Part shown: positions 1-64,000 of the stretch, one piece after another | Layout: every line of letters begins with the position of its first letter | How positions within the stretch are numbered: position 1 is the first letter of the stretch | From: Candidatus Nomurabacteria bacterium GW2011_GWE2_34_25 | GTDB lineage: Bacteria; Patescibacteriota; Minisyncoccia; Phycocordibacterales; UBA9973 | Direction of reading: 5' to 3' | Assembly (NCBI GenBank): GCA_000990325.1 | Contig: LBPS01000002.1 | Coordinates: 9,562-73,561, forward strand | DNA: 64,000 bases | Notes under the pieces: generated by a model | Database searches by the model: none | Told to the model about the DNA's origin: nothing | What the model saw: the letters and a program-made list of their open reading frames with translations, nothing else | Made by a program: the position numbers and the translations under genes

Positions 1-25
1 GTGCCGAAAACTAAAGACAAGTAAA

Positions 26-136
26 AGAGAAGACGGAGAATATTAAAAATAAACTCGCTTATCCCTCTCCGCAAGTATTAACTTGCTCCGGCGCGCCCAC
101 ACCTACTCGTTTATTTTTAACATTCTCCGTCTTCTA
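26..136. repeat. Long imperfect hairpin / MITE-like element: perfect 14-bp terminal inverted repeats (AGAAGACGGAGAAT 28-41 / ATTCTCCGTCTTCT 122-135) plus nested 10-bp inverted repeat (AAAAATAAAC 46-55 / GTTTATTTTT 110-119) and an inner hairpin GCAAGT-attaa-ACTTGC
   Basis: Inverted repeats read directly from sequence; window edge prevents seeing upstream context. Confidence 0.35.
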
Positions 137-172
137 ACCCAGCCCTAAGCAACGCTTAGGGCTGGGTTTTGT
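136..172 (+). terminator. Rho-independent terminator (AACCCAGCCCTAAGC-aac-GCTTAGGGCTGGGTT followed by TTTT)
   Basis: 15-bp GC-rich stem followed by T-run. Confidence 0.6.
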
Positions 173-217
173 ATTTGCATAATAACCAGTTTTTAGCTAA
201 TATATAAGAGTTTAACA

Positions 218-291
218 TCCGCCCTTAGCTCAGTTGGTTAGAGCATCGAGCTTATACCTCGAGGGTCCCACGTTCGAATCGTGGAGGGCGG
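218..291 (+). tRNA. tRNA-Ile (anticodon TAT)
   Basis: Cloverleaf folds by eye: acceptor CCGCCCT/AGGGCGG, D-arm GCTC-AGTTGGTTA-GAGC, anticodon stem TCGAG/CTCGA with loop CTTATAC, T-arm CCACG-TTCGAAT-CGTGG, discriminator A. Confidence 0.8.
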
Positions 292-296
292 ACAAA

Positions 297-330
297 AATA
301 AAAAATCTCACAGTTATGTGAGATTTTTTA
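297..330. terminator. Bidirectional terminator hairpin (AAAAAA-TCTCACA-gtta-TGTGAGA-TTTTTT) between tRNA-Ile and recG 3' end
   Basis: Stem flanked by A-run and T-run. Confidence 0.6.
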
Positions 331-2643
331 TTCAAAATGCAATTTTAAATTCTTTTCCAAAAGTGTTTTTCCTAAAATAGGGTATTTCTTTAAATCTTCA
401 TCTTTCTCTATTATTCTAATAGCTTCTGTGCGGGCTGCTTCTACCATTTTAATATTCTTAATAGCTTCCATTCCTAAGTCTGTAATACCCCATTGTTTGT
501 CGCCAGAGAGAAGGCCAGCCCCGCGAAGCTGTAAGTCGAGCTCGGCAAGCTCAAAACCATTGGTAGCCTTAGTCAGAGCTTTTAGTCTATCTATGGTTTT
601 TTCACTTTTAGCATCAGCAAATAAGTAGCAGTATGACTGGTGGTTTGAACGGATGACTCGACCCCTTAGCTGGTGGAGCTGAGCAAGTCCGAACCTTTCA
701 GACCCTTCTATTATTATAACTGTTGCATTTGGAACGTTTACTCCGACTTCTATTACAGAAGTAGAAACAAGGATGTCTATTTTCTTTTCTGCAAAGTCCT
801 TCATGACCTTTTCCTTCTTATCCTTGGTCATTTTACTGTGCATTATATCAATGTTGTAATTTGGAAAAATATCTTTCTTGAGCCTCCTAGCTTCGGTGGT
901 TACTGCTTTGAGATCGGACATATTGTTCCCGTCAGCACGCAATAAAACCTTACTAGGTTTTTTACTAGTACTCGGACCGTCGTCCTCTGTAATGCTTCCT
1001 GGAATAATATGTCCGACCTCTTCGCTACCTTCTATCTTCGGACAAATAACATAAAGCTGTCGGCCCTCCGCCAGTTCTTTTTTAATTTTTTCATATGCTT
1101 CGACTCTTTTATTTTCAGGAACTATTTCGGTTATTACTTTTTTACGTCCCTCTGGCATTTCATCTATAATACTTAAATCTAAGTCTCCGTAGATAGTGAG
1201 AGCCAGTGTACGGGGGATAGGGGTGGCCGTCATGGAAAGATAGTGTGGGGCATGTCCGTCCTTTTTGGCAAGTTTCATTCTTTGATTTGTTCCAAAGCGA
1301 TGTTGCTCATCTATGATAACTAGACCCAAATTTTCAAATTCTACAGTTTTGGATATGAGAGCATGAGTACCGACAACTATCGGTATCTCTCCATTTTTGA
1401 TCCATTTGAGGAGCTGACTTTTAGAAATAGTTGTCCAAGTTTTTACTTGTGCTCCGTTCTCCCATCTTGCAGACTTGCTTGGGTATTTCCGACATCCAGA
1501 GCCTGTCATAAGAGCTATGGAAATACCTGTATGTTCAAAATACCCTATAAAGTTCTCAAACAGTTGCGTTGCCAGCACTTCGGTCGGAGCCATGTAGGCA
1601 ACTTGTAAATTACCAAAGTCTCCATATCGTGAAGTACCAGTTGTATTCTTTATAACTGCATAAGCAACAGTTGCAGCGACGAAAGTCTTACCAGACCCCA
1701 CGTCTCCCTCGATGAGGCGTGACATAGGCTTGTCTTTCACTAGGTCGTCTAGGATAGTATCGATAGCACCTGTCTGTGCTTTAGTCGGGGTGAAAGGGAA
1801 ACGGGAAATAAAGTCATTGATATCTTTGTGCGGAATTTTTAATTTATATGAAAAGAGTGATTCGTATTTTTTCTTTTCTTGTTGGCGAGCAAGTTGGACG
1901 AAGAAGACTTCTTCAAATGCGAATCTTTTGCGAGCAATCTCGGCATGCTCTTTCTTTTGTGGCATATGAACCCAGAATAGAGCCGTATGTAGGGCCGGTA
2001 ATTTGTAAGTATTTAATATATCAGTAGGGATGTAATCTAGAATTTTTGTCGTACAATCCTGTTTGAGTATTTTTTGTATTGCATGATAAAACCATTTAGA
2101 AGTTATACCACGAGATTCTCTATATACAGGGAATCCAAATTGAGTCTGTGCTCCCTTATTGCTGAAAAGTGAATCATGAATATCTATCGGAAGGATATCC
2201 TCTTTTGTTATTTCCGGGTTTGTAAGAGTAAGTCCATATGTTTTACTCTCTGTTACTTTGCCCGTTACTCGCACAGTAGAGCCCTCCTTCAGCATCTTTG
2301 CTAAATATGGCTGATGAAACCAAACTATGTTTATGGAGCCTGTTAAATCCGATAGGATTGCTTGGCCCATAGGAATCTTACTCTTAAACCCTTTTTTAGT
2401 TTTGAGGCTTGATATTTTCCCTAGGATTGTAACATTTTCTCCATCAGCCAGAGTATTTATATTCCTTACTTCACTGATATCGCTATATCGAGACGGGAAG
2501 TGATAAAGTAAGTCTTTCAAAGTAATGAGATCCAATTGTCTCAAAGCCTTTTTTTGATTTATATCGATTCGAAAATGATTTTCGATTTTATCAGCAAGAT
2601 TCATCTGTTTATTTGAATAATAACTTGTGTACAGTGAGAGCAA
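328..2643 (-). CDS. recG: ATP-dependent DNA helicase RecG
   Basis: 771 aa; wedge domain and helicase motifs (GDVGSGKT Walker A, DEQHRFG). Alternative start at M14 (nt 2604) gives an ATGA overlap with the mscL stop. Confidence 0.9.
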   Translation of the reverse strand: MLSLYTSYYSNKQMNLADKIENHFRIDINQKKALRQLDLITLKDLLYHFPSRYSDISEVRNINTLADGENVTILGKISSLKTKKGFKSKIPMGQAILSDLTGSINIVWFHQPYLAKMLKEGSTVRVTGKVTESKTYGLTLTNPEITKEDILPIDIHDSLFSNKGAQTQFGFPVYRESRGITSKWFYHAIQKILKQDCTTKILDYIPTDILNTYKLPALHTALFWVHMPQKKEHAEIARKRFAFEEVFFVQLARQQEKKKYESLFSYKLKIPHKDINDFISRFPFTPTKAQTGAIDTILDDLVKDKPMSRLIEGDVGSGKTFVAATVAYAVIKNTTGTSRYGDFGNLQVAYMAPTEVLATQLFENFIGYFEHTGISIALMTGSGCRKYPSKSARWENGAQVKTWTTISKSQLLKWIKNGEIPIVVGTHALISKTVEFENLGLVIIDEQHRFGTNQRMKLAKKDGHAPHYLSMTATPIPRTLALTIYGDLDLSIIDEMPEGRKKVITEIVPENKRVEAYEKIKKELAEGRQLYVICPKIEGSEEVGHIIPGSITEDDGPSTSKKPSKVLLRADGNNMSDLKAVTTEARRLKKDIFPNYNIDIMHSKMTKDKKEKVMKDFAEKKIDILVSTSVIEVGVNVPNATVIIIEGSERFGLAQLHQLRGRVIRSNHQSYCYLFADAKSEKTIDRLKALTKATNGFELAELDLQLRGAGLLSGDKQWGITDLGMEAIKNIKMVEAARTEAIRIIEKDEDLKKYPILGKTLLEKNLKLHFE

Positions 2644-3014
2644 CGCTTGGCATCTATGGGTATTTCACTTAGACACTCATTACACTTCTTTGTTGTTGGA
2701 TCAGATGGAGGTTCTTTGTGTGATCGTGAGACAAGTAAATTCATTGGCTTAACAACAAAAAAGAACACAGAAGAAGCTACCAACAAGAATGATATGAGAG
2801 TATTTATAAAGTGTCCGTATTTAAACTCACTCCCATTGATCGTGAATAATAATCCATTAAAATCAGGAACTTTTGCAATAGCAGAAATGAAGGGAGTAAG
2901 TAGATCTGTTACTAATGATGTAACAATAGTTCCAAAAGCCGCGCCAATAACGACACCGACGGCCAAGTCGACAACATTCCCTCGAAGTAAAAATTGTTTG
3001 AATTCTTTGAGCAT
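2601..3014 (-). CDS. mscL: Large-conductance mechanosensitive channel MscL (with C-terminal Cys-rich tail)
   Basis: N-terminus MLKEFKQFLLRGNVVDLAVGVVIGAAFG is the classic MscL signature. Confidence 0.85.
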   Translation of the reverse strand: MLKEFKQFLLRGNVVDLAVGVVIGAAFGTIVTSLVTDLLTPFISAIAKVPDFNGLLFTINGSEFKYGHFINTLISFLLVASSVFFFVVKPMNLLVSRSHKEPPSDPTTKKCNECLSEIPIDAKRCSHCTQVIIQINR

Positions 3015-3061
3015 AAAAATACCTTATTATTTAATAATATAAATTATAGCATATTTTATTT

Positions 3062-3148
3062 GCGGAGGCGGTGAGATTCGAACTCACGGTACCGATTAAA
3101 GTACGACGGTTTAGTAAACCGTTGATTTAAACCACTCATCCACGCCTC
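3062..3148 (-). tRNA. Type-II (long variable arm) tRNA, Ser-like, with unusual anticodon loop TTACTAA (anticodon ACT)
   Basis: Minus-strand fold: GGAGGCG-TG-GAT-GAGTGGTTTAA-ATC-A-ACGGT-TTACTAA-ACCGT-long arm-GTGAG-TTCGAAT-CTCAC-CGCCTCC-G. D-loop is nearly identical to E. coli tRNA-Ser; discriminator G. Confidence 0.6.
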
Positions 3149-3283
3149 CTCACTTCGTTCGTCGGCGTGTCTTCGTGTCCTTCCGGACCCTTCCCTCAAG
3201 CTAGTGCTCACACATAGCTTGTCGGATAAAAGTATCCGAACGGATGAAATATAAAGCAGTTTACATTTCATATCCACGCCTCC
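3149..3283 (-). ncRNA. Candidate structured ncRNA just upstream of the type-II tRNA, bounded by a 12-nt direct repeat of the tRNA 5' end. GC-rich, several hairpins, including GUCC-GGAA-GGAC resembling the SRP RNA domain IV tetraloop
   Basis: ATCCACGCCTCC at 3137-3148 and 3272-3283; local GC well above flanks; hairpins TCGGATA/TATCCGA, AAGCTA/TAGCTT, GTCC-GGAA-GGAC. Confidence 0.3.
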
Positions 3284-3374
3284 AATTTTTCTATCTTAGC
3301 ATATTTATCTTTAAATATAAAATTATAATTTTTGAGTAAAAATCATTAATATGATAAGGTATAATTGTAACAAA

Positions 3375-3461
3375 GGAGCCGTGTCAGAGTGGTCTAACGT
3401 ACCTCTTTGCTAAAGAGGCAGGGTGTAAAAGCCCTCGCGAGTTCGAATCTCGCCGGTTCCG
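3375..3461 (+). tRNA. tRNA-Ser (anticodon GCT)
   Basis: Acceptor GGAGCCG/CGGTTCC (one G-U), anticodon stem CCTCT/AGAGG with loop TTGCTAA, long variable arm, T-arm GCGAG-TTCGAAT-CTCGC, discriminator G. Confidence 0.85.
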
Positions 3462-3551
3462 CATTAGTTATTTTACTGCAAAGTTTGACAAAAATCATAT
3501 AAAAAGTAATGTATATAAAAAAGTAAATCCTAAATTTTAAAACATATCAAT

Positions 3552-4241
3552 ATGGATAAAATAGTTGAGGTAATGCAGTTTCATCACAATGCCGTGGTAG
3601 AATCACTAAGATATAAGAGAGGCATTGATTACTATCCAGTGGACAGAATTCATACTTATGAATATTTAAAATCTTTTCCTGAATGGACGGAGAAGATTGG
3701 AAAATATTTTGAAGAACTTCACAGTGAATCTTTAGGTGTGGTCCATGTAGATATATGTGGGCGAACTGAGGCTCAATCTCTTGGGGCTGACAAAAGCTAT
3801 TGCTTTTCACTGAAAGCATCTGACATTACTAGAGCTTTTGCTCCTCCCCATCAGCTATTCTTTGATGGTGATATTTTTAACACAACAGATTTTTCAAGTT
3901 TTATTAAGTTGATAAAAGATGAGAAGCCTGCTTTGATCACTTTTGAACCTCTTGCTGGGTTAGAAGATCACATGAACTCACCAGATAAAAATATCACGTA
4001 CAGCATTCTTTTGAAAAGACTGAGGTCTCTATTGAAGGTAATGCAGTCTGGTGGTTTTATCTACATATCGAAACCATTCAATGATATTGATATGGTGGTG
4101 GAGTTTATGGAAGGCAAATCACAATTCGAGTACACTTTCACTCATAAGTTGAAAGAATTTGTCAAAAGTTTGGATTGTCGTATTGAAGTTATTTCTTCGC
4201 TTGGCGGTCCATATTTCTTAATACAAAAGCTTAACTCCTAA
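3552..4241 (+). CDS. Hypothetical protein (weak methyltransferase-like motif VVHVDICGRTEA)
   Basis: 229-aa ORF with no recognisable family. Confidence 0.45.
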   Translation: MDKIVEVMQFHHNAVVESLRYKRGIDYYPVDRIHTYEYLKSFPEWTEKIGKYFEELHSESLGVVHVDICGRTEAQSLGADKSYCFSLKASDITRAFAPPHQLFFDGDIFNTTDFSSFIKLIKDEKPALITFEPLAGLEDHMNSPDKNITYSILLKRLRSLLKVMQSGGFIYISKPFNDIDMVVEFMEGKSQFEYTFTHKLKEFVKSLDCRIEVISSLGGPYFLIQKLNS

Positions 4242-4282
4242 TAAGATTTAAGCTTTTTAATTTTTTGATAAAAGTATGTTAA

Positions 4283-5581
<1,299 letters not shown>

Positions 5582-5732
5582 AGTACCGGGCTTCGAGTCG
5601 AATAGCTCTCTTAGGACTATTCTATCCCTTAGGTGATTCTGGTGAATCAAATTCTCTGCTGAGATTTTGCTCTTCTCGGTCCGTCGACCTGCGAAAGGCA
5701 TTTTTCAGAGACTATTTGGCTCTACGCCTTAA

Positions 5733-5948
5733 ATGCTTTTATTTTTGACTATTTTAAGTTACAATAAGTATATGGATTTTATACAAACATTAATACAAAC
5801 TATCTGGGCTTCAATATTATTATTAGGCTGGATTAAAGTTGCTATCGTGGTTGTCGCTATTTTATTTATTTCTAAGTATCAAGGCCTGCTGGGACTTCTA
5901 GCGACTGCTTTATTCATTGCTTACTTGGCTCATTGGATAAGTTTTTAA
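5733..5948 (+). CDS. Small membrane protein (2 TM), hypothetical
   Basis: 71 aa, hydrophobic, followed by terminator. Confidence 0.4.
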   Translation: MLLFLTILSYNKYMDFIQTLIQTIWASILLLGWIKVAIVVVAILFISKYQGLLGLLATALFIAYLAHWISF

Positions 5949-5960
5949 TTACTAGTTATA

Positions 5961-6000
5961 AAATACCCTGTGAGGCAAAGTCCAACAGGGTATTTGTTTT
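5961..6000 (+). terminator. Rho-independent terminator (AAATACCCTGT...ACAGGGTATTT + T-run)
   Basis: 11-bp stem followed by GTTTTTT. Confidence 0.65.
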
Positions 6001-6074
6001 TTGACAAAAAGCTAATAATAGGTTATATTATACTCAAATTGAACTAGCGTTTAGTTCAATAAAAATATTCTTTT

Positions 6075-6452
6075 ATGAGTGAAAAAAACAGATATTCGGA
6101 AGACGAGTTAGGAGAATTTAAACAACTAATTCTCGACAAGCTTGCAAAAGCTCAAAAGGACTACGAAATGTACAAAAGCTCCATAACCCAGAGCGATGGA
6201 AATGACACACAGGATACTGCTCCGACCTTTAAAGTTTTGGAAGAAGGAGCCGCAACCTTGTCTAAAGAGGAAGCAGGGAAACTGGCCCAACGCCAGCAAA
6301 AGTTTATTCAGTATCTGCAAGCCGCTTTGGTTCGTATCGAGAACAAAACTTACGGAATTTGTCGCGAAACCGGCAAGCTGATTTCGAAAGAACGTTTACG
6401 GGCTGTACCACACGCCACCTTGAGTATTGATGCTAAAAACAATCAGAAGTAA
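6075..6452 (+). CDS. DksA/TraR-family (YteA-like) regulator with degenerate C-terminal zinc finger
   Basis: Coiled-coil N-terminus and C-terminal GICRETGKLISKERLRAVPHATLS with a single Cys. Confidence 0.5.
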   Translation: MSEKNRYSEDELGEFKQLILDKLAKAQKDYEMYKSSITQSDGNDTQDTAPTFKVLEEGAATLSKEEAGKLAQRQQKFIQYLQAALVRIENKTYGICRETGKLISKERLRAVPHATLSIDAKNNQK

Positions 6453-6467
6453 AAAAACTTCTGAGGG

Positions 6468-6507
6468 GAGCTTGATTTACGTTTAGTGAATCAAGCTCTT
6501 TCTTTTG
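6468..6507 (+). terminator. Terminator hairpin GAGCTTGATT...AATCAAGCTC + T-rich tail
   Basis: 10-bp stem then TTTCTTTTG. Confidence 0.55.
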
Positions 6508-6540
6508 AAAAAATAATTTTTGAGGTATAATGCAAAATAT

Positions 6541-6693
6541 ATGAAACCACAATTTAATAAAACATGGTTAGTGATAGCCTTAGTTATTATTGGTAATATT
6601 ACAATTTTTTATTTCATGTCACAAAGTCTTGAAAGCTACGTGGCAGACAACATGATAGAGCATACTCAAATACCCGGAATTTCTGGTATTTAA
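6541..6693 (+). CDS. Unlisted small ORF (50 aa; one TM): MKPQFNKTWLVIALVIIGNITIFYFMSQSLESYVADNMIEHTQIPGISGI
   Basis: ATG-initiated ORF read manually; below the 60-aa cutoff of the ORF track. Confidence 0.25.
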   Translation: MKPQFNKTWLVIALVIIGNITIFYFMSQSLESYVADNMIEHTQIPGISGI

Positions 6694-6715
6694 TAGTTTA
6701 TAATTTTTAATATAG

Positions 6716-7258
6716 ATGAAGAACAATAATTTAACAACAAGCCAAGTGATTAAAAAAGATATATGGAAACACATATATAGATTTTTCCCTTGGGTTCAGG
6801 AACATTTTTTAAAATGGCATTTAGTCTGGCATGAAAAGGGCCGTCAGCCTTATCATATTGGATGGTTGGCTCCTGGTAAAACTCTCGAAGAACTTGAAAA
6901 ACATTTACACACGGAATGGGGCTTTGGTAATCACTTCGTGGCCTGGAAGGACAACGGGCAAGTTCTTTCTTGGCGTAAATTAGAAGATTTTGATAATCAA
7001 TATCACATTCGTGTTTTTAAAGATGGGGAGATAAGAGGTCACCACGAATTCACTCCTGAGAGTAAGCCCTTTGATCATTTTGTGGAAATAAATGAAGAAC
7101 AACGCCCAGATGAATTTAAAAAGTTTCTCGGACACTATATCGTTCAGAAGAAATATATATCACATTTGAAAGTTGACAGAAAGACAGCTCCGGATTCAGA
7201 GATAACCGTTGATGACCCACTTGATAAAAATGGAAGACACTATAGACTTGTAAAGTAG
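6716..7258 (+). CDS. Hypothetical protein (His/Trp-rich)
   Basis: 180 aa, no recognisable family. Confidence 0.45.
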   Translation: MKNNNLTTSQVIKKDIWKHIYRFFPWVQEHFLKWHLVWHEKGRQPYHIGWLAPGKTLEELEKHLHTEWGFGNHFVAWKDNGQVLSWRKLEDFDNQYHIRVFKDGEIRGHHEFTPESKPFDHFVEINEEQRPDEFKKFLGHYIVQKKYISHLKVDRKTAPDSEITVDDPLDKNGRHYRLVK

Positions 7259-7280
7259 AAAGTTATAAAGTTACAAATAA

Positions 7281-7312
7281 AATGCGTCGGCGTAACCGAC
7301 GTATTTTATTTA
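7281..7312. terminator. Bidirectional terminator (AAAATGCGTCGG-cgtaa-CCGACGTATTTT) between convergent genes
   Basis: Stem flanked by A-run and T-run. Confidence 0.6.
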
Positions 7313-7360
7313 TATTTAATATTTTTCCTTTATAAACTTTATAACCTTCAACTTTACAAA

Positions 7361-8560
7361 CTATTTAATCTTCGATTCTGGATAAATTATGTCCCAAAGA
7401 GCACCAGCAACGTTGCGGGGAGTTCCTACGAGGGGGAAGTGGTGGAGGTCTATGAATGGAGCAGAGTTACATTCTATAACTCCACTTCTTGGTTGATCTT
7501 TCCACGAGATCGATACATCGTTCATAATAAAGTCTACTCCGATAAGCGGATCATCGAGTACTTCGGCAATCTTCTCAAGCATTGCTATATTGTCAGGATG
7601 TATGACATCGGTCATATCTGTAATACCACCTCCGACGGCACGACTTGTCTTCTGTCCCAGGGTTACTATCTCTTTGTCTTTTGGAATTGTATCTGGAGTC
7701 TTACCCCAATTGGTAAGTTCTAGGGTAGCTTCATCGTCAAGTTTCAATTGGTGGAAAATAGGTCCGGCTCGAAGCGGATTTTTGTTTTCAATATCTATCA
7801 GTTCTTTTACTGTATGTACACCGTCACCTATAATATAAGCTGGTTCACGACGGAGGCAGGCAACAAATTTTTTACCAATAAGTGTACCTCTAAAGACATA
7901 TCCAGAAAGTTCTTCTTCTATCATAACCCAAGGAGAGAGAAGGTGGGCTGACTTGTAGGCTTTTATAAGTTCTTCTTCTGTTGATATATGAGTTCTCGTA
8001 TGGCGACTTCTTGAGCCTAAGTTTGGCTTTGTTATTACGGGCTTATTTATAGAGTTAAATATTTTAAGAGCCTGCTTCTTACTACTTGCGATACCTCCTT
8101 CTGCTACAGGGATTCCTGCTTTTTTAAAATGTTTTTTCATTTCATTTTTATTGTCCATCCATTCTAAGCCTTTTGGATTGTAGTCTTTAGTACGAGGCAG
8201 AACGTCGAAGAACCGAGTCTCACCTTTAAATTTTGAAGTGAAGATGTCACGGCCAATTCCAAATAGAAGGAATTCATTCATAGCTATATTTCTTTTTTTT
8301 GCTTCTTCCCACAATACTTTAGCCCTTAGGCTATCTTTCTTTGTTGGTTCATATATAAAATTACCTAAGTAGAGTAACGATAAAGTTTTGGTTAATATGG
8401 GTCCTAGCCATTCGAGCTTGTCTTCTGGTATAAGTCTGCCCATCCAGTTTGTCCAAGGCTCGATCATGGCACTTAGCCAGATAGAAATATAAACAAGTTT
8501 ATGATTCACCTGTGCCCCTCCACAATCCGCACAATAATTCTTCTTTTTTGTATCTTGCAT
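7361..8560 (-). CDS. Stand-alone ATP-grasp ligase resembling the N-terminal half of cyanophycin synthetase (CphA); lacks the Mur-ligase half
   Basis: Motif pattern RREPAYIIGDGVHTVKELI...NPLRAG...GGGITDMTDVIHPDNI...IGVDFI matches CphA ATP-grasp region. Confidence 0.5.
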   Translation of the reverse strand: MQDTKKKNYCADCGGAQVNHKLVYISIWLSAMIEPWTNWMGRLIPEDKLEWLGPILTKTLSLLYLGNFIYEPTKKDSLRAKVLWEEAKKRNIAMNEFLLFGIGRDIFTSKFKGETRFFDVLPRTKDYNPKGLEWMDNKNEMKKHFKKAGIPVAEGGIASSKKQALKIFNSINKPVITKPNLGSRSRHTRTHISTEEELIKAYKSAHLLSPWVMIEEELSGYVFRGTLIGKKFVACLRREPAYIIGDGVHTVKELIDIENKNPLRAGPIFHQLKLDDEATLELTNWGKTPDTIPKDKEIVTLGQKTSRAVGGGITDMTDVIHPDNIAMLEKIAEVLDDPLIGVDFIMNDVSISWKDQPRSGVIECNSAPFIDLHHFPLVGTPRNVAGALWDIIYPESKIK

Positions 8561-8577
8561 GGATATATAATATCAGA

Positions 8578-9252
8578 CTAGTGTGCTACTGCAAAGCCGA
8601 CGACTTTTTTAGCACCATTTTTCTTTAGGACTTTCATCATTTCAAGCATTGTACCACCGGTCGTTGTGACGTCGTCTATTATGATTATTGTTTTTCCTTT
8701 CACTGAAGCTCCAACACTCAATTCGAATGCTCCTTTTATGTTTTGTAATCTTCTTGTTCTGTTAGTTAGTTTGGCTTGAGGTATGGTGTTTGATTTTTTT
8801 ACTATGGTTTTATTTTTTAATTGGAAAATACTTTTCTCTGCAGAGTAGCAGAAACTTCTAGCAATTATTTCTGATTGATTGTATCCTCTATTCTTTTTTT
8901 TATCATGAGATATTGGTACAGGTACAACTAAGATAGGGAAGCCTTGAGAGAAGATTTGCAAAGAGGAGACCTCTTCTATAAGTTCTTTATAAAGTAGCTG
9001 TCCAAACCTCTGGCCTATATATGGAGTTTTATGATATTTGAGTTTCCAGATAGACTCTTTGACAATAGGGTCCCTATAATCATAGAGAGAGATTACATTA
9101 CTCGCTGTTTCTCTTTCTGTTAAATGTAATTTATTTACACAATCATCACACAATACGATACCCCGGAGATGACAACTAAGACATTTAGAAGGAAATAATA
9201 TTTCTAAAAATAGATTAAACCCTTTTTTAATTATAAAAATAGCCTTTTCCAC
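8578..9252 (-). CDS. comFC: ComF family protein (ComFC, phosphoribosyltransferase-like competence protein)
   Basis: N-terminal CxxC...CxxC zinc finger; C-terminal PRTase motif IIIIDDVTTTGGT. Confidence 0.8.
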   Translation of the reverse strand: MEKAIFIIKKGFNLFLEILFPSKCLSCHLRGIVLCDDCVNKLHLTERETASNVISLYDYRDPIVKESIWKLKYHKTPYIGQRFGQLLYKELIEEVSSLQIFSQGFPILVVPVPISHDKKKNRGYNQSEIIARSFCYSAEKSIFQLKNKTIVKKSNTIPQAKLTNRTRRLQNIKGAFELSVGASVKGKTIIIIDDVTTTGGTMLEMMKVLKKNGAKKVVGFAVAH

Positions 9253-9296
9253 TTCTTAATTTTACTATATATATGTTATACTAGGTAGTAATAATT

Positions 9297-10445
9297 ATGG
9301 ATAATTCACTTAAGAGTATAATATCATCTGGAATAGCTAGCTTTTCTGAAATTTTTTCTGGAGACAAATCTACTAAAAGTGTTTTAGGGGTGGATATTGG
9401 GTCTTCTGCTATAAAGGTTGTCCAACTAAAGAAAAAAAATGGCAAAGCTATTCTTGAGACATACGGAGCGATATCTCTTGGTCCCTATGGAAATACAGAT
9501 ATAGGGTCAGTCACCAATCTACAGGTTGATGACATTGTCCGTGCTTTAATGGACGTTATGAAAGAATCAAATGTGACTGTCTCATCTGGTGTTATGGCTA
9601 TCCCATCATCTTCAAGTTTAATTTTTACTATATCATTACCTGATAAAATTACAGAAGATAAATTTGCTAGTGTTATTCCTATAGAAGCTCGCAAATATAT
9701 TCCAGTACCTATATCTGAAGTTACACTTGATTGGTTTGTATTACCGAAAGATATTGAGTCGTCTGAAAATAATATAATGAACCAAAAAACTCCTCCCATT
9801 GCAGTTGATGTAAAAACAGAAGTTTTGGTTGTTGCTATTCATAATGATATCCTTTCTCGCTATCAAGAAATATTAAAAAAGACAGAACTAAAGTCTGAGT
9901 CATTTGAAATGGAAATTTTTAGTAATATCAGATCGTCTTTTTCTCATGATTTGGCGCCAGTATTACTTATGGATTTTGGAGCTTCAAAGACCAAGTTGTC
10001 TATTATAGAGGAAGGAGTTGTGCATGTTTTTCATGTTGTGAACAGAGGTGGCGCTGATATCACCAAAAATATTGCTTCTTCTCTCAGTATATCTTTTTCT
10101 GAAGCAGAAAAGCTCAAACGTGAAGTAGGACTAGATATGAATAGTAATCAAGAAGTAGCAGATATCATTCGTTTATCCACTGATTATATATTGTCAGACA
10201 CAAATAGTGTTGTGTTTGCTTATCAGAAGAAGTATAATAAAAATATCAGTAAGGTTATTTTGACAGGTGGAGGATCTATTACGAAAGGACTTATGGATAA
10301 AGTTGTAGCTAATTTTCGTACAGAAGTAGTTTTCAGTAACCCTTTTTCTAAAACGGAAGCCCCAGCATTTTTAGGTCCAATATTAGAAGTTAGTGGGCCA
10401 GAGTTTAGTGTCGCGGTTGGTTTGGCTTTGCGACAATTATTTTAA
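9297..10445 (+). CDS. pilM: Type IV pilus assembly protein PilM
   Basis: Actin-like ATPase N-terminus LGVDIGSSAIKVVQLKK typical of PilM; first gene of pilMNO. Confidence 0.8.
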   Translation: MDNSLKSIISSGIASFSEIFSGDKSTKSVLGVDIGSSAIKVVQLKKKNGKAILETYGAISLGPYGNTDIGSVTNLQVDDIVRALMDVMKESNVTVSSGVMAIPSSSSLIFTISLPDKITEDKFASVIPIEARKYIPVPISEVTLDWFVLPKDIESSENNIMNQKTPPIAVDVKTEVLVVAIHNDILSRYQEILKKTELKSESFEMEIFSNIRSSFSHDLAPVLLMDFGASKTKLSIIEEGVVHVFHVVNRGGADITKNIASSLSISFSEAEKLKREVGLDMNSNQEVADIIRLSTDYILSDTNSVVFAYQKKYNKNISKVILTGGGSITKGLMDKVVANFRTEVVFSNPFSKTEAPAFLGPILEVSGPEFSVAVGLALRQLF

Positions 10446-10447
10446 TT

Positions 10448-11125
10448 ATGGATAATTCATTTCAAACATCATTTATACCCAAAAAGCCTATTATTTCTAG
10501 TGGCTACAATGCTCCAAAGAACAAAACCCTTAGTATTTCTATGGTTGTATCTGTTTTTATTCTTATTGTAGTTTGTGGAGCAATGGGTGGACTTTTCGTT
10601 TACAAAGATTATCTTCAAAAAAATAAAGCTGAACTATCTGCTAATTTATTGAAAATAAAAGATAGTTTTAATAAAGATACAATAGCTCTACTTGAGATGT
10701 ATGACAAGAAATCCAGTGTAGCTACCCAGGTGCTAGATGGACATATGGTTCTCTCTCCTTTATTTGAAGCGATCAATGAATTTACTCTTTCTTCTATCCA
10801 GTATACTAAATTTGAATACAGTATTATAAACAATATAATATCTGTTAAAATGTCAGGGATAGCAAAAGATTACAAATCCATAGCTTTACAGGCAGATGTT
10901 TTTAGCTCTAACAAAGATAATACGTTTAAAGATCTAGTTTTTTCTAATTTAACTAAAGACAAGACTAATTTTGTTACATTTGATCTTGAGTTCAATACGG
11001 ATGTCAAACTCCTGTCTTATAAAGATAATATTATAACAAACATCAATAGTAATCCTGTCAGTGATTCTACTTCTGATACCGAAAATGTGATTGATACATT
11101 ACCAGAAACAAATCAAACTCAATAA
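10448..11125 (+). CDS. pilN: PilN-like pilus assembly protein
   Basis: Single N-terminal TM after short cytoplasmic segment; position after pilM. Confidence 0.45.
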   Translation: MDNSFQTSFIPKKPIISSGYNAPKNKTLSISMVVSVFILIVVCGAMGGLFVYKDYLQKNKAELSANLLKIKDSFNKDTIALLEMYDKKSSVATQVLDGHMVLSPLFEAINEFTLSSIQYTKFEYSIINNIISVKMSGIAKDYKSIALQADVFSSNKDNTFKDLVFSNLTKDKTNFVTFDLEFNTDVKLLSYKDNIITNINSNPVSDSTSDTENVIDTLPETNQTQ

Positions 11126-11127
11126 TT

Positions 11128-11721
11128 ATGAAATTCATTTTTTCAATTTTATTTATATTAATATCAATCGCGGTTTTTATTTTTGGTGTTAACCCTTTTT
11201 ATAAGCAAGTTTCAATATTAAGAGATGATATTGTCGTTTACAATACAGCTCTCAGTAATTCTACCAATCTTCAGAAGACGGAAGATTCTTTAATAAAAAC
11301 ATACAATGGAATAAAACAATCAGACAAAGACAGGTTGGATAAGTTTTTACCAGACTCTGTAGATAATATCCAATTTATTTTAGAGATTGAACGTATCGCC
11401 AATCTGCATCATATGCCGATAAAAGATATTAAATTTGAACCTATCAGAAAGAGTAGTACCCTTGATGCTTCCACTAATACTATAGTATCTGCAGTTTCTA
11501 CTGACACCCGCCCTTTTGGAGTATTTGAAATTCAGTTTACAACAGAAGGAGATTATGATTCCTTCATTCTTTTCTTAAAAGACTTAGAATCAAACCTTCG
11601 ATTAGTAGATGTTAAGGCCATATCTTTCGTAGTTCCTATTAATAGTGGTAAAATAGCTAAAGGGGAAGACCCCAATATTTATAAGTATTCATTAAAGGTT
11701 GAAACTTATTGGTTAAAATAA
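11128..11721 (+). CDS. pilO: PilO-like pilus assembly protein
   Basis: N-terminal TM plus periplasmic domain; synteny. Confidence 0.4.
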   Translation: MKFIFSILFILISIAVFIFGVNPFYKQVSILRDDIVVYNTALSNSTNLQKTEDSLIKTYNGIKQSDKDRLDKFLPDSVDNIQFILEIERIANLHHMPIKDIKFEPIRKSSTLDASTNTIVSAVSTDTRPFGVFEIQFTTEGDYDSFILFLKDLESNLRLVDVKAISFVVPINSGKIAKGEDPNIYKYSLKVETYWLK

Positions 11722-12368
11722 TTATGCATAAAAAGTACAGTAAATTTTTAATAGTATCTTTTGTTGGAGTATGTATACTTGGTGTTTACTCGTACTTTTA
11801 TAATGATTTAAAATCCGAAGCTGCTATAGATGAAGATAGCTCTCTTTCTTCATCTATAAATACAACAAATACGGCTTCTGTAGTTGCAGATTCAGGTACA
11901 AGAGCATCTGAAGATACAGCCTTCTTGATGAAGTTGGCTTCTCTCACAAGAATCAAGATCGACACATCCTTGTTTGCAAGCCAAGCCTTCAAATCTCTTG
12001 TAGATAATGATATCAAGTTAGAGCCAGCTCCATATGGACGTAAAAATCCATTTTCTCCAACAGAAAATTCTATCCTAGTAGATAAATTTGAACCCTCATT
12101 GAAAACTACTAATGCAAGTTCAATTACAAACAAATCTGCTGTTTTGAATGGATCGCTAGAAAATGCAACATCTAATAATATTTATTTTGAATATGGCACA
12201 ACTGAAACTTTAGGGAAGGTGACACCTAAAACTACCCCATCTTTAGTAGGTAGTTTTAGCTCAAATTTGAATTTACTTACACCAAAGACTACATATTATT
12301 ATCGTTCTGTAGCAAATATAAATGGTTTATTATCTTTTGGAGAAATAATGACATTTGACACAAATTAA
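11709..12368 (+). CDS. Pilus-locus hypothetical protein (N-terminal TM, Ser/Thr-rich)
   Basis: 219-aa ORF between pilO and pilB. Confidence 0.35.
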   Translation: MVKIIMHKKYSKFLIVSFVGVCILGVYSYFYNDLKSEAAIDEDSSLSSSINTTNTASVVADSGTRASEDTAFLMKLASLTRIKIDTSLFASQAFKSLVDNDIKLEPAPYGRKNPFSPTENSILVDKFEPSLKTTNASSITNKSAVLNGSLENATSNNIYFEYGTTETLGKVTPKTTPSLVGSFSSNLNLLTPKTTYYYRSVANINGLLSFGEIMTFDTN

Positions 12369-14097
12369 TATGATGCTATTAGAAGAATTAGTAAAACGAG
12401 GCCTTGTTTTAGAGAACCAAGTTCCTGAAATAGTCAAAATTGCAGAAGATAAATATAGTGGTGATATAGAACAAGCGCTTCTTAGTTATAAAATTGATGA
12501 AGATATAATTCTCGAAATAAAAGGGGCTATTTTTAATGTCCCAACAAAGAAAGTAGATCCTGGGTTAATTACAACTTCTATTTTAAAAATAATTCCAAGT
12601 GAGACAGCTAAAACATATCATTTTGTCCCAATTGGCGTAGCGAACAATGTTCTGGAAATTGGAATAACTGACCCTGAAAATGTTCAAGCGATTGATGTTT
12701 TGACTTTTATTACAGCCAAGCTCGATAAGCCTTTTAAGTTGTTTTTAATCAGCAATTCTGTTTATTCCAAAATACTTGAAAAGTATGACATTCTTGGAAG
12801 TGAAGTCGGACAAGCTTTATCGGAGCTTGATCAAGAAATCGCTAATGCAGGAGAAGATAAACAAAAAGATAAAAAAGAACAAAAACCAGGTGAATTAAAA
12901 GAAGAAGAGAAAATAACTGAAGATGCCCCTATTATTAAAATAGTTGCGGTTATTTTAAGACACGCAGTGGAGGGAAATGCTTCAGATATTCATATAGAGC
13001 ATGTAGGGGATCGGATCAAAGTTCGTTTTCGCGTGGATGGGATACTTCATACCTCACTTTCTTTACCTATTAGTGTTTATAATGGAGTTATCGCTCGTAT
13101 CAAAATTCTATCCAAATTAAGACTTGATGAAAAACGTAAACCGCAAGACGGAGGATTCTCTGCTAAGATGGAAGGACGTAAAATTGATTTTCGCGTATCA
13201 ACGATGCCTGCTTATTACGGAGAAAAAGTTGTGATGCGTATACTTGACTCTCAAAAAGGAGTTAAGCCATTGGGCGACCTAGATATGTCTCCTGAGAATC
13301 TTGCTTTGGTTCGTGCAGCCTTGGAACGACCTTATGGATTAATATTGATGACTGGACCTACTGGTTCTGGTAAAACAACAACTCTATACTCTATGATCAA
13401 TGAGCTTGATCATGAAGAAGAAAATGTAGTTTCACTAGAAGATCCAGTGGAGTACCACATTGATGGTATTAATCAATCACAAGTAGCACCTGAGATAGGT
13501 TATACTTTTGCTTCAGGGTTACGTTCTATTTTAAGACAAGACCCAGATGTAATAATGGTGGGAGAGATCCGCGACAAAGAAACAGCCGAGCTTGCTATTC
13601 AAGCTGCTTTGACTGGGCACTTAGTTTTCTCTACACTCCACACCAATAGTGCTGTTGGTGCAATTCCTCGTCTCATAGATATGGGGATTGATCCTTACCT
13701 GATTGCCCCTACTTTAGTTCTTTGTATGGCGCAACGCCTAGCTCGTAAGATATATCCAGATTCTCAAAAACAAACTCCTATGGACGAAGCAACAAAAATA
13801 ATGATAGAGAAACATTTTGAAGATTTACCTAAAGAATTTAAATCAAAAATTAATATAGGTGATTTTGTTTATGAATCAACCCCTTCACCTGAATGCCCAT
13901 CTGGAATGCTTGGACGTGTTCCTGTTTATGAAATGTTTGAAATTGACAAAGAAATGCAACAGGTAATACTTAAAAAACCACAAGAACAAGATATATACAA
14001 GCTAGCTCGTTCGCGCGGAATGCTTACTATTCGAGAAGATGCCATAGTAAAGAGTATAAAAGGGCTCATTCCATTTAAAGAAGTGTATAATTTTTAG
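12355..14097 (+). CDS. pilB: Type IV pilus assembly ATPase PilB (GspE family)
   Basis: N-terminal GSPII_E_N domain, Walker A GPTGSGKTTT, Asp box, tetracysteine-like region. Confidence 0.9.
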   Translation: MTQINMMLLEELVKRGLVLENQVPEIVKIAEDKYSGDIEQALLSYKIDEDIILEIKGAIFNVPTKKVDPGLITTSILKIIPSETAKTYHFVPIGVANNVLEIGITDPENVQAIDVLTFITAKLDKPFKLFLISNSVYSKILEKYDILGSEVGQALSELDQEIANAGEDKQKDKKEQKPGELKEEEKITEDAPIIKIVAVILRHAVEGNASDIHIEHVGDRIKVRFRVDGILHTSLSLPISVYNGVIARIKILSKLRLDEKRKPQDGGFSAKMEGRKIDFRVSTMPAYYGEKVVMRILDSQKGVKPLGDLDMSPENLALVRAALERPYGLILMTGPTGSGKTTTLYSMINELDHEEENVVSLEDPVEYHIDGINQSQVAPEIGYTFASGLRSILRQDPDVIMVGEIRDKETAELAIQAALTGHLVFSTLHTNSAVGAIPRLIDMGIDPYLIAPTLVLCMAQRLARKIYPDSQKQTPMDEATKIMIEKHFEDLPKEFKSKINIGDFVYESTPSPECPSGMLGRVPVYEMFEIDKEMQQVILKKPQEQDIYKLARSRGMLTIREDAIVKSIKGLIPFKEVYNF

Positions 14098-14111
14098 GAA
14101 TTTAATTATAA

Positions 14112-14537
14112 TTGTATTATACTATAATAGATATGAAGTCAAATAAAAAAATTCTTATTATTGATGATGATAATTTCCTTTTGGACATGTACTCTTTAAA
14201 GTTCAGTAAATATGATTTTTCTGTTACTGCAGCCGCTGGTCCTGATGTAGCACTTGAAACTCTTCGTTCTGGGCTTCTACCAGATGTTATTCTGCTCGAT
14301 ATTGTTATGCCTGTCATGGACGGATTTGAATTAATGGAAAAAATGAAAGAAGAGAATTTGGCAACTGATGCTATCAAAATTGTGTTATCAAATAGAGGTC
14401 AACCTTCAGATATTGCTCGCGGGGAAGCATTGGGAGCATCTGGCTATATAGTAAAAGCTTCTAGTACCCCATCTGAAGTTATAGAAAAAGTTCAGAGTAT
14501 TATTAACGAGAAAAATAAAACAAAAAATGGATTATAA
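14112..14537 (+). CDS. Stand-alone response-regulator receiver domain protein (PilH/CheY-like)
   Basis: ILIIDDD...LLDIVMPVMDG receiver motifs; 141 aa. Confidence 0.8.
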   Translation: MYYTIIDMKSNKKILIIDDDNFLLDMYSLKFSKYDFSVTAAAGPDVALETLRSGLLPDVILLDIVMPVMDGFELMEKMKEENLATDAIKIVLSNRGQPSDIARGEALGASGYIVKASSTPSEVIEKVQSIINEKNKTKNGL

Positions 14538-15585
14538 TAAATTTTTAGATGAAGTATTAACAAGTTTGATTCATGAAGATGGGTCAGATTTGCACTTAGG
14601 TGCAGGAAGGAAGCCAGCTGTTCGTATAAATGGACAACTCGTTTTTCTCTCTGCCAAAGAAGTTTTAAAACAAGATGACATGATAGGTATTTTAAAAATT
14701 CTTCTTGGAGCAGAAAAAACAAAAAAATTCCTTGAAGACAAGGAAGTAGATTTTTCTTTTGCTTTTAAAAATACAACCCATTTAAGAGGTAATGCATTCT
14801 TTCAAAGAGGCAATATTTGCGTTGCAATTCGATTAGTTCCTAAGGCAAGAACTTTTGAAGAGTTAAATATTCCAGAAATTTTAAAAACTTTCGCAATGAA
14901 GAAGCAAGGATTCTTCCTAGTTGTGGGGCCTGTTGGACAAGGTAAATCTACTACTCTTTCCACAATGATTAATTATATAAATAAAGAAAGTACTACTCAT
15001 ATAATAACAATTGAAGATCCTATAGAATATGTTTATAAACAAGATAAATCTATTATAGATCAGCGTGAGATTGGGCTTGATACTAAAGATTTCCCTGAAG
15101 CACTTAAGTCCGTTTTCCGAGAAGACGTCAATGTTATTCTTATTGGAGAAATGCGTAGCAATGAAACTATGTCAGCCGCAGTTACTGCTGCTGAAACAGG
15201 TCACTTGGTATTTTCAACACTTCATACCAATAATGCGTCTCAGACTATTGATCGTATTATTGATTCATTCCCATCAAATCAACAGGAACAGATCAGACTA
15301 CAGTTAGCGGCAAGCTTACTCGGTATATTGTCTCAACGTCTGATACCTCGTATTACTGGTGGGCGTATTCCCGCTTTTGAGTTACTTATAAACAACAATG
15401 CTACTGCCAATCTTATCAGAGAGAAGAGAACTCATGAGATAAATACTGTAATAGAAACTTCTTCAGAGCAAGGAATGATAGATATGAATAGATATTTAGT
15501 AGAACTTGTAGCCAAAGGCGAGATAACACTCGAAAGTGCTTACCAATATTCATTTAATCCAAAAGCTCTTGAGCATATGATTTAA
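14527..15585 (+). CDS. pilT: Twitching motility / pilus retraction ATPase PilT
   Basis: Walker A GPVGQGKSTT; PilT-family length and motifs. Confidence 0.9.
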   Translation: MDYNKFLDEVLTSLIHEDGSDLHLGAGRKPAVRINGQLVFLSAKEVLKQDDMIGILKILLGAEKTKKFLEDKEVDFSFAFKNTTHLRGNAFFQRGNICVAIRLVPKARTFEELNIPEILKTFAMKKQGFFLVVGPVGQGKSTTLSTMINYINKESTTHIITIEDPIEYVYKQDKSIIDQREIGLDTKDFPEALKSVFREDVNVILIGEMRSNETMSAAVTAAETGHLVFSTLHTNNASQTIDRIIDSFPSNQQEQIRLQLAASLLGILSQRLIPRITGGRIPAFELLINNNATANLIREKRTHEINTVIETSSEQGMIDMNRYLVELVAKGEITLESAYQYSFNPKALEHMI

Positions 15586-15590
15586 AATTT

Positions 15591-16796
15591 ATGTTATTTA
15601 AATATGAAACAATCACAAATACAGGAGATAAAAAGATAGGAACTATTGAAGCATCTTCAAAAGATTCCGCTATTTCCGCTCTTCAACGCAGGGGGTTTAT
15701 AGTTTCATCTATATTTGAAGAAGGGGCTAGTAGCAGCATGTTGCACCTATCTTTTTTAGAAAAAAGGGTAAAAATGAAGGACATAGTTATCATGTCACGA
15801 CAGATATCAACTCTTTTTGAAGCACAGGTATCTGCTTTGAAAGCTTTCAATCTTTTGGCTACAAACACTGGGAATCCTGCTTTAGTGAAAATACTAAATA
15901 CTATATCAACTGATATACAATCGGGAGTTTCTATTTCTGAGGCTTTATCTCGTCATCCTGACGCTTTTTCTATTTTTTATATAAACATGGTTAAGGCAGG
16001 AGAAGAATCAGGTAAGCTCACTCAGACATTTTCATATTTAGCGGATTATCTTGATCGTCAGTATCAACTCACTTCTAAAACTAAAAATGCCCTTATCTAT
16101 CCAGCATTTGTCATTGGAGTTTTCTTTATTGTCATGGTATTGATGTTTACATTTATAGTTCCTAAACTTGCTGAGATCATAAAGGACTCTGAACAAGCAA
16201 TTCCATTTTCAACAAAAATAGTTTTTGCCCTAAGTGCATTGATGGTAAATTATGGTTTATATTTAGCAATTGGAGCATGCCTATTGGGAGTATATTTATA
16301 CAAACTTAGTAATACAGGTTCTGGAAAGTTATATTTAGACAAATTAAAGTTGACTTTTCCTGTTATAAAAAATATATATGGTAAATTATACCTTTCTCGT
16401 ATAGCTGACAATATGGACACCATGCTTTCTTCGGGGATCAACATAGTTCGTGCTATTGAACTTACTTCTGTTGTTGTTGGTAATAGAGTTTTTGAAGATT
16501 TATTAAAAGATGCCGCCGAGAAAGTCAAAGGGGGAAGTTCTCTTTCAGATACCTTTTCTTCTTATCCAGAAATTCCACCTATCATGGCAGGGATGATTCA
16601 CGTTGGAGAAGAAACAGGGTCACTGGGGAGTATCTTGAAAACATTAGGTAAATTTTATGCTCGAGAGGTAAACGAAGCAGTTGATACAATGGTCAGTCTC
16701 ATTGAACCTATGATGATTGTTGCTCTAGGCTTAGGAGTAGGACTCCTCCTCACTTCAGTCTTGATGCCGATTTATAATATTGCAGGAGGAATATAA
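15591..16796 (+). CDS. pilC: Type IV pilus inner-membrane platform protein PilC (GspF family)
   Basis: Two GspF repeats, 3 TM, 401 aa. Confidence 0.9.
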   Translation: MLFKYETITNTGDKKIGTIEASSKDSAISALQRRGFIVSSIFEEGASSSMLHLSFLEKRVKMKDIVIMSRQISTLFEAQVSALKAFNLLATNTGNPALVKILNTISTDIQSGVSISEALSRHPDAFSIFYINMVKAGEESGKLTQTFSYLADYLDRQYQLTSKTKNALIYPAFVIGVFFIVMVLMFTFIVPKLAEIIKDSEQAIPFSTKIVFALSALMVNYGLYLAIGACLLGVYLYKLSNTGSGKLYLDKLKLTFPVIKNIYGKLYLSRIADNMDTMLSSGINIVRAIELTSVVVGNRVFEDLLKDAAEKVKGGSSLSDTFSSYPEIPPIMAGMIHVGEETGSLGSILKTLGKFYAREVNEAVDTMVSLIEPMMIVALGLGVGLLLTSVLMPIYNIAGGI

Positions 16797-16811
16797 TAAT
16801 TACTGATTAAT

Positions 16812-16857
16812 CTGTGGACAAGTTTTCTGGAGATTATTACCGAAAACTTGTCCACAG
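16812..16857 (+). terminator. Strong hairpin after pilC (perfect 16-bp stem CTGTGGACAAGTTTTC / GAAAACTTGTCCACAG, 14-nt loop); no T-run, so may be processing or attenuation rather than full termination
   Basis: Perfect inverted repeat read from sequence. Confidence 0.45.
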
Positions 16858-16911
16858 GTGCCAAATCTTGTGCTTTTAATAATCTTATATGATATAATAT
16901 ATTTGTTATAA

Positions 16912-17040
16912 AATAAGGTCGCGTCTTTTGTAAAAAAGACAAATTATTATAAGTTTTAAATATTTTCCGCTAAAGCGGATCCGCATAAAAGCGGAAAATA
17001 AATTATGAAAAAAAATAAAGGTTTTACGCTTATTGAACTT
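16912..17040 (+). repeat. Pilin leader repeat copy 1 (near-identical to 17527-17655): conserved 5' UTR with palindromes GTCTTTTgtaAAAAGAC and TTTTCCGCTAAAGCGGATCCGCATAAAAGCGGAAAA, plus first ~35 codons
   Basis: Two ~130-nt tracts almost identical when aligned by eye, differing at tttaaatatttt versus tttattatatttt. Confidence 0.8.
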
Positions 17041-17511
17041 CTAGTTGTTATTGCCATTATTGGTATTTTGGCTTCAGTCGTTCTCGCTTCACTTACAAGT
17101 GCTAGAACAAAGGCTAAGGTTGCCGCTATGCAATCAACATTGTCTTCTATGAGAGCTCAGGCTGAAATAGGAATAACAAGTAACGGTAAGTATGTTGTAA
17201 ATGTTTGTAGTGCAGGAGCAACTCAGGGTGGCTTAGCAGCATTGATAGCTTCTCTAAATACTACAGCTTCTAAGGTAACAGGTATTAAATGTTCACAGGA
17301 CACTGCAGTTGGTGTAGCTCCACTTAAATGGGCAGTAGAAGCATCTATAGTATCAGGGGGTTCCACTATCTTCTATTGTGCTGATAGTACCGGATATTCA
17401 GGTCTTTCAGGAGGAACTGGTGCCGCTACAGCAATAACAGGTACCGCACAGACACCAGTCGCTACAATTGCTCCAGGATATTCTGCTGCTGATACGGTTT
17501 GTTCATCATAG
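17005..17511 (+). CDS. pilA: Type IV pilin (PilA-like) paralog 1
   Basis: Prepilin leader MKKNKG^FTLIELLVVIAIIGILASVVLA (class III signal, E+5). Confidence 0.9.
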   Translation: MKKNKGFTLIELLVVIAIIGILASVVLASLTSARTKAKVAAMQSTLSSMRAQAEIGITSNGKYVVNVCSAGATQGGLAALIASLNTTASKVTGIKCSQDTAVGVAPLKWAVEASIVSGGSTIFYCADSTGYSGLSGGTGAATAITGTAQTPVATIAPGYSAADTVCSS

Positions 17512-17526
17512 TAGTTTTTATTATTA

Positions 17527-17655
17527 AAATAAGGTCGCGTCTTTTGTAAAAAAGACAAATTATTATAAGTTTATTATATTTTCCGCTAAAGCGGATCCGC
17601 ATAAAAGCGGAAAATAAATTATGAAAAAAAATAAAGGTTTTACGCTTATTGAACT
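17527..17655 (+). repeat. Pilin leader repeat copy 2
   Basis: See copy 1. Confidence 0.8.
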
Positions 17656-18100
17656 CTTAGTTGTTATCGCCATTATTGGTATCTTAGCTTCAGTCGTTCT
17701 TGCTTCTCTTTCTTCAGCTCGTGATAAAGGGAAAGATGCAGCTGTGAAGTCCCAGCTTGCTGCTATGAAAGCTCAAGCAGAACTTTATTATTCTACAGCT
17801 GAAAGTTATTCAGGTATTTGTGCTGCAACTCAAGCAACTAATGGATTTGGTGATACTACTGGTCCAGGATTACTTAAGGCTGCCTCAGATTCTTCTGGTA
17901 TATCAAATACCATTTCTGTAACTTTGGCTACCGCTGGTTTATACAACCAAACATTGTGTCATGATTCAGCTGATGCTTGGGCAGTAGAAGCACCTCTGTC
18001 TACTAGTGTTTCAGGTACACCTAAGATGTATTGTTCAGATAGTACAGGTGTTTCCAAAGAGAAATCTGCTGTTCTTGCAGCAAGTGCTGTCGCTTGTTAA
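17621..18100 (+). CDS. pilA: Type IV pilin (PilA-like) paralog 2
   Basis: Identical prepilin N-terminus; divergent C-terminal globular domain with Cys pair. Confidence 0.9.
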   Translation: MKKNKGFTLIELLVVIAIIGILASVVLASLSSARDKGKDAAVKSQLAAMKAQAELYYSTAESYSGICAATQATNGFGDTTGPGLLKAASDSSGISNTISVTLATAGLYNQTLCHDSADAWAVEAPLSTSVSGTPKMYCSDSTGVSKEKSAVLAASAVAC

Positions 18101-18117
18101 TAAACTATTACAGTTTC

Positions 18118-18150
18118 AAAAAACCAATCCGCATACCGGATTGGTTTTTT
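18118..18150 (+). terminator. Rho-independent terminator after second pilin gene (AAACCAATCCG-catac-CGGATTGGTTT + TTTTT)
   Basis: Stem followed by T-run. Confidence 0.7.
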
Positions 18151-18206
18151 GTTGGTATAGGTGTTTACCTATACCAAAATTTACTGGGGGGTGTTATACT
18201 ATATGT

Positions 18207-19019
18207 ATGGATATTCTTATTTTTGTCTTTATTTTTTTACTAGGAACTATTATTGGAAGTTTTTTGAATGTTGTTATTTTCAGATTTAACACAGGCAAAG
18301 CTATTACAAAAGGGAGATCAATATGTATGACTTGTAGTCGTACGCTACGTTGGTACGAGCTTATTCCAGTTTTGTCTTACTTGTTTCAGCTTGGTAAATG
18401 CAGAAGATGTGCTGAAAAGATATCTCATCAGTACCCTATAGTTGAATTTGTCACAGGATTGATCTTTGTCCTAATAGCGTATCATTTCATCCCAGCACTT
18501 TTCTTTGCTCCGTTTTTATATCTATTCCTTGTTACTTTTTATGTTTTTATTTTTTCAATTTTAATAGTTATTTCTGTTTATGACATTCGTCATAAGGTCA
18601 TTCCAGATAAGCTTGTTGTTATTTTTATTATCACTTCTTTTCTTTCTCTCTTTATAAATCATTTTGGTATTGGACCTCTATTTATTTTGCCATCGATTCC
18701 TTTTGTTATAGCAGGACCAGTATTAGCCCTACCTTTTGCTTTCTTGTGGCTAGTGTCAAAGGGTAAATGGATGGGTCTAGGCGATGCAAAGCTTATGTTA
18801 GGAATTGGTTGGATGCTGGGTCTTTCGATTGGACTTGCTTCGATAATATTGGCCTTTTGGATTGGAGCTATAGTAAGCTTGTCTATTATGTTCTTTACTC
18901 TTAAGAAAATAAGTATGAAGACGGAGATTCCATTTGCCCCATTTCTAATAATAGGAGCCTTGATAGCTTTTCTGTTTAGTCTAAATATTTTTTCATTAGC
19001 CTCTTTATTCCAGTTTTAA
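18207..19019 (+). CDS. pilD: Prepilin peptidase PilD (A24 family)
   Basis: ORF track begins at 18006 inside the pilin gene; conserved protein starts at MDILIFVF (nt 18207), with CxxC...CRRC zinc motif and multi-TM peptidase body. Confidence 0.85.
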   Translation: MDILIFVFIFLLGTIIGSFLNVVIFRFNTGKAITKGRSICMTCSRTLRWYELIPVLSYLFQLGKCRRCAEKISHQYPIVEFVTGLIFVLIAYHFIPALFFAPFLYLFLVTFYVFIFSILIVISVYDIRHKVIPDKLVVIFIITSFLSLFINHFGIGPLFILPSIPFVIAGPVLALPFAFLWLVSKGKWMGLGDAKLMLGIGWMLGLSIGLASIILAFWIGAIVSLSIMFFTLKKISMKTEIPFAPFLIIGALIAFLFSLNIFSLASLFQF

Positions 19020-19031
19020 TTAATTATATAA

Positions 19032-19763
19032 ATGTATAGAAATATTAAAAAAATAATAAATAATTGTAAAATATCTACAGAGAAGGGCTCCCGTTTTATT
19101 AAGTTGTATTCAACTTGTTTAAAACGCAGTCCTGAGTACTCGAAGGGCCTAACCCTTGTAGAATTGATGGTTGTTATTTCTATCTTTCTTATTATTACTG
19201 GGGTTGTAATTTTTAATTATGGTAATTTTAGCTCTACTGTTTCTCTGCAAAATCTCACAGATGATATAGCCCTATCTATCCGTAAAGCACAAGGGTTTGC
19301 TATTGGGGCTCGTGCGGCCAAAGATACAACTGGAAATCTAGATTTTAACTACAGTTATGGTATTCATTTTTCTGTAAATACAGGTGGCGCTGACTTAGAA
19401 GGGTCAAATAGATCTTTTGTATTATTTTCTTCTCCAAATAAAGAGTATAATCCGACTGGAACTGTATGTGATGGGTCTAATGAATGTGTGGAATTATTTA
19501 ATATTTTAAGTATAGATGAAATAAAAGAAATAAAAGCATATGATGCGTCTGGAAATTTAATCCCTAATTCAGAAACTTCTTCTGTTGATATTGTTTTTAC
19601 TCGCCCAAACCCCAAGGCAGATTTCTGCTACAAGAGATTGGTCAGTAGTAGTTGTGAAACTGCTTCATATGTTGAAGTTAAAATATCAAATGGCCGAGCA
19701 GGTGATGAATACAAAGAAAAAGTTATCTCAGTTCAAAATACTGGACAGATAAGTATACAATAA
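19032..19763 (+). CDS. Minor pilin / pseudopilin with prepilin-type N-terminal domain
   Basis: KG^LTLVELMVVISIF motif; unusually long leader, possible alternative TTG start at 19104. Confidence 0.7.
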   Translation: MYRNIKKIINNCKISTEKGSRFIKLYSTCLKRSPEYSKGLTLVELMVVISIFLIITGVVIFNYGNFSSTVSLQNLTDDIALSIRKAQGFAIGARAAKDTTGNLDFNYSYGIHFSVNTGGADLEGSNRSFVLFSSPNKEYNPTGTVCDGSNECVELFNILSIDEIKEIKAYDASGNLIPNSETSSVDIVFTRPNPKADFCYKRLVSSSCETASYVEVKISNGRAGDEYKEKVISVQNTGQISIQ

Positions 19764-19767
19764 TAAT

Positions 19768-20376
19768 ATGAATATTTTAAACAAATTAAAAAAGAATAAG
19801 GAAGGATTTACTCTAATAGAACTTATGGTTGCTACAAGTTTATTTACAATTGTCATGCTTATGGGAGTTGGAGCCCTTGTTACTTCTTCAAACTCATCAA
19901 AATCTGCTCAAAAATTGAGAATTGCTGTAGATAATGTAAATCTTGCTATGGAAACTATGACGCGTGAACTTCGTACAGGGACTCATTTTTATTGTGGGGG
20001 GAATATGACTCCTTACTTTGTGGGAGATTGTCCCGCCGGAACTTTTGGTGATATTATTACTTTTAACCCACAACAAGTGGGAGTAAATCCACCATCGAGG
20101 GTTGGATATTATTTGAAGAAAAGAGTAGTCAATGGAGTTGATCAAGGAACCTTTACCCTACAGAGATGTGAGGTATTTGCTACTAATTGTTCGGATATAG
20201 TTTCATCAAATGTTAATGTAACGAAACTCAAGTTTTATGTTAAAGGATCAGAACTTCCTCCTACGGATACCATTCAACCTTCTGTTGAAATTTTGATGAA
20301 TGGAGTTGTAAAAATAAAAGGCAAAGAGGTACCATTCACACTTCAATCAATGGCTACACAAAGGTCATCAGAATAA
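19768..20376 (+). CDS. Minor pilin (PilV/FimT-like)
   Basis: KEG^FTLIELMVATSLF prepilin motif. Confidence 0.8.
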   Translation: MNILNKLKKNKEGFTLIELMVATSLFTIVMLMGVGALVTSSNSSKSAQKLRIAVDNVNLAMETMTRELRTGTHFYCGGNMTPYFVGDCPAGTFGDIITFNPQQVGVNPPSRVGYYLKKRVVNGVDQGTFTLQRCEVFATNCSDIVSSNVNVTKLKFYVKGSELPPTDTIQPSVEILMNGVVKIKGKEVPFTLQSMATQRSSE

Positions 20377-20450
20377 TAGGGCTTTACCCCCACACCAAAT
20401 TTAGTGTTATTGTGTAGTATTTCAAACAGTTTTAATATAATATTTAATAT

Positions 20451-21110
20451 ATGAAGATCAAATTTTTTACAAATTTAATAAAGCGACACAATAAAAATAC
20501 GACACTAAATTTAGTGTCGGGGTTTACTATTATCGAAGCACTCGTAGCGGTATTCATTTTGTCCGTTTCAGTTGCTTCAATGTTGGGTGTTACTGCAACC
20601 AGTGCCTCTCATGCTAGATATGTAAACAATGAAATAACAGCCAACTATCTTTTGCAGGAAGCTATTGACTCAATACGCAATAGTCGCGATACTATAGCAT
20701 TTCAAATGAAAGATGATTTAGTTAATGGAGGTTGGAATAATTTCTTAAAGAGATATGGATATGATATTAGTAATGGAGCTAAAACTAAATGTTTTTCTGA
20801 TAAAGGTTGTTATTTGGAAATAGACAAATTTGAAGCCAAAAACTTATCCAGTCCTGACATTTCTGAGTGTGATACAGCAGGATGTAAATCTTTAAGCTAT
20901 GATCCTACTTTAACTTCTTCACTTTTCTATTATTATAGTACAGACAACACTAATCTCAGCTTTTTTAATCGAAAGATAATTATGGTTATAAACCCTACCA
21001 ATCCTGATGAAGTTAAAGTTACTGCAAAAGTAGAATGGAGGAATGTTGATTATACTTCAAACACAAAGACTCAAGAGTTATCAATCAGTCTTTTAAATTG
21101 GCAAAATTAA
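20451..21110 (+). CDS. Minor pilin (PilW/PilE-like)
   Basis: SG^FTIIEALVAVFIL prepilin motif after a 23-aa leader. Confidence 0.65.
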   Translation: MKIKFFTNLIKRHNKNTTLNLVSGFTIIEALVAVFILSVSVASMLGVTATSASHARYVNNEITANYLLQEAIDSIRNSRDTIAFQMKDDLVNGGWNNFLKRYGYDISNGAKTKCFSDKGCYLEIDKFEAKNLSSPDISECDTAGCKSLSYDPTLTSSLFYYYSTDNTNLSFFNRKIIMVINPTNPDEVKVTAKVEWRNVDYTSNTKTQELSISLLNWQN

Positions 21111-21572
21111 ATGAAAACAAAAAATAGAAAAATAAATAATGGAGGGTATGCAATATTATTTACAGTAGTAATTGTGGGTATTATTACTGCCATTACTATT
21201 GGATTGTCTACTTCTGCATACAAACAAGCTATTCTTTCTTCTGTCGCAAGAGATTCAACAACGGCTTTTTATCAAGCCGATATAGGGTCTGAATGTGCTT
21301 TATATGCCGAAAAAGTTCAAGTACTAGATCCTAATAATACGAATACTACATTTACATGTGCGGGTACCACATTAGATTTTAACAGTCCTAGTGCAAATCA
21401 ATACACGTTATACCCACAAGATGAAACATCACTTTCTAAATGTTTTCGTATTGATGTTAATAAAGATATATCATTGGGTCCTATTTCGACCGAGATAGTG
21501 ACAAGAGGGTACAATAAATGCAAAAAAGATAATATCAGGACTGTTGAACGTGGAATTAAAATTACATATTAA
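21111..21572 (+). CDS. PilX-like minor pilin
   Basis: NGG^YAILFTVVIVGIITAI N-terminal hydrophobic helix; position at end of minor-pilin operon. Confidence 0.5.
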   Translation: MKTKNRKINNGGYAILFTVVIVGIITAITIGLSTSAYKQAILSSVARDSTTAFYQADIGSECALYAEKVQVLDPNNTNTTFTCAGTTLDFNSPSANQYTLYPQDETSLSKCFRIDVNKDISLGPISTEIVTRGYNKCKKDNIRTVERGIKITY

Positions 21573-21575
21573 AAA

Positions 21576-23588
21576 ATGGAAGATCTAAAAATAAAAAATC
21601 GAATATTGAAACTTCGGGAGGAGATTTCGAGATTACGAAATGAATATCATGTAAAGAATAATCCAAAAGTGACAGATGACGTCTATGAATCCCTGACTCG
21701 TGAGCTGGATGGACTTGAAAGTAAATATCCAGAATTTGCAGACGAGAATAGTGCTGTCCGTAGAGTTGCTGGAGTGCCTTTGTCAAAATTTAAGAAAGTA
21801 AAACATGAGAGTAGGATGCTTTCGATGAATGATACTTTTTCATATGACGAAGTGAAAGAATGGGAAACTCGTATATCTAAACTTTTAAATAAAAAGCACT
21901 CATATTTTTGCGAAGTAAAGTTTGATGGTTTGTCAGCCTCTCTTATTTATAAAGATGGGGCTTTTGTAGAAGGTTCAACGAGGGGTGATGGATATATAGG
22001 GGAGGATGTCACAGAGAATTTAAAAATGATAAATAGCATTCCTCTTAAGTTAACCCCTCCGTATCCTTCTCATCTAGAAGTTCATGGAGAAGTATTAATG
22101 CCCAAAAAAGTTTGGATTGCTCTAAATAAAATACAAGAACGTGAAGGGAAGCCAACTTTTGCCAATACTCGCAATGCCGCCGCCGGCTCTCTTCGTCAGC
22201 TAGACCCCAAAATTGTTCAAGAAAGGAAATTAGACTTTTTCCCTTGGGATTTAGCTTCTATTGAATATAATGGTAAAAAATTAGAGATTAAAAATCATTC
22301 CGATAAACATAAAATTTTAAGAGATTTAGGATTTTTTCTAGATCCTCATGAAAAAAAAGCCCAAGATTTAAAAGAGGTATTTTCTTTTATTGAAGATATT
22401 GGGAAAATTCGAGCCGATTTACCTTATGGCTCAGACGGTGTTGCTATCTCTGTCGATGAATTAGACTTACAAGAGAAATTGGGAATAGTTGGAAAAGCTC
22501 CTCGTTATATGACAGCTTTTAAATATCCAGCCGAAAGAGCGACAACTATTGTGACAAATATTACGGTGAGTGTAGGGCGTACCGGAGTTTTGACTCCGGT
22601 GGCACATTTCAATTCTACTTTTGTTGCAGGTTCAAGTGTATCAAAAGCAACATTGCACAATATGGATCAAATAGAAAGACTTGATATTCGCATAGGTGAT
22701 ACGATTGTTATTCAAAAGGCGGGGGATGTTATTCCAGAGGTAGTAGAAGTTCTGACTAAGATGAGAGGTGGTAAAGAAAAGAAATTTAAAATGCCAAGTA
22801 TTTGTCCGATGTGTGAATATAAGGTAGAGCAAAGAAAAGCTGGACTCGCAGGAAACTCCTCATCTGTCGCCTTTTACTGTACAAATAAAAATTGCCCAGC
22901 CAGAAACAGTAGAGGGATGCAACACTTTGTAAATGCTTTTGAGATTTATGAGATCGGCCCAAAAATTATTGATAGATTAAAAGAAGAAGGACTTATCGGA
23001 GATAGTGCTGACTTATTTACACTAGAAAGTGCCGACCTTTCCGGATTGGAAAGATTTGGAGAAAAATCAGCCGATAATATTATAAATTCTATAGAAGAAC
23101 ACAAAAAAGTTCTATTTTGGCGGTTTATTTACGCTCTTGGTATTATTCACGTCGGAGAACAAACAGCTCGAGATTTGGCAAATCATTTCCATAATCTAAA
23201 AAACCTAATGAGTGTAAGCATAGAGGATATAAATAATATAGAGAACATTGGACCAATCGTTTCGGAGAGTGTCTTTAATTATTTTCATGATAAAAGTAAT
23301 TTACATTTCATAGAAAAGCTTTTAGTAAATGGAGTTTCTATTATTGAAGAAAAGAAAAAGACAGGAAATCTAACTGGTAAGATTTTTGTTCTGACTGGTA
23401 CACTTCCAACCCTTTCTCGTGAAGATGCCAAAAAGAAAATAATAGAAAATGGAGGGAAGGTTTCTTCTTTGGTTTCCATTAAGACAGACTATGTGTTAGT
23501 GGGTGTTGAAGCTGGTAGTAAATACAAAGAGGCACAAAAACTTGGTATAAAAATTATAACAGAGTCCGAATTTCTGAAAATGCTATAA
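21576..23588 (+). CDS. ligA: NAD-dependent DNA ligase LigA
   Basis: Adenylation motif KFDG (EVKFDGLS), OB fold, Zn finger CxxC...CxxC, HhH and BRCT regions. Confidence 0.95.
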   Translation: MEDLKIKNRILKLREEISRLRNEYHVKNNPKVTDDVYESLTRELDGLESKYPEFADENSAVRRVAGVPLSKFKKVKHESRMLSMNDTFSYDEVKEWETRISKLLNKKHSYFCEVKFDGLSASLIYKDGAFVEGSTRGDGYIGEDVTENLKMINSIPLKLTPPYPSHLEVHGEVLMPKKVWIALNKIQEREGKPTFANTRNAAAGSLRQLDPKIVQERKLDFFPWDLASIEYNGKKLEIKNHSDKHKILRDLGFFLDPHEKKAQDLKEVFSFIEDIGKIRADLPYGSDGVAISVDELDLQEKLGIVGKAPRYMTAFKYPAERATTIVTNITVSVGRTGVLTPVAHFNSTFVAGSSVSKATLHNMDQIERLDIRIGDTIVIQKAGDVIPEVVEVLTKMRGGKEKKFKMPSICPMCEYKVEQRKAGLAGNSSSVAFYCTNKNCPARNSRGMQHFVNAFEIYEIGPKIIDRLKEEGLIGDSADLFTLESADLSGLERFGEKSADNIINSIEEHKKVLFWRFIYALGIIHVGEQTARDLANHFHNLKNLMSVSIEDINNIENIGPIVSESVFNYFHDKSNLHFIEKLLVNGVSIIEEKKKTGNLTGKIFVLTGTLPTLSREDAKKKIIENGGKVSSLVSIKTDYVLVGVEAGSKYKEAQKLGIKIITESEFLKML

Positions 23589-23606
23589 ATATGTTATTCT
23601 CTAATT

Positions 23607-23906
23607 ATGACCTTAGAAGATATTAAAAAATTAGCAAATCTGGCTCGTATAGATATGGAGGAAGTTGAAATGGGAGAAATTGCCAAGGATTTTGATGCTA
23701 TTTTGGCGTATGTTGGACAAGTGCAAGAAGCTGCTATGGAAGGTGGTACTAGAGGAGAAGTTTCAAAAGTATCCGAAAGTTATCCTTTATATAACATAAT
23801 GAGAGAAGATGTTGTCACAAATAAAGAAGAAGAATTTACGGATAAGATTATGAAACTTGCCCCAAATACTGAGAATGGATATCTTAAAGTAAAACAAATA
23901 TTATGA
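23607..23906 (+). CDS. gatC: Asp-tRNA(Asn)/Glu-tRNA(Gln) amidotransferase subunit C
   Basis: 99 aa; LANLARI...DILAYV pattern; immediately upstream of gatA with a 4-nt overlap. Confidence 0.8.
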   Translation: MTLEDIKKLANLARIDMEEVEMGEIAKDFDAILAYVGQVQEAAMEGGTRGEVSKVSESYPLYNIMREDVVTNKEEEFTDKIMKLAPNTENGYLKVKQIL

Positions 23907-25321
23907 TTGATTTAAAAAGTTTAACAATAGAAAATACACATAATCATTTTAAGAATGGTGATTTTACTATTAGAGAATTAGTAGATGAATATCTAAAAGT
24001 AATTAAAAATAATAATGAAAGAATAAATGCGTACTTAGAAGTCTATGATGATATAGATGAACAGATAAAAAAAGCAGAGGAAATGTTTAAGGGTGGTACT
24101 GCCACCATCTTGACGGGGATACCTTTTTCATTAAAAGATAACATTTTGATGGAAGGGCACATTGCTTCATCTTCTTCAAAAATTTTAGAAAATCACGTAG
24201 CTACTTACGATTCTTTTGTTGTAGCAAAATTAAAAAAAGAAGGTGTAATATTTCTAGGTAGAACAAATATGGATGAATTTGCAATGGGAAGTTCTACTCA
24301 GACGAGTGCTTATGGAATAACCCGAAATCCACTAGATGAATCTCGGGTTCCTGGTGGTTCTTCGGGTGGTCCTGCTGCATCTGTAGCAGGGGATATGGCT
24401 CTTGTAGCTTTAGGAACCGAGACTTGTGGTTCTATTAGACAGCCTGCTGCTTTTTGTGGGCTTGTGGGCTTAAAACCAACATATGGAATGATTTCTCGTT
24501 CTGGAGTTATTTCTTTGGCTAGTTCTTTAGATCAAGTTAGTCCTCTGGGTAGAACTGTAAAGGATACAGAAATTATTTTTAATGCGATGTCATTTCATGA
24601 TGAGAAAGATAGTACTTCTATTCCAAACGAAATGAGAATAATAAAAGATAAAACAATACAAAAAAGGATTGGTATTCCTAGAAAGTTTTTATCAGGAGAA
24701 GGTATTGATAAAGAAGTAATGAAAAATTTCGAAGAAAGTTGTGATAAATTGAAAAAAGCAGGTTACGAATTAGTGGATGTAGACTTACCCTCCATAAAAT
24801 ATTCTCTTGCTGTTTATCATGTGCTTATGCAAGCTGAAGCCTCAAGTAATCTAGCTCGCTTTGATGGTATAAGATATGGAAGAAGTGTTGAGAGTGACAA
24901 GCTTTATGATGTTTATGCAAAGAGTAGAGGAAGTGGTTTTGGTAAAGAGACTCGTAGAAGAGTATTACTTGGGACGTATATTTTGTCTCATGGGTACTAT
25001 GACGCTTATTATAATTCAGCATTAAAAGTTAGACAGATGATTAAAGATGAACTGACAAGCTTTTTTAAAGATTTTGATGTATTTATGACACCAACTGTAC
25101 CTTTTTTGCCATTTAAACTTGGCGAGAAATTAGATGATCCTATTGGTATGTATTTGTCAGATTTATTTTCTGCCCCTGCTAATTTAGCAGATATTCCTTC
25201 AATAGCGATTCCTTCTGGCAAATCAGAAAGTGGATTACCCTTTAGTATTCAATTTACCGCCCCTTACTTACGTGAAGATATCCTCTTTACTATTGGGAAA
25301 GAATTTGAAAAACTAGTATAA
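23903..25321 (+). CDS. gatA: Asp-tRNA(Asn)/Glu-tRNA(Gln) amidotransferase subunit A
   Basis: Amidase signature GGSSGGPAASVA with catalytic Ser-cisSer-Lys context. Confidence 0.9.
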   Translation: MIDLKSLTIENTHNHFKNGDFTIRELVDEYLKVIKNNNERINAYLEVYDDIDEQIKKAEEMFKGGTATILTGIPFSLKDNILMEGHIASSSSKILENHVATYDSFVVAKLKKEGVIFLGRTNMDEFAMGSSTQTSAYGITRNPLDESRVPGGSSGGPAASVAGDMALVALGTETCGSIRQPAAFCGLVGLKPTYGMISRSGVISLASSLDQVSPLGRTVKDTEIIFNAMSFHDEKDSTSIPNEMRIIKDKTIQKRIGIPRKFLSGEGIDKEVMKNFEESCDKLKKAGYELVDVDLPSIKYSLAVYHVLMQAEASSNLARFDGIRYGRSVESDKLYDVYAKSRGSGFGKETRRRVLLGTYILSHGYYDAYYNSALKVRQMIKDELTSFFKDFDVFMTPTVPFLPFKLGEKLDDPIGMYLSDLFSAPANLADIPSIAIPSGKSESGLPFSIQFTAPYLREDILFTIGKEFEKLV

Positions 25322-25330
25322 TAACAAAGT

Positions 25331-25945
25331 ATGCAACCAACAACTGTTGTACAAACAATAAATCAAAAGCCTATCTTTGATCCGACATATTTAAACATGG
25401 AGTATGTTTTTGATAAAATAGCAAATTCTATAAATCCAATTATTTCAGCTATTACCGATGTAAATACATGGCAGACTATTGGAATAATATCAGTTCTCAT
25501 ATCAATACTTGCTCTTTTTGTAATAATTTTTTCACTTGTTCGAATGTATGAGATACAAGTCTTCGATAGGGAAGAAATTGAACACGAGATTAATCATGCT
25601 TTGGCAAAAGATAAGGAAATGGAAAGACTTTTAAATCCAAAATGGAAATACATCCTTACTTTAATTGAAAGTCCAAATGAATCTGATTGGCGAATTGCAG
25701 TAATGGAATCGGATTCTCTTCTTGAAGAAAGTTTCAAAGAACGTGGGCTCATCGGGAGTACAATGTCGGATCTATTAGAAGAGGCAAAGCTAAACGGCTA
25801 TCCGGGTATCCAGGGGGCTTGGGATGCGCATCTGATTCGTAATAAAATCGCTCATGAAGGGTTAGATTATCCTTTTACACAAATAGAGGCGCGTCGCGTC
25901 GTAAAGTTATATCAAAATGTTTTTGAAGGATTAGGAGTAATTTAA
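25331..25945 (+). CDS. Hypothetical membrane protein
   Basis: 204 aa, one TM. Confidence 0.45.
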   Translation: MQPTTVVQTINQKPIFDPTYLNMEYVFDKIANSINPIISAITDVNTWQTIGIISVLISILALFVIIFSLVRMYEIQVFDREEIEHEINHALAKDKEMERLLNPKWKYILTLIESPNESDWRIAVMESDSLLEESFKERGLIGSTMSDLLEEAKLNGYPGIQGAWDAHLIRNKIAHEGLDYPFTQIEARRVVKLYQNVFEGLGVI

Positions 25946-25971
25946 AAAGAGTAGCTAAAGCTACTCTTTTT
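25944..25971. terminator. Terminator hairpin (AAAAA-GAGTAGC-taaa-GCTACTC-TTTTT)
   Basis: Stem flanked by A-run and T-run. Confidence 0.55.
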
Positions 25972-25977
25972 AAATTG

Positions 25978-26051
25978 CGCGGTCGACCGGACTTGAACCG
26001 GCAACCTCTCACGTGACAGGCGAGTGCTCTAACCAGTTGAGCTACGACCGC
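25978..26051 (-). tRNA. tRNA-Asp (anticodon GTC)
   Basis: Acceptor GCGGTCG/CGACCGC, anticodon loop CTGTCAC, T-loop TTCAAGT, discriminator G. Confidence 0.85.
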
Positions 26052-26099
26052 ATTTTTAAAACATAACATAAAATAGAAAATAATTCCATTTTATTGTGT

Positions 26100-26175
26100 C
26101 GATGGGAGGGCTCGAACCTCCGACCTTGGGCTTATGAGTCCCACGCTCCAGATTCTTCTTCGGGTTCATGGACAT
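26100..26175 (-). pseudogene. Degenerate tRNA-like sequence (CAT anticodon loop CTCATAA, good T-arm GGAGG-TTCGAGC-CCTCC, no foldable D-arm or acceptor)
   Basis: 3' half folds as tRNA; 5' half has only GTCCATG as a 6/7 acceptor match and no D-stem. Confidence 0.4.
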
Positions 26176-26202
26176 GTTTTTGGTATGTCACTTACCGAAT
26201 TG

Positions 26203-26273
26203 TTGCGGGAGGTCGAATCGAACGACCGTCTTAAGGTTATGAGCCTTACGAGATACCATTTCTCTATCCCGCT
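26203..26273 (-). tRNA. tRNA-Met (anticodon CAT), initiator-like (1-72 mismatch, A11:U24)
   Basis: Acceptor AGCGGGA/TCCCGCA with A1·A72 mismatch, D-arm GAG-AAATGGTAT-CTC, anticodon stem TAAGG/CCTTA with loop CTCATAA, T-arm GGTCG-TTCGATT-CGACC. Confidence 0.75.
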
Positions 26274-26347
26274 ATATAATATTAAATTTTACAAACATCT
26301 ATTTTTTCAAAGACTCATAACCGGTTATTCGCGCTATTAGTCCTTTC

Positions 26348-26378
26348 GGAGATACAATTTCTCTATCCCGCTATATAT
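26348..26378 (-). repeat. Partial duplicate of the tRNA-Met 5' end plus 7 nt of 5' flank (30/31 nt identical to 26250-26280), continuing into a decayed tRNA copy
   Basis: gagatacaatttctctatcccgctatata versus gagataccatttctctatcccgctatata. Confidence 0.7.
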
Positions 26379-26556
26379 TTAAACGTATCAAGAACGTTTA
26401 TCTTACTTAAGAAAAAAACCTTAATAAAGGCTTATAACACTGTTACTAGCTCTTTCTCTCAATATTTAAGTATAATAACCCGAATTAATAATTTTTGCAA
26501 TGATTGAAAATAAGCTTATTCTATAGTATTCTTAGGTAGTTAGTTTTTTTATTGTA

Positions 26557-26628
26557 GCCGTCATAGCTTAGTGGTAAAGCACTGTCTTGGTAAGACAGAG
26601 ACCGTGAGTCCGATTCTCACTGACGGCT
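26557..26628 (+). tRNA. tRNA-Thr (anticodon GGT)
   Basis: Acceptor GCCGTCA/TGACGGC, anticodon stem CTGTC/GACAG with loop TTGGTAA, T-arm GTGAG-TCCGATT-CTCAC. Confidence 0.85.
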
Positions 26629-26664
26629 CCGCAATTAAAGCCACATCGTTTTTAGCGAAATTTT

Positions 26665-26688
26665 GGCGGGCGGAGCGAAGCTCCGCCC
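26665..26688. other. Isolated GC-rich hairpin (GGGCGGAGC-gaa-GCTCCGCCC, 9-bp stem) at the island boundary; no T-run
   Basis: Conspicuous GC-only stem in an AT-rich spacer. Confidence 0.5.
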
Positions 26689-26773
26689 AAGGATTTAAAG
26701 GATTTCCATATGCTTTTTGTTTTTGGAGGGTGAGTTTTAAGTTTACTCATTAAAATATGTAAATTATGTTAAT

Positions 26774-27628
26774 ATGTATTTATATATGAAGACAGAAATA
26801 ATAAAATCACATATAAGCAACTTTGAATCAAATTCACACAAGACCAGTGAGGGAGTTGAATTCTGGCTTGCTCGTGATTTACAAGAGCTTTTAGGATATG
26901 ACAAGTGGGATAATTTCATAAAAGTTATATCAAAAGCTAAAATAGCTTGTGAAAATAGCAAACAAGTAGTTTCTGACCATTTTGCCGACGTCGGGAAAAT
27001 GGTTAAACTTGGTTCAGGAAGCGAGCGGGAAATTGCAGATATAATGCTTACTAGATATGCTTCTTATTTGGTAGCTCAAAATGGTGATTCTAAAAAAGAG
27101 GAAATTTCTTTTGCTCAAAATTATTTTGCAGTGCAAACAAGAAAGTTTGAAATTATAGAAAAACGAATACAAGAATTTGAACGAGTTACTGCTAGGCAAA
27201 AATTAACAGAAACTGAAAAAGAATTATCAGGTATTATTTATCAACAAACTGGCAGTGATAAGAATTTTGGATTGATTAGAAGTAAAGGGGATAAAGCCTT
27301 GTTTGGTTTTACAACTGGAGAAATGAAAAAGCGACTTGGTGTTCCGGAAGGTCGAGCACTTGCTGATTTTCAGCCAACAATTATTTTGAAAGCAAAAGAT
27401 TTTGCAACAGAAATCACTATTTTCAATTCAAAGAACAAAAATTTAAAAACAGAACAAGCTATTTCAGAAGAACATATTACAAATAATCGTAGTGTCAGAA
27501 AAACACTCATTGGTCGTGGAATTATTCCAGAGAGACTTCCAAAAGAAGAAGATATCAAAAAGATTGAACGAAAACTAAAATCTGATGAAAAGAAAGGCTT
27601 GAAAAAGGTAGATAAGCTTGGAAAATAA
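26774..27628 (+). CDS. DinD-like protein (DNA-damage-inducible protein D family)
   Basis: Matches E. coli DinD as recalled from memory: EFWLARDLQELLGY..W.NF.KV..KA..AC..S.....DHF.....KMV.LGSG.EREI.D..LTRYA.YLV.QNGD. Confidence 0.75.
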   Translation: MYLYMKTEIIKSHISNFESNSHKTSEGVEFWLARDLQELLGYDKWDNFIKVISKAKIACENSKQVVSDHFADVGKMVKLGSGSEREIADIMLTRYASYLVAQNGDSKKEEISFAQNYFAVQTRKFEIIEKRIQEFERVTARQKLTETEKELSGIIYQQTGSDKNFGLIRSKGDKALFGFTTGEMKKRLGVPEGRALADFQPTIILKAKDFATEITIFNSKNKNLKTEQAISEEHITNNRSVRKTLIGRGIIPERLPKEEDIKKIERKLKSDEKKGLKKVDKLGK

Positions 27629-27631
27629 TGT

Positions 27632-28399
27632 ATGAACCTAACTTTCAAAATAGAAATAGCCGATAAGTATATAAGCTATTCTCAAAAAGCACGCGTATTA
27701 ACTGAAGATTGGGTATTGAGTGAAATATATTGCCCGAGTTGTGGTAATAGTATTTATGATTATGATAACAATAAACCTGTCGCAGATTTTTACTGTAAAA
27801 GATGCTCAGAAGATTTCGAATTAAAATCTAAAAAAGGAAAGATTGGTAAAAAAGTTTCTGCTGGAGCTTATTCTCAGATGATAAAGAGAATTAATTCGTC
27901 CCAAAAACCGAATTTCTTTTTTATGGGGTACATGGTCGAAATGTGGAATGTGAATGATTTTTTTGTTATTCCAAAACACTTTTTTGTATCAGAAATTATT
28001 GAAGAAAGAAAACCGCTTACAGAAAGTGCCAGACGAGCTGGCTGGGTTGGTTCAAATATACTATTTTCAAAAATACCAAAAGCGGGGCAAATTTTTTATG
28101 TTGAAAACGGGAAAGAGCTAGAGAAAAAAGATGTTTTGGAAAAATGGCAGAAAACAGTATTTCTAAAGCAAATTAAAAAAGCTGATGCCAAAGGTTGGAT
28201 TTTGGATATTATGAACTGCATTGATGCTTTAAATAAGAAAGAGTTTATACTACAAGATGTCTATGATTTTGAAAAAGATTTATCTGTTATTCACCCTGAA
28301 AACAAAAATATAAAGCCGAAAATCAGACAGCAATTACAATTTTTGAGAGATAAAGGTTATCTTGAATTTATTGAGGCTGGGAAGTATCGACTTAAGTAG
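27632..28399 (+). CDS. DpnI-like methyl-directed (G-m6A-TC) type II restriction endonuclease
   Basis: Collinear with S. pneumoniae DpnI as recalled: SQKARVLTEDWV...YCPSCGN...PVADFYCKRCSEDFELKSKKG...NFFFMGY...RKPL...ARRAGWVGSNI...IRQQLQFLRDKG. Confidence 0.8.
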   Translation: MNLTFKIEIADKYISYSQKARVLTEDWVLSEIYCPSCGNSIYDYDNNKPVADFYCKRCSEDFELKSKKGKIGKKVSAGAYSQMIKRINSSQKPNFFFMGYMVEMWNVNDFFVIPKHFFVSEIIEERKPLTESARRAGWVGSNILFSKIPKAGQIFYVENGKELEKKDVLEKWQKTVFLKQIKKADAKGWILDIMNCIDALNKKEFILQDVYDFEKDLSVIHPENKNIKPKIRQQLQFLRDKGYLEFIEAGKYRLK

Positions 28400-28435
28400 T
28401 TGACTTTATTTTTTATTTGATCAAGGATATAGTAT

Positions 28436-28627
28436 ATGAATACAAAATTACAATTATTAGAAAAAGAAATAGAAGTGTTGGCGAACAATTACAGGACTGA
28501 TTGGAAGGAGGACTTATGGGAAAGTGAAAAAATTGAGGAATACGGTTTAAACGAATTTATTGGTGGTAAAGCAGATGCTTACGAAGATTGTTTAGATTTA
28601 ATTAAAAAATGTATACAAACTAGCTAA
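28436..28627 (+). CDS. Small acidic hypothetical protein (63 aa)
   Basis: ORF track only. Confidence 0.3.
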   Translation: MNTKLQLLEKEIEVLANNYRTDWKEDLWESEKIEEYGLNEFIGGKADAYEDCLDLIKKCIQTS

Positions 28628-28652
28628 CCAATGGTATTCAGTAAGAGTTTTA

Positions 28653-28728
28653 GCCATCCTAGCTCATCTGGTAGAGCAATTCATTCGTAATGAATAGGTG
28701 CCGAGTTCGAGACTCGGGGATGGCTCCA
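28653..28728 (+). tRNA. tRNA-Thr (anticodon CGT), CCA encoded
   Basis: Acceptor GCCATCC/GGATGGC, anticodon stem ATTCA/TGAAT with loop TTCGTAA, T-arm CCGAG-TTCGAGA-CTCGG. Confidence 0.85.
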
Positions 28729-28730
28729 GT

Positions 28731-29912
28731 TTATTTATAGAATTTTTTAATTCTCTCCGACGCCTCTTTCACTTGTTTAAGTGGTGGTACTAAAGCAAAC
28801 CTTACAAAATTTTTTCCTGGATTAAATCCATCTTTATCTACATCAGAAATCCATGCTCCAGGGGTGACTACTATGGCGATATCTTTATCTAGAAGTTGTT
28901 TGGCAAATTCAACAGAATTAATTCCATTTGGAGTTTTAAGCCACAGGTAGAAAGTGGCTTCACTTTTACAATTTGTCCAACCTATTTGCTTAAAAGTTTC
29001 TAGCATTATATCTCTTTTTTCTTTATATTCATCTCGCATCTGTTTTGCATGAGCTTCATCATTTAGTGCAGAGATTGCAGAAGTTTGTATAAAGTCGGGA
29101 GTTCCTGAATCGATATTTGTTTTTAATTTTTTAAACTTTTCTATTATTCTCTGGTCTCCGGCAACCCAGCCGACTCGATACCCGGTCATATTGTTTCTCT
29201 TACTCAAAGAATAGAAAGTTATGATACCCTCCTTTGCAATCTCAAGTATTGAAATTGGTTTTTTGTCGAAATATGTATCTATATAGCACCCTTCATCGGC
29301 AGCTATAATTATATTGTGTTTGTGTGCCCAGTTTATCAATCCTTCATAGTATTCTTTCGTAGCGCATGCGCCAGTAGGGGAATTGGGATAATTAATCCAA
29401 ATTATTTTTGCTTTCTTTATTATATCTTCTGGTATGGATTGATAATCCAGCAAGAAGTCACTCTCTTCTTTCAAAGAAACAAAGTAAGGTATACCCCCTG
29501 CGAATATTGTTCCAGTCTTCATAGGAGGGTAGCCCGGGTTTGGAAGTATGACAATGTCACCCTCGTTTATAAAGGCTTGTGGAAAGTGAAATACTGCTTC
29601 TTTTGAGCCAAGTGTTGAGCAAATTTCAGTCTCACCGTCTATCCCTATTCCAAACCTTCTATTCATCCATCTGGAGACTGCTTGTCTGTATTCTTTCTGG
29701 CCTATATAGCTTGGATACCCAGCTTTTGAATATGAATCTAAGGCAATCTTTACAGCATCTCTCACAAACTCTGGAGTTTCGGCTGTTGGGTCTCCAACTC
29801 CAAAATCTATAGGAGTTACCCCCTCACTTTTAAGCTTAGCCACTATTTTGTTCACTTCATCGAAAGCGTAGCCTCCTATTTTATTTAATTTATCTGAGCC
29901 TGTTATATTCAT
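28731..29912 (-). CDS. Class I/II aminotransferase, LL-diaminopimelate aminotransferase (DapL)-like
   Basis: Fold-type I PLP enzyme; N-terminus GGYAFDEV...FGVGDPTAETPEFV resembles DapL; sits with dapA and dapB. Confidence 0.55.
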   Translation of the reverse strand: MNITGSDKLNKIGGYAFDEVNKIVAKLKSEGVTPIDFGVGDPTAETPEFVRDAVKIALDSYSKAGYPSYIGQKEYRQAVSRWMNRRFGIGIDGETEICSTLGSKEAVFHFPQAFINEGDIVILPNPGYPPMKTGTIFAGGIPYFVSLKEESDFLLDYQSIPEDIIKKAKIIWINYPNSPTGACATKEYYEGLINWAHKHNIIIAADEGCYIDTYFDKKPISILEIAKEGIITFYSLSKRNNMTGYRVGWVAGDQRIIEKFKKLKTNIDSGTPDFIQTSAISALNDEAHAKQMRDEYKEKRDIMLETFKQIGWTNCKSEATFYLWLKTPNGINSVEFAKQLLDKDIAIVVTPGAWISDVDKDGFNPGKNFVRFALVPPLKQVKEASERIKKFYK

Positions 29913-29940
29913 AATTTATTTGAATTTAAAGCGAAGCAAA

Positions 29941-30849
29941 TTATTTTATAATATCCATCTTTTTAAGTACTGCTTCTACCTGTCCTCCATTCTCTTCAGC
30001 TATTTCACACATTGGAAGTCGATAAATATTTTGGCATAGTCCCATTTTGTATGATGCATACTTTACTGGGATTGGATTCGTCTCTATGAAAAGTATTTTG
30101 AATAAGTCGGCTAGTTTTGCATTTACTTCTTCTGCATTTGCAAAATCTTTCTTAAGAGCACTACTTACCATTTCTACCATGTCTTTGGGAACTATGTTTG
30201 AAGCGACTGATATGATCCCATCTGCTTCGTAATTTTTTATTATTTCAAGTGTTATATTGTCATCCCCTGAGAGAACAGTGAAGTCATTTAACTCTAGTTC
30301 GCACGCAGACTTGATCTGGTTCAGATCTCCCGAAGCTTCTTTAACCCCTACAATGTTTTTTACTTCTGTGGCTAGTTTATACAAAGTAGTAGTTTCTAAA
30401 TTTACCCCTGTACGTCCTTTTATATTGTACAAAAATACAGGAAGACTAGTGGATTCTGCTATTGTTTTAAAATGAAGATAGAGGCCTTTTTGAGTAGGCT
30501 TGTTGTAGTAGGGATTCACAAGTAGCACTATGTCTGCTCCTGCTTCTTCTGCAGATTTTGTCTTCTCGACTGACTTCTTCGTATTGTTCGTGCCAGTCCC
30601 TGCCATTATAAAACACTTATCACCTACTTTTTCTTTGGCTCTTTTGATAAGATCTATACATTCTTCATCGGTTATAGTTGGGGACTCTCCTGTAGTTCCA
30701 TTGATTATGATTCCTGTTACTTTCGCTTCCACTTGTCTTTCTATAAGCTTATCGAAAGATCTCCAATCTATACTCCCGTCTTCATTGAAGGGGGTTATCA
30801 TTGCTGTCCACACACCTTTGTATTTGTTGTTTTCCATATTATTTTTCAT
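29941..30849 (-). CDS. dapA: 4-hydroxy-tetrahydrodipicolinate synthase
   Basis: GTTGESPTIT motif; 302-aa TIM-barrel lyase family. Confidence 0.85.
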   Translation of the reverse strand: MKNNMENNKYKGVWTAMITPFNEDGSIDWRSFDKLIERQVEAKVTGIIINGTTGESPTITDEECIDLIKRAKEKVGDKCFIMAGTGTNNTKKSVEKTKSAEEAGADIVLLVNPYYNKPTQKGLYLHFKTIAESTSLPVFLYNIKGRTGVNLETTTLYKLATEVKNIVGVKEASGDLNQIKSACELELNDFTVLSGDDNITLEIIKNYEADGIISVASNIVPKDMVEMVSSALKKDFANAEEVNAKLADLFKILFIETNPIPVKYASYKMGLCQNIYRLPMCEIAEENGGQVEAVLKKMDIIK

Positions 30850-31579
30850 TTAGAAAATCATTCATATTAAATAGACCTTTTTTGTTCTCCATCCACTCTA
30901 TTGCCTTGACCGCCCCTAGTGCATACCCGCCCCTGTCTCTTGCACTGTGCGTGATAGTGATAGTGTCTGACGCTGAATCAAAACCTACAGTGTGACTGAA
31001 GTTTACAGGCCCACCTCGTGTTGAAGAGAAGTGAATTTCATTTGGTTCTATTTTTCTATCTAGTTTGTCGTAAAATACTTCACTTTTTCTTCCTATTTTC
31101 TCCAAGAGTATTTTTGCTATTTCTTTAGCTGTACCTGAGGGGGAGTCTGACTTGTTCTTGTGATGTAGTTCTGTACCCCAGATGTCATATTCATCATACT
31201 CATTTATTAGCTCTCCTGCTTTCGCTATTATTTGATAGTACATATTTACTCCGATAGAGAAGTTGGCTGACCACATTATTCCGATATCATTTTCTTTTGC
31301 AATTTTTTCAATTTCAGGTAGTTTTTCGTACCAGCCAGTTGTTCCAATTACTAGATTCTTCTTTGCGAGGGCTACTCTCTTGGCATTTTCTATTATAGAT
31401 GAAGACTCCGAAAAGTCGACAACTAAGTCAACGTCTTCTAGGGGTGCTTCGTTTGTAGTTTTATGAGTTGCCTCTTTGTTGTTGGGATCTATGGTGATAT
31501 CTACTTTGTGTCCTTTAGATTCTGCTATTTCTTTGACAGACTTTCCCATAGAACCAAGACCGATAATAGCTATACGCAT
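30839..31579 (-). CDS. dapB: 4-hydroxy-tetrahydrodipicolinate reductase
   Basis: N-terminal Rossmann MRIAIIGLGSMGKSV; 246 aa. Confidence 0.8.
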   Translation of the reverse strand: MRIAIIGLGSMGKSVKEIAESKGHKVDITIDPNNKEATHKTTNEAPLEDVDLVVDFSESSSIIENAKRVALAKKNLVIGTTGWYEKLPEIEKIAKENDIGIMWSANFSIGVNMYYQIIAKAGELINEYDEYDIWGTELHHKNKSDSPSGTAKEIAKILLEKIGRKSEVFYDKLDRKIEPNEIHFSSTRGGPVNFSHTVGFDSASDTITITHSARDRGGYALGAVKAIEWMENKKGLFNMNDFLNEK

Positions 31580-31674
31580 ATATTGTATTAAAAGTTAAAT
31601 AGTTTTTAATGTATAAATTCTAGCAAAAATAGGGATTTTTTGCTAGAAAGATTTATTTTTGATAGAATTTAAAA

Positions 31675-32697
31675 ATGCAAAACAAAAAACTAGCTATTGT
31701 AGGGGTGACTGGTTTGGTAGGGCAAGAAGTTTTAAATATATTAGTTTCAAAAAAGATTGTTCCCGATATAGACGTGGACAATCTACTGTTTGTGGCCTCA
31801 GATAAATCTGTAGGGAAGGTTATTTCTTTTTTAGGAAAAGAAGTCAAGGTAATATCTGTTGAAGACGCGATTTTAGAAAAGCCAGACTATGTGATCATGT
31901 CAGCTGGAGCAACTCTTTCAAAAGAAGTTGCCCCCAGATTTGTCGAAGGGGGAGCTATTGTCATAGACAATTCATCTGCATGGAGAACTTTCCCCGAAAT
32001 TCCACTTATTGTTCCAAGTATTCCAAACCCTCTTTTAGATTTAAATATGAAGTCTGGCATTATTGCCAATCCAAACTGTGTTGCAATTATGATCGCTATT
32101 GCCATCGCTCCTTTCTCTAGTATGGGTGTAGATATGGTACTGGTGAGTGTTATGCAGTCTGTTTCAGGAGCAGGGTATAAAGGTATAAATGCTTTAAGAG
32201 AAGAGTTAGAAAATAACGACGGGGTAAAAGCTTCCATGTCTTCGTTTGTTTCAAATATTGCAAACAATATAATTCCTGCCTCGGCTATGAGTAGTACCGT
32301 TCCAAAATATAATGATGAAGAAGCTAAGATGATGTTTGAAGTTCCAAAGATTTTAGGTAAGTCGGTAAAGTTCTCCTCTCAATCCTGTAGAGTTCCTGTG
32401 GCAAGAGGGCATAGTGCGATGATGCGAGTTTTCTTTAAAGAAGAACAAGATGAAGCAAACTTGATAGATATTCTAAAAAAGGCACCCCAGATCAAATATT
32501 CCGAAGAACCTCTTGGTCCTTATGATACAGTTGGTAAAGATTATGTAATAGTTAGAAGCTTCCGCCAAGATATCAACAACAAGAATGTCTTTGAATTCTT
32601 CGTAGCTTCAGACAATCTTCGTGTTGGGGCTGCTTATAATGCAGTCGCTATATTGGGGAAATTATTAGGTGTATATAACGAGAAGAATTATTCTTAA
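31675..32697 (+). CDS. asd: Aspartate-semialdehyde dehydrogenase
   Basis: N-terminal AIVGVTGLVGQE and active-site IANPNC. Confidence 0.85.
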   Translation: MQNKKLAIVGVTGLVGQEVLNILVSKKIVPDIDVDNLLFVASDKSVGKVISFLGKEVKVISVEDAILEKPDYVIMSAGATLSKEVAPRFVEGGAIVIDNSSAWRTFPEIPLIVPSIPNPLLDLNMKSGIIANPNCVAIMIAIAIAPFSSMGVDMVLVSVMQSVSGAGYKGINALREELENNDGVKASMSSFVSNIANNIIPASAMSSTVPKYNDEEAKMMFEVPKILGKSVKFSSQSCRVPVARGHSAMMRVFFKEEQDEANLIDILKKAPQIKYSEEPLGPYDTVGKDYVIVRSFRQDINNKNVFEFFVASDNLRVGAAYNAVAILGKLLGVYNEKNYS

Positions 32698-32698
32698 T

Positions 32699-33607
32699 AT
32701 GGAAATACAAGTATTTAAATGTGGGGGTAAATTTTTTGTTTCAAATATTATTCAATCGTTTTTTAACGAATTAAAAGACAAGATAGAAAGTCATAGAACT
32801 GTTTTTGTTATTTCAGCCATGGCAGGTATTACTAGACTTCTTCGACTTATTTTCATAATAAAAACAGAAGTAAAAATAGACGAAGAATTAAAGACTCTCA
32901 TGATATCGCTCTGTATGAATGAATTTAAGAGGTACCACACTGAATTTATTTTTAAATTATTCTCTGAGACAGATAGGGGGGCGGTGATCGATAATTTTGA
33001 ACTATTGTTTAGTAAATTAGAAGGTACTATCAATCTTTATAAATCAGAAGATAGAAAGGACTTATTTTATGCATCAGTATTGCAATACGGCGAAATTGCT
33101 AGTTCGGAGATTTTAAGTAAGTATATAAATACTTTAGGTATAAAGAATAAATGGTTTGATGCGAGAGAGTATGTAGTAACCGACAGTAATTACAGAGAAG
33201 CCGAAATTTTAAATATTAAAAATGATTTTAAAGAATTTTTTAAGGAGGGAGATATTCTCATTACTCAAGGTTTTATCGGTCGTGATGAAAAAGGGGAGAA
33301 TACAGTCGTCGGGTTTGATGGTAGTGACTACTCAGCAGCAGAGTTTGCTAATTCTCTTTCAGAGTCTGGTGGGGAGGTTTCTCTTACTTACTGGAAGGAT
33401 GTCGATGGAGTTTACGAGGAGAACCCTGTGAAGAACCCTGAAGCCAAATTAATAGACCAGATGACCCGCAAGGAATATATACAAAATACAGTAAAGAACA
33501 ATTCCTTCGTTGTTCGCCCTGATTCTATCTCAAGCCTAAACGAAAACATTGAAGTCACCATCCGCTCCTTCATGAACTTCGAAAATCAGGGCACAAAAAT
33601 AAAATAA
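32699..33607 (+). CDS. lysC: Short aspartokinase (amino-acid-kinase domain; reduced ACT region)
   Basis: VFKCGGKF...VFVISAMAGITRLL kinase motifs. Start moved to ATG 32699 (MEIQVFKCGG), immediately after the asd stop. Confidence 0.6.
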   Translation: MEIQVFKCGGKFFVSNIIQSFFNELKDKIESHRTVFVISAMAGITRLLRLIFIIKTEVKIDEELKTLMISLCMNEFKRYHTEFIFKLFSETDRGAVIDNFELLFSKLEGTINLYKSEDRKDLFYASVLQYGEIASSEILSKYINTLGIKNKWFDAREYVVTDSNYREAEILNIKNDFKEFFKEGDILITQGFIGRDEKGENTVVGFDGSDYSAAEFANSLSESGGEVSLTYWKDVDGVYEENPVKNPEAKLIDQMTRKEYIQNTVKNNSFVVRPDSISSLNENIEVTIRSFMNFENQGTKIK

Positions 33608-33671
33608 TTTTAGGAATGATGTATGAGGCCTTGCCTCACACATCATCATAAAAACATATTTAATAGTTGCG

Positions 33672-33688
33672 CACAGGTCAGACCTGTG
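33672..33688. repeat. REP-like palindrome CACAGGTC-A-GACCTGTG (copy 1, upstream of transposase)
   Basis: Perfect palindrome read from sequence. Confidence 0.8.
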
Positions 33689-33720
33689 ACATATCTATTT
33701 AATATGATAATATAATAGAT

Positions 33721-34401
33721 ATGGCTATTCGAGATAAAAATTTAGTTCCAGAAGAATATTATCATTTGTATAATCGTGGAAATGATAAAAAGAAAATTTT
33801 TTTAGACGAAGAAGATTATGATCGTTTTGTAAAGCTATTATACATATGTAACTCCAAAAAAGAATTCAAATTTAAATATTCTGTAATACGAAGTAAAATA
33901 GATGCTTTTGATTTCGAAAGAGGAGAACCCCTAGTTTCTGTTCTTTCTTGGGTTTTAATGCCGAACCATTTTCACATAATTTTAATTTGTCACAGGTCCG
34001 ACCTGTGTACCGAGAAGTATAATCCTATTACAGAATTCATGAGAAAGGTTTCTACTGCATATGTAATGTATTTTAATAAAAAGTATGAAAGAACAGGAGG
34101 ATTGTTTGAGGGTAGGTTTAAATCAAGACACATAGGAGAAGAAAATTATTTTAATTATATTTTTTCTTATGTACACTTAAACCCTATAAAGTTAATTCAG
34201 AAAGATTGGAAAGAGAAAGGGATTTTTGACAAGAATAAAGCTAAAGATTTTCTAGAAAATTATAAATATTCTAGTTTTCAGGATTATTTTGGTAAAAAGA
34301 GGAAAGAAGAGGGAATAATAGATAAAAAGTCTATTCCTGAGTATTGCCTTTGTAATCATGCAAAAGACCTATTTGTGTGGATTAATAAAGGTGCATATTA
34401 G
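33721..34401 (+). CDS. IS200/IS605-family HUH (Y1) transposase, REP-associated tyrosine transposase (RAYT)-like
   Basis: HUH motif MPNHFHIIL and catalytic Tyr region YVHLNP; flanked by REP palindromes. An in-frame REP copy encodes ICHRSDLC right after the HUH motif. Confidence 0.7.
   Translation: MAIRDKNLVPEEYYHLYNRGNDKKKIFLDEEDYDRFVKLLYICNSKKEFKFKYSVIRSKIDAFDFERGEPLVSVLSWVLMPNHFHIILICHRSDLCTEKYNPITEFMRKVSTAYVMYFNKKYERTGGLFEGRFKSRHIGEENYFNYIFSYVHLNPIKLIQKDWKEKGIFDKNKAKDFLENYKYSSFQDYFGKKRKEEGIIDKKSIPEYCLCNHAKDLFVWINKGAY
33991..34007. repeat. REP-like palindrome CACAGGTC-C-GACCTGTG (copy 2, inside the transposase ORF, in frame)
   Basis: Perfect palindrome within coding sequence. Confidence 0.8.
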
Positions 34402-34405
34402 TTGT

Positions 34406-34422
34406 CACAGGTCGGACCTGTG
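34406..34422. repeat. REP-like palindrome CACAGGTC-G-GACCTGTG (copy 3, 5 nt after the transposase stop)
   Basis: Perfect palindrome. Confidence 0.8.
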
Positions 34423-34493
34423 AATGCTTCTAGACATATTGTGAATATTTTATACAGGCCATCACTAATATTATTTAGTGAAAATTTTAGTAT

Positions 34494-35090
34494 ATGATAC
34501 AATATACTTATATGAAAATAGGAATAACTCTTACATCTTCACTCTCGGTCGGGCAAGAATATATTAATCTTACTCGTACTGTTGCCGAGATTCTTGCTCG
34601 CGAAGGATTTAGTATTGTGTATGGAGGTACTGAATATGGAATGATGGCCGAGCTTGCAAAAAGTTACAAAGAAGCCGGTGGCACTGAATTGATTGGTGTT
34701 ATGTCTGAAGAATTAAAAAGTGTAACAAAAGGATATAAGGCATTTGAAAATCTTGATAAAACTATTTGGACAAATCAAATGGGTGAACGTATCCGTACAA
34801 TTAGTGATATTTCTGATGGATTTGTGATTCTTCCAGGAGGGTATGGGACTCTCGAAGAGATAATGAGTATCGTAGGAGGAAAAGCTAATAAAATTTATGA
34901 CAAACCTATTATTGTATTAAATCATAGTCATTATTACGATACTCTACTTTCATTTTTTGATGAAATGCAAAAAAAGCAATTTAGTAAGATTAAAATACAA
35001 GAATTAGTCCATGTATGTGAAAATCCAGATGATATAGTAAATTACTTTAAATCTTATTCTCAAACTATTTTGCCTGATAAGTTTGTGTAG
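34494..35090 (+). CDS. LOG-family protein (cytokinin riboside 5'-monophosphate phosphoribohydrolase-like Rossmann protein)
   Basis: PGGYGTLEE and GxGxxG-type motifs of LOG/TIGR00730 family. Confidence 0.75.
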   Translation: MIQYTYMKIGITLTSSLSVGQEYINLTRTVAEILAREGFSIVYGGTEYGMMAELAKSYKEAGGTELIGVMSEELKSVTKGYKAFENLDKTIWTNQMGERIRTISDISDGFVILPGGYGTLEEIMSIVGGKANKIYDKPIIVLNHSHYYDTLLSFFDEMQKKQFSKIKIQELVHVCENPDDIVNYFKSYSQTILPDKFV

Positions 35091-35212
35091 ATCTCTGAAC
35101 ATTCTCTTAATTTCGGAGTTATTTAATATAAAAAACCAAAGAAACACAAAAAACCATGAAAATTTCGTAAATTTCATACATACAATTTCATACATACAAC
35201 TAAAATCTGCTC

Positions 35213-35241
35213 TTGACAATAGTGACCACAAGGAATAATCT
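35213..35241 (+). promoter_or_regulatory. Sigma70-like promoter TTGACA-N17-TAATCT upstream of 35298 gene, preceded by direct repeat TTCATACATACAA x2
   Basis: Consensus -35 with 17-nt spacer to a -10-like hexamer; about 55 nt upstream of the ATG. Confidence 0.4.
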
Positions 35242-35297
35242 TAAAGAAAACAATTTTTAACTAAAAATCAATTTTTTAACTCTTTAAATTTATAGCC

Positions 35298-35867
35298 ATG
35301 AAAAAAATTATTGCATTAATTGTTATTTTTTGTGCTTTCAATGTAGCACGAGTAGAGGCGCAGATTGATTCAAAACCAGTTGCAGAATTTGAATTTACTG
35401 TTCCCACTTCTTACGATCACGATAATCAAATTGACGTATCGGTGAAGAGAGCAAAGCTAGATAAGCTTTATTCATCTGTTGAAAATTTAACAAGTGAAAA
35501 TTTTGCTAAAGTTACTAATAAATTAGTCTCTGGGAAAACTTACATTGTTAAAATTTTCGAAATGAATCCTGAAGGAGCAACAAGTCAAGAATGTTTGGCT
35601 TTTTTAAAAAATCAAGATGTCATTTTGGTTGGAGCTCAAGGTTTAACTCTCGTGTATGATCTAATGAAAGAAAAATTACCGAAAGATAAAGTAATTTTTT
35701 CTTTTGATAAAAAAGAAAATCTATGGACTTCTTCTGATGGGAATCACGGAATTCCTTTTCTAAGGACATACACAAAAGAAGAAGGTGATTATGCTTTTGG
35801 TGTAAACACTTTTGAGTATGACTTTGTTGGCAATAATGGTTGCCTGATGGCTTTCTTTGAAAAGTAA
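35298..35867 (+). CDS. Secreted hypothetical protein (signal peptide MKKIIALIVIFCAFNVARVEA)
   Basis: 189 aa with classic signal peptide. Confidence 0.5.
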   Translation: MKKIIALIVIFCAFNVARVEAQIDSKPVAEFEFTVPTSYDHDNQIDVSVKRAKLDKLYSSVENLTSENFAKVTNKLVSGKTYIVKIFEMNPEGATSQECLAFLKNQDVILVGAQGLTLVYDLMKEKLPKDKVIFSFDKKENLWTSSDGNHGIPFLRTYTKEEGDYAFGVNTFEYDFVGNNGCLMAFFEK

Positions 35868-35962
35868 CATTTTTAATTAGTTGAATTATAAATTTGAGCG
35901 AGGATTTTATCCCCGCTCATTTTTAATTTCTGAAAAATCGGACATTTTGGTATGATAGGAGA

Positions 35963-36850
35963 ATGGTAGTAGATACAGAAGGGATAAAAAAAGAAATAGA
36001 GAAGCTTGAGAATGATATGATCCAGGGGGATTTCTGGTCTGATAAAGTAAGGGCCCAAGAATCTATTAAGAAATTGGGTGAACTTAAGGATGAACTTTTA
36101 GGCAGTGAGAAATACGATAAAGGTAATGCTATCCTTTCTATTCTCTCGGGGGCTGGGGGAGATGATGCGGAGGACTTCTCGGGAATGCTTCTTCATATGT
36201 ATTTAAAATATATTGAAAACAAGGGCTGGCAAGCAACATTAATTCATGAAAACAAGAATGATGTAGGAGGGTATCGTAATGTATCTATAGAAATCACAGG
36301 CAAGAGTGCTTATGGTACGCTTAAGAATGAGTCTGGAGTCCATCGCCTTGTACGCATTTCACCATTTAATGCAAATGCGAAGAGGCATACCTCCTTTTCT
36401 TTAGTTGAAGTTATTCCTAAATTAGAAAAGAACAACGATGTCATAGTCATACCCCCAGAAGATTTGAAAATTGAATTTTCAAAGTCAGGTGGCCCTGGTG
36501 GGCAGAATGTAAATAAAAGGGAAACAGCCGTTCGAGTCGTTCACTTACCTACCAGTATATCCGTAGCAGTTTCGACAGAACGTTCCCAAGAGCAGAATCG
36601 TGAAAAAGCAATAGAAATGCTAAAAGGCAAGCTTTTCAAGAAAAGGGAAGTTGACGAAGCTCGAGAAAAGGCCGGACTCTCCATTTCAAAGACAACAGAG
36701 ATAGAGTGGGGAAGCCAAATCCGCTCATATGTACTCCATCCTTACAAGATGGTCAAGGATCATAGGACAGGAGTAGAACTTCGGGATGTTGACGCCGTGC
36801 TCGAAAGTGGCATGATAGATGAATTTATTGTTGCGGAGGCAACATTGTGA
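35963..36850 (+). CDS. prfB: Peptide chain release factor 2
   Basis: SPF tripeptide (RISPFNANAKRHTSF) and GGQ motif (GGPGGQNVNK). Confidence 0.85.
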   Translation: MVVDTEGIKKEIEKLENDMIQGDFWSDKVRAQESIKKLGELKDELLGSEKYDKGNAILSILSGAGGDDAEDFSGMLLHMYLKYIENKGWQATLIHENKNDVGGYRNVSIEITGKSAYGTLKNESGVHRLVRISPFNANAKRHTSFSLVEVIPKLEKNNDVIVIPPEDLKIEFSKSGGPGGQNVNKRETAVRVVHLPTSISVAVSTERSQEQNREKAIEMLKGKLFKKREVDEAREKAGLSISKTTEIEWGSQIRSYVLHPYKMVKDHRTGVELRDVDAVLESGMIDEFIVAEATL

Positions 36851-36866
36851 TAAAATTAGAGAATTA

Positions 36867-37547
36867 ATGATTTACTTTGATAATGTTACAAAAAAATATA
36901 AAGATAATTCTTCCCTAGAAGAGGTAACCTTGTCTATTACTGCAGGAGAATTCGTCTCTATCGTTGGACATTCAGGAGCAGGTAAGACTACTCTCACCAA
37001 GCTTATACTGGCCGAAGAGGCTCCAACATCTGGAACTGTTTTTTTTGAATCTACAGATATTCACAAGCTTTCTAAACGTGACCTTATGAATTTCCGTCGC
37101 AAGGTTGGTGTTGTTTTTCAAGATTTTCGCTTATTACAAGGCAAGACAGCTTATGAAAATATTTCCTTTGCTATGGAAGCAACCGGGAAGAGCGATGAAG
37201 ATATCATAGAAGATGTGCCTCATGTCCTAGAGCTTGTTGATCTTACCAATAGAGCTTTTCATTTCCCCCATCAGCTTTCAGGTGGAGAGAAGCAACGTCT
37301 AGCTATTGCTCGTGCTATAATCACTCAGCCAGATTTAATAATAGCAGATGAACCTACTGGTAATCTTGATCCGACAAATGCCGCTGAAGTCATAAACATT
37401 CTTAAAAAGATTAATTCGCTAGGAACTACTGTGATCCTCACTACTCACAACAAGGGAATAGTAGACCAAATAAATAAACGAGTTATAACTCTTGAAAATG
37501 GTCGCATAATCAGAGATGATAAAGAAGGTAAATATATGTTAAAATAG
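36867..37547 (+). CDS. ftsE: Cell-division ABC ATPase FtsE
   Basis: Start moved to MIYFDNVTKKY; Walker A GHSGAGKTT, signature LSGGEKQR, Walker B IIADEPTGNLD. Confidence 0.85.
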   Translation: MIYFDNVTKKYKDNSSLEEVTLSITAGEFVSIVGHSGAGKTTLTKLILAEEAPTSGTVFFESTDIHKLSKRDLMNFRRKVGVVFQDFRLLQGKTAYENISFAMEATGKSDEDIIEDVPHVLELVDLTNRAFHFPHQLSGGEKQRLAIARAIITQPDLIIADEPTGNLDPTNAAEVINILKKINSLGTTVILTTHNKGIVDQINKRVITLENGRIIRDDKEGKYMLK

Positions 37548-37552
37548 AATAT

Positions 37553-38476
37553 ATGTTAATTCATGCTAAAAGAATTATAAGGTCAGGATGGCATAGCTTC
37601 GTACGAAGTGGCTTTACTTCGATTGCTAGTGTTCTCATTATGACGATCACGATATTTGTAATTACATCACTTATATTTGTCCAAGCATCTCTCAATGCAT
37701 CCCTCAATGACATTAAAGAAAAGGTAGATCTCACTATTTACTTTATACCAGGAGCAGAAGAGGTTTCTATTAAGAAAGTTGAAGAATCTTTAGTTAAATT
37801 ACCAGAGATTAATAGTATTTCATATACAAGCGCATCAGATGCATTGTCCAATTTTAAAGACAAACATGCCAATGATTATCTTACTTTACAAGCGCTAGAT
37901 GAGCTCAACGAGAATCCACTAGGAGCATCACTGAATATTAAAGCCAATGATCCCTCTCAATACGAGAGCATTGCTAAATATTTCGAGAGTGATAATGCTT
38001 TGTCAAAAGGAGCTCTTACTATTATAGACAAGATAGATTATCACCAGAATAAAATTGTTATTGATAGACTTACATCTATCATAAAAGGTGCAAAGAGTTT
38101 AGGCTTTGCTGTTTCTCTCGTTCTCATTATTATTTCCATAATCATTACCTTCAATACAATTCGCTTAATTATCTACATGTCCAAAGATGAGATTAGCGTC
38201 ATGAAGTTGGTAGGAGCTGGTTTGAAGTATGTGCAGGGCCCATTTATAGTTTCAGGTATATTAGTAGGAATATCTGCTTCTATTCTCTCGATTATTATTT
38301 TCATCCCTATTTCTATCTGGTTAGGAAATCACATGACTGATTTTATAGGTATCAATCTTTATCAGTATTACAAATCAAATTTCTTGCAATTATTTATAAT
38401 AATGCTTGGCTCCGGAATTTTCCTCGGAGGTATTTCCAGTTTCTTTGCTATTAGTAGATATTTAAGAAGAAAATAA
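37553..38476 (+). CDS. ftsX: Cell-division permease-like protein FtsX
   Basis: 4-TM FtsX topology with large extracellular loop; follows ftsE. Confidence 0.8.
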   Translation: MLIHAKRIIRSGWHSFVRSGFTSIASVLIMTITIFVITSLIFVQASLNASLNDIKEKVDLTIYFIPGAEEVSIKKVEESLVKLPEINSISYTSASDALSNFKDKHANDYLTLQALDELNENPLGASLNIKANDPSQYESIAKYFESDNALSKGALTIIDKIDYHQNKIVIDRLTSIIKGAKSLGFAVSLVLIIISIIITFNTIRLIIYMSKDEISVMKLVGAGLKYVQGPFIVSGILVGISASILSIIIFIPISIWLGNHMTDFIGINLYQYYKSNFLQLFIIMLGSGIFLGGISSFFAISRYLRRK

Positions 38477-38479
38477 AAT

Positions 38480-40156
38480 ATGAAATCATCCGTATCAAAG
38501 CTAGAGAGTAAATTATCTAACTGTAAGTATATCTTTGTAGTTGGTGGAGTTATCTCTGGCGTTGGGAAGGGAGTCGCTGCCTCTTCTATCGGCCTCCTTA
38601 TGCAGTCCAGAGGTTACAAAGTAACTTCTATAAAAATTGATCCATATATAAATATTGACGCAGGGACCATGAATCCGACAGAGCACGGAGAAGTCTTTGT
38701 GTTGGACGATGGAGATGAATGTGATCAAGATATGGGGAATTACGAGCGATTCTTAGGGGTTGATCTGTGTCGTACAAATTATATGACGACTGGTCGTGTG
38801 TATCAAGAAGTTATTCGCAAAGAGCGTAACCTAGAATACAAAGGCAAAAATGTTGAAGTTGTTCCCGATGTTCCACTTGAAGTTATTCATAGGATTAAAG
38901 AAGCAACGAGGATAACTGGTTCCGATATAACTATAATTGAAGTAGGTGGAACTGTGGGTGAATATCAAAATGTCCTATTCCTTGAAGCTGCACGTATGCT
39001 CAAAACGAAATATCCAGCTGATGTAGCCTTTGTGCTAGTTTCTTATTTGCCAGTACCTTCAAATCTAGGGGAAATGAAAACAAAACCAACTCAATACGCT
39101 TCAAGGACTTTAAACTCCGCTGGAGTTCAAGCGGATATAATAATTGCTCGTGGACCTATAGCTCTTGATAAAAAACGCAAAGAGAAGATTGCCCTATTCT
39201 GTAATGTCTCTGAAGAAAATGTCATATCTGCTCCCGATGTCAAAAGTATTTACGATATTCCAATAAATTTTGAGAAAGATAAAATGGGGGAGACTCTTGA
39301 GAGAGTCCTTAGTTTACCCAAGCGTACAGCCAATCTAACTAAATGGAAAAATTTTGTATCTAAGACGAAGAATGGTAAAGAGAAGATAAAAATAGCCGTA
39401 GTTGGAAAGTATTTTGATTCAGGTGACTTTGTCCTTTCTGATGTGTATATATCTATTCTTGAAGCATTGAAATTCTCTTCATATGAGTCAGGTGTTGGTG
39501 TAGATATTTCTTGTGTAAATTCTAAAGATTTCGAATCCAAAAAGATTCCAGTATCTATGCTAAAGAAATACGATGGAGTAATTGTTCCAGGAGGTTTTGG
39601 TGAGAGTGGAATTGAGGGGATCATCATGGCCATAAATTATGCGAGAACTCACAATATTCCTTACTTTGGACTTTGTTATGGTATGCAACTCATGGTTATA
39701 GAATATGCAAGGAATGTATTGGGCCTGAAAGATGCCAATACTCGTGAGATAAATCCAGGCTCGAAGAATCTTGTGATAGATGTTATGGAGGACCAAAAGG
39801 CTAAAATTGAAAGTAAAAATATGGGAGGTAGTATGCGTTTAGGAGCATATCCTGCCAAATTAACAAAGGGGACAGTGGCACAAAAGGCTTATGGAACATC
39901 AGAGATATCAGAGCGTCATAGACATCGCTATGAAGTCAATAATGCTTACAGGGAGGCTCTGGAGAGTGCAGGACTGGTCTTTTCAGGTCTTTCACCTGAC
40001 GGCAAGCTTTGTGAAATAGCTGAATTACCAGAAAGTAAGCACCCATTCTTCCTAGGTACCCAATTTCATCCAGAATTCAAGGCTAGACCATTAAATCCTC
40101 ATCCATTGTTTACGGCGTTTATAAAAGCATGCAAGAAATTAGGTTCTAGTAAATAG
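38480..40156 (+). CDS. pyrG: CTP synthase
   Basis: N-terminal synthetase GGVISGVGKG and C-terminal class I glutamine amidotransferase (GLCYGMQ, HRHRYE). Confidence 0.95.
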   Translation: MKSSVSKLESKLSNCKYIFVVGGVISGVGKGVAASSIGLLMQSRGYKVTSIKIDPYINIDAGTMNPTEHGEVFVLDDGDECDQDMGNYERFLGVDLCRTNYMTTGRVYQEVIRKERNLEYKGKNVEVVPDVPLEVIHRIKEATRITGSDITIIEVGGTVGEYQNVLFLEAARMLKTKYPADVAFVLVSYLPVPSNLGEMKTKPTQYASRTLNSAGVQADIIIARGPIALDKKRKEKIALFCNVSEENVISAPDVKSIYDIPINFEKDKMGETLERVLSLPKRTANLTKWKNFVSKTKNGKEKIKIAVVGKYFDSGDFVLSDVYISILEALKFSSYESGVGVDISCVNSKDFESKKIPVSMLKKYDGVIVPGGFGESGIEGIIMAINYARTHNIPYFGLCYGMQLMVIEYARNVLGLKDANTREINPGSKNLVIDVMEDQKAKIESKNMGGSMRLGAYPAKLTKGTVAQKAYGTSEISERHRHRYEVNNAYREALESAGLVFSGLSPDGKLCEIAELPESKHPFFLGTQFHPEFKARPLNPHPLFTAFIKACKKLGSSK

Positions 40157-40172
40157 TTTCTAGTGGTCAGTA

Positions 40173-40205
40173 AAAGCCCAGCCGACTTTGTCGGCTGGGC
40201 TTTTG
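40173..40205 (+). terminator. Rho-independent terminator (GCCCAGCCGAC-ttt-GTCGGCTGGGC + TTTT)
   Basis: 11-bp GC stem followed by T-run. Confidence 0.75.
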
Positions 40206-40246
40206 GATAGCATTTCTACTAGAACCTAATCACTAGAAACTAGAAC

Positions 40247-40972
40247 CTAGTTAAGTTCATCCTCCCCAGTTCTTATTTTACTATATTTTATTATTTCTAA
40301 TATCTGATCTACATCATCTGTAACTATGAACCTTTCTAGATCAGGGGCAGAGATTGTTTTGTATTTCTCTACAAATTGTTCTTCCAATATCTTTTTAATT
40401 GGATTCCAAAATTCTGTTCCGTACAAGATTATAGGAATCGGTCCTACCTTGCCAGTTTGTAAGTGAGTAAGCATTTCAAAGAATTCATACATTGTACCAG
40501 TTCCTCCAGCACAGTAGATACAAGCTTCAGTTGTGTATTGCATAGAGACTTGTCTTGCAAAGAAGAAATGAAATGGAACTTCTTTTGTCACATAAGGGTT
40601 TGTACTTTGTTCACGAGGAAGTCGAATAGTAAGACCTACTGACTCTACTCCTGCATCAAATGCTCCTTTATTAGCAGCTTCCATAAGGCCACCTCCACCA
40701 CCAGTTATAACTATATATCCTAATTCTTTAGCTATTCTATTTGCTAAATTATATGTTTTTATGTATTCAGGGTGATCGGGCTTTAATCTTGCTGAACCGT
40801 AAAAGGTAACAGAAGGTCCAATATCCTTAACAGTATCTATTCCATCACGGAATTCTTCCTGTATCATACAGAGCTTTGTTTCTTCTCCGTCTCCTCCTGT
40901 AAGAGTTATACAACCATTTTTAATATCATCTGTCGTTATGTGCCTAGGCTCATATTTTATTTCTGTAGTCAT
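40247..40972 (-). CDS. LOG-family protein paralog (TIGR00730-type)
   Basis: ITGGGGGLMEAANKGA and CAGGTGTMYEFFEMLT motifs. Confidence 0.75.
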   Translation of the reverse strand: MTTEIKYEPRHITTDDIKNGCITLTGGDGEETKLCMIQEEFRDGIDTVKDIGPSVTFYGSARLKPDHPEYIKTYNLANRIAKELGYIVITGGGGGLMEAANKGAFDAGVESVGLTIRLPREQSTNPYVTKEVPFHFFFARQVSMQYTTEACIYCAGGTGTMYEFFEMLTHLQTGKVGPIPIILYGTEFWNPIKKILEEQFVEKYKTISAPDLERFIVTDDVDQILEIIKYSKIRTGEDELN

Positions 40973-41088
40973 GAGTTACATTCTACCTTATTATCCTATG
41001 ACTTTCAATTGAATTTTTAGCATTTTGTGGTAATATGTTAAATAATTGCCGAATGGTTATGAGTTTGGAATAATTAAAGTTTTAATCT

Positions 41089-41159
41089 TGCCGAATGGTG
41101 TAATGGTAGCACGTCTCCCTCTGGAGGAGAAAATTGGGGTTCGAATCCCTGTTCGGCAG
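41089..41159 (+). tRNA. tRNA-Gln (anticodon CTG)
   Basis: U1-A72 acceptor TGCCGAA/TTCGGCA, anticodon stem TCTCC/GGAGA with loop CTCTGGA, T-arm TGGGG-TTCGAAT-CCCTG. First 12 nt duplicated at 41046-41057. Confidence 0.75.
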
Positions 41160-41293
41160 CAAAAATTGTTTAGGCAATTTTTGATGCCGAAAGCAAATGA
41201 ACTGCTTCATTTGCGTCAGGGATGAGAAAGGCTTTTCGTTATCGAAGATTGAAAAGCACCCGCGACGGTAGTCGAGAAAAGTGTACTCACGCT

Positions 41294-41310
41294 CCCTGTT
41301 CGGCAGCCAA
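41294..41310 (+). repeat. Direct repeat of the tRNA-Gln 3' end (CCCTGTTCGGCAGC) carrying an encoded CCA, 133 nt downstream of the tRNA
   Basis: 14-nt identity with 41147-41160; downstream copy reads ...GGCAGCCA while the gene copy reads ...GGCAGCAA. Confidence 0.7.
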
Positions 41311-41376
41311 GTCGTGAATAGCTCGGGATATGTTGAAGCCTATTAATTTATATTGTTTAGATATATAATATAAATC

Positions 41377-41937
41377 ATGAATATATCAAAATTAAGAATC
41401 GCATTAGGAATATTGGGAACATTTTTTCTATCTATTATTGCTACTTATTTATATGATATATTTTTTAAAAACTTTTTTATAAATATTACAACTTGGATTT
41501 TAGATTTTTTTCATAAATATAGAGATAAATTTATATATGAAGAAGTTGCAAAAGGGTTTCATAATTATGAATCCCAGTTAATGTTTGCTATGATGATTGG
41601 AATATTTTGTGGTTTGTGTGTATTTATTATTGTTAAACATATAAAATCTAAATACTCAGATAAAATAATTAATGATCAAAAAATTAAGAAAAGTTTTTGG
41701 TTCGATATAACTTTTGCTACTTTTTTCTTTTTTGTTATGTTTATACAGCAGACACAACTTTCACTAATAAATAAACTAACAACGAATTTTTATCAAAAAC
41801 TAAATACAGCAACACCATACATGAATATACACGAGAAAGATATTTTTATTTCTAATTTTTCAACAATTAAAAGCAAAAAAGATTACGAAAAAATAATTGA
41901 AAATCTTGACATATTAAAATCTCAGAATATTAACTAA
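41377..41937 (+). CDS. Hypothetical membrane protein
   Basis: 186 aa, multiple TM, AT-rich. Confidence 0.4.
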   Translation: MNISKLRIALGILGTFFLSIIATYLYDIFFKNFFINITTWILDFFHKYRDKFIYEEVAKGFHNYESQLMFAMMIGIFCGLCVFIIVKHIKSKYSDKIINDQKIKKSFWFDITFATFFFFVMFIQQTQLSLINKLTTNFYQKLNTATPYMNIHEKDIFISNFSTIKSKKDYEKIIENLDILKSQNIN

Positions 41938-41991
41938 TTATAGTGCTAGAGACTCGTCGTTGTGATTTTATAAAAATATTAAAAACAAATA

Positions 41992-42402
41992 ATGAATACT
42001 ATAGGAACAATTATTATAACAATAGCCAGTGGATTAATAGGTGGTTATATATCTTATTATTTTGCTCAGAAAACTGAAAATTATAAATTTATTCAGTTAC
42101 AAAAACAAAAAGCAGAATCTATAGCTAAATTGTTTGCTCGATGGATAAAGTATCAAGGAAAAGAGGTAGATATTTTAAATGATAAAGAGTTAAAAGACTA
42201 TTTTGAGGATCTAAATAGAATGTCTTTAGAATTAACTTTGTGGATAAAAGATGAGCAATTGTTGAACAATATTATGCTTAGACTACAAAATCATGAGAGT
42301 GCAAAAGATGTTAGAAATATTGTTGGAGATGTTAGAAAAATGATAATTGAAAATCAAAATGATAAGTTTGATAGTTCTCAGATAACTTTGTGGCCTAAAT
42401 AA
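41992..42402 (+). CDS. Hypothetical protein (N-terminal TM)
   Basis: 136 aa. Confidence 0.4.
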   Translation: MNTIGTIIITIASGLIGGYISYYFAQKTENYKFIQLQKQKAESIAKLFARWIKYQGKEVDILNDKELKDYFEDLNRMSLELTLWIKDEQLLNNIMLRLQNHESAKDVRNIVGDVRKMIIENQNDKFDSSQITLWPK

Positions 42403-42427
42403 TGCTCGAGACTGGTAATTATGGAGC

Positions 42428-42446
42428 AGCAAGGACTGTCCTTGCT
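42428..42446. repeat. Palindromic repeat family B copy (AGCAAGGA-ctg-TCCTTGCT)
   Basis: Same palindrome core recurs at 43717-43739 and, degenerate, at 46626-46648. Confidence 0.7.
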
Positions 42447-42496
42447 ATGATCCTTCATAAATAAATGTTATAAATTTAACACTTATTCCATATAGC

Positions 42497-43075
42497 GTGA
42501 GATGCTATAATGAGACTATGAAAAAAGAACTCGGTCTTAAAAAGGGCTTTGTTAAGATAGAAAAATATAATCCAGAATGGCAAAAAGGGTTTAATAAAGA
42601 GAGAAAAAACTTGAAAAAAATTTTTGGTGATGTTGCTATATCAATAGAACATGTAGGATCTACTTCAATTGTAGGCTTGTCCGCAAAACCAATAATTGAT
42701 ATTGCTATTGGGGTTCATTCACTAGAAGACATGGACAAAGTTAAGGATAAAATATTCAAGTTCTCGCATTATTCAATCAAGGAAAATAACTCAGACGGTG
42801 AAATTCTTATGAGAAGAGGTTTGCCTATCAAGCTGGGTGAAAATAAACCAAGTTTTATAACGCATTTTATTCACATTATGGAAATAGACGGTAGAAGGTA
42901 CAAGGAAACACTATTATACCGTGATTATCTAAGAAAAAATAATAAAGTCCTAAAAGAATATGATAATCTAAAACAAAAGTTAGCTATTAAATACCAGAAT
43001 GACAGAAAAGCTTATGCTAAAGCAAAGGATGAATTCATTAAAAGTATTTTAAGTAAGTGTGATAGCTCTAAGTAG
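42497..43075 (+). CDS. GrpB-family (UPF0157) nucleotidyltransferase-fold protein
   Basis: GS motif HVGSTSIVGLSAKPIIDIAIGV and length typical of GrpB. Confidence 0.65.
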   Translation: MRCYNETMKKELGLKKGFVKIEKYNPEWQKGFNKERKNLKKIFGDVAISIEHVGSTSIVGLSAKPIIDIAIGVHSLEDMDKVKDKIFKFSHYSIKENNSDGEILMRRGLPIKLGENKPSFITHFIHIMEIDGRRYKETLLYRDYLRKNNKVLKEYDNLKQKLAIKYQNDRKAYAKAKDEFIKSILSKCDSSK

Positions 43076-43154
43076 CAAGTGCTTCTTTTTGTGTTTGCTT
43101 TAATTCCTAATAGTGCTATTGTATAAATAAAATAAACCAATTAATCTTTACCGT

Positions 43155-43376
43155 ATGAAAAATTCTTGTTTGGCTTGTGGTACACCAAAAAGTAGCAATA
43201 TTTATGGTGATATGGATTGTCCAAAATGCAATTCAGAGCGCTTCTTTGGTTTCACTAACAAAGCAAAGAGTATCTTTGTTGGTGTTGCTAACTCTTTCAC
43301 TGAGGTTAATCAGGTAGATTCTCCTGTTTTTGTAGGAGAAGATCATGAAGTTTTAGAATTTAAATCTGAAGACTAA
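43155..43376 (+). CDS. Small zinc-ribbon protein (CLACGTP...CPKCNS)
   Basis: 73-aa ORF, 4 Cys. Confidence 0.35.
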   Translation: MKNSCLACGTPKSSNIYGDMDCPKCNSERFFGFTNKAKSIFVGVANSFTEVNQVDSPVFVGEDHEVLEFKSED

Positions 43377-43667
43377 ATGGAAGAAAACGAACGCTTTAGA
43401 AGGTTTCCTACTACAGACAATATTGAAATCGAGTTTGATACAGCAGATCATGTATGTATGCGATTTGGTTTCAAGGCTGGAGAAACAGCTCTTCATCCAA
43501 AAGGTGCAGAGACGGTGACATTTATAGGTGTTGCTCCTGCATATGGTAAGGCTTGGGAGCCTGCACTATGGTACGTAATACACCATCCTTCAGTAAAAGG
43601 CAAAGCCTGTTGTTGGGGTGGTGTGTCTAATCTTCTTGAAGCAGGATTCACAAGAATATCTGCTTGA
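43377..43667 (+). CDS. Hypothetical protein; locally elevated GC
   Basis: 96 aa; ATG abuts the preceding stop; GC visibly above window average. Confidence 0.4.
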   Translation: MEENERFRRFPTTDNIEIEFDTADHVCMRFGFKAGETALHPKGAETVTFIGVAPAYGKAWEPALWYVIHHPSVKGKACCWGGVSNLLEAGFTRISA

Positions 43668-43678
43668 ACTAATAAATG

Positions 43679-43708
43679 ATAAGGTCTCAGCAATGAGACC
43701 TTATTTTA
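43679..43708 (+). terminator. Terminator (ATAAGGTCTCA-gcaa-TGAGACCTTAT + TTTAT)
   Basis: 11-bp perfect stem. Confidence 0.6.
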
Positions 43709-43716
43709 TAGAAGAA

Positions 43717-43739
43717 ATAGCAAGGATGGTCCTTGCTAT
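43717..43739. repeat. Palindromic repeat family B copy (ATAGCAAGGA-tgg-TCCTTGCTAT)
   Basis: 10-bp perfect palindrome arms. Confidence 0.7.
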
Positions 43740-43803
43740 AGGCACAAAAACTTATATAATTACTACATTCAACATTTTTGAAATATCATATATAATATAT
43801 ATT

Positions 43804-44370
43804 ATGAAAACAGCAATAATAATTCATGGGTATAATAATAAATCTGAATTTTTAGACGAAAGTCGTCCTTCATCTTCCAATGATCATTGGCTTCCGTGGC
43901 TTCAAAGACAGCTATTGTTGAACGGTATTGAAGCACAAACTCCTGAGATGCCGGGTTTTTATGAGCCTAATTATGAAAAATGGAAGGATTTGTTAGACAA
44001 ATTTGAACCCGATCTGGATACGATGCTGGTTGGACACAGTTGTGGTGGAGGTTTCCTTATGAGATGGTTGAGTGAGAGTAATAAAAAAGTAGGTAAGGTT
44101 GTTCTAGTTGCTCCATGGTTAGATCCAAATAAAAAAATTGACCCTAATTTCTTTAATTTCGAAATTGACCCAAACATTGTTTCAAGGACTAATGGTATTA
44201 TCATAATGTATTCTACTGATGATAATTCTGAAATATTTAAAAGTATAGATATGCTCAAATCAAAAGTAGAGAATCTCCAAATAAAAGAATTTACTGGGAA
44301 AGGACATTTTATATTAAATCACATGAAGACAGAAAAATTCCCTGAGCTTTTAGCAATACTTTTGGAATAA
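43804..44370 (+). CDS. Alpha/beta-hydrolase, YdeN/RBBP9-like serine hydrolase
   Basis: Start moved to MKTAIIIHG; nucleophile elbow GHSCGG; ORF-track start at 43618 spans terminator and repeat. Confidence 0.6.
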   Translation: MKTAIIIHGYNNKSEFLDESRPSSSNDHWLPWLQRQLLLNGIEAQTPEMPGFYEPNYEKWKDLLDKFEPDLDTMLVGHSCGGGFLMRWLSESNKKVGKVVLVAPWLDPNKKIDPNFFNFEIDPNIVSRTNGIIIMYSTDDNSEIFKSIDMLKSKVENLQIKEFTGKGHFILNHMKTEKFPELLAILLE

Positions 44371-44405
44371 TGCCGGAGAGGTGTTTTTTTTGATATAATA
44401 AAGCA

Positions 44406-44993
44406 ATGAATATTCAAAGACCAAAATCAAAACAACCAATACCAGAACATGCCACAAAAGTTTTTCAAGGTGTGTTGTTCGATGTTTATCATTGGGATCA
44501 AGAACAGTTTGATGGAAGTAAGAAAACTTTTGAAAAGATAAAAAGATCTGATACTGTCGTTGTTTTCCCTGTACTTAATGACGGGAAGATTATTCTAACT
44601 AAACAGGAACAGCCAGGTAAAGAACCATTTATTGGAACTACGGGAGGAAGAGTAGATGAAGGAGAAGACATACTAACTGCTGCAAAAAGAGAACTATTAG
44701 AAGAAAGTGGTTACGAAGCTGACGAATTTATCCTATGGGATGCTCAACATCCAACTAGTAAGATTGATTGGGTAGTATATACATTTATCGCAAAAGGATT
44801 AAGAAAGATAGATGTACCGCATTTAGATTCAGGAGAAAAAATAGAATTAATGTTTGTGACCTTAGATGAATTAATCGAAGAAGGGATTAAAAAGAATTTT
44901 TCTGAACATGAGATCATAAATCATTTATATGAGGCAAAATTTGATGCAAATAAGAAAGAAGAATTGAGAGAACTATTTAAACCTATAATATAA
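44406..44993 (+). CDS. NUDIX hydrolase
   Basis: Nudix box GGRVDEGEDILTAAKRELLEESG. Confidence 0.85.
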   Translation: MNIQRPKSKQPIPEHATKVFQGVLFDVYHWDQEQFDGSKKTFEKIKRSDTVVVFPVLNDGKIILTKQEQPGKEPFIGTTGGRVDEGEDILTAAKRELLEESGYEADEFILWDAQHPTSKIDWVVYTFIAKGLRKIDVPHLDSGEKIELMFVTLDELIEEGIKKNFSEHEIINHLYEAKFDANKKEELRELFKPII

Positions 44994-44995
44994 TC

Positions 44996-45676
44996 ATGAA
45001 TAAAGAATTTAAAATAATAGATCTAACTCATAAGCTTTCACCCGAAGCTCCTTCTTGGGATGGAAGTTGTGGTTTTGAATTATCTATTAGTACAGATTAC
45101 AAAGATTGTACGCCTCCAGATTTGTTTCGTATACAAAAAATAAAGTGTGGTGCAGGAATGGGTACTCATATGGATGCACCTGCACATGTTGTACCAAACG
45201 GAAGAACGATAGATGAATTAAATTTTGAAGAATTAGCAACAGACTGCGTTGTAATTGATGTTAGTAAAGAAGCAAATGCAGATTATGTAATTCTGCCAGA
45301 AGTTGTTGAAAAATTTGAGAAAGAATATAGTGAAATTAAATCAAATAGTTTTGTGATTTTTTATACTGGCTGGGATAAACATTGGAATAATAGAGAGAAG
45401 TATAATAATGATCATAAATTTCCTAGTATGGACATATCCACCGCTGAACTTCTTCTCCAAAGAAATATTGCAGGGATAGGAACGGATACTTTATCTGTAG
45501 ATACAGGAAAGAATGGATTCCCAGTTCATCATGCGATATTAGGAGGTAATAAATACCTTGTAGAGAATGTTGCAAATGCAAAAGAATTACCACCGATCGG
45601 ATCAAAAAGTTTAGTTTTACCAATGAAGATTAAAGAAGGTACGGAAGCACCTATTCGGTTAATTGCATTAATTTAA
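44996..45676 (+). CDS. Cyclase-family protein (kynurenine formamidase-like)
   Basis: Metal-binding HMDAPAHV motif typical of putative cyclases. Confidence 0.65.
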   Translation: MNKEFKIIDLTHKLSPEAPSWDGSCGFELSISTDYKDCTPPDLFRIQKIKCGAGMGTHMDAPAHVVPNGRTIDELNFEELATDCVVIDVSKEANADYVILPEVVEKFEKEYSEIKSNSFVIFYTGWDKHWNNREKYNNDHKFPSMDISTAELLLQRNIAGIGTDTLSVDTGKNGFPVHHAILGGNKYLVENVANAKELPPIGSKSLVLPMKIKEGTEAPIRLIALI

Positions 45677-45680
45677 ATTT

Positions 45681-46550
45681 ATGAACCAAACAAATACTAA
45701 TTTAATCTTAAATACAGGTGCTACAATGCCTATAATAGGTCTTGGCACATGGAAATCTGTACCAGATAAGGCAGGAAAGGCAGTTGAATATGCACTTTCT
45801 GAGTGTGATTATCATCATATCGATTGCGCAGCTATATATCGTAATGAAAAAGAAATTGGAGAAGCTTTTATAAAAGTATTTGGAAGTGGAAAAGTAAAAA
45901 GGGAAGATATTTTCATTACTAGTAAGCTTTGGAATTCTGAGCATCATAAAGAATCTGTACGAAAGGCATGTAAGAAAACTCTTGCTGATTTAAACCTTGA
46001 ATATTTAGATCTATATCTTATGCATTGGGGGATAGCTATCCCTTACAATGATGCACTCACAAACAATCCAACGGGGAGGTGGAATGAACAACTCGACGAA
46101 AATGGTTTTTTAATTACTGAAAAAGTTTCTATTAGAGAGACATGGGAAGCAATGGAAGAACTTGTGCAGGCAGGCCTTGCAAAAGCTATAGGTGTATCAA
46201 ATTTTACTGCACCTATGCTTAATGATTTACTTTCTTATGCCAAAATAAAACCTGCTGTTAATCAGATTGAATTACATGTGTATCTACAACAGCCTGAATT
46301 AATAGAATTTTGTAAATACAATGATATTGTTGTCACAGCTTATTCTCCGCTTGGATCTCCTGGTAATTATAAAGATAAGGGATTCCCAGAATTAATTGAG
46401 GATAAGACTATAAAAGAAATTGCAAAAAATCATAGAAAATCTCCAGCGCAAGTATTAATTCGTTGGGGTATACAGAGGGGCACAGTTTTAATACCAAAGA
46501 GCACTACACCAGAAAGAATAAAAGAAAATATAGATGTATTTGATTTTTAA
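45681..46550 (+). CDS. Aldo/keto reductase
   Basis: IGLGTWKS, catalytic tetrad context (D, Y, K, H), LWNSEHH; 289 aa. Confidence 0.85.
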   Translation: MNQTNTNLILNTGATMPIIGLGTWKSVPDKAGKAVEYALSECDYHHIDCAAIYRNEKEIGEAFIKVFGSGKVKREDIFITSKLWNSEHHKESVRKACKKTLADLNLEYLDLYLMHWGIAIPYNDALTNNPTGRWNEQLDENGFLITEKVSIRETWEAMEELVQAGLAKAIGVSNFTAPMLNDLLSYAKIKPAVNQIELHVYLQQPELIEFCKYNDIVVTAYSPLGSPGNYKDKGFPELIEDKTIKEIAKNHRKSPAQVLIRWGIQRGTVLIPKSTTPERIKENIDVFDF

Positions 46551-46625
46551 TAAAAATTTACGTTTTGTTAATCCCGGTATATGGTGGAAGATTCCTTATT
46601 TTAATTAAACTTATAATTTATGAAC

Positions 46626-46648
46626 TAGCAAGGACCATTCTTGCTAAA
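46626..46648. repeat. Palindromic repeat family B, degenerate copy (TAGCAAGGA-ccat-TCTTGCTA)
   Basis: One mismatch in the right arm. Confidence 0.5.
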
Positions 46649-46689
46649 TATTTATTCAATATTTAAAAATTTGATATAATATATACATA

Positions 46690-46869
46690 TGAAAAATAAT
46701 ATATCAAACGGTGGAGGAGGATGTATTTATGGGCTTGCTCTCATAGGTTCATTAATTTATTTCTTGAAAGGGGCTGTCTCTTTTGGGGCTATTATGCTTG
46801 CAATAGGGAAGTCAATTGTATGGCCTGGAGTACTCGTCTATCATTTACTAAAATTCTTACAAATTTAAT
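46690..46869 (+). CDS. Unlisted small membrane protein (59 aa; Gly-rich N-terminus, 2 TM)
   Basis: ATG ORF read manually: MKNNISNGGGGCIYGLALIGSLIYFLKGAVSFGAIMLAIGKSIVWPGVLVYHLLKFLQI. Confidence 0.35.
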
Positions 46870-46874
46870 ATTTT

Positions 46875-48098
46875 TTAATGCACTCCTGGGAAAGAATTTC
46901 CTCGTTGTCTTCCGTTGCCCTTTAGTGAGGAGGCATGTTTGATTGCATTGTGTCCAAATTTATCTCTAATCTTATCGCTTACTTCTTCAATAATATTCTT
47001 TGTTTCTGATGTATCTTGTGTACCAAATAAATCCTTGGGTACATCCTCATTACGACGTAGATTACGCAAGGTAATACCAGTCGAGCGAATTTTCTCACCG
47101 TTTTTTAAGAGTTTGTACAACAATGGTTCAACTTTATTCAATATCATATTAGGGGTGTTTGTATATAGTGGCAAGTGGCAGTCATCAGTATGATGGACAA
47201 AATTACTATTTTTTACAAAAAATGATACAGAGTTAGTCATCAGCTCAAGTCTACGTGCATGTTCACATGCACTTTCGATATTTTCTGAAAGTTCAGCAAA
47301 GATTACTTTTGGGTCGCTAGAAGGTGGCTTGAATGTTGCTGTTGATTGTATGGACTTCTGATCTCGGGGATCAGGATTTGCATCAAATTCATACATGGGA
47401 ATACCAGAAAGTTCTTGTTGTAAATGATACAAGGGTAGTGAGAAATATTTCTCAATTTGTTCACCTGAGCAATTTACAAAATCATATGCAGTTTTCATAC
47501 TCATATTTCTTAAACGGGGAATTGTTTGCCTTCCGATACCCCAGACATCATCTATTGAAGTATTTTTAAGTGCGCGCTCTTCATCTTGTTGATTCAATAG
47601 TAATACTAATCCATTTGGTTTCTCTAATTTCGAAGCAGTCTTGGCAAGTGACTTCGTTCGTCCAAGGCCGAATGAATACGTTACCCCGAGAGTATTTTGT
47701 ATTTCATCTTTTATTGTTTTTAATAGCATCTCTGCACCGCCTGCATGAACAATGTCTGAATGTTTTACAATAGCGAAGCATTCATCAATGCTATATATTT
47801 CAACAGACTCAAGGTAAGACGAGATAATACGGTAAACACTATCAGAAATATTTCTGTATAGATCAAAATGATGCGAAAGAATTATAACTCTAGGGAACTC
47901 TTTCTTTATTTTAAATACAGGCATACCACGAGTCACGCCAAGCTTCTTGGCTTCATAACTCATTGCAACAGCGATTCCTCTATCCTCACCGACGACAACA
48001 GGCATCCCTTTATATTTTGGATTTTGTGATATTTCACATGCGACGAAGAAGGAGTCCCCATCAGCATGTAGGAAAAGGTTTTGCGAAACTTTACTCAT
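46875..48098 (-). CDS. dinB: DNA polymerase IV (Y-family, DinB)
   Basis: N-terminus LHADGDSFFVACE (IMS/UmuC family), little-finger C-terminus; 407 aa. Confidence 0.85.
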   Translation of the reverse strand: MSKVSQNLFLHADGDSFFVACEISQNPKYKGMPVVVGEDRGIAVAMSYEAKKLGVTRGMPVFKIKKEFPRVIILSHHFDLYRNISDSVYRIISSYLESVEIYSIDECFAIVKHSDIVHAGGAEMLLKTIKDEIQNTLGVTYSFGLGRTKSLAKTASKLEKPNGLVLLLNQQDEERALKNTSIDDVWGIGRQTIPRLRNMSMKTAYDFVNCSGEQIEKYFSLPLYHLQQELSGIPMYEFDANPDPRDQKSIQSTATFKPPSSDPKVIFAELSENIESACEHARRLELMTNSVSFFVKNSNFVHHTDDCHLPLYTNTPNMILNKVEPLLYKLLKNGEKIRSTGITLRNLRRNEDVPKDLFGTQDTSETKNIIEEVSDKIRDKFGHNAIKHASSLKGNGRQRGNSFPGVH

Positions 48099-48105
48099 TC
48101 TCGTA

Positions 48106-48531
48106 TTGTACCAAATTGTTCGTTTGAGTTATAATAATGTTATGAAGAAATACGAAGGCGAAATAAGGCAATATTTAGAAGAGCGTAATTGGCATAAATT
48201 AAGGCCTGGAGACCTTGCAAAATCTATTGCCATTGAGTCTGCCGAATTACTGGAACTCTTTCAGTGGACAAATCAGAGCCTAGATGAAGTAAAAAATGAC
48301 AAAGAAAAAATGGAGCAAATAAAGAAGGAACTGGCAGATGTTCTGACTTATTGTCTAGATATGAGTGTGCTTTTAGAATTTGATACTGGTCAAATTGTAT
48401 TAGACAAACTTGAGAAAATTAAATTAAAATACCCTGCTCATCTATTTAAAGATAGAGGGGAAGAAATCGAACCTGGCTCAGAAGAAATATATTGGAAAAT
48501 TAAAAAGGAACATAGAATGAAAGGGGAGTAA
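48106..48531 (+). CDS. MazG-like nucleotide pyrophosphohydrolase (YpjD-type)
   Basis: EERNWHKL...SIAIESAELLELFQW MazG-domain pattern; 141 aa. Confidence 0.65.
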   Translation: MYQIVRLSYNNVMKKYEGEIRQYLEERNWHKLRPGDLAKSIAIESAELLELFQWTNQSLDEVKNDKEKMEQIKKELADVLTYCLDMSVLLEFDTGQIVLDKLEKIKLKYPAHLFKDRGEEIEPGSEEIYWKIKKEHRMKGE

Positions 48532-48537
48532 TAAAAA

Positions 48538-48572
48538 GACAGGGAGAAAACGTTAGTTTTCTCCCTGTTGTT
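48538..48572. terminator. Bidirectional terminator (ACAGGGAGAAAAC-gtta-GTTTTCTCCCTGT)
   Basis: 13-bp perfect stem between convergent genes. Confidence 0.7.
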
Positions 48573-49080
48573 ATAATTCTCTCACATATTTTTTGAGGTC
48601 CTTTGTTTTAAAGACTCTACTGTAAATTTTTGAAAAAAGTGGTTGGTATAATTTAAACAACTCTTCATTGTTTTCATAAATATACTCAAATCCAAATTCC
48701 TCAAATTTAGAATAATTCCATTCCGAGGGTTCAGATCTTAAAGATTCAAAGATTTCAAGGGCCAATTTTTTACTTATTGGCCCTACTATTTGCCCAAAGA
48801 CATAATTATGGGCTTCATAGTAAAATCTCAAATAGATACTTTTTTTACTTTCGGTTTTAATAAATGCCACCATTTGGCAATTATTAACAATAACAAAAAT
48901 TACTTTTTTTGTAGTAGAGGGGAACCTAGAATCAAGTTCGTAATAAACAGGATTCCCCCATACTCTAAGGTGTGTCTCCGGTACACGATTTCTTAGATAA
49001 ATTAGTATGTCTTTCATATCTATATTTATTTTTTTGTTAACTTTTTCTTTTACAGTATTCCTAATAATACATATTGTCAA
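48571..49080 (-). CDS. Hypothetical protein downstream of the alarmone-synthetase gene
   Basis: 169 aa, no family recognised. Confidence 0.4.
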   Translation of the reverse strand: MTICIIRNTVKEKVNKKINIDMKDILIYLRNRVPETHLRVWGNPVYYELDSRFPSTTKKVIFVIVNNCQMVAFIKTESKKSIYLRFYYEAHNYVFGQIVGPISKKLALEIFESLRSEPSEWNYSKFEEFGFEYIYENNEELFKLYQPLFSKIYSRVFKTKDLKKYVREL

Positions 49081-49128
49081 ATTTGCTTAAATTGACTCGC
49101 GAGGACCGTTTTACTACAGTAAGAATAA

Positions 49129-49815
49129 TCATTCAACGTCTTCATTGATGATGTCTTCGAGTTCAAGGGCTGCTTTCTTGATATATCTCTCCATTAATTG
49201 CGTCATTCGGTGTTTCATTATTTCAAATTTTTCTGGATCACGATTTTTCAAACCATTGATATCTTTATAGATCAGATCATGTTCAATCTCAGCCCAAGCA
49301 TGGTGGAGGATGGAAGTAATCTGTATTTCACTTTTCAAGTTATTAAAATGTTTATATTCACTTAGTTTTATTCTTTTAGGACCGAAAGACATGATGATGT
49401 GGGTAGCTTGATAGCCATTATCTTTTTCTATTTCCTCTACTTTTAGAAGCCCACTCATCTCACTTTTAATTTTTTTTATGAACTTTTCTTTATCATGTTC
49501 AGTATAGAAAATAATTCGAAGACCAACCAAGTCTTCAATATCATCAAGAGAGTTGTACTGTATACCAGCTTCTTTTTTACGAATAAGTTTCTCCTTCAAT
49601 CTTTCTGGGGTTTTGGTTCGGGATAGTATTTGGTATTTATATCCTTGTTCTTTTAAAAGAGCCTCAATGGCCTTATGCGAAGCTGATCTAAATTCTTCAT
49701 AATTTGGACGTTTATTCTTGTATTCAATTAAAATATTGTCGATATAACTCTTCTCTCCTCTGTATGTTTGTGGATTAATAATAGTTCGGATTTTGTCTAT
49801 TAAACTGATGTTCAT
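49129..49815 (-). CDS. RelA/SpoT-domain small alarmone synthetase-like protein
   Basis: Synthetase-domain pattern SRTKTPERLKEKL...DLVGLRIIFYTEHD; 228 aa with no hydrolase or regulatory domains. Confidence 0.6.
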   Translation of the reverse strand: MNISLIDKIRTIINPQTYRGEKSYIDNILIEYKNKRPNYEEFRSASHKAIEALLKEQGYKYQILSRTKTPERLKEKLIRKKEAGIQYNSLDDIEDLVGLRIIFYTEHDKEKFIKKIKSEMSGLLKVEEIEKDNGYQATHIIMSFGPKRIKLSEYKHFNNLKSEIQITSILHHAWAEIEHDLIYKDINGLKNRDPEKFEIMKHRMTQLMERYIKKAALELEDIINEDVE

Positions 49816-49915
49816 ATGTGTTAATTATAGCAAATTTAGGGCTTTAAATATCATAAAATAATGAAATGTTGTGTTATAATATATGTTCCCTCATATACAA
49901 CAATGTCATTTTATA

Positions 49916-49951
49916 CAACATAAAACACCCATTGATGGGTGTTTTATGTTG
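49916..49951. terminator. Terminator hairpin (CAACATAAAACACCCAT-tga-TGGGTGTTTTATGTTG) 3' of the surface-protein gene
   Basis: 16-bp perfect inverted repeat. Confidence 0.65.
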
Positions 49952-49990
49952 TATCGGTTTTTTGTTTATGAATTCTTTGTTGATAATTTT

Positions 49991-51109
49991 CTAGTTTGTT
50001 GCAAACGTAGCTTCACTAGAAACGGCTACATTGTTTGAACTATCAGCAGACTTAATAATAAAGTGATAGAGAGTGCTTGATAATAAACTTGGGATACTTA
50101 ACGAATGATTTGTTGTAAGTGTTCCACTTACTACTTTTGGTGTGAGTATTGCATTAACATCTACTGGTGTACCAATAGAATAAAATACATTAGATGTAGC
50201 TGGTTCATTTGTTGTCCATGAAACTGTAGTGATAGAACCCGTTACTGTTGTCGTTACTCCACTTATTACAGGAGCTGTTGTGTCTGTGGTAGCAACTGCG
50301 GTTACTACTATTTTCATTGGATATGTTACTTTTTTACCATCACTGTTTGTAATTGTGAATTTTGCAACATATGTTCCTACTATATTATATACATGGGTTA
50401 CTGTTACAGACCCAGTGAATGCTAACTGTGTGGTAGTATTACCATCTCCCCAGTCAGTTCCGTAAGTTAATATCTTACTTTGTGGATCATATGCATTAAT
50501 TGTGACACTTGCGGTCTCACCAGTCTTTATTGTTGCAGGACCTACGACACTTGTTATCACAGGTACGCTTGCATTGGTTATAACTGCTCCAGTTGTGAAT
50601 GACACAACAGACGATTTCACCATACCCTTATTATTGGCACCTCCAACTATTACATAATATTTTGTGTTTGGCTGTAACTTTTTTATTTCAAATTTATGCT
50701 TTAAAACTCGATCGTTACGCTTCATGTTCGGACTGAGAGATGTATCAACGGGGGATGTAGTACTATACCAGACGAAACTATTTGAACGAACGTCAGTATT
50801 CCATTTTAGTGTAGCCTTACTTCCTTTATTTGAAGATACAATTAAGTCACTTATAACAGGGACACTAATTGCAACTTTCGGACCTTTACCATTGAACCAA
50901 CCAGAACTAAACCAGTTATTAAATTTATTATTTCTTTCCTCACTCCTTTCTTCTCTCTGGTTTTCTTTTTGTTCTTTTTTGTCTTCTCTCTTTTCTTCTC
51001 CACGGCCCTTGTCTTTGTCATTATCTGCGAAACTCATAGCCGGGCTTACTACCATAATTGCAGTCATAATAGAACCTACAATTAATTTTTTATAATTTTT
51101 CATATACAA
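49991..51109 (-). CDS. Secreted/surface protein with signal peptide, charged low-complexity linker, FN3-like region and PKD domain
   Basis: PKD consensus YGTDWGDGNTT; Thr/Val-rich beta-sandwich repeats; N-terminal MYMKNYKKLIVGSIMTAIMVVSPAMSFA. Confidence 0.55.
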   Translation of the reverse strand: MYMKNYKKLIVGSIMTAIMVVSPAMSFADNDKDKGRGEEKREDKKEQKENQREERSEERNNKFNNWFSSGWFNGKGPKVAISVPVISDLIVSSNKGSKATLKWNTDVRSNSFVWYSTTSPVDTSLSPNMKRNDRVLKHKFEIKKLQPNTKYYVIVGGANNKGMVKSSVVSFTTGAVITNASVPVITSVVGPATIKTGETASVTINAYDPQSKILTYGTDWGDGNTTTQLAFTGSVTVTHVYNIVGTYVAKFTITNSDGKKVTYPMKIVVTAVATTDTTAPVISGVTTTVTGSITTVSWTTNEPATSNVFYSIGTPVDVNAILTPKVVSGTLTTNHSLSIPSLLSSTLYHFIIKSADSSNNVAVSSEATFATN

Positions 51110-51289
51110 TTAATAATTTTTTAAACTAATAATAATGTGCACTGAAGAATAAAAATTCTTCAATAAGCGACCTTACACTGGAGTAGACGTTGTCATCGCC
51201 AGTTTTCTTACATAGACAATTACCCCAATTTGTTGTACTTTTAGTATATGGACAATGTAAGAAATGTGTATCATGTCCGTCTTTAATAT

Positions 51290-51832
51290 ATGAAGAAAGA
51301 TAAAAAGAGTACATTTGAAGCAATATACAAGAATGAATCGGATGCTATATTCCGATTTTGTTTGCTTCGTGTATCTAATCGCGATCAAGCCCTAGATCTC
51401 GTCCAGGAAACCTTCTTGCGTCTATGGCAAAGTTTACAGAAAGACGAAGACATTTTAAATAGTAAAGCATTTCTTTTTACCATAACTCGTCATCTAATTA
51501 TTGATTATTATCGCAAAAAGAAAAGTATTCCTTTTAAAGATATGGCTTCTACTGACGAAGAAGAGGGGTATGATCCAGCGAATGATATTACAACCGACAA
51601 TCTTATAAGTGGAATTGAGGGCAGATATCTTTTAAACAAAATAAATGAGCTTCCGCAGTCTTATAGAGAACCTCTGTATTTACGATTTGTCGAAGATTTG
51701 TCACCGCCAGAGATAGGAGAAATATTGGGGGTTTCAGCTAATGCTGCTTCGGTTCGAATTAATCGTGGACTTGAAGAACTAAGGAGGGTATCTGGTTATA
51801 GTAAGGATGATTTAAATAAGTTAAATATATGA
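51290..51832 (+). CDS. ECF-type RNA polymerase sigma factor
   Basis: Region 2 (LVQETFLRLWQ, IDYYRKK) and region 4 HTH (EIGEILGVSANAASVRINRG). Confidence 0.8.
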   Translation: MKKDKKSTFEAIYKNESDAIFRFCLLRVSNRDQALDLVQETFLRLWQSLQKDEDILNSKAFLFTITRHLIIDYYRKKKSIPFKDMASTDEEEGYDPANDITTDNLISGIEGRYLLNKINELPQSYREPLYLRFVEDLSPPEIGEILGVSANAASVRINRGLEELRRVSGYSKDDLNKLNI

Positions 51833-51952
51833 TCCCGTTAGAGATGATTTTAGTAAGATTACGGGATTATAAAAAAATAAGTTTTGTTTATATTATTAGA
51901 TAAATTTAATTAAGGTACGTCCCATCTAATGAGGGACTATCTCTAACGGGAT
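51832..51952 (+). promoter_or_regulatory. Long-range 14-bp perfect inverted repeat (ATCCCGTTAGAGAT / ATCTCTAACGGGAT) joining the sigma stop codon to the anti-sigma start codon, with an internal competing ACGGGAT copy and a GTCCC/GGGAC hairpin
   Basis: Left arm begins 2 nt after the TGA of the sigma gene; right arm ends in ...GGGATG, the ATG of the downstream gene. Confidence 0.5.
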
Positions 51953-53009
51953 GAATGATAAAAAATTAAAAAATGGAATAGATGAAATAAAAAATATTGT
52001 CATGACTAATGCTGAGAAAAAGCATATAATTGATAATATTTTAAGTACTTCTAATGTAAATCCAAAGGCAATAAAGAGCCCTTGGTCTTTTTATTCATTT
52101 ATACTAATAACTAGAAAGAGTCAATTAGTTTATTATATAGTAATTCCCTTGATCATACTTCTTTCAAGTGGAGGAGTAGTTTTTGCATCACAAGATAGTC
52201 TACCAGACAGTATTTTGTATCCACTAAAGGTTAATGTTGTTGAACCAATAGGTGGAGCTCTGAAATTTTCTTTAAATAAAAAGGCAAAATATGAAAGTAG
52301 CCTAGCTACCAAGCGTCTCGTTGAGGCTGAGACCTTAGTGAATCAAGGAAAACTTGATAAAATAAAAGAAGACAAAATAAATAGCTTACTAACTAAACAC
52401 ACCAATGCTTTAAATCTTGCTATCAATGAATCTACTTCAGAAGATGTAAATGAGGAAATGAGTACGGTTGCTACAGATTTTAGGGCGCAAATGAATGCTC
52501 ATGCAAAGGTTCTAGACGTTCTTTCAAATGAGAAAGAATCCAAGAAAGAAAAAAATATAGAGATAGAAAAAGAAACAGAAATAGAAACAAAAGCAAAAGC
52601 AGAAGCAGATATTTCTGATATCAAAATATCAAACACAGCAAGGTTAAGTGCGGATAAGATTAAAGATAGTTCAAATAATAAAAATGATAAAAAAATAAAA
52701 AATTTCAAGGAAAAAAAGGACAAGGTTAGATTTATTGTTGAAGATGCGGACAAGAATATGAATTCAGTAATAGTAAATGACAAAACAACGAATGATCCTG
52801 TATCAGAAGATTCTTATAAAAAGCTAGATCAGGCAAAAGCTTATCTTTATGATGCAGATAAGAAAGATGAAGAGGGGAAGCATGAGGAGGCTTATACTTC
52901 CTTGTTAGATTCTCTAGTTTCAGCCAAAGAAGCCGAAATTCTTCTAAAAGAGGGTCAAAAAATTGAGAAAAATAAGGAGATTATGAATTTAATAGAAATA
53001 GACGATTGA
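51951..53009 (+). CDS. Putative membrane anti-sigma factor (DUF5667-like extracytoplasmic domain, K/E-rich coiled-coil tail)
   Basis: Short cytoplasmic N-terminus, single TM, then SQDSLPDSILYPLK...; positioned right after the ECF sigma gene. Confidence 0.4.
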   Translation: MNDKKLKNGIDEIKNIVMTNAEKKHIIDNILSTSNVNPKAIKSPWSFYSFILITRKSQLVYYIVIPLIILLSSGGVVFASQDSLPDSILYPLKVNVVEPIGGALKFSLNKKAKYESSLATKRLVEAETLVNQGKLDKIKEDKINSLLTKHTNALNLAINESTSEDVNEEMSTVATDFRAQMNAHAKVLDVLSNEKESKKEKNIEIEKETEIETKAKAEADISDIKISNTARLSADKIKDSSNNKNDKKIKNFKEKKDKVRFIVEDADKNMNSVIVNDKTTNDPVSEDSYKKLDQAKAYLYDADKKDEEGKHEEAYTSLLDSLVSAKEAEILLKEGQKIEKNKEIMNLIEIDD

Positions 53010-53068
53010 TAGCTTAAGTCAAATATCTTTGGTATAATTTACGTATTATAATAACTAATACATTTTAT

Positions 53069-53818
53069 ATGTCCCCATTAATTTTATATGTTTTAGGTGG
53101 TCTATTCTTACTTGTGGTTACAAGTATTCGTCAGGTAAACCAATATGAGAGAGGAGTGAAGTTTACTCTAGGTAAATTTACTTCTATTATGGAACCTGGC
53201 TGGAGAATTGTTTGGCCAGTTATCCAAGGATATCAAAAGGTTGATATTCGTACAAAAGCTGTTGATGTTCCCGATCAAAATGCTATCACAAGGGACAATG
53301 TTTCAGTTAAAGTCAACGCTGTTATTTATTATAAAGTTAGTAACGCCAATATGGCCATCATTGAAGTTGAAGACTTCAGGTATGCGATTTCTCAATATGC
53401 TCAGACAACCATGAGAAATATTGTCGGGGAAGTTACTCTCGATGAGCTTCTTTCAAGTAGAGACAAAATTGCCGATCGGATTCGTGAGATTGTCGACAAA
53501 GAAACAGATGCTTGGGGTCTTAAGGTTCAAAATGTAGAACTCAAAGATGTTAGTCTTCCTTCAGATATGGAAAGGACCATTGGTAAGCAAGCTGAAGCTG
53601 AGAGAGAAAAAAGAGCAGTTATTATAAATTCAGAAGGAGAACTTGCTGCCTCAGAGAATATAGCTCGTGCTGCTAAAATGCTAGCTGCTACCCCCGGGGC
53701 TCTCCACTTGAGAACTTTGCAATCTATCAATGATATGGCTTCAGATCAAAGTAATACTGTCGTTTATATGGTTCCAGTAGAAGCGTTGAAGGCTCTTGAG
53801 GGTTTTATAAAAAAATAA
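53069..53818 (+). CDS. SPFH/band-7 (stomatin/prohibitin-like) protein
   Basis: N-terminal TM then band-7 domain with ...ERE...R..A motifs; 249 aa. Confidence 0.8.
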   Translation: MSPLILYVLGGLFLLVVTSIRQVNQYERGVKFTLGKFTSIMEPGWRIVWPVIQGYQKVDIRTKAVDVPDQNAITRDNVSVKVNAVIYYKVSNANMAIIEVEDFRYAISQYAQTTMRNIVGEVTLDELLSSRDKIADRIREIVDKETDAWGLKVQNVELKDVSLPSDMERTIGKQAEAEREKRAVIINSEGELAASENIARAAKMLAATPGALHLRTLQSINDMASDQSNTVVYMVPVEALKALEGFIKK

Positions 53819-53898
53819 GATTCTATTGATTGTTTATAGCTGAAAACCTTGCTCTTTTGGAACAAGGTTTTTTGTTTTGTATATGTTAAAATAAAAAC

Positions 53899-54891
53899 AT
53901 GAATATAATTTCTGTGAAAAATCTATCCAAAGAGTTTACTTTCCCAGTTAAAAATACCAAATATAGTTGGTTGAAGAATTTATTCTATCCTGAGATAAGA
54001 AAAGTCGTAGCAGTTTCAGGTATTTCATTTGATGTTAAAAGAGGAGAAAGGATAGCTTTTATAGGGCCTAATGGAGCAGGTAAGTCTACAACGATTAAAA
54101 TGCTTTCGGGGATACTTTTCCCTTCGGGGGGAGACGTAGATATCTTGGGTTTAAATCCTTCAAAAGATAGAAAAAAGTTAGCTTATCGTATAGGAACTGT
54201 CTTTGGACAGAGGTCACAATTACTTCCCAATTTACCACTTACAGACTCCTTAGAATTTTATGGAGTTATGTATGACATGACAAATGAACAAATAAAAATC
54301 CGTATCAAAGAATTAGTAGAAATATTTGGGCTCGAATCTTTTATGGACCAACCGGTTAGAAAACTTTCTTTAGGCCAAAGAATGCGAGCAGAAGTAGCAG
54401 TTTCTCTTATTCATAAGCCTGAAATTATATTCTTGGATGAACCTACAATAGGGCTAGATGTCGTTGCCAAGAAGTCTCTTCGTGACTTGTTACTTAAGAT
54501 TAATAAAGAAGAAAACACAACTATATTTTTAACTTCTCATGATGTAGGTGACATAGAGTCTCTTTGTGATCGGACGATAATTATAAATCATGGAACTCTC
54601 ATTAAAGATTTGCCCACCGAAGATCTAACTAAAACATTCTTTAGTGAGAAATATATTGATATAATTCCTATTCATAAATTTAAAGATTTTCCGGTTTTAA
54701 CACATGGGATAGAATATTTAACAAAAGAGCCGAATAAAATTACGATCCGTGTAGATATAAATAAAATTAGTGTGAAAGATTCTCTTAAGGAATTACTTGA
54801 TATTTTTGATATAGAAGATATAGATGTATATTATTCAGATTTAGAAACAGTAATTCGAAATATTTATGAAAGGGATTCGACTAGCATTTAA
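53899..54891 (+). CDS. ABC transporter ATP-binding protein (ABC-2 type, with C-terminal extension)
   Basis: Walker A GPNGAGKST, signature LSLGQRMR, Walker B IIFLDEPT. Confidence 0.85.
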   Translation: MNIISVKNLSKEFTFPVKNTKYSWLKNLFYPEIRKVVAVSGISFDVKRGERIAFIGPNGAGKSTTIKMLSGILFPSGGDVDILGLNPSKDRKKLAYRIGTVFGQRSQLLPNLPLTDSLEFYGVMYDMTNEQIKIRIKELVEIFGLESFMDQPVRKLSLGQRMRAEVAVSLIHKPEIIFLDEPTIGLDVVAKKSLRDLLLKINKEENTTIFLTSHDVGDIESLCDRTIIINHGTLIKDLPTEDLTKTFFSEKYIDIIPIHKFKDFPVLTHGIEYLTKEPNKITIRVDINKISVKDSLKELLDIFDIEDIDVYYSDLETVIRNIYERDSTSI

Positions 54892-55666
54892 AATAATAAA
54901 TACCCTTACTAAGGATAGCTTTCACTATCCTAATAGATTGTATGCCAATATGCTCATTCTCGTTTCGAGACTTGGAGTTTTACTCGCATTGTATTGGTAC
55001 GTTTTTAAATTAAATGGTGGAATTATAAATGGGGTAACTTTTATAGTTGTCGCTTGGAGTATGTTCTTTTATTTTTCATTTTCGAATTTTAATCTACGCA
55101 GAATATCTAGACTCATAATGGAAGATGTCCAATCGGGTAATGTAGAAGTTTTTTTATGCAAACCTATATCTTATCTTTCATATAAAATATGGTGGACTTT
55201 TGGTCTCGGTTTTTACAATTTTATATTTATAGGATTTTTAGGTTTTATAATTTTAGCACTAGTGATTAGCGTGCCTGCTTCGATGACTATAGGTTTATTT
55301 ATTCCTACTTTAATATTAGAGCTTATACTTGCAACGATTCTTACTTTCATCATCTATTCGATTGTAGGGCTTTTGGCTTTTTGGATAGAAGATGTAAATC
55401 CGGTTTTCTGGATTAATGATAAATTTGTAATGATTCTAGGAGGTTCATATCTTCCCGTTGCTTTGTTTCCAGATTATTTATATAAAATTGCTATATATAG
55501 TCCATTTGGAGCATCAATGTTTGTGTCACATATTGTATATGACTCATGGAAAGTTGATTGGTTAAAGTTGATGGGTATACAAATTTTTTGGATTATTACC
55601 TTAGGGATTTTTCTTATCTGGCTCTTTAAGAAAGCACGAGGAAAAGTATCTGTTAATGGAGGATAA
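54866..55666 (+). CDS. ABC-2 family permease
   Basis: 6-TM hydrophobic protein co-operonic with the ATPase. Confidence 0.6.
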   Translation: MKGIRLAFKIINTLTKDSFHYPNRLYANMLILVSRLGVLLALYWYVFKLNGGIINGVTFIVVAWSMFFYFSFSNFNLRRISRLIMEDVQSGNVEVFLCKPISYLSYKIWWTFGLGFYNFIFIGFLGFIILALVISVPASMTIGLFIPTLILELILATILTFIIYSIVGLLAFWIEDVNPVFWINDKFVMILGGSYLPVALFPDYLYKIAIYSPFGASMFVSHIVYDSWKVDWLKLMGIQIFWIITLGIFLIWLFKKARGKVSVNGG

Positions 55667-55672
55667 AATTAT

Positions 55673-56467
55673 ATGATGAAAGAAATTAAATTTGCATTAT
55701 ATGCAATAAAAAAGAATATACAAAGTAGCAGAGAATTACGCACCAGCTTCCTGATGAATGTTATTGGTATGGCGATAAATAATATCGCTTTTGTATTTCT
55801 TTGGGTTTACTTTGTTAAATCAGTTGGTGTTATAGGGGGATGGACCACTTATGATATTATAGGTCTCAATGGTTTTACGGCATTATCCTATGGTATTATC
55901 GTTTCTATATTTATGGGTACAAAAAAGATTCCAGAATATGTGACGACGGGGTCTTTTGATAGATTCATGTTATCCCCTAAGAACTTAATTCTCAGGGTAG
56001 CAACATCTGCATTTAGTCCATCAGCAATAGGAGACGCAATTTTCGGAATTATTTGTCTTTCTGTTTATGGATTCTTAATACACATAACTATTGTTCAAAT
56101 AATATTTGTAGTTTTATTAATAATTTTTGGTGCCATAATATTTTTCTCAATGTCACTTATTATCAATGGTCTTTCTTTTTATTTTGTTGATGCCAGTTCC
56201 TTTACTGACAGTGTATTCCAATTATTTATGACACCGACCCTTTTCCACGGTGGAGCATTTCATGGAGTTACAAGATTTATATTTACTTTTATAATTCCCT
56301 CGCTTCTTATTGCTGCTATTCCCACAGAGACAGTGAAAAATTTATCTTTTCATAATCTTATATATATAGGAGTGGGGTCATTTATTTGGCTTTATATTGC
56401 CATTAGACTTTTTAAAAATTCAGTACGTAGATACGAAAGTTCAAATTTTATGACTTTTGGAAATTAA
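55673..56467 (+). CDS. ABC-2 family permease (second subunit)
   Basis: 6-TM hydrophobic protein. Confidence 0.6.
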   Translation: MMKEIKFALYAIKKNIQSSRELRTSFLMNVIGMAINNIAFVFLWVYFVKSVGVIGGWTTYDIIGLNGFTALSYGIIVSIFMGTKKIPEYVTTGSFDRFMLSPKNLILRVATSAFSPSAIGDAIFGIICLSVYGFLIHITIVQIIFVVLLIIFGAIIFFSMSLIINGLSFYFVDASSFTDSVFQLFMTPTLFHGGAFHGVTRFIFTFIIPSLLIAAIPTETVKNLSFHNLIYIGVGSFIWLYIAIRLFKNSVRRYESSNFMTFGN

Positions 56468-56503
56468 ATAAAAAGATCCAAATAGTTGAGACTAGATGAA
56501 TCT

Positions 56504-56935
56504 TTAAAATAATTGTTTTAGAAAAATGAATCCTATTAAATTGGTTATAAATATACTACTAATAAATAATAAATAAATTTTAATAGTTGGAATATTATTC
56601 CACTGGTATGATCCATCCCTGTAATATATTACAACAAAGAATGAGTCATACGTCATAATTGATATCATTACTAGTATTTTTTTAAACCAGTTAATTTTAC
56701 TTTCTCTATCTATTATTTTACGAGCTTCTACTAACAAGAAATCAACTTGTGTTGAATCATAAAAAAATATCATAAAGATTGTGAAAAAAAATGTAAATGA
56801 ACACATATAAATCAAGCTATTTATGTTTTCCCCAAATTCAAAAAATATAAATATACTCATGGAAGCCTTTATTGCGTTCATTATTTTGTATGTGATAAAA
56901 CCAACACCTATTTGCTTATTGGGTATAGTTCTCAT
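56504..56935 (-). CDS. Hypothetical membrane protein
   Basis: 143 aa, 4 TM. Confidence 0.4.
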   Translation of the reverse strand: MRTIPNKQIGVGFITYKIMNAIKASMSIFIFFEFGENINSLIYMCSFTFFFTIFMIFFYDSTQVDFLLVEARKIIDRESKINWFKKILVMISIMTYDSFFVVIYYRDGSYQWNNIPTIKIYLLFISSIFITNLIGFIFLKQLF

Positions 56936-57074
56936 TAGAATATCCTCTCTTTCTTTGTTTTTAGTAACTTTCTATGAAATCTTATACCAATAAAGGGTTT
57001 TATACAAGTACTCAAAATTTGCTTATTTATGTTAATATATAGATATATAAATAACTAATAGTTAATCATTTTTT

Positions 57075-58379
57075 ATGAAATTATACTATGGTGAAGAAAC
57101 TAAAAAAGCCTTAAAGAATTTCCCTTTTTCAAGGAATAAGACAAGGATGGAATTTATTTGGGCGATTACGAAGATCAAGAAAGCCGGAGCTGTAGCTAAT
57201 TATAAAGCTGGGAATATAAATAGAGAAGTCAGGGATGCTATCATCAAGGCTTGTAATGAAATATTAAAAGGGGGATATGAAAGCCAGTTCCCATTATCTA
57301 GCTTGCAGGGTGGCGCGGGAACGGCTAGCCATACGAATGTCAATGAAGTAATTGCAGGTATGGCAACAGAGTCTTTGAAAAATAAAGTCAAAGTTCATCC
57401 AAATGATCATGTGAATGCTAGTCAATCGACGAACGATGTCAATCCTTCAGCTCTGAAAATTTCTATTTATGATTTATTAAAAAATTTAAATTTAAATTTA
57501 TCTTCACTTATAAAATCTTTTCAAAAAAAATCACAAGAATTCAAAAATATAAATAAACTTGGTCGGACACATTTGCAAGATGCTGTGCCGACAACTCTGG
57601 GTCAAGAATTTTTGGTCTATACTGATAATTTAAAAAGACATCTAATAGAGATAAAGAGAGTAGAGGGTTTGTGTCTAACTTTAAACTTAGGTGGAACTGC
57701 TATTGGAAATTCTATCAATGCCAACCCTGTTTATATCAAAGAAGTTTATAAAGAATTAAATATTATAACAGGCGCTAAATTTACGAAAGCCAATAATCTA
57801 ATGGCCAAGACTAGTGGACAAACTGACTTCCTGATTATTTCTCAGATGATTACAGCCCTATGTGTTGATCTTTCAAAGATTGCCAATGATTTCAAGTTTA
57901 TGGCTTCTGGTCCCCGTGGAGGGATAGGTGAAATAATTTTGCCAGAATTACAAAAAGGATCAACAATTATGCCAGGAAAAGTAAATCCGGTGATGCCAGA
58001 GACTGTGAATCAGATGTATTATTTAGTTTCAGGAAATAATATTGCTATCGAGAAGGCTGTCGCTGGTGCCCAAATGGAGCTCGGTGTTATGTTGCCTGTT
58101 ATTGTAGATCTTCTAATAGAATCGATAACAATGACCTTGGAGGTAATTGGTCAATTTGATAAATTATGTGTCAGAGGACTAAGGGCTAATAAGGAAAATT
58201 GTAAATATCATCTAGAGAATGGGATGGCATATGCAACACTTCTCGTTCCTTATTTAGGTTATGATATTGTCGGAGAGATAGTCAAAAAATCTATTGCAAA
58301 TAATAAAACATTAAGAGAGATAGTGGTCGGAGAGAAATATCTAAAAGAAAGTGAATTTGATAAAATAATCGGATCTTAA
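57075..58379 (+). CDS. Aspartate ammonia-lyase / class II fumarase family lyase (aspartase-like)
   Basis: Family signature GSTIMPGKVNPV and QGGAGTASHTNVNEVI. Confidence 0.7.
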   Translation: MKLYYGEETKKALKNFPFSRNKTRMEFIWAITKIKKAGAVANYKAGNINREVRDAIIKACNEILKGGYESQFPLSSLQGGAGTASHTNVNEVIAGMATESLKNKVKVHPNDHVNASQSTNDVNPSALKISIYDLLKNLNLNLSSLIKSFQKKSQEFKNINKLGRTHLQDAVPTTLGQEFLVYTDNLKRHLIEIKRVEGLCLTLNLGGTAIGNSINANPVYIKEVYKELNIITGAKFTKANNLMAKTSGQTDFLIISQMITALCVDLSKIANDFKFMASGPRGGIGEIILPELQKGSTIMPGKVNPVMPETVNQMYYLVSGNNIAIEKAVAGAQMELGVMLPVIVDLLIESITMTLEVIGQFDKLCVRGLRANKENCKYHLENGMAYATLLVPYLGYDIVGEIVKKSIANNKTLREIVVGEKYLKESEFDKIIGS

Positions 58380-58424
58380 TTTTTGAGATAAAAAAGAGTC
58401 ATTTTACGTAATAATACATAGATC

Positions 58425-59003
58425 ATGGTAAATATGGAATCCTGCGACAATAAAACAGATGAAGAACTAGTCGAATTGTCCTTAAAAGATTCCGACCACT
58501 TTTTTTGTTTATCCAAGAGATATGAAGAAAAGCTTTTAAAGTACATCGGAAGAATTTCAAAATTTAGCCGTGAAGATGCTGAAGATGTTCTCCAGGAGGT
58601 TTTTATTAAGACGTATTATAATTTAAATGGTTTTGATCCAGAGCTTAAATTTTCATCTTGGATATATCGAATAGCTCACAATGAGGCCGTCAGTGCGATA
58701 AGAAAAAAGGCTGTCAGGCCAACTATACATTTAGAAATCGGCGACTTGGAAAGATTTGGGGATGTTTTTGATATGGCGGGGGATATAGATAATTCTCTTG
58801 ATAGAAAAATGATAGATATTGCTCTATCTCATCTAGACGAAAAATATCGCGAGGTTTTAGTTTTACGATTTTTAGATGAAAAGGATTATGTTGAAATTGC
58901 TGATATCTTAAAGAAGCCTACTAGCACCATTGGAAATTTAATATCCAGAGGCAAGAAACTTTTTAAAGAAGAGTATGAAAAATTAATAGGAGTTAGCGTA
59001 TAG
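58425..59003 (+). CDS. ECF-type sigma factor (second)
   Basis: Region 2 (DVLQEVFIKTYYNL, IYRIAHNEAVSAIRKK) and region 4 HTH. Confidence 0.8.
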   Translation: MVNMESCDNKTDEELVELSLKDSDHFFCLSKRYEEKLLKYIGRISKFSREDAEDVLQEVFIKTYYNLNGFDPELKFSSWIYRIAHNEAVSAIRKKAVRPTIHLEIGDLERFGDVFDMAGDIDNSLDRKMIDIALSHLDEKYREVLVLRFLDEKDYVEIADILKKPTSTIGNLISRGKKLFKEEYEKLIGVSV

Positions 59004-59039
59004 TCGTCATAGTGAGTAAAATATTATTAAAAAAATAAC

Positions 59040-59741
59040 ATGGAGAATAGAAATATAAGTCAATTGGCACTAGAAAGAATAAAAGAAGAGGGGATAAAAC
59101 CGATCTCACGTAATATTTTTAGTATTAAGCGAGTACTTTTCTGGGTTTTAGTTGCTATCTCATTTATAATTGGAGCTCTTACTTTCTCTCTCATTTTATC
59201 AGCTTTGTTCAATAATGATTGGGATTTATATAATAAATTTGGATTTAGTTTTATATTTAGAACCTTGCCTTATTTTTGGTTAATTTCTTTAGCTGTTTTT
59301 ACTATTTTAGGAGAATATTATTATAGAAAAACATATTTAGGACATAGGCGTGGTTTTATTTTAATTATGGGTGTTTACTTGATATCCACAACTGTTTTTG
59401 GTTCTTTATTTTATTTAATTGGCACAGGTAGGTTCATAGAGCAGTCTTTAGAGAATGAAGCACCGATTTATCGTCATATTATGCTCAACAGATATGAAGT
59501 TTGGTCTCATCCAGAAGCTGGATTTCTCTCTGGTAAAATCATACGTGTTATGGGAGAGGAAATAGAAGTTATTGATTCCAATGGTTTTATTTGGATTATA
59601 AATATGCAAGATGTATATCTTCGAGGAAGGGTAGAAATAGAAACAGGTGAAAGAATAAAAATTATAGGTAGATGTCTTGAGACTATTTGTATTGCAGATG
59701 AGATACGGCCTTGGATAGGAATGAGAAAGATGATGAGATAA
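59040..59741 (+). CDS. Membrane protein downstream of the sigma gene, putative anti-sigma factor
   Basis: Cytoplasmic N-terminus then 4 TM; position only. Confidence 0.35.
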   Translation: MENRNISQLALERIKEEGIKPISRNIFSIKRVLFWVLVAISFIIGALTFSLILSALFNNDWDLYNKFGFSFIFRTLPYFWLISLAVFTILGEYYYRKTYLGHRRGFILIMGVYLISTTVFGSLFYLIGTGRFIEQSLENEAPIYRHIMLNRYEVWSHPEAGFLSGKIIRVMGEEIEVIDSNGFIWIINMQDVYLRGRVEIETGERIKIIGRCLETICIADEIRPWIGMRKMMR

Positions 59742-59846
59742 AATACAAAGTCCTTGCGTATTATAAGTGTAGGTAATGACGATTGCTTACATTTACAAAT
59801 CTAAATTTAAATTATTTTGGAACACATAACAAAATAATAAAAACTA

Positions 59847-60266
59847 ATGAAAAATAGAAACAAATTGATAATGAGTGGATTATTGGCTTTGACATTAGGA
59901 TTGGGAGTTTCTGGTACAGCTTTCGCTTATCAAGGAGACTACACAAAAAAGGGACCAAACTATAGTCAAGAATTTGAATCAGATATGACTAGGGTTATGA
60001 CAAATAATGATTATGAAGGATGGAAAAATCTCGTCAAAAATAAAGTTGGAAGAGTAGATGAAGTCATAACCAAAGATAATTTCTCTAAATTCGCTCTAGC
60101 TTGGAGTCTTGCAAAAGAAGGGAAGATAAAGGAAGCCAATATTATTCGCAAGGAATTGGGACTAAGGACCTCAGACGGAGCAAGGAATGCAAATGGTATG
60201 GGTAGAGGAATGGGCAGAGGTCATGGCATGGGGAATAGAGCAGGTTTCCATCAAGTAAACAGTTAA
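59847..60266 (+). CDS. Small secreted protein with Gly/Met/Arg-rich C-terminal repeats (GMGRGMGRGHGMGNRAG)
   Basis: Signal peptide; 139 aa. Confidence 0.45.
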   Translation: MKNRNKLIMSGLLALTLGLGVSGTAFAYQGDYTKKGPNYSQEFESDMTRVMTNNDYEGWKNLVKNKVGRVDEVITKDNFSKFALAWSLAKEGKIKEANIIRKELGLRTSDGARNANGMGRGMGRGHGMGNRAGFHQVNS

Positions 60267-60277
60267 TAAATAAACAA

Positions 60278-60305
60278 AATAAGGCCGTAAAACGGCCTTA
60301 TTTTC
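60278..60305 (+). terminator. Terminator (ATAAGGCCGT-aaa-ACGGCCTTAT + TTTT)
   Basis: Perfect stem followed by T-run. Confidence 0.75.
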
Positions 60306-60367
60306 GTCTGGGTTTAATTTTTATGATAATGGTATAATATACATTTAGGTGCAAAATATAATATATT

Positions 60368-61033
60368 ATGAATTTAAATATTAAAACAACTAAAGACATG
60401 AAGGAAGTTGCGGACTTTGTTGCCTCTTCTATTAATAAAAAATTAGAAGAGGGTAAAAAAGTTCTATGGTTTGTTTCTGGTGGTTCTGCTATTCCAATGG
60501 AAGTTCTTGTTGCAAAAAAAATTAAAGAAAAATTATCTGATAATTTAGTTGTAGCTTTAGTAGATGAGAGATATGGTCCTGTTGGTCACCCAGACTCTAA
60601 TTGGTTTAAATTAGAAATTGCAGGTTTTAAAATAAAAGGAGCTAAGATGATTCCTATTCTTATAAATAAAAATATGAAAGAAACGATAGAAAAGACAAAA
60701 GATATTATGACTCATGAATTAAATAAGGCAAAATACAAGATTGGAATATTTGGAATAGGTATAGATGGTCATACTGCTGGTATCTTGCCTCACACTATTG
60801 CTCTTAAAAGTAATGATATAATTTGTACTTACGATACAGACTTGCATAGTAGGATTACCATAACACCAAAGACAATAGAAAAGCTAGACGAGGCAATCCT
60901 TTATGCTATGGGAGAAAGTAAGTGGGCCTCTATAGAATTATTAAAAAAAGATATATCCATAGAAGATGAACCAGCTCAAATATTAAAAAAAGTTCCATTA
61001 TTAACAATTTTTACAGATTATAAAAAAATATGA
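60368..61033 (+). CDS. pgl: 6-phosphogluconolactonase (NagB/RpiA/DevB superfamily)
   Basis: VLWFVSGGSAIP motif; followed by gnd and zwf. Confidence 0.65.
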   Translation: MNLNIKTTKDMKEVADFVASSINKKLEEGKKVLWFVSGGSAIPMEVLVAKKIKEKLSDNLVVALVDERYGPVGHPDSNWFKLEIAGFKIKGAKMIPILINKNMKETIEKTKDIMTHELNKAKYKIGIFGIGIDGHTAGILPHTIALKSNDIICTYDTDLHSRITITPKTIEKLDEAILYAMGESKWASIELLKKDISIEDEPAQILKKVPLLTIFTDYKKI

Positions 61034-61932
61034 AAATAGCAATCTTTGGTTTAGGTAGAATGGGTTCGCAAATTGCTCGCAAGCTCCACGAAGGCGGGCA
61101 CGAGATCATTGCTGCCAATAGAAGTCGTGGGCCTGTCGATGAAATGAAAAATTTAGGTATGATGGTTGCTTATACTAAAGAAGAAGTTGTAAATTTATTT
61201 GGCGATGAACAAATAATCATTTGGTTAATGGTTCCCTCCGATGTTGTTGATAGTGAATTAGATATTTGGCTTGATTTAATTCCACGTCGCAGTATTTTGA
61301 TTGATGGTGGCAATTCTAAATGGAGTGATACAAGAGAGATGGCCAAGAAAGTTTTAAAGAAAGGCTCTCAATTGTTAGATATTGGAACTAGTGGGGGAGT
61401 TTGGGGTTATCAGAACGGTTTTTCGATGATGGTTGGGGGCGATAGTGCTTCCTTTGAAATTATCAAACCTTTCCTTGAAACATTGAAAGCTCCAACTGGA
61501 GATTATCAATATTTTGGAAATAATGGTAGTGGGCACTATGTCAAAATGGTACACAATGCCATCGAATACGGTATGATGGAAAGTCTAGCTGAAGGATATC
61601 GGCTTTTGAAAGAAGGTCCATATAAAGATTTAGATTTATATAAGGCTGGAGTTGTCTGGCAGAAGAGGAGTGTGATTACTTCTTGGTTAAATGAGCTCGT
61701 GAGAGATATAATGAAAGATAATCCCAATCAAGATGGAGTAGGAGGTGAGGTGGCCGAATCAGGTGAGGCTCGTTGGGCACTCGAGGTAGCCAAAGAGTTT
61801 AATATTGAAGCTCCTGCCATTCAATCTTCATTTGATGTCAGGCTTGATTCAGAGAAGGGGAAGGTTAATTTTGCCACTAAATTACTGGCTTCTATGCGTA
61901 ATGCTTTCGGTGGTCATAAAATAAATAATTAA
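61030..61932 (+). CDS. gnd: 6-phosphogluconate dehydrogenase (decarboxylating), short YqeC/GntZ-like form
   Basis: N-terminal Rossmann MKIAIFGLGRMGSQIARKL; Gnd-like C-terminal region. Confidence 0.8.
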   Translation: MKIAIFGLGRMGSQIARKLHEGGHEIIAANRSRGPVDEMKNLGMMVAYTKEEVVNLFGDEQIIIWLMVPSDVVDSELDIWLDLIPRRSILIDGGNSKWSDTREMAKKVLKKGSQLLDIGTSGGVWGYQNGFSMMVGGDSASFEIIKPFLETLKAPTGDYQYFGNNGSGHYVKMVHNAIEYGMMESLAEGYRLLKEGPYKDLDLYKAGVVWQKRSVITSWLNELVRDIMKDNPNQDGVGGEVAESGEARWALEVAKEFNIEAPAIQSSFDVRLDSEKGKVNFATKLLASMRNAFGGHKINN

Positions 61933-61950
61933 TAAAAGATTTTAAATAGG

Positions 61951-63285
61951 ATGAAAAACGATCAACCCACAATTTTAATTATTATAGGTATCTCTGGAGA
62001 CTTGTCGAAGAGGAAGCTTCTTCCTGCTATTGGAGAAATAGCAAAAACTGGAATGATTCCCTCGCAATTTAAAATTGTAGGAGTTACTCGTCAGTCCAAT
62101 ATTAGTTTAGAAAATTTATTGAAACACACTATAAATAAAGATTATCTTTTAAAAAATACAGAATTATTCGAAATGAACCTAGAAAAAGAGGAAGATTATG
62201 AGAAATTAGGGAATCGTTTAGGAGAAATAGAAAAAGAATTTGGATCTTCTTCTCAATACTTATTTTATCTTTCTGTCCCTCCAAATACTTCAAAATCAAT
62301 TATTGAATTCTTGGGTAAGGGAGGTCTAGCAAGGAGAGACAATACTAAACTCCTACTTGAGAAACCCTTCGGTATTGATTTAGAGAGTGCCACACAATTA
62401 GTTGATCATATAGATAAATATTTTAAAAGGGAACAGATTTATCGTATTGATCACTATTTAGCCAAAGAGACAGCTCAGAATATTATTATTTTTCGGGAAG
62501 GGAATTCTCTGTTTAAGAAAACATGGAATAAAGATTTTATAGAAAAAATAGAGATCACAGTTAGTGAAGAAATTGGAATAGAAGGAAGATCAAATTTTTA
62601 TGAACAAACTGGGGCACTGCGAGATCTTATTCAGAGTCACTTGCTTCAATTGCTCGCTTTGACCCTAATGGATATACCTAAAGAAGGTCACCTAGAAGAA
62701 GTACCTCATCTACGTTATGAAGCCTTAAGGCAGATAAGAATTCCGTCTATTCCTTCATTGATAACGTATGTCAAGCGTGGTCAATATAAGGGTTATCGTG
62801 AAGAAGTAAACAATCTGGATAGCATGACTGAAACTTTTGCTTCTATTGATTTAGAATCTACTGATCCTAAATGGCAAGGAGTAAAAATAAATTTAACGAC
62901 AGGCAAAGCCCTCAAGGATAAATTTACAGAAATTAAAATTTTATACAAAAAAGACAATGACCATGAGTCAAATGAATTACTTCTAAGACTTCAGCCTGAT
63001 GAGGGGATATCTTTTTCTGTCTGGGCAAAGCGTCCAGGATATGAGCACCAAGTTAGTCGTCATGCTTTGAATTTTTCTTTTAAAGATCACTATACTGCAC
63101 TTCCAGAGGCTTATGAGCAGGTTCTTTTTAACGCTATCAATGGGGATCATAGTCTTTTCTCAACAAGTGAAGAAGTTGTTGAAACTTGGAGAATATTAGA
63201 TGAATTACAAAAGATTTGGGCTACTTCTGCTTATGATTTGATTATTTATAAGAAGGGGAGCACAATTGAAGAGATTATTAGTTAA
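61951..63285 (+). CDS. zwf: Glucose-6-phosphate 1-dehydrogenase
   Basis: GISGDLSKRKLLPAI NADP-binding motif and active-site RIDHYLAKE. Confidence 0.9.
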   Translation: MKNDQPTILIIIGISGDLSKRKLLPAIGEIAKTGMIPSQFKIVGVTRQSNISLENLLKHTINKDYLLKNTELFEMNLEKEEDYEKLGNRLGEIEKEFGSSSQYLFYLSVPPNTSKSIIEFLGKGGLARRDNTKLLLEKPFGIDLESATQLVDHIDKYFKREQIYRIDHYLAKETAQNIIIFREGNSLFKKTWNKDFIEKIEITVSEEIGIEGRSNFYEQTGALRDLIQSHLLQLLALTLMDIPKEGHLEEVPHLRYEALRQIRIPSIPSLITYVKRGQYKGYREEVNNLDSMTETFASIDLESTDPKWQGVKINLTTGKALKDKFTEIKILYKKDNDHESNELLLRLQPDEGISFSVWAKRPGYEHQVSRHALNFSFKDHYTALPEAYEQVLFNAINGDHSLFSTSEEVVETWRILDELQKIWATSAYDLIIYKKGSTIEEIIS

Positions 63286-63295
63286 TTATTAAGGG

Positions 63296-63354
63296 CCATA
63301 GGTCGGACCTAGGGACACAATTTTTTAAAGAAAGACCCTAGGTCCGACCTATGG
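63296..63354. repeat. Inverted pair of REP-like palindromes (CCATAGGTCGGACCTAGGG ... CCCTAGGTCCGACCTATGG, 19-nt arms, 21-nt spacer); core AGGTC-N-GACCT shared with the RAYT-flanking REPs
   Basis: The two arms are exact reverse complements; each is also internally palindromic. Confidence 0.75.
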
Positions 63355-63365
63355 ATTAACAACAT

Positions 63366-63962
63366 ATGAATAAAAAAACATTAAATATTATATTTATAAT
63401 TATTATTTTAGTTCTAATGGGAATTGTTTTTTGGCAGTATAGAAACTCGAAATTAAAAAGAGATGATATTGTAGTTCCACCCGTAGATACTTTAACGAAC
63501 GATAGTATTGATAAAGTTGATGAGAAGAAAGTAGTTAATCCTCCGCCTCAAACATTTCCCAAGGTTACTGCTCCAGCTAAGGACGAAGAAGCACTGAGAA
63601 GTAAATTTACTTATGAAGTGCCAATAAGTAAAATATTAAATAAAAAATGGGAATGGGTAGAAGCTATCAATTACGATGAGAGTATTTTTATTCCTAAGAA
63701 AAGTAGTGTCTTTAGTTTAACTTTTAAAAAAGACGGTACATTCAGTGGCACAACCGATTGCAATGGTATTTTTGGAAAATACACAGTCAAGGATAGTAAA
63801 ATCACTCTTTCTTCTATTGGTCAGACGATGATGTATTGTGAAGGATCAGAAGAAATTAAATTTACGACTTATTTGAGTCAAGTGAACGGATTTATGTTTA
63901 ATGGAGAGGAAAATTTAGTTCTTGGATTAGAATTTGATTCCGGTTCTATGATTTTTAAATAA
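63366..63962 (+). CDS. META-domain (HslJ-like) protein with N-terminal TM
   Basis: Pattern FKKDGTFSGTTDCNGIFGKYTV...MMYCEG...EIKFTTYL typical of META/DUF306. Confidence 0.5.
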   Translation: MNKKTLNIIFIIIILVLMGIVFWQYRNSKLKRDDIVVPPVDTLTNDSIDKVDEKKVVNPPPQTFPKVTAPAKDEEALRSKFTYEVPISKILNKKWEWVEAINYDESIFIPKKSSVFSLTFKKDGTFSGTTDCNGIFGKYTVKDSKITLSSIGQTMMYCEGSEEIKFTTYLSQVNGFMFNGEENLVLGLEFDSGSMIFK

Positions 63963-64000
63963 AATGTTATAATGAAATTATTAATTAAATAAATAATTTA

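Follow-up and report, generated by a model that had tools for sequence, protein, structure and literature searches.

Structured non-coding cassettes carrying antisense and sense copies of the host tRNA tail at tRNA 3' ends in Patescibacteria

Integrative elements that target tRNA genes insert at the tRNA 3' end, leave the tRNA intact and repeat the displaced 3' end at the far junction; they can form arrays, and empty sites are found. The integron attC and the CTX-phi attP are attachment sites made of folded single-stranded DNA, in which structure is conserved over sequence and the enzyme acts in trans. The casposon located beside the tRNA-Pro gene of Aciduliprofundum boonei is associated with a target duplication of fixed length (~15 bp) at the tRNA 3' end, which overlaps the tRNA by 5 bp only, and its integration requires the T-psi-C-loop region upstream of the duplicated segment (PMC5137440). 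In Patescibacteria, group I introns reside in the anticodon loop of tRNA genes (e.g., 35/36), interrupt the gene and are larger than the element described here (PMC13011429).

Here we analyse an insert behind a tRNA-Gln gene in the window, i.e., the whole stretch of 64 kb of a Nomurabacteria/Paceibacterota (CPR) chromosome under study, along with related inserts at other tRNA genes. Such a cassette follows an intact tRNA on the same strand and comprises an optional hairpin or terminator, an antisense arm to the acceptor 3' strand, a conserved hairpin with an invariant CUGC loop, an antisense arm to the T-stem 3' strand, a conserved three-way-junction body and a sense copy of positions ~60-74, the two arms together being antisense to the last ~15 nt of the host tRNA.

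All the features of tRNA-targeting integrative elements listed above recur in the cassette, including the bounding direct repeats of the tRNA 3' end (15 nt) and an empty site (in the relative L138), but the cassette is only 133-147 nt long, carries no genes, has a conserved folded interior and combines antisense with sense copies of the target, its arms being fitted to many tRNA identities. It may resemble attC and attP in having small cassettes arrayed on one platform and a putative recombination site that is an imperfect palindrome: arrays occur, and the tRNA tail, hairpin and antisense arms fold into a branched palindrome. The fold also rebuilds a duplex resembling the target, the arms corresponding to the bottom strand of the tRNA gene 3' end, with A-T where the tRNA has G.U. 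Unlike integrons, however, the cassette has no R'/R'' GTTRRRY core, its cargo is a structured non-coding body rather than an ORF, and the platform consists of many tRNA genes. The likeness to casposons lies in a ~15-bp target duplication next to the T-psi-C region and in tandem, directional insertion resembling the growth of CRISPR repeat-spacer arrays. Yet the cassette duplication is situated wholly within the tRNA (U60-C74), and casposons are large elements with terminal inverted repeats, Cas1 and PolB, none of which the cassette possesses; neither Cas1 nor PolB was detected in the 40 scanned ORFs of the window. To our knowledge, casposons are unreported in Patescibacteria. The cassette also differs from MITEs in that its ends form no terminal inverted repeats: when reverse-complemented, the conserved right end (..GTCGAGAR) yields none of the left ends (AAAAATTG.., ACTGTAAG.., AAGTTCGG..), and the inverted repeat of the cassette is internal and made of target sequence.

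Like the REP/REPIN-RAYT and IS200/IS605 palindromes, the cassettes are short, non-coding, hairpin-rich intergenic repeats for which single-strand action and a single-copy enzyme in trans can be envisaged; REPs, in contrast, show no association with tRNA ends and carry no copies of the sequence beside them. A RAYT (Y1 HUH) system is present in the window, where a RAYT-like gene (33721-34401) is flanked by its own REPs with CACAGGTCNGACCTGTG hairpins. We considered its product as the cassette enzyme and rejected it, the CACAGGTCNGACCTGTG REPs being unrelated to the cassette hairpins. tRNA-like RNAs (the tmRNA domain, YrlA Y RNAs, viral 3' structures and mascRNA) similarly stack an acceptor-like helix on a T-stem-like helix, and the window copy additionally ends in 3' G-CCA. 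The cassette nevertheless lacks a T loop, a D arm, an anticodon arm and any Rfam match, its helix is copied from the neighbouring tRNA, and identity elements of the G3.U70 type are lost. Finally, the group I introns of Patescibacteria come from the same phylum as the cassette, are likewise associated with tRNA genes, form a structured RNA and pair with the flanking tRNA in a guide-like manner. They are found by group I models, whereas the cassette has a complete tRNA ahead of it and is matched by none of the intron models.

Exact-match searches across the entire window recovered the 12-nt copy of the tRNA-Gln 5' end that the first-pass annotation had placed upstream of the gene (TTGCCGAATGGT, 41046-41057 and 41088-41099, no third site) as well as the 14-nt copy of its 3' end downstream (CCCTGTTCGGCAGC, 41147-41160 and 41294-41307, found only twice), although the full 3' repeat proved one base longer, 15 nt (TCCCTGTTCGGCAGC, 41146-41160/41293-41307). 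The CA reported to follow the second 3' copy and to complete an encoded CCA is there (the sequence reads GCCA), as is the A-run after the gene copy (AAAAA), and the two hairpins noticed in the interior turned out to be covarying helices of a conserved family. The duplications mentioned at a type-II tRNA and at tRNA-Met are exact 5'-end duplications, namely GGAGGCGTGGAT at tRNA-Ser (3138-3149 and 3272-3283, minus strand) and 21 nt at tRNA-Met (26258-26278 and 26357-26377). A third copy of the tRNA-Gln 5' acceptor strand, TGCCGAA at 41185-41191, was absent from that annotation. Altogether, the window contains 12 exact direct repeats of at least 12 nt within 300 nt, compared to 2.95 expected (maximum of 7 in 100 shuffles), and 4 of the 12 flank tRNAs. 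The tRNA-Gln(CTG) gene itself was called both by ARAGORN and by the Rfam tRNA model (61.8 bits). Two assemblies made independently from one species, one from an ENA and one from a JGI sample, agree at every base of the locus, which is therefore not an assembly artefact; the comparison comprised these two assemblies out of a set that also included 19 further contigs with this LOG protein, given as similar places. Samples containing the species include ERZ28564079 and JGI 3300025000. The coordinates of all features are compiled in Table 1.

Table 1. Features of the tRNA-Gln locus (window positions)
Feature	Position	Strand	Description
Extended -10 promoter element (putative)	41028-41036	+	TGgTAATAT; tRNA-Gln transcription unit
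Putative 5' relic TTGCCGAATGGT	41046-41057	+	Copy of position -1 and first 11 nt of tRNA-Gln; 9 nt past the -10 box
Spacer	41058-41087	+	30 nt, from relic to functional tRNA; with the repeat, a 42-nt period
tRNA-Gln(CTG)	41089-41160 (ARAGORN 41089-41159/60)	+	Complete, without encoded CCA: G73, C74, then AAAAA
Repeat copy 1	41146-41160	+	tRNA U60-C74: T-stem 3' strand, acceptor 3' strand, G73, C74
A/U-rich hairpin	41161-41182	+	AAAAAUUG uuuag GCAAUUUUU; folds as terminator-like but weak
Arm P1-5'	41185-41191	+	TGCCGAA, Watson-Crick complement of acceptor 3' strand TTCGGCA
Hairpin 1	41193-41214	+	9-bp stem, invariant AACUGCUU (CUGC loop)
Arm P3-5'	41217-41223	+	CAGGGAU
Conserved body	41224-41278	+	J3/4 GAGAAAG; P4 GCUUUUC...GAAAAGC 41231-41257; J4/5 ACCCG; P5 CGAC GGUA GUCG 41263-41274; J5/3 AGAA
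Optional segment AAGUGUACUCACGC	41279-41292	+	In a subset: window, L081, L091, L094, L117, L122, L125
Repeat copy 2	41293-41309	+	U60-C74 then CA, giving G73-CCA; equals the original tRNA 3' end as in the empty site
Native tRNA-Gln trailer	41310-41325	+	AGTCGTGAATAG..., common to empty sites L138 and L089 (AAAGTCGTGACAAG)
Predicted empty-site form			T-loop...TCCCTGTTCGGCAGCCAAGTCG, no insert

A metagenome scan detected the same architecture in 46 contigs. The covariance model (R1) yielded 51 hits with 46 distinct sequences; the 51 extracted sequences combine the 46 metagenome contigs with five earlier loci, and in 40 of them a tRNA, of many identities, is located upstream on the same strand. 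Copies lie 17-63 nt past tRNAs of at least ten isoacceptor types. In 15 type-A members, 14-19 nt of the tail of the host tRNA are copied exactly, and the Thr variant of L089 has an exact copy of 18 nt. The core duplication, U60-C74, spans 15 nt in L099, L113, L129 and the window, with lengths of 14-19 nt in other members, where the additional bases correspond to the GAGAR end of the element itself. Some members occur as tandem arrays or as several copies per contig: L135 carries two cassettes, and in L098 three units are arrayed that agree in their Val arms while each has a body of its own.

In Rfam searches, only tRNA hits reached the threshold and nothing consistent emerged over the element at relaxed E-values (E ≤ 10 for the window, E ≤ 1 for nine other members), group I and group II intron models included, as were tmRNA, YrlA, ribozyme, riboswitch and omega-RNA/HEARO families. 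ARAGORN found no tmRNA, and a literature search retrieved no paper describing the tRNA-tail cassette. The family is best read as previously uncatalogued, ~110-150 nt non-coding structured cassettes at tRNA 3' ends in Patescibacteria. No viral contig showed the strict pattern, and a looser 18-mer produced a single hit, a chance match in a coding region of a high-GC phage without a tRNA, so a viral origin was rejected. Several 'solo' elements have decayed tRNA remnants upstream, making them weak evidence for a circular intermediate, and they were not used as such. The three window inserts (at Gln, Ser and Met) were also aligned and share no real homology; the 8-mer AACTGCTT common to them occurs at chance level window-wide, and the covariance model gave a weak hairpin-1-like match at the Ser locus (E=0.13).

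The arms, the conserved body and the sense copy imply that a single strand, RNA or ssDNA, folds into a coaxial helix resembling the acceptor/T-stem stack, with the body replacing the T loop. In other members, P1-5' complements the tRNA 3' strand together with N73 and C74 and has A-U where tRNA-Ala has G3.U70; wherever copy 2 is intact, P1 pairs without a flaw in the majority of members. In hairpin 1, compensatory changes occur at all 9 pairs and 98.8% of cells are paired. The CAGGG of P3-5' plus the following A complement U60 and the T-stem 3' strand of copy 2 (41293-41298), and the terminal U (41223) pairs with the A of GAGAA (~41278), the element's T-loop position-59 slot; this Y:R pair covaries with T-loop base 59 (C:G 30, U:A 6). 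The CAGGG strand pairs entirely by Watson-Crick rules, whereas the T-stem 5' strand of tRNA-Gln itself is UGGGG. P4 and P5 covary as well (alignments A3 and A4), and the optional segment was treated as an insertion relative to the covariance model. Over the helices, 96.2% of cells are paired, compared to 77.7% in shuffled and ~48% in slid controls, double changes affect 18 of the 25 pairs, and none of 500 shuffles reached any observed measure, in an alignment that had been fitted to the model. Compensatory substitutions beyond the controls, the generic mark of structured RNA, thus back the helices. The same fold is the independent MFE structure in 12 of 13 members, and the window copy has a folding z of -3.6. 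The P3 tally stands at 224 Watson-Crick pairs, 18 G.U pairs and 31 mismatches or A.C pairs. The excess of G.U over A.C pairs (33 vs 16) is only suggestive as an indicator of RNA as opposed to DNA, since the body variants are shifted in register at two columns.

The A/U-rich hairpin that separates tRNA and arms in the window combines with 41152-41160 and 41183-41191 into an imperfect palindrome of 17 bp, of which the tRNA acceptor 3' strand forms a part. A terminator scan identified no GC-rich terminator at 41161-41182; the corresponding position holds a G+C-rich hairpin followed by a U-tract in the L098 units and, by eye, in other members. Three further interpretations of these parts were discarded. 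The alternative T-arm GUAGG...CCUGU does not covary with the tRNA-specific T-stem, whereas P3 does. Derivation of the arms from a tRNA primer or PBS-like sequence was rejected because the complementarity runs not into CCA but into the genomic trailer of copy 1 (CCGCAGCAAA/TTTGCTGCGG in L129; the 17-bp palindrome in the window). A hammerhead or other ribozyme is contradicted by the junction GGAYGAGAAAG, which has no CUGAUGA core, and no Rfam ribozyme model matched.

An empty site, which the first-pass annotation had proposed to look for, was found in L138, a relative with 91% PyrG identity: the same tRNA-Gln, differing in one T-loop base, reads ...CCCTGTTCGGCAGCCAAGTCGTGATAGG at its 3' end and continues directly with CCAAGTCGTGA, which in the window comes after the second copy. 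L084, L085, L087 and L089 likewise have no insert, and L089 contains a cassette after tRNA-Thr(GGU), where the window has none. By comparison with the L138 site, 41161-41307 is a 147-nt indel with a 15-nt junction duplication and not a decayed island; L138 alone sets no polarity, and either gain or loss would fit. The alternative of a small inserted element, raised in passing by the annotation, accordingly holds. A scan of GTDB representative genomes with the LOG protein gave at best 47% identity, which makes these genomes of no use for synteny.

We lean, with moderate confidence, to the view that 41161-41307 is one copy of a family of structured tRNA-3'-end cassettes that is gained and lost by recombination, a role as RNA being proposed in addition. 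On this reading the cassette is dynamic and probably mobile, although both its mobilisation mechanism and its RNA function are inferred. Gain and loss would proceed through recombination at the tRNA 3' end, with the insertion site specified by the arms or by the repeat; the tRNA would stay intact upon insertion, only the encoded CCA being lost in the window. As the cassette encodes nothing, the enzyme would have to be supplied in trans. The cassette might also be co-transcribed with the tRNA and function as RNA, which the terminator-like hairpins could limit; the invariant single-stranded junction bases and the G.U excess point to an RNA function, beyond the needs of a purely selfish DNA. No movement was seen between the two same-species assemblies compared. 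Other points that speak against a mobile cassette are the lack of cassette terminal inverted repeats, the exact match of the arms to each host tRNA and the truncation or degeneration of copy 2 in roughly a quarter of the members.

An alternative that we regard as possible, though not probable, is a cis-acting functional RNA that does not move. In one version, a sense-antisense-sense switch, the arms would pair either with the tRNA 3' end, at the expense of its acceptor and T stems, or with the copy further downstream, which closes the body; whether mature tRNA is released would depend on a ligand or protein that binds the body. In the other, the tRNA-like helix would recruit RNase P, RNase Z and the CCA enzyme and release a stable RNA of ~125 nt (41185-41309). 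The junction nucleotides are invariant and the helices covary, the cassette is always downstream of the tRNA and on its strand, and in the compact members L090, L102 and L106 only 17-21 nt separate the tRNA end from the hairpin-1 loop motif, which leaves no room for a terminator. For the window transcript, pairing of copy 1 with the arms gives a fold of -83.9 kcal/mol, which is 7 kcal/mol below the value for tRNA plus element (-76.9), and the closing helix consists of a flawless acceptor stem of 7 bp with G73-CCA. Even where copy 2 has decayed, as in Ala-type members, the arms match the tail of the functional tRNA by perfect complementarity. On the other hand, presence and absence among close relatives argue against an essential regulator, and three-unit arrays with different bodies are hard to see as regulators. 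Given that the G3.U70 of tRNA-Ala is replaced by A-U and that P1 often spans N73 and C74, the helix is no general aminoacylatable or RNase P-type mimic. Copy 2, moreover, is degenerate or shortened in about a quarter of the members, and exact identity over 15-19 nt at many tRNAs goes beyond selection alone.

A more specific proposal, which we offer tentatively and think rather unlikely, is that the cassettes constitute an insertion system addressed by base pairing. In it, the two separate antisense arms would be either a guide or an attachment site of folded single strand that mimics the duplex of the tRNA 3' end, and an enzyme in trans would insert the cassette after the tRNA that matches the arms, giving rise to integron- or CRISPR-like arrays of structured non-coding cargo. 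By analogy, the logic would be comparable to that of integron attC, the bridge RNAs of IS110 and intron EBS/IBS pairing, and the system would be a distinct, unrecognised class that possibly modulates maturation of the host tRNA.

The first-pass annotation favoured attL/attR-type scars of a tRNA-targeting integrative element that has mostly decayed, which would mean a large element such as a prophage or island that has lost its interior. Integrase-mediated insertion classically leaves direct repeats of a tRNA 3' end, L138 provides the empty site, and other mobile DNA lies near tRNAs of the window, with Bro-N and DpnI genes between its two tRNA-Thr genes. Nevertheless, this explanation is very improbable and close to refuted. 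The 133-nt non-coding interior is not a random remnant but contains a conserved, covarying module of ~110 nt that recurs beside many tRNAs, and antisense arms are unexpected in att scars. The integrase remnants that the annotation suggested searching for are missing too: neither an integrase nor a fragment of one was found within ~10 kb of the cassette, a Pfam scan of 31 ORFs (28.7-51.8 kb) identified no recombinase, no tyrosine recombinase was seen within the window, and the annotated neighbours are cellular genes, with no integrase, recombinase or reverse transcriptase among them. No integrase or other gene family recurs beside the remaining members, whose neighbours are housekeeping genes.

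We hold it to be highly unlikely that the insert is an intron in the T loop, with tRNA positions 1-59 followed by an intron at 41146-41292 and a 3' exon with CCA at 41293-41309. The arms, as internal guide sequences, do pair with the would-be 3' exon; CCA is present on copy 2 but not on copy 1 in several Gln members and one Tyr member; L125 has, within the T loop of a decayed upstream tRNA-Gln copy, a related body without an upstream duplicate; and tRNA introns are abundant in Patescibacteria (PMC13011429). The upstream tRNA, however, is complete and scores normally when unspliced, every other tRNA of the window likewise has no encoded CCA, the CCA on copy 2 is not general and copy 2 is often degenerate, no group I or group II intron model matches, and ~110 nt is too small for either. 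Chance repeats, common enough at short lengths in a window of 34% G+C, as the frequency of AACTGCTT illustrates, are refuted by the three exact repeats of at least 14 nt within 300 nt where 0.28 are expected, by repeat ends that coincide exactly with the tRNA termini and by recurrence of the architecture in the 46 metagenome contigs.

If mobile, the cassettes would represent a new kind of very small, protein-free element that locates tRNA genes by the sense and antisense sequence it carries, a compact natural case of addressable DNA insertion and a tracer of recombination in uncultured Patescibacteria. If they act chiefly as RNA, the family would be a three-way-junction RNA, both widespread and conserved, that uses a tRNA acceptor/T-stem scaffold and is physically joined to tRNA transcripts, in organisms whose regulatory repertoires are minimal. 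Either way, they would account for much of the tRNA-fragment debris in these genomes (tail and head duplications, nested tRNA-Gln genes) and warn annotators that partial tRNA repeats there are not prophage scars; the covariance model makes a genome-wide survey feasible at once.

Finally, the 5' copy is a separate relic of an older tRNA-Gln 5' end and not the second end of the insert, contrary to the proposal that the 5' and 3' copies are paired scars of one element. A block (T/A)TGGTA(A/C)(T/G)AT is conserved upstream of tRNA-Gln in L084, L085, L087, L088, L089, L091, L125, L136 and L138, and consensus and conservation alone suggest that it acts as a promoter. Relative to this putative promoter, the 5' copy occupies the expected position of the original tRNA 5' end, where L136 and L088 have longer relics of 24 nt including the D-arm and L125 has a degenerate copy of the whole tRNA-Gln, in agreement with a split older gene. 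On the favoured reading, an insertion or duplication of 42 nt separated these 12 nt, the promoter-proximal 5' end of a former tRNA-Gln, from the present gene. The annotation had reasoned that duplications shared by relatives at conserved spacing would suggest a functional leader or trailer; this holds in part and for the 5' copy only, as a 9-nt copy in L089 co-varies and keeps the -42 spacing, whereas L138, L084, L085 and L087 have none. By eye, the spacer and the L089 leader have TATGAG and AATTAAA in common, at different offsets.

The window (34% G+C) carries housekeeping genes including RecG, MscL, enolase, LigA, GatA, a release factor, FtsE and FtsX, and its PyrG protein is nearest (80-91% identity) to proteins labelled Candidatus Nomurabacteria or Paceibacterota, which identifies the chromosome as one of the Patescibacteria (CPR). 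The duplication of both termini of tRNA-Gln described in the first-pass annotation is real. Exact-match searches across the whole window placed TTGCCGAATGGT at 41046-57 and 41088-99 only and CCCTGTTCGGCAGC at 41147-60 and 41294-307 only, the locus is identical in two independent assemblies of the species (ENA and JGI), and exact repeats of at least 14 nt lying at most 300 nt apart number 3 against 0.28 expected (12 against 2.95 for at least 12 nt, 4 of the 12 flanking tRNAs). The 3' repeat measures 15 nt once the preceding T is counted; the gene copy is followed by AAAAA and the distal copy by CA, giving G73-CCA. The 5' acceptor strand (TGCCGAA) also occurs a third time, at 41185-91, which had been overlooked. 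None of the eight tRNA genes in the window encodes CCA, the sole encoded CCA being that of the displaced tail (41307-09); CA(A) follows the discriminator in five of the six tRNA 3' ends read directly (of the eight), and CCG follows that of tRNA-Thr(GGU).

The gene order RF-FtsE-FtsX-PyrG-LOG(-)-promoter-tRNA-Gln is kept among relatives. In one of these, L138 (GCA_013377105.1; PyrG 91%), a tRNA-Gln that matches that of the window except for one T-loop base runs straight into CCAAGTCGTGATAGG without an insert, and the same flank follows the distal tail copy in the window (CCAAGTCGTGAATAG). L138 therefore represents the empty site, and 41161-41307 is an indel of 147 nt that duplicates 15 nt at its junction. 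The tRNA-Gln is also bare in four other relatives (L084, L085, L087 and L089), and L081 and L088 contain homologous inserts. The stems of hairpin 1 differ between the window, L081 and L088 yet stay complementary (GCAAATGAA, ATATGTGAA, GGAAGCAAA) around an unchanged loop; all three retain the blocks GGAYGAGAAAGNCUUUUC and GAAAAG, and the window and L088 share ACCCGCGACGGUAGUCGAG.

Searches with the pattern AACTGCTTN{10,14}GGAYGAGAAANNCTTTTC matched 46 metagenome contigs and none of the viral contigs searched; with five previously fetched loci that also match, the extracted set comprised 51 members. An intact same-strand tRNA (Gln-CUG, Val-GAC/UAC, Lys-UUU/CUU, Ala-UGC, Ile-GAU/UAU, Leu-GAG, Tyr-GUA or Ser-GGA) lies upstream in 40 of the 51, 17-63 nt from the loop motif of hairpin 1, apart from four exceptions with partial tRNAs or units in between. 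An exact 14-19-nt copy of the host tRNA tail closes the element in 15 members of type A, the window included; the copy is 21 nt long in the unit of L103, which has the variant body of type B, and 18 nt in a tRNA-Thr variant in L089. The core common to the tail copies is U60-C74, longer matches arising because the conserved GAGAR end of the element resembles the T loop. A covariance model built on 13 members gave 51 matches among the fetched loci, including two on one contig (L135, after tRNA-Leu and after tRNA-Val), the tRNA-Thr copy of L089, the array of L098 and a single one in the window. The L089 copy follows tRNA-Thr(GGU); the identical tRNA-Thr tail in the window is bare. Contig L098 holds an array of three units, each ordered as hairpin/terminator, arm, hairpin 1, arm, body and Val tail; the arm module of units 1 and 3 is identical over 35 nt (GCGATA, hairpin 1, GT, GAGGGAC), and unit 2 keeps these arms but has a variant form of hairpin 1. 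Three different bodies on shared arms thus identify arms and body as separable modules. No protein family adjoins more than five of the 46 loci, the neighbours being housekeeping genes (ABC-F, Ddl, UvrC, L19, RluA, TsaD); for the TsaD beside the L102 copy, the closest relatives that bear a name come from Candidatus/Patescibacteria bins. Further bodies on the same arm architecture were seen on four contigs (see table). The type-B body reads GGGGTCGC..AATTTTC..GAAAAT.AT.TGTGACC, with arms reaching through the T loop; the related body in L125 lies within the T loop of a decayed copy of tRNA-Gln that lacks a duplicate upstream, and that in L109 weakly matches Clostridiales-1 RNA (E=0.18).

The segment 41161-41312 folds into an A/U hairpin and a structure of ~125 nt (-49.2 kcal/mol, z = -3.6; 0 of 200 shuffles as stable). 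Individual minimum-free-energy folds recovered helices P1, P3, P4, P5 and hairpin 1 in 12 of 13 members. Across 46 distinct sequences, in an alignment fitted to the model, standard pairs fill 96.2% of cells (77.7% when shuffled, ~48% with slid partners), compensatory double changes occur at 18 of the 25 pairs, and the covariation measures were attained in 0 of 500 shuffles. In P3, the 5' strand is Watson-Crick complementary to R59/U60-N65 of the terminal copy, and the Y:R pair there covaries with T-loop base 59; in P1, the 5' strand complements the acceptor 3' strand, in many cases as far as N73 and C74, with A-U in place of the G3.U70 of tRNA-Ala. In the window, the T-stem partner CAGGG is fully Watson-Crick while the tRNA's own strand is UGGGG, which marks it as complementing the 3' strand rather than repeating the 5' strand. 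The arms thus represent the bottom strand of the tRNA gene 3' end, split by hairpin 1. Where the two tail copies differ, P3 tracks the distal copy and outer P1 the gene copy and trailer in L122, and P1 tracks the gene copy in L081 and L091; about one member in four has a truncated or degenerate distal copy.

G.U pairs outnumber A.C pairs (33 to 16), an excess that, given a register shift in two columns, does no more than lean towards an RNA of the tRNA strand. For the full window transcript, the fold that pairs the arms with the tail of the tRNA itself (-83.9 kcal/mol) has a lower free energy than the tRNA and the element folded side by side (-76.9), so the arms can compete with tRNA folding, at least thermodynamically. 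We are inclined to regard the insert as a member of a new family of structured tRNA-tail cassettes that are dynamic and probably mobile. The main rival, a cis-acting RNA coupled to tRNA maturation, appears rather unlikely and would be compatible with mobility of the cassette.

Among known systems, the repeat and the empty site are the signature of tRNA-targeting integrative elements, but no integrase was found in the cassette or the neighbouring genes. The suggestion of scars of a decayed integrative element is not supported, the insert being a family member, whereas the alternative of a small inserted element is borne out by the empty site and the conserved structured family. Unlike MITEs and casposons, the cassette has no terminal inverted repeats, although a casposon at tRNA-Pro provides a parallel in its ~15-bp duplication adjoining the T-psi-C region (PMC5137440). 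In Patescibacteria tRNAs, group I introns lie in the anticodon loop and are recognised with intron models (PMC13011429); the cassette neither interrupts that loop nor matches such models. No Rfam family matches it, and our literature search found no paper describing it. Integron attC and CTX-phi, which are folded-strand attachment sites, may be its closest functional analogies.

The 5' copy (41046-57) starts 9 nt past a conserved -10 box, about equivalent to the tRNA of L095, which starts 11 nt past its own. At the locus in L136 (PyrG 91%), the relic of this tRNA type, TTGCCGAATGGTGTAGTGGCGGCA, extends to 24 nt; next come a hairpin, a distinct and complete tRNA-Gln, and what is left of the old anticodon region and the cassette 3' end; L125 has a degenerate whole tRNA-Gln copy upstream of the functional gene, and L138 has no 5' relic at this locus. 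Given its position and the longer relics of relatives, we take 41046-57 for the head of a former tRNA-Gln that an insertion or duplication of 42 nt pushed aside, independently of the 3' cassette. A neutral relic does not account for L089, where a 9-nt head copy, also at -42, agrees with the different tRNA of that genome; a functional leader or a mechanism that acts repeatedly may thus be involved. The orthologous tRNA-Gln(CUG) differs sharply among L081, L084, L085, L087, L088, L089, L136 and L138 (PyrG 84-91% identity), with acceptor stems TGCCGAA, TGGGAGA, TACGGGA, TGCGGGA, TGCGAGA and TGCCAGT. L088 carries the same ~190-nt cassette as L136, inserted in a TGCCAGT-type gene; in both, the cassette contains a complete second tRNA-Gln and sits between the D-arm and anticodon stem of the older gene, which looks like tRNA gene replacement by insertion. 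TGGGAGA-type genes have leader and trailer complementary over ~10-12 nt beyond the acceptor stem, covarying between L081 and L087 (GAGC/GCTC and GGGC/GCCC); the precursor would carry an extended acceptor helix.

Features of the window and of contigs of relatives or family members
Feature	Contig	Coordinates	Strand	Basis or remark
PyrG	window	38480-40156
LOG-family gene	window	40247-40972	minus
tRNA-Gln(CTG)	window	41089-41159/60		ARAGORN, Rfam
Outer helix, TGCCGAA:TTCGGCA	window	41185-91 : 41299-305		fold
Hairpin 1, 9 bp with CUGC loop	window	41193-214		fold
CAGGGA:UCCCUG, two more hairpins inside	window	41217-22 : 41293-98		fold
Further body	L103	78-330
Further body	L098	2797-2975
Further body	L125	6650-6815
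Further body	L109	412-536	minus
TGGGAGA-type tRNA-Gln	L081	8700-8815
TGGGAGA-type tRNA-Gln	L087	6500-6600
RAYT-like gene	window	33721-34401	plus	NCBIfam NF047646, E=2e-12, below family cut-off; Pfam Y1_Tnp weak
Flanking REP-like hairpins, CACAGGTCNGACCTGTG	window	33672-88; 34406-22
Third REP-like hairpin, in frame in ORF	window	33991-34007
REP-like doublet near 63.3 kb	window	63297-63353		related
Orphan elongator tRNA-Met 3' fragment	window	~26095-26150	minus	D-stem 3' strand to acceptor end
Intact elongator tRNA-Met, equivalent place	L125	63-137	minus
Type-II tRNA-Ser(ACU)	window	3062-3283	minus	unusual anticodon; span takes in the upstream repeat
Initiator-like tRNA-Met	window	26202-26377	minus	A1.A72 mismatch; span takes in the upstream duplication
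Bro-N-domain and DpnI-family restriction-enzyme genes	window	26557-28728

Elsewhere in the window, 5 matches to the hairpins of the RAYT-like (REP-associated tyrosine transposase) gene were counted where 0.04 would be expected; the cassette hairpins are unrelated to them. The orphan tRNA-Met fragment was missed by ARAGORN and Rfam, and no matching 5' acceptor strand occurs anywhere in the window. The tRNA-Ser(ACU), whose first 12 nt recur 134 nt upstream, adjoins a normal tRNA-Ser(GCU); the 122-nt spacer opens with a hairpin bearing a AACUGCUU loop as in hairpin 1 of the cassette (covariance model, E=0.13). A 21-nt duplication (5 leader and 16 tRNA nucleotides) lies 99 nt upstream of the initiator-like tRNA-Met; because this upstream copy runs on into a degenerate D-arm, it resembles part of a gene copy that has decayed. 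Finally, the Bro-N and DpnI genes separate tRNA-Thr(GGU) from tRNA-Thr(CGU), which are 50-135 nt apart in L081, L087 and L089, identifying this ~2-kb segment as an inserted island.

Follow-up and report, generated by a model that had tools for sequence, protein, structure and literature searches.

The window, by which we mean the whole stretch of 64 kb that was analyzed, contains a gene pair in which an ECF-type sigma factor, recognizable by its regions 2 and 4, is followed by a membrane protein with a DUF5667 domain. The same sigma protein is found in the databases as 'RNA polymerase sigma factor SigW, Candidatus Nomurabacteria bacterium GW2011_GWF2_35_66', and the exact downstream protein is a called gene in NCBI assemblies, with an N-terminus, MNDKKLKNGIDE, that is co-linear with relatives in which the intervening element described below is lacking. 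We assume that the DUF5667 protein is an anti-sigma factor, and refer to it as anti-sigma-like. The following features were assigned, with the evidence in brackets.

51290..51832, + strand: gene for an ECF-type sigma factor, 180 aa (Pfam Sigma70_r2, E=1.1e-13; Sigma70_r4_2, E=3.4e-12)
51830..51832, + strand: left copy of the duplicated target (TGA), the stop codon of the sigma gene (empty-site comparison with L083)
51833..51951, + strand: 119-bp non-coding element, very probably mobile (MITE), TCCCGTTAGAGAT...ATCTCTAACGGGA (gap in relatives, family copies, family profile)
51833..51845, + strand: left terminal inverted repeat, 13 nt (repeat finder; same as the left end of the GIY-YIG-encoding elements)
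51861..51867, + strand: internal partial copy of the right end, ACGGGAT (repeat finder)
51919..51937, + strand: subterminal GC-rich hairpin, GTCCC-N9-GGGAC (RNA fold; family-wide hairpin)
51939..51951, + strand: right terminal inverted repeat, 13 nt, ending in the A with which the rebuilt ATG begins (repeat finder, family copies)
51952..51954, + strand: right copy of the target duplication (TGA), forming with 51951 the ATG of the downstream gene (empty-site comparison)
51951..53009, + strand: gene for an anti-sigma-like membrane protein, 352 aa, DUF5667 (Pfam DUF5667, E=1.1e-6, 29.4 bits at a cut-off of 27)

As evidenced by the repeat finder, the spacer between the two genes is enclosed by a perfect inverted repeat, as an earlier note on this DNA had claimed: the arms at 51832-51845 (ATCCCGTTAGAGAT) and 51939-51952 (ATCTCTAACGGGAT) are 14 nt long, 100% complementary and 93 nt apart. 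The left arm, which that note had placed 2 nt after the sigma stop codon, begins at the last base of the stop itself (TGA, 51830-51832), and the 14-bp arm consists of this flanking A at 51832 and the 13-nt left terminal inverted repeat. The right arm does run into the downstream start codon: its last two bases are the first two of the anti-sigma ATG (51951-53). A third, partial copy of the repeat exists as well (arms 51828-51838 and 51861-51871, 11 nt, 91% complementary), and its ACGGGAT motif, also present in the same-subfamily copies L113, L114, L129, L158, L174, L020 and L031, could form an alternative hairpin with the left repeat. The GTCCC-N9-GGGAC hairpin was correctly described as lying ahead of the right arm; at 51919-51937, it ends 1 nt before the 13-nt right repeat and 3 nt before its 11-nt core. 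The 119 bp contain in-frame stops and no open reading frame of 50 aa or more, and they are oriented such that the hairpin end adjoins the downstream gene.

In the closest relative (L083, sigma factor 86% identical) the two genes overlap as ATGA with no spacer and read ...GTATGAATGAT. With this related organism, and not an isogenic strain, as the reference for the empty site, ...AATGTATGAATGAT in L083 corresponds to ...AATATATGA[119 bp]TGAATGAT in the window, which has 122 extra bases bounded by TGA on either side. The element is likewise absent from L084, L085 and L088, where spacers measure 1-5 nt and the flanks are otherwise co-linear, and the alignments of L083, L084 and L085 show a clean gap of element length. 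Of 80 orthologous genome loci, all but four have a downstream start that overlaps the sigma stop or is no farther than about 25 nt from it; a spacer of the window type is missing at about 70 orthologous loci, and most orthologues have the ATGA overlap that was lost in the window by the insertion. The element thus hit the ATGA stop/start overlap of the sigma and anti-sigma-like pair and duplicated the TGA, the left copy remaining as the sigma stop while the last A of the element and the right copy now form the anti-sigma ATG. The repeat arms touch both the stop and the start codon because the target duplication rebuilt both.

A metagenome scan returned at least 120 further contigs that match TCCCGTTAGAG-N82-112-CTCTAACGGGA. 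The copies are followed by TG in 117 of 124 cases, rebuilding an ATG, and 77 of the 124 retain a perfect 4-nt duplication (ATGNN/TGNN), as opposed to the 3 nt (TGA) duplicated in the window; the target consensus is A-T-G-R-A, with insertion at A|TGRA. Reading frames of at least 80 aa are opened by 98 of 115 rebuilt ATGs (85%), compared with an expectation of 43% at non-intragenic ATGRA sites (p about 1e-20), and the orientation with respect to the host gene is biased 87:13. The downstream proteins include S19, L9, SSB, IF3, Adk, Def and MnmA with their canonical N-termini, and in nine of ten cases they are called genes that start at the rebuilt ATG, the named ones originating from Patescibacteria or Nomurabacteria; the hosts include housekeeping genes, rpsS, ssb and infC for example, and genes inside ribosomal-protein operons. 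Further copies occur in the flanks at a density of about one per 48 kb, and in L113 there is another copy whose 14-bp repeat is exactly the same and which belongs, judging by the shared accession series, to the same assemblies as the genes of the window. We thus find a large family in the genomes of CPR bacteria (Patescibacteria) that sits at A|TGRA of true start codons, mostly in one orientation, although part of this start-codon bias could reflect selection after insertion and not targeting. No more than 8 of 80 copies can be read through in frame. The subterminal hairpin keeps its position throughout the family, its stem occurring in 60 different sequences in 87 copies, and in a subset selected for its geometry six of seven pairs carry double changes, as in covariation. 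The repeat pair had no match in viral contigs. Within the window the family profile matches only at 51831-51956 (E=5e-17), and neither exact or near-exact matching, with up to 2 mismatches allowed in the 14-mer, nor blastn-short detected another copy in the 64 kb.

Other kinds of element were considered for this family. Integron attC sites, REP/RAYT and IS200/IS605 ends were rejected, as the order of attC core motifs differs, the duplications are true ones and the host genes are housekeeping genes. A mobile promoter found no support either, although one may exist: in 87 oriented copies the two strands, sense and antisense, do not differ in how often -10-like and -35/-10-like motifs occur, and a consensus scan of the window copy revealed no internal promoter.

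Longer members of the family, of about 278 bp (275-279 bp), have the same ends, target and orientation and encode a GIY-YIG nuclease of 83-84 aa (Pfam GIY-YIG, E=1e-16). Eight long insertions were read (L156, L174, L211, L214, L220, L224 and two in L233); the terminal repeats are the same in all of them, and the duplication is perfect in six. The reading frame is co-directional with the host gene. It begins after the left repeat, or in some cases in frame at the ATG of the host itself, and the host ATG lies 4-5 nt past its stop, a TAA within the right repeat, 4 nt ahead of the rebuilt ATG. The protein has 2,636 homologues in CPR bacteria, of which the top 120 are at least 78% identical; the C-terminus NRLGASYL, encoded by the hairpin strand and the right repeat, is present in 108 of these 120, and homologues in a 92-aa form begin with M[NDS]PVRD, that is, with the host ATG and the left repeat. 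Note that such chimeric starts ('MNPVRD...') have already been made by gene callers. The gene evolves with a dN/dS of 0.06-0.24 (about 0.1) at dS values of 0.2-1.2. At the position of the MITE hairpin the long elements have a 9-bp long-range stem (GGAAGCGCC / GGCGCTTCC) that is invariant at synonymous sites. The closest solved structure is 1ZG2, and the protein comprises the catalytic domain only, without a DNA-binding domain. GIY-YIG genes of CPR bacteria have been noted as horizontally transferred (PMC12455944), and they occur in non-intron rRNA insertions of this group (PMC11270868).

The 64-kb window itself contains no GIY-YIG gene. Between the window copy and the long elements only the ends align, and homology of the interior is not demonstrable; as the interior does not align convincingly, 'deletion derivative' is a probable description of the short elements as a family rather than of the window copy itself. 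The insertion, the same ends and targets and the coding relatives therefore identify the feature in the window, with considerable confidence, as a 119-bp non-autonomous mobile element (MITE) of this CPR family, and the inverted repeat as its terminal inverted repeats. The remark in the earlier note that the arrangement is MITE-like was right, given 13-nt terminal inverted repeats, a TGA duplication and dispersed copies.

A strong RNA structure is predicted for this locus. The segment 51815-51975 folds with -39.4 kcal/mol (z = -5.1), a value that none of 200 shuffled sequences reached, and the A and U of the AUG are predicted to be unpaired with probabilities of only 0.007 and 0.04. The claim that a long-range stem sequesters the anti-sigma start codon is thus borne out at the level of the fold prediction. 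The predicted cost of opening the initiation region is 14.2 kcal/mol for free mRNA and falls to 9.4 kcal/mol once a ribosome occupies the sigma stop. The insertion would have converted a 4-nt translational overlap into a 118-nt spacer with a stem that would bury the AUG, and translation of the anti-sigma gene would then probably depend on ribosomes that finish the sigma gene and terminate at the foot of the stem. On the basis of these models the ratio of sigma to anti-sigma factor may have been shifted by the insertion, and we infer that sequestration of the start codon is a by-product of the latter and not the function of a purpose-built regulator.

Several other explanations of the repeat and its structure were weighed against an insertion. 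The window has perfect 14-nt inverted repeats at about a dozen loci, most of them terminator hairpins with short loops; the repeat by itself is therefore neither rare nor unique here, and it might be taken for a chance product of an AT-rich intergenic region. First-order Markov simulations, however, yield 0.23 such repeats per 64 kb with arms up to 150 nt apart. As the same pair, at the same spacing and with conserved flanks, recurs in at least 120 other contigs, chance is ruled out for all practical purposes. The spacer had also been described as built as an attenuator or riboregulator, a dedicated cis-regulatory RNA that ties translation of the anti-sigma gene to translation of the sigma gene or to a trans factor. 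The strong stem predicted over the AUG, the left arm abutting the stop codon, where a terminating ribosome would melt it, and the alternative hairpin with the internal ACGGGAT all fit such a device, but it is missing in the closest relatives and at the roughly 70 orthologous loci, and the very same terminal repeats stand ahead of unrelated genes, housekeeping genes included, on the metagenomic contigs, the dispersal that the earlier note had named as the mark of a MITE rather than a regulator. Rfam gave no family at gathering score (only tRNAs in the whole window) and only noise at E up to 10 for 51700-52100. The second sigma/anti-sigma pair, to which comparison had been suggested, has an unstructured spacer of 36 nt and no similar hairpin, and the contact with stop and start codon is fully explained by the target duplication. 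We consider a dedicated regulator highly improbable. An element that inserted as described and was since exapted, its stem kept because it couples or tunes anti-sigma relative to sigma translation, deserves more weight, yet we still regard it as improbable. At the corresponding junction of two orthologous loci (L020 and L031) there is a relative in decay, about 65 nt long, whose left repeat contains the sigma stop and whose arms still pair via a G.U pair and one compensatory change from G-C to A-U between the loci; moreover, the ribosome on the stop codon is predicted to cut the cost of opening the start region by about 5 kcal/mol, and the element is tolerated ahead of essential genes such as rpsS. 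But the compensatory change is anecdotal, resting on two old copies, and the mismatches in the terminal stem across the family give no clear signal of selection on an RNA strand: the G.U versus A.C counts in the 11-nt core are 5 and 0, too few to matter, and beyond the core they are dominated by subfamily differences. The window copy, furthermore, is young, being perfect and absent from a relative with an 86% identical sigma factor.

As to how the family moves, the short elements would be derivatives without an ORF, mobilised in trans by the machinery of the long elements, most probably the GIY-YIG protein. A long element at a start codon would borrow the transcription and translation signals of its host, and the host gene would stay translatable by coupling. 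This would amount to an undescribed class, a unit of about 278 bp with an 83-aa GIY-YIG nuclease as its sole gene, terminal inverted repeats and a 4-nt duplication, which inserts at A|TGRA of start codons, borrows promoter, ribosome-binding site and ATG of the host and returns translation via a stop 4 nt before the rebuilt ATG, the hairpin in the window being its ORF-less derivative. We put this forward as a tentative proposal that may well be wrong. Searches of the literature for the repeat sequence, for MITE combined with CPR, Patescibacteria or start codon, and for GIY-YIG combined with inverted repeats, duplication, MITE, CPR or start codon did not find a description of such an element; GIY-YIG genes of CPR bacteria are touched on there only as a side remark. 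The unit is smaller than any autonomous insertion sequence known to us, and to our knowledge GIY-YIG nucleases only hydrolyse DNA and do not transfer strands; the protein could be cargo rather than the mobility enzyme. Alternatively, an ordinary MITE may be moved by an unsampled conventional transposase, for example of the DDE type, with the GIY-YIG gene as cargo or the long elements themselves non-autonomous. Terminal inverted repeats with a short duplication of fixed length are a hallmark of DDE transposition, the 83-aa protein has no DNA-binding domain, and strand transfer is not known from GIY-YIG enzymes. Nevertheless, a search by repeat spacing only, in about 1.3 Mb of fetched loci, found no transposase-like frame within these repeats, nor between distant pairs of them, but did surface the GIY-YIG elements. 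The GIY-YIG frame also fills the long element, evolves under strong purifying selection in its thousands of copies and shares codons with both repeats, as is typical of an element's own gene. We judge a conventional transposase to be somewhat unlikely.

For the locus in the window, an insertion event takes the place of an attractive regulatory story. As the ATGA coupling is lost and a stem of about -39 kcal/mol is predicted to enclose the site of anti-sigma initiation, the ECF system may be mis-set or re-tuned in this lineage. Beyond the single locus, a family in CPR bacteria occupies the exact start codons of housekeeping genes, rebuilds the ATG and carries a structurally conserved hairpin, which bears on the minimal size of a selfish element, on whether a GIY-YIG nuclease can drive transposon-like spread, and on the organisation and annotation of translation starts in reduced CPR genomes. 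It also suggests what some of the orphan GIY-YIG proteins in the large UPF0213/YhbQ-like family may do, and this can be tested. If the proposal of a GIY-YIG-driven class were true, GIY-YIG would join the DDE, HUH, serine, tyrosine and Cas1 enzymes as a driver of transposon-like mobility, and hundreds of CPR housekeeping genes would be translated downstream of such elements.

MITEs inside bacterial transcription units are known as Correia/NEMIS elements in Neisseria, ERIC/IRU in enterobacteria and RUP in pneumococcus. The CPR family resembles them in being non-coding at 100-150 bp, in having terminal inverted repeats and duplicating a short target, in its many dispersed copies, and in forming long mRNA hairpins between co-transcribed genes, a position from which such elements can change the expression of neighbors depending on orientation. 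It differs in having no sequence relation to any of them, in targeting A|TGRA at start codons and not TA, in rebuilding the ATG from the duplication and the terminal A, in its 87:13 orientation bias, and in having as coding partner a 278-bp GIY-YIG gene instead of a DDE insertion sequence. The GIY-YIG catalytic domain of the long relatives is shared with the stand-alone UPF0213/YhbQ proteins and with free-standing GIY-YIG homing endonuclease genes (T4 seg, I-TevI-type), which are likewise small genes of selfish appearance, squeezed in between host genes with little disturbance. Homing endonucleases, however, have a DNA-binding domain and spread to the cognate allele by repair, without terminal inverted repeats or target duplications, whereas the CPR elements show both features, are found at hundreds of unrelated genes and include ORF-less derivatives, the window copy with no reading frame among them. 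The Rickettsia palindromic elements (RPE) are also small palindromic mobile elements at or within genes of reduced genomes that leave these genes intact, but they are translated in frame inside proteins, while the CPR element, rarely open in frame, restores the host frame downstream. Translational coupling via long-range mRNA pairing is known from the infC-rpmI-rplT operon of E. coli and from the genes of phage MS2. As in these systems, the downstream start in the window would be sequestered by upstream pairing and is predicted to be opened by upstream translation; unlike those conserved and selected structures, the one described here was made in a single insertion step and is absent from relatives.

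The element under study lies between two genes of the window:

51290-51832, ECF-type sigma gene (Sigma70_r2 and r4_2)
51951-53009, gene for a membrane protein of 352 aa (DUF5667), downstream of sigma

The sigma protein belongs to the CPR organism Candidatus Nomurabacteria bacterium GW2011_GWF2_35_66, and the spacer between both genes measures 118 nt. As stated in the earlier note, this spacer is bracketed by a perfect 14-bp inverted repeat, which the repeat finder places at 51832-51845 and 51939-51952 with 93 nt separating the arms. The left arm opens on the final base of the sigma TGA and not 2 nt after the stop codon, as had been described, while the right arm does run into the anti-sigma start codon, closing on the A and T of its ATG. 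The third partial copy (51861-51871, able to pair with 51828-51838) and the GTCCC-N9-GGGAC hairpin (51919-51937) reported there are also present. The RNA of this region folds with -39.4 kcal/mol (z = -5.1), the A and U of the anti-sigma AUG are predicted to be paired nearly always, and the predicted cost of opening the initiation region is 14.2 kcal/mol in free mRNA versus 9.4 kcal/mol with a ribosome on the sigma stop.

Other repeats were observed in the window. A long inverted repeat with about 28 nt per arm (AGAGAAGACGGAGAATATTAAAAATAAAC / GTTTATTTTTAACATTCTCCGTCTTCT) and a spacer of about 50 nt occupies positions 27-135, just upstream of a terminator-like hairpin and a tRNA-Ile (219-293, anticodon TAT according to ARAGORN); it may represent a further small mobile element or else a structured RNA. 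At 40138-40250, a strong terminator hairpin between two convergent genes is flanked by a perfect inverted repeat of 14 nt (ATTAGGTTCTAGTA), accompanied by additional CTAGAAAC/CTAGAACC repeats. ARAGORN also called a tRNA-Ser with anticodon ACT at 3062-3149, adjoining tRNA-Ser(GCT) at 3375-3462. An A34 serine tRNA would be unusual for bacteria, and the call may be a miscall.

The spacer was compared with 80 orthologous genome loci and with the metagenome loci of the four closest sigma homologues. In nearly all fetched loci the downstream gene overlaps the sigma stop or begins within about 25 nt, and spacers above 50 nt occur in four of them only. The junction of the closest relative (locus L083, sigma 86% identical) reads ...AAATGTATGAATGAT, with the sigma TGA overlapping the downstream ATG; the N-terminus encoded from there, MNDKKLKNGIDE..., matches its counterpart in the window. 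The window junction reads ...AAATATATGA[TCCCGTTAGAGAT ... ATCTCTAACGGGA]TGAATGAT, the bracketed part being the element, and the multiple alignment shows a single clean gap of element size in L083 and two further sigma loci, L084 and L085. The spacer of the window is thus not ancestral but stems from an insertion of 119 bp (51833-51951), which has perfect terminal inverted repeats of 13 bp and is accompanied by a duplication of TGA. Of the two TGA copies the left one is still the sigma stop, and the terminal A of the element together with the right TG(A) forms the rebuilt anti-sigma ATG. It is because of this geometry that the arms touch stop and start codons, and the two TGA copies supply the fourteenth base pair, one contributing its A and the other its T.

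Two Nomurabacteria-like genomes carry a decayed relative of the element family, about 65 nt long, at the same sigma/anti-sigma junction (L020:3008-3072 and L031:1853-1918). Here the sigma stop, TAG or TAA, has come to lie inside the left repeat, and the arms still pair, with a G.U pair and one compensatory change between both loci. Such insertions could possibly become co-opted as coupling devices, a point on which two sequences prove nothing. Another orthologous junction, L071:811-911, holds a 101-nt spacer with unrelated repeats of its own (GTTAACTGTTGACC ... GGTCAACAGTTAA), and this may be a different small insertion.

The metagenome collection was scanned for TCCCGTTAGAG-N(82-112)-CTCTAACGGGA, and at least 120 contigs matched this pair of repeats. 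The matches listed contain 124 elements of 105-132 nt, and although the pattern left the flanks unspecified, flanks and positions are strongly patterned. Among these matches, TG directly follows the element in 117 of 124 cases, the terminal A completing an ATG; a perfect ATGNN...TGNN duplication is found in 77 of 124, and the flank consensus is A-T-G-(A/G)-A. In 98 of 115 listed cases an ORF of 80 aa or more begins at the rebuilt ATG, versus the 43% expected for random insertion among the non-intragenic ATGRA sites of the same contigs (p about 1e-20). The genes downstream encode common housekeeping proteins whose N-termini are canonical, including S19 (twice), L9, SSB (twice), IF3, adenylate kinase, deformylase, MnmA and ProS; nine of ten that were checked are public called genes beginning at exactly the rebuilt ATG, and the named ones among these are from Patescibacteria or Nomurabacteria. 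On two independent contigs (L098:548-669 and L172:551-670) a short element sits exactly between rplB and rpsS in a ribosomal-protein operon, in direct contact with the stop codon of rplB and the ATG of rpsS, in the same geometry as in the window.

Searched with a family profile, the 64-kb window yields one copy, and the sequences flanking the metagenomic copies yield roughly one more per 48 kb. In viral contigs none was found. One copy, on contig L113, has the identical 14-bp repeat and lies upstream of a small membrane protein. As the NCBI accessions of this protein belong to the same three assemblies as the window's proteins, at least two copies are very probable for the window genome. Tandem arrangements, with one element placed on the ATG that another had rebuilt, occur in L156:6843-7243, L138:4818-5022 and L201 (about 4640-4784). 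A sister subfamily (L124:2864-6471, also L106, L107, L149 and L159) has the ends TCCCG/CCCCGTTAGAG...CTCTAACGGGA/G and the duplication TTTA. Its members lie within the 5' part of the coding sequence of tandem genes for type IV pilin-like proteins, at GGA|TTTA, where the codons specify the Gly|Phe site of prepilin cleavage. A Shine-Dalgarno sequence and an ATG come with the element, as does a leader (e.g. MVILGKKCEKRSLTG) fused in frame to the mature FTxLEL... sequence; the pilin thus seems to receive a new prepilin leader from the element.

The regulatory reading of the earlier note, which likened the spacer to an attenuator or riboregulator, is rejected, as relatives lack the spacer and the element recurs before unrelated genes. 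A dedicated regulator was dropped in view of the element-free orthologues, a search of Rfam that returned no matching family, and the second sigma/anti-sigma pair suggested for comparison, whose 36-nt spacer is unstructured (z = -0.2). The MITE-like character offered there as an alternative is upheld by the terminal repeats, the TGA duplication and the occurrence on at least 120 contigs. The window feature is a MITE of the start-codon family, and every defining feature of a MITE that could be tested is present in it.

The short elements are asymmetric, with a GC-rich hairpin just inside one repeat, in most copies ending 3 nt from the 11-nt core. The hairpin-side repeat adjoins the host gene in 87 copies versus 13. 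Among the 87 copies there are 60 different stem sequences, and double compensatory changes occur at 6 of 7 hairpin pairs in a subset picked for uniform geometry. Since folding was the basis on which this subset was picked, its 100% pairing follows from the choice; the stem diversity does not. Several short elements retain the stem GGAAGCG/CGCTTCC of the long elements.

Long elements came to light in a search for unpaired repeats: L156 and L174 each contain an element of about 280 bp that has the same ends as the short ones and carries an ORF for a GIY-YIG catalytic domain (Pfam E = 1e-16 and 5e-11), whose closest solved structure is the orphan UPF0213 protein BH0048. A protein search yielded 2,636 homologues (E up to 1e-5), of which the top 120 all have 83-92 aa, are at least 78% identical and originate from Nomurabacteria, Paceibacterota, Woesebacteria and other Patescibacteria. 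The protein ends are encoded by the element's own repeats. The C-terminus NRLGASYL, present in 108 of the best 120, is encoded by GGC GCT TCC TAT CTC TAA, made up of the hairpin's 3' strand and the right repeat, and the 92-aa forms start with M(N/D/S)PVRD, the host ATG, two bases and the left repeat in frame. In matches P0172, P0181, P0217, P0220 and others the public gene calls start at the host ATG and continue through the left repeat (M[NDS]PVRD...), and annotation pipelines therefore yield chimeric N-termini at such sites.

Eight independent long insertions were read (L156, L174, L211, L214, L220, L224 and two neighbouring ones in L233). All eight measure 275-279 bp, end in TCCCGTTAGAGAT and CCTATCTCTAACGGGA (with one extra base in some), carry an ORF co-directional with the host gene and have the host ATG 4-5 nt past the ORF stop; six show a perfect ATGRA/TGRA duplication. 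At L233:727-1465 the two elements, both full-length (dS 0.21), sit on the start codons of adjacent genes. Strong purifying selection acts on the ORF (dN/dS 0.06-0.24 at dS 0.2-1.2). Within it, the RKR codons (CGG AAG CGC C) and the GAS codons (GGC GCT TCC) are complementary and form a 9-bp long-range stem, invariant including synonymous sites in every copy read, while neighbouring codons vary (dS elsewhere 0.5-1.2; L211, L214, L220, L224, L233, L174). This suggests a nucleic-acid-level constraint within the nuclease coding sequence, and the stem takes the hairpin position of the short elements. Because ends, target, duplication, orientation and subterminal stem are common to both forms, we infer at the family level that the short elements are ORF-less derivatives of the long ones; the window copy aligns with the long form at the ends only, a common situation among MITEs.

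A long element that inserts at A|TGRA in host-gene orientation would gain the host promoter and ribosome-binding site, and some copies would also take over the host ATG. With the element TAA 4 nt before the rebuilt ATG, the host gene may be translated via termination-reinitiation or coupling, which would explain tolerance by essential genes. The GIY-YIG protein is the obvious candidate for an enzyme cutting target and element ends, and a 4-nt staggered cut would yield the duplication. To our knowledge, DNA hydrolysis is the only known activity of GIY-YIG enzymes. A separate, unsampled transposase that moves the elements is a serious rival. The subterminal stem, kept by covariation in non-coding copies, is presumably a cis signal, either for the enzyme or for translation hand-over.

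In the window, a spacer with a stem predicted to hide the AUG now stands in place of the ancestral ATGA coupling. Given this stem and the two opening costs, anti-sigma synthesis is probably still coupled to sigma translation, in weakened form, and this weakening is a by-product of the insertion and not design. Scanning the window copy and family copies for promoter motifs gave no evidence of an internal promoter.

GIY-YIG genes of CPR bacteria have been noted as horizontally transferred (PMC12455944) and as located in non-intron rRNA insertions (PMC11270868). The full text of open-access papers and preprints gave no account of an element of this kind, and an earlier description elsewhere is possible; the family is apparently undescribed, with unusual properties. 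That it constitutes a new class of GIY-YIG-driven, start-codon-specific mobile element is a tentative proposal that we consider somewhat improbable. Like Correia and ERIC elements, its members form hairpins within operon transcripts, but they differ in their start-codon target, the rebuilt ATG, the orientation bias and, above all, the GIY-YIG coding partner. With free-standing GIY-YIG homing endonuclease genes the long element shares the enzyme family and the unobtrusive placement. It nevertheless falls outside their definition, because it is devoid of a DNA-binding domain, has terminal repeats and duplications, occupies hundreds of unrelated sites and has ORF-less derivatives.
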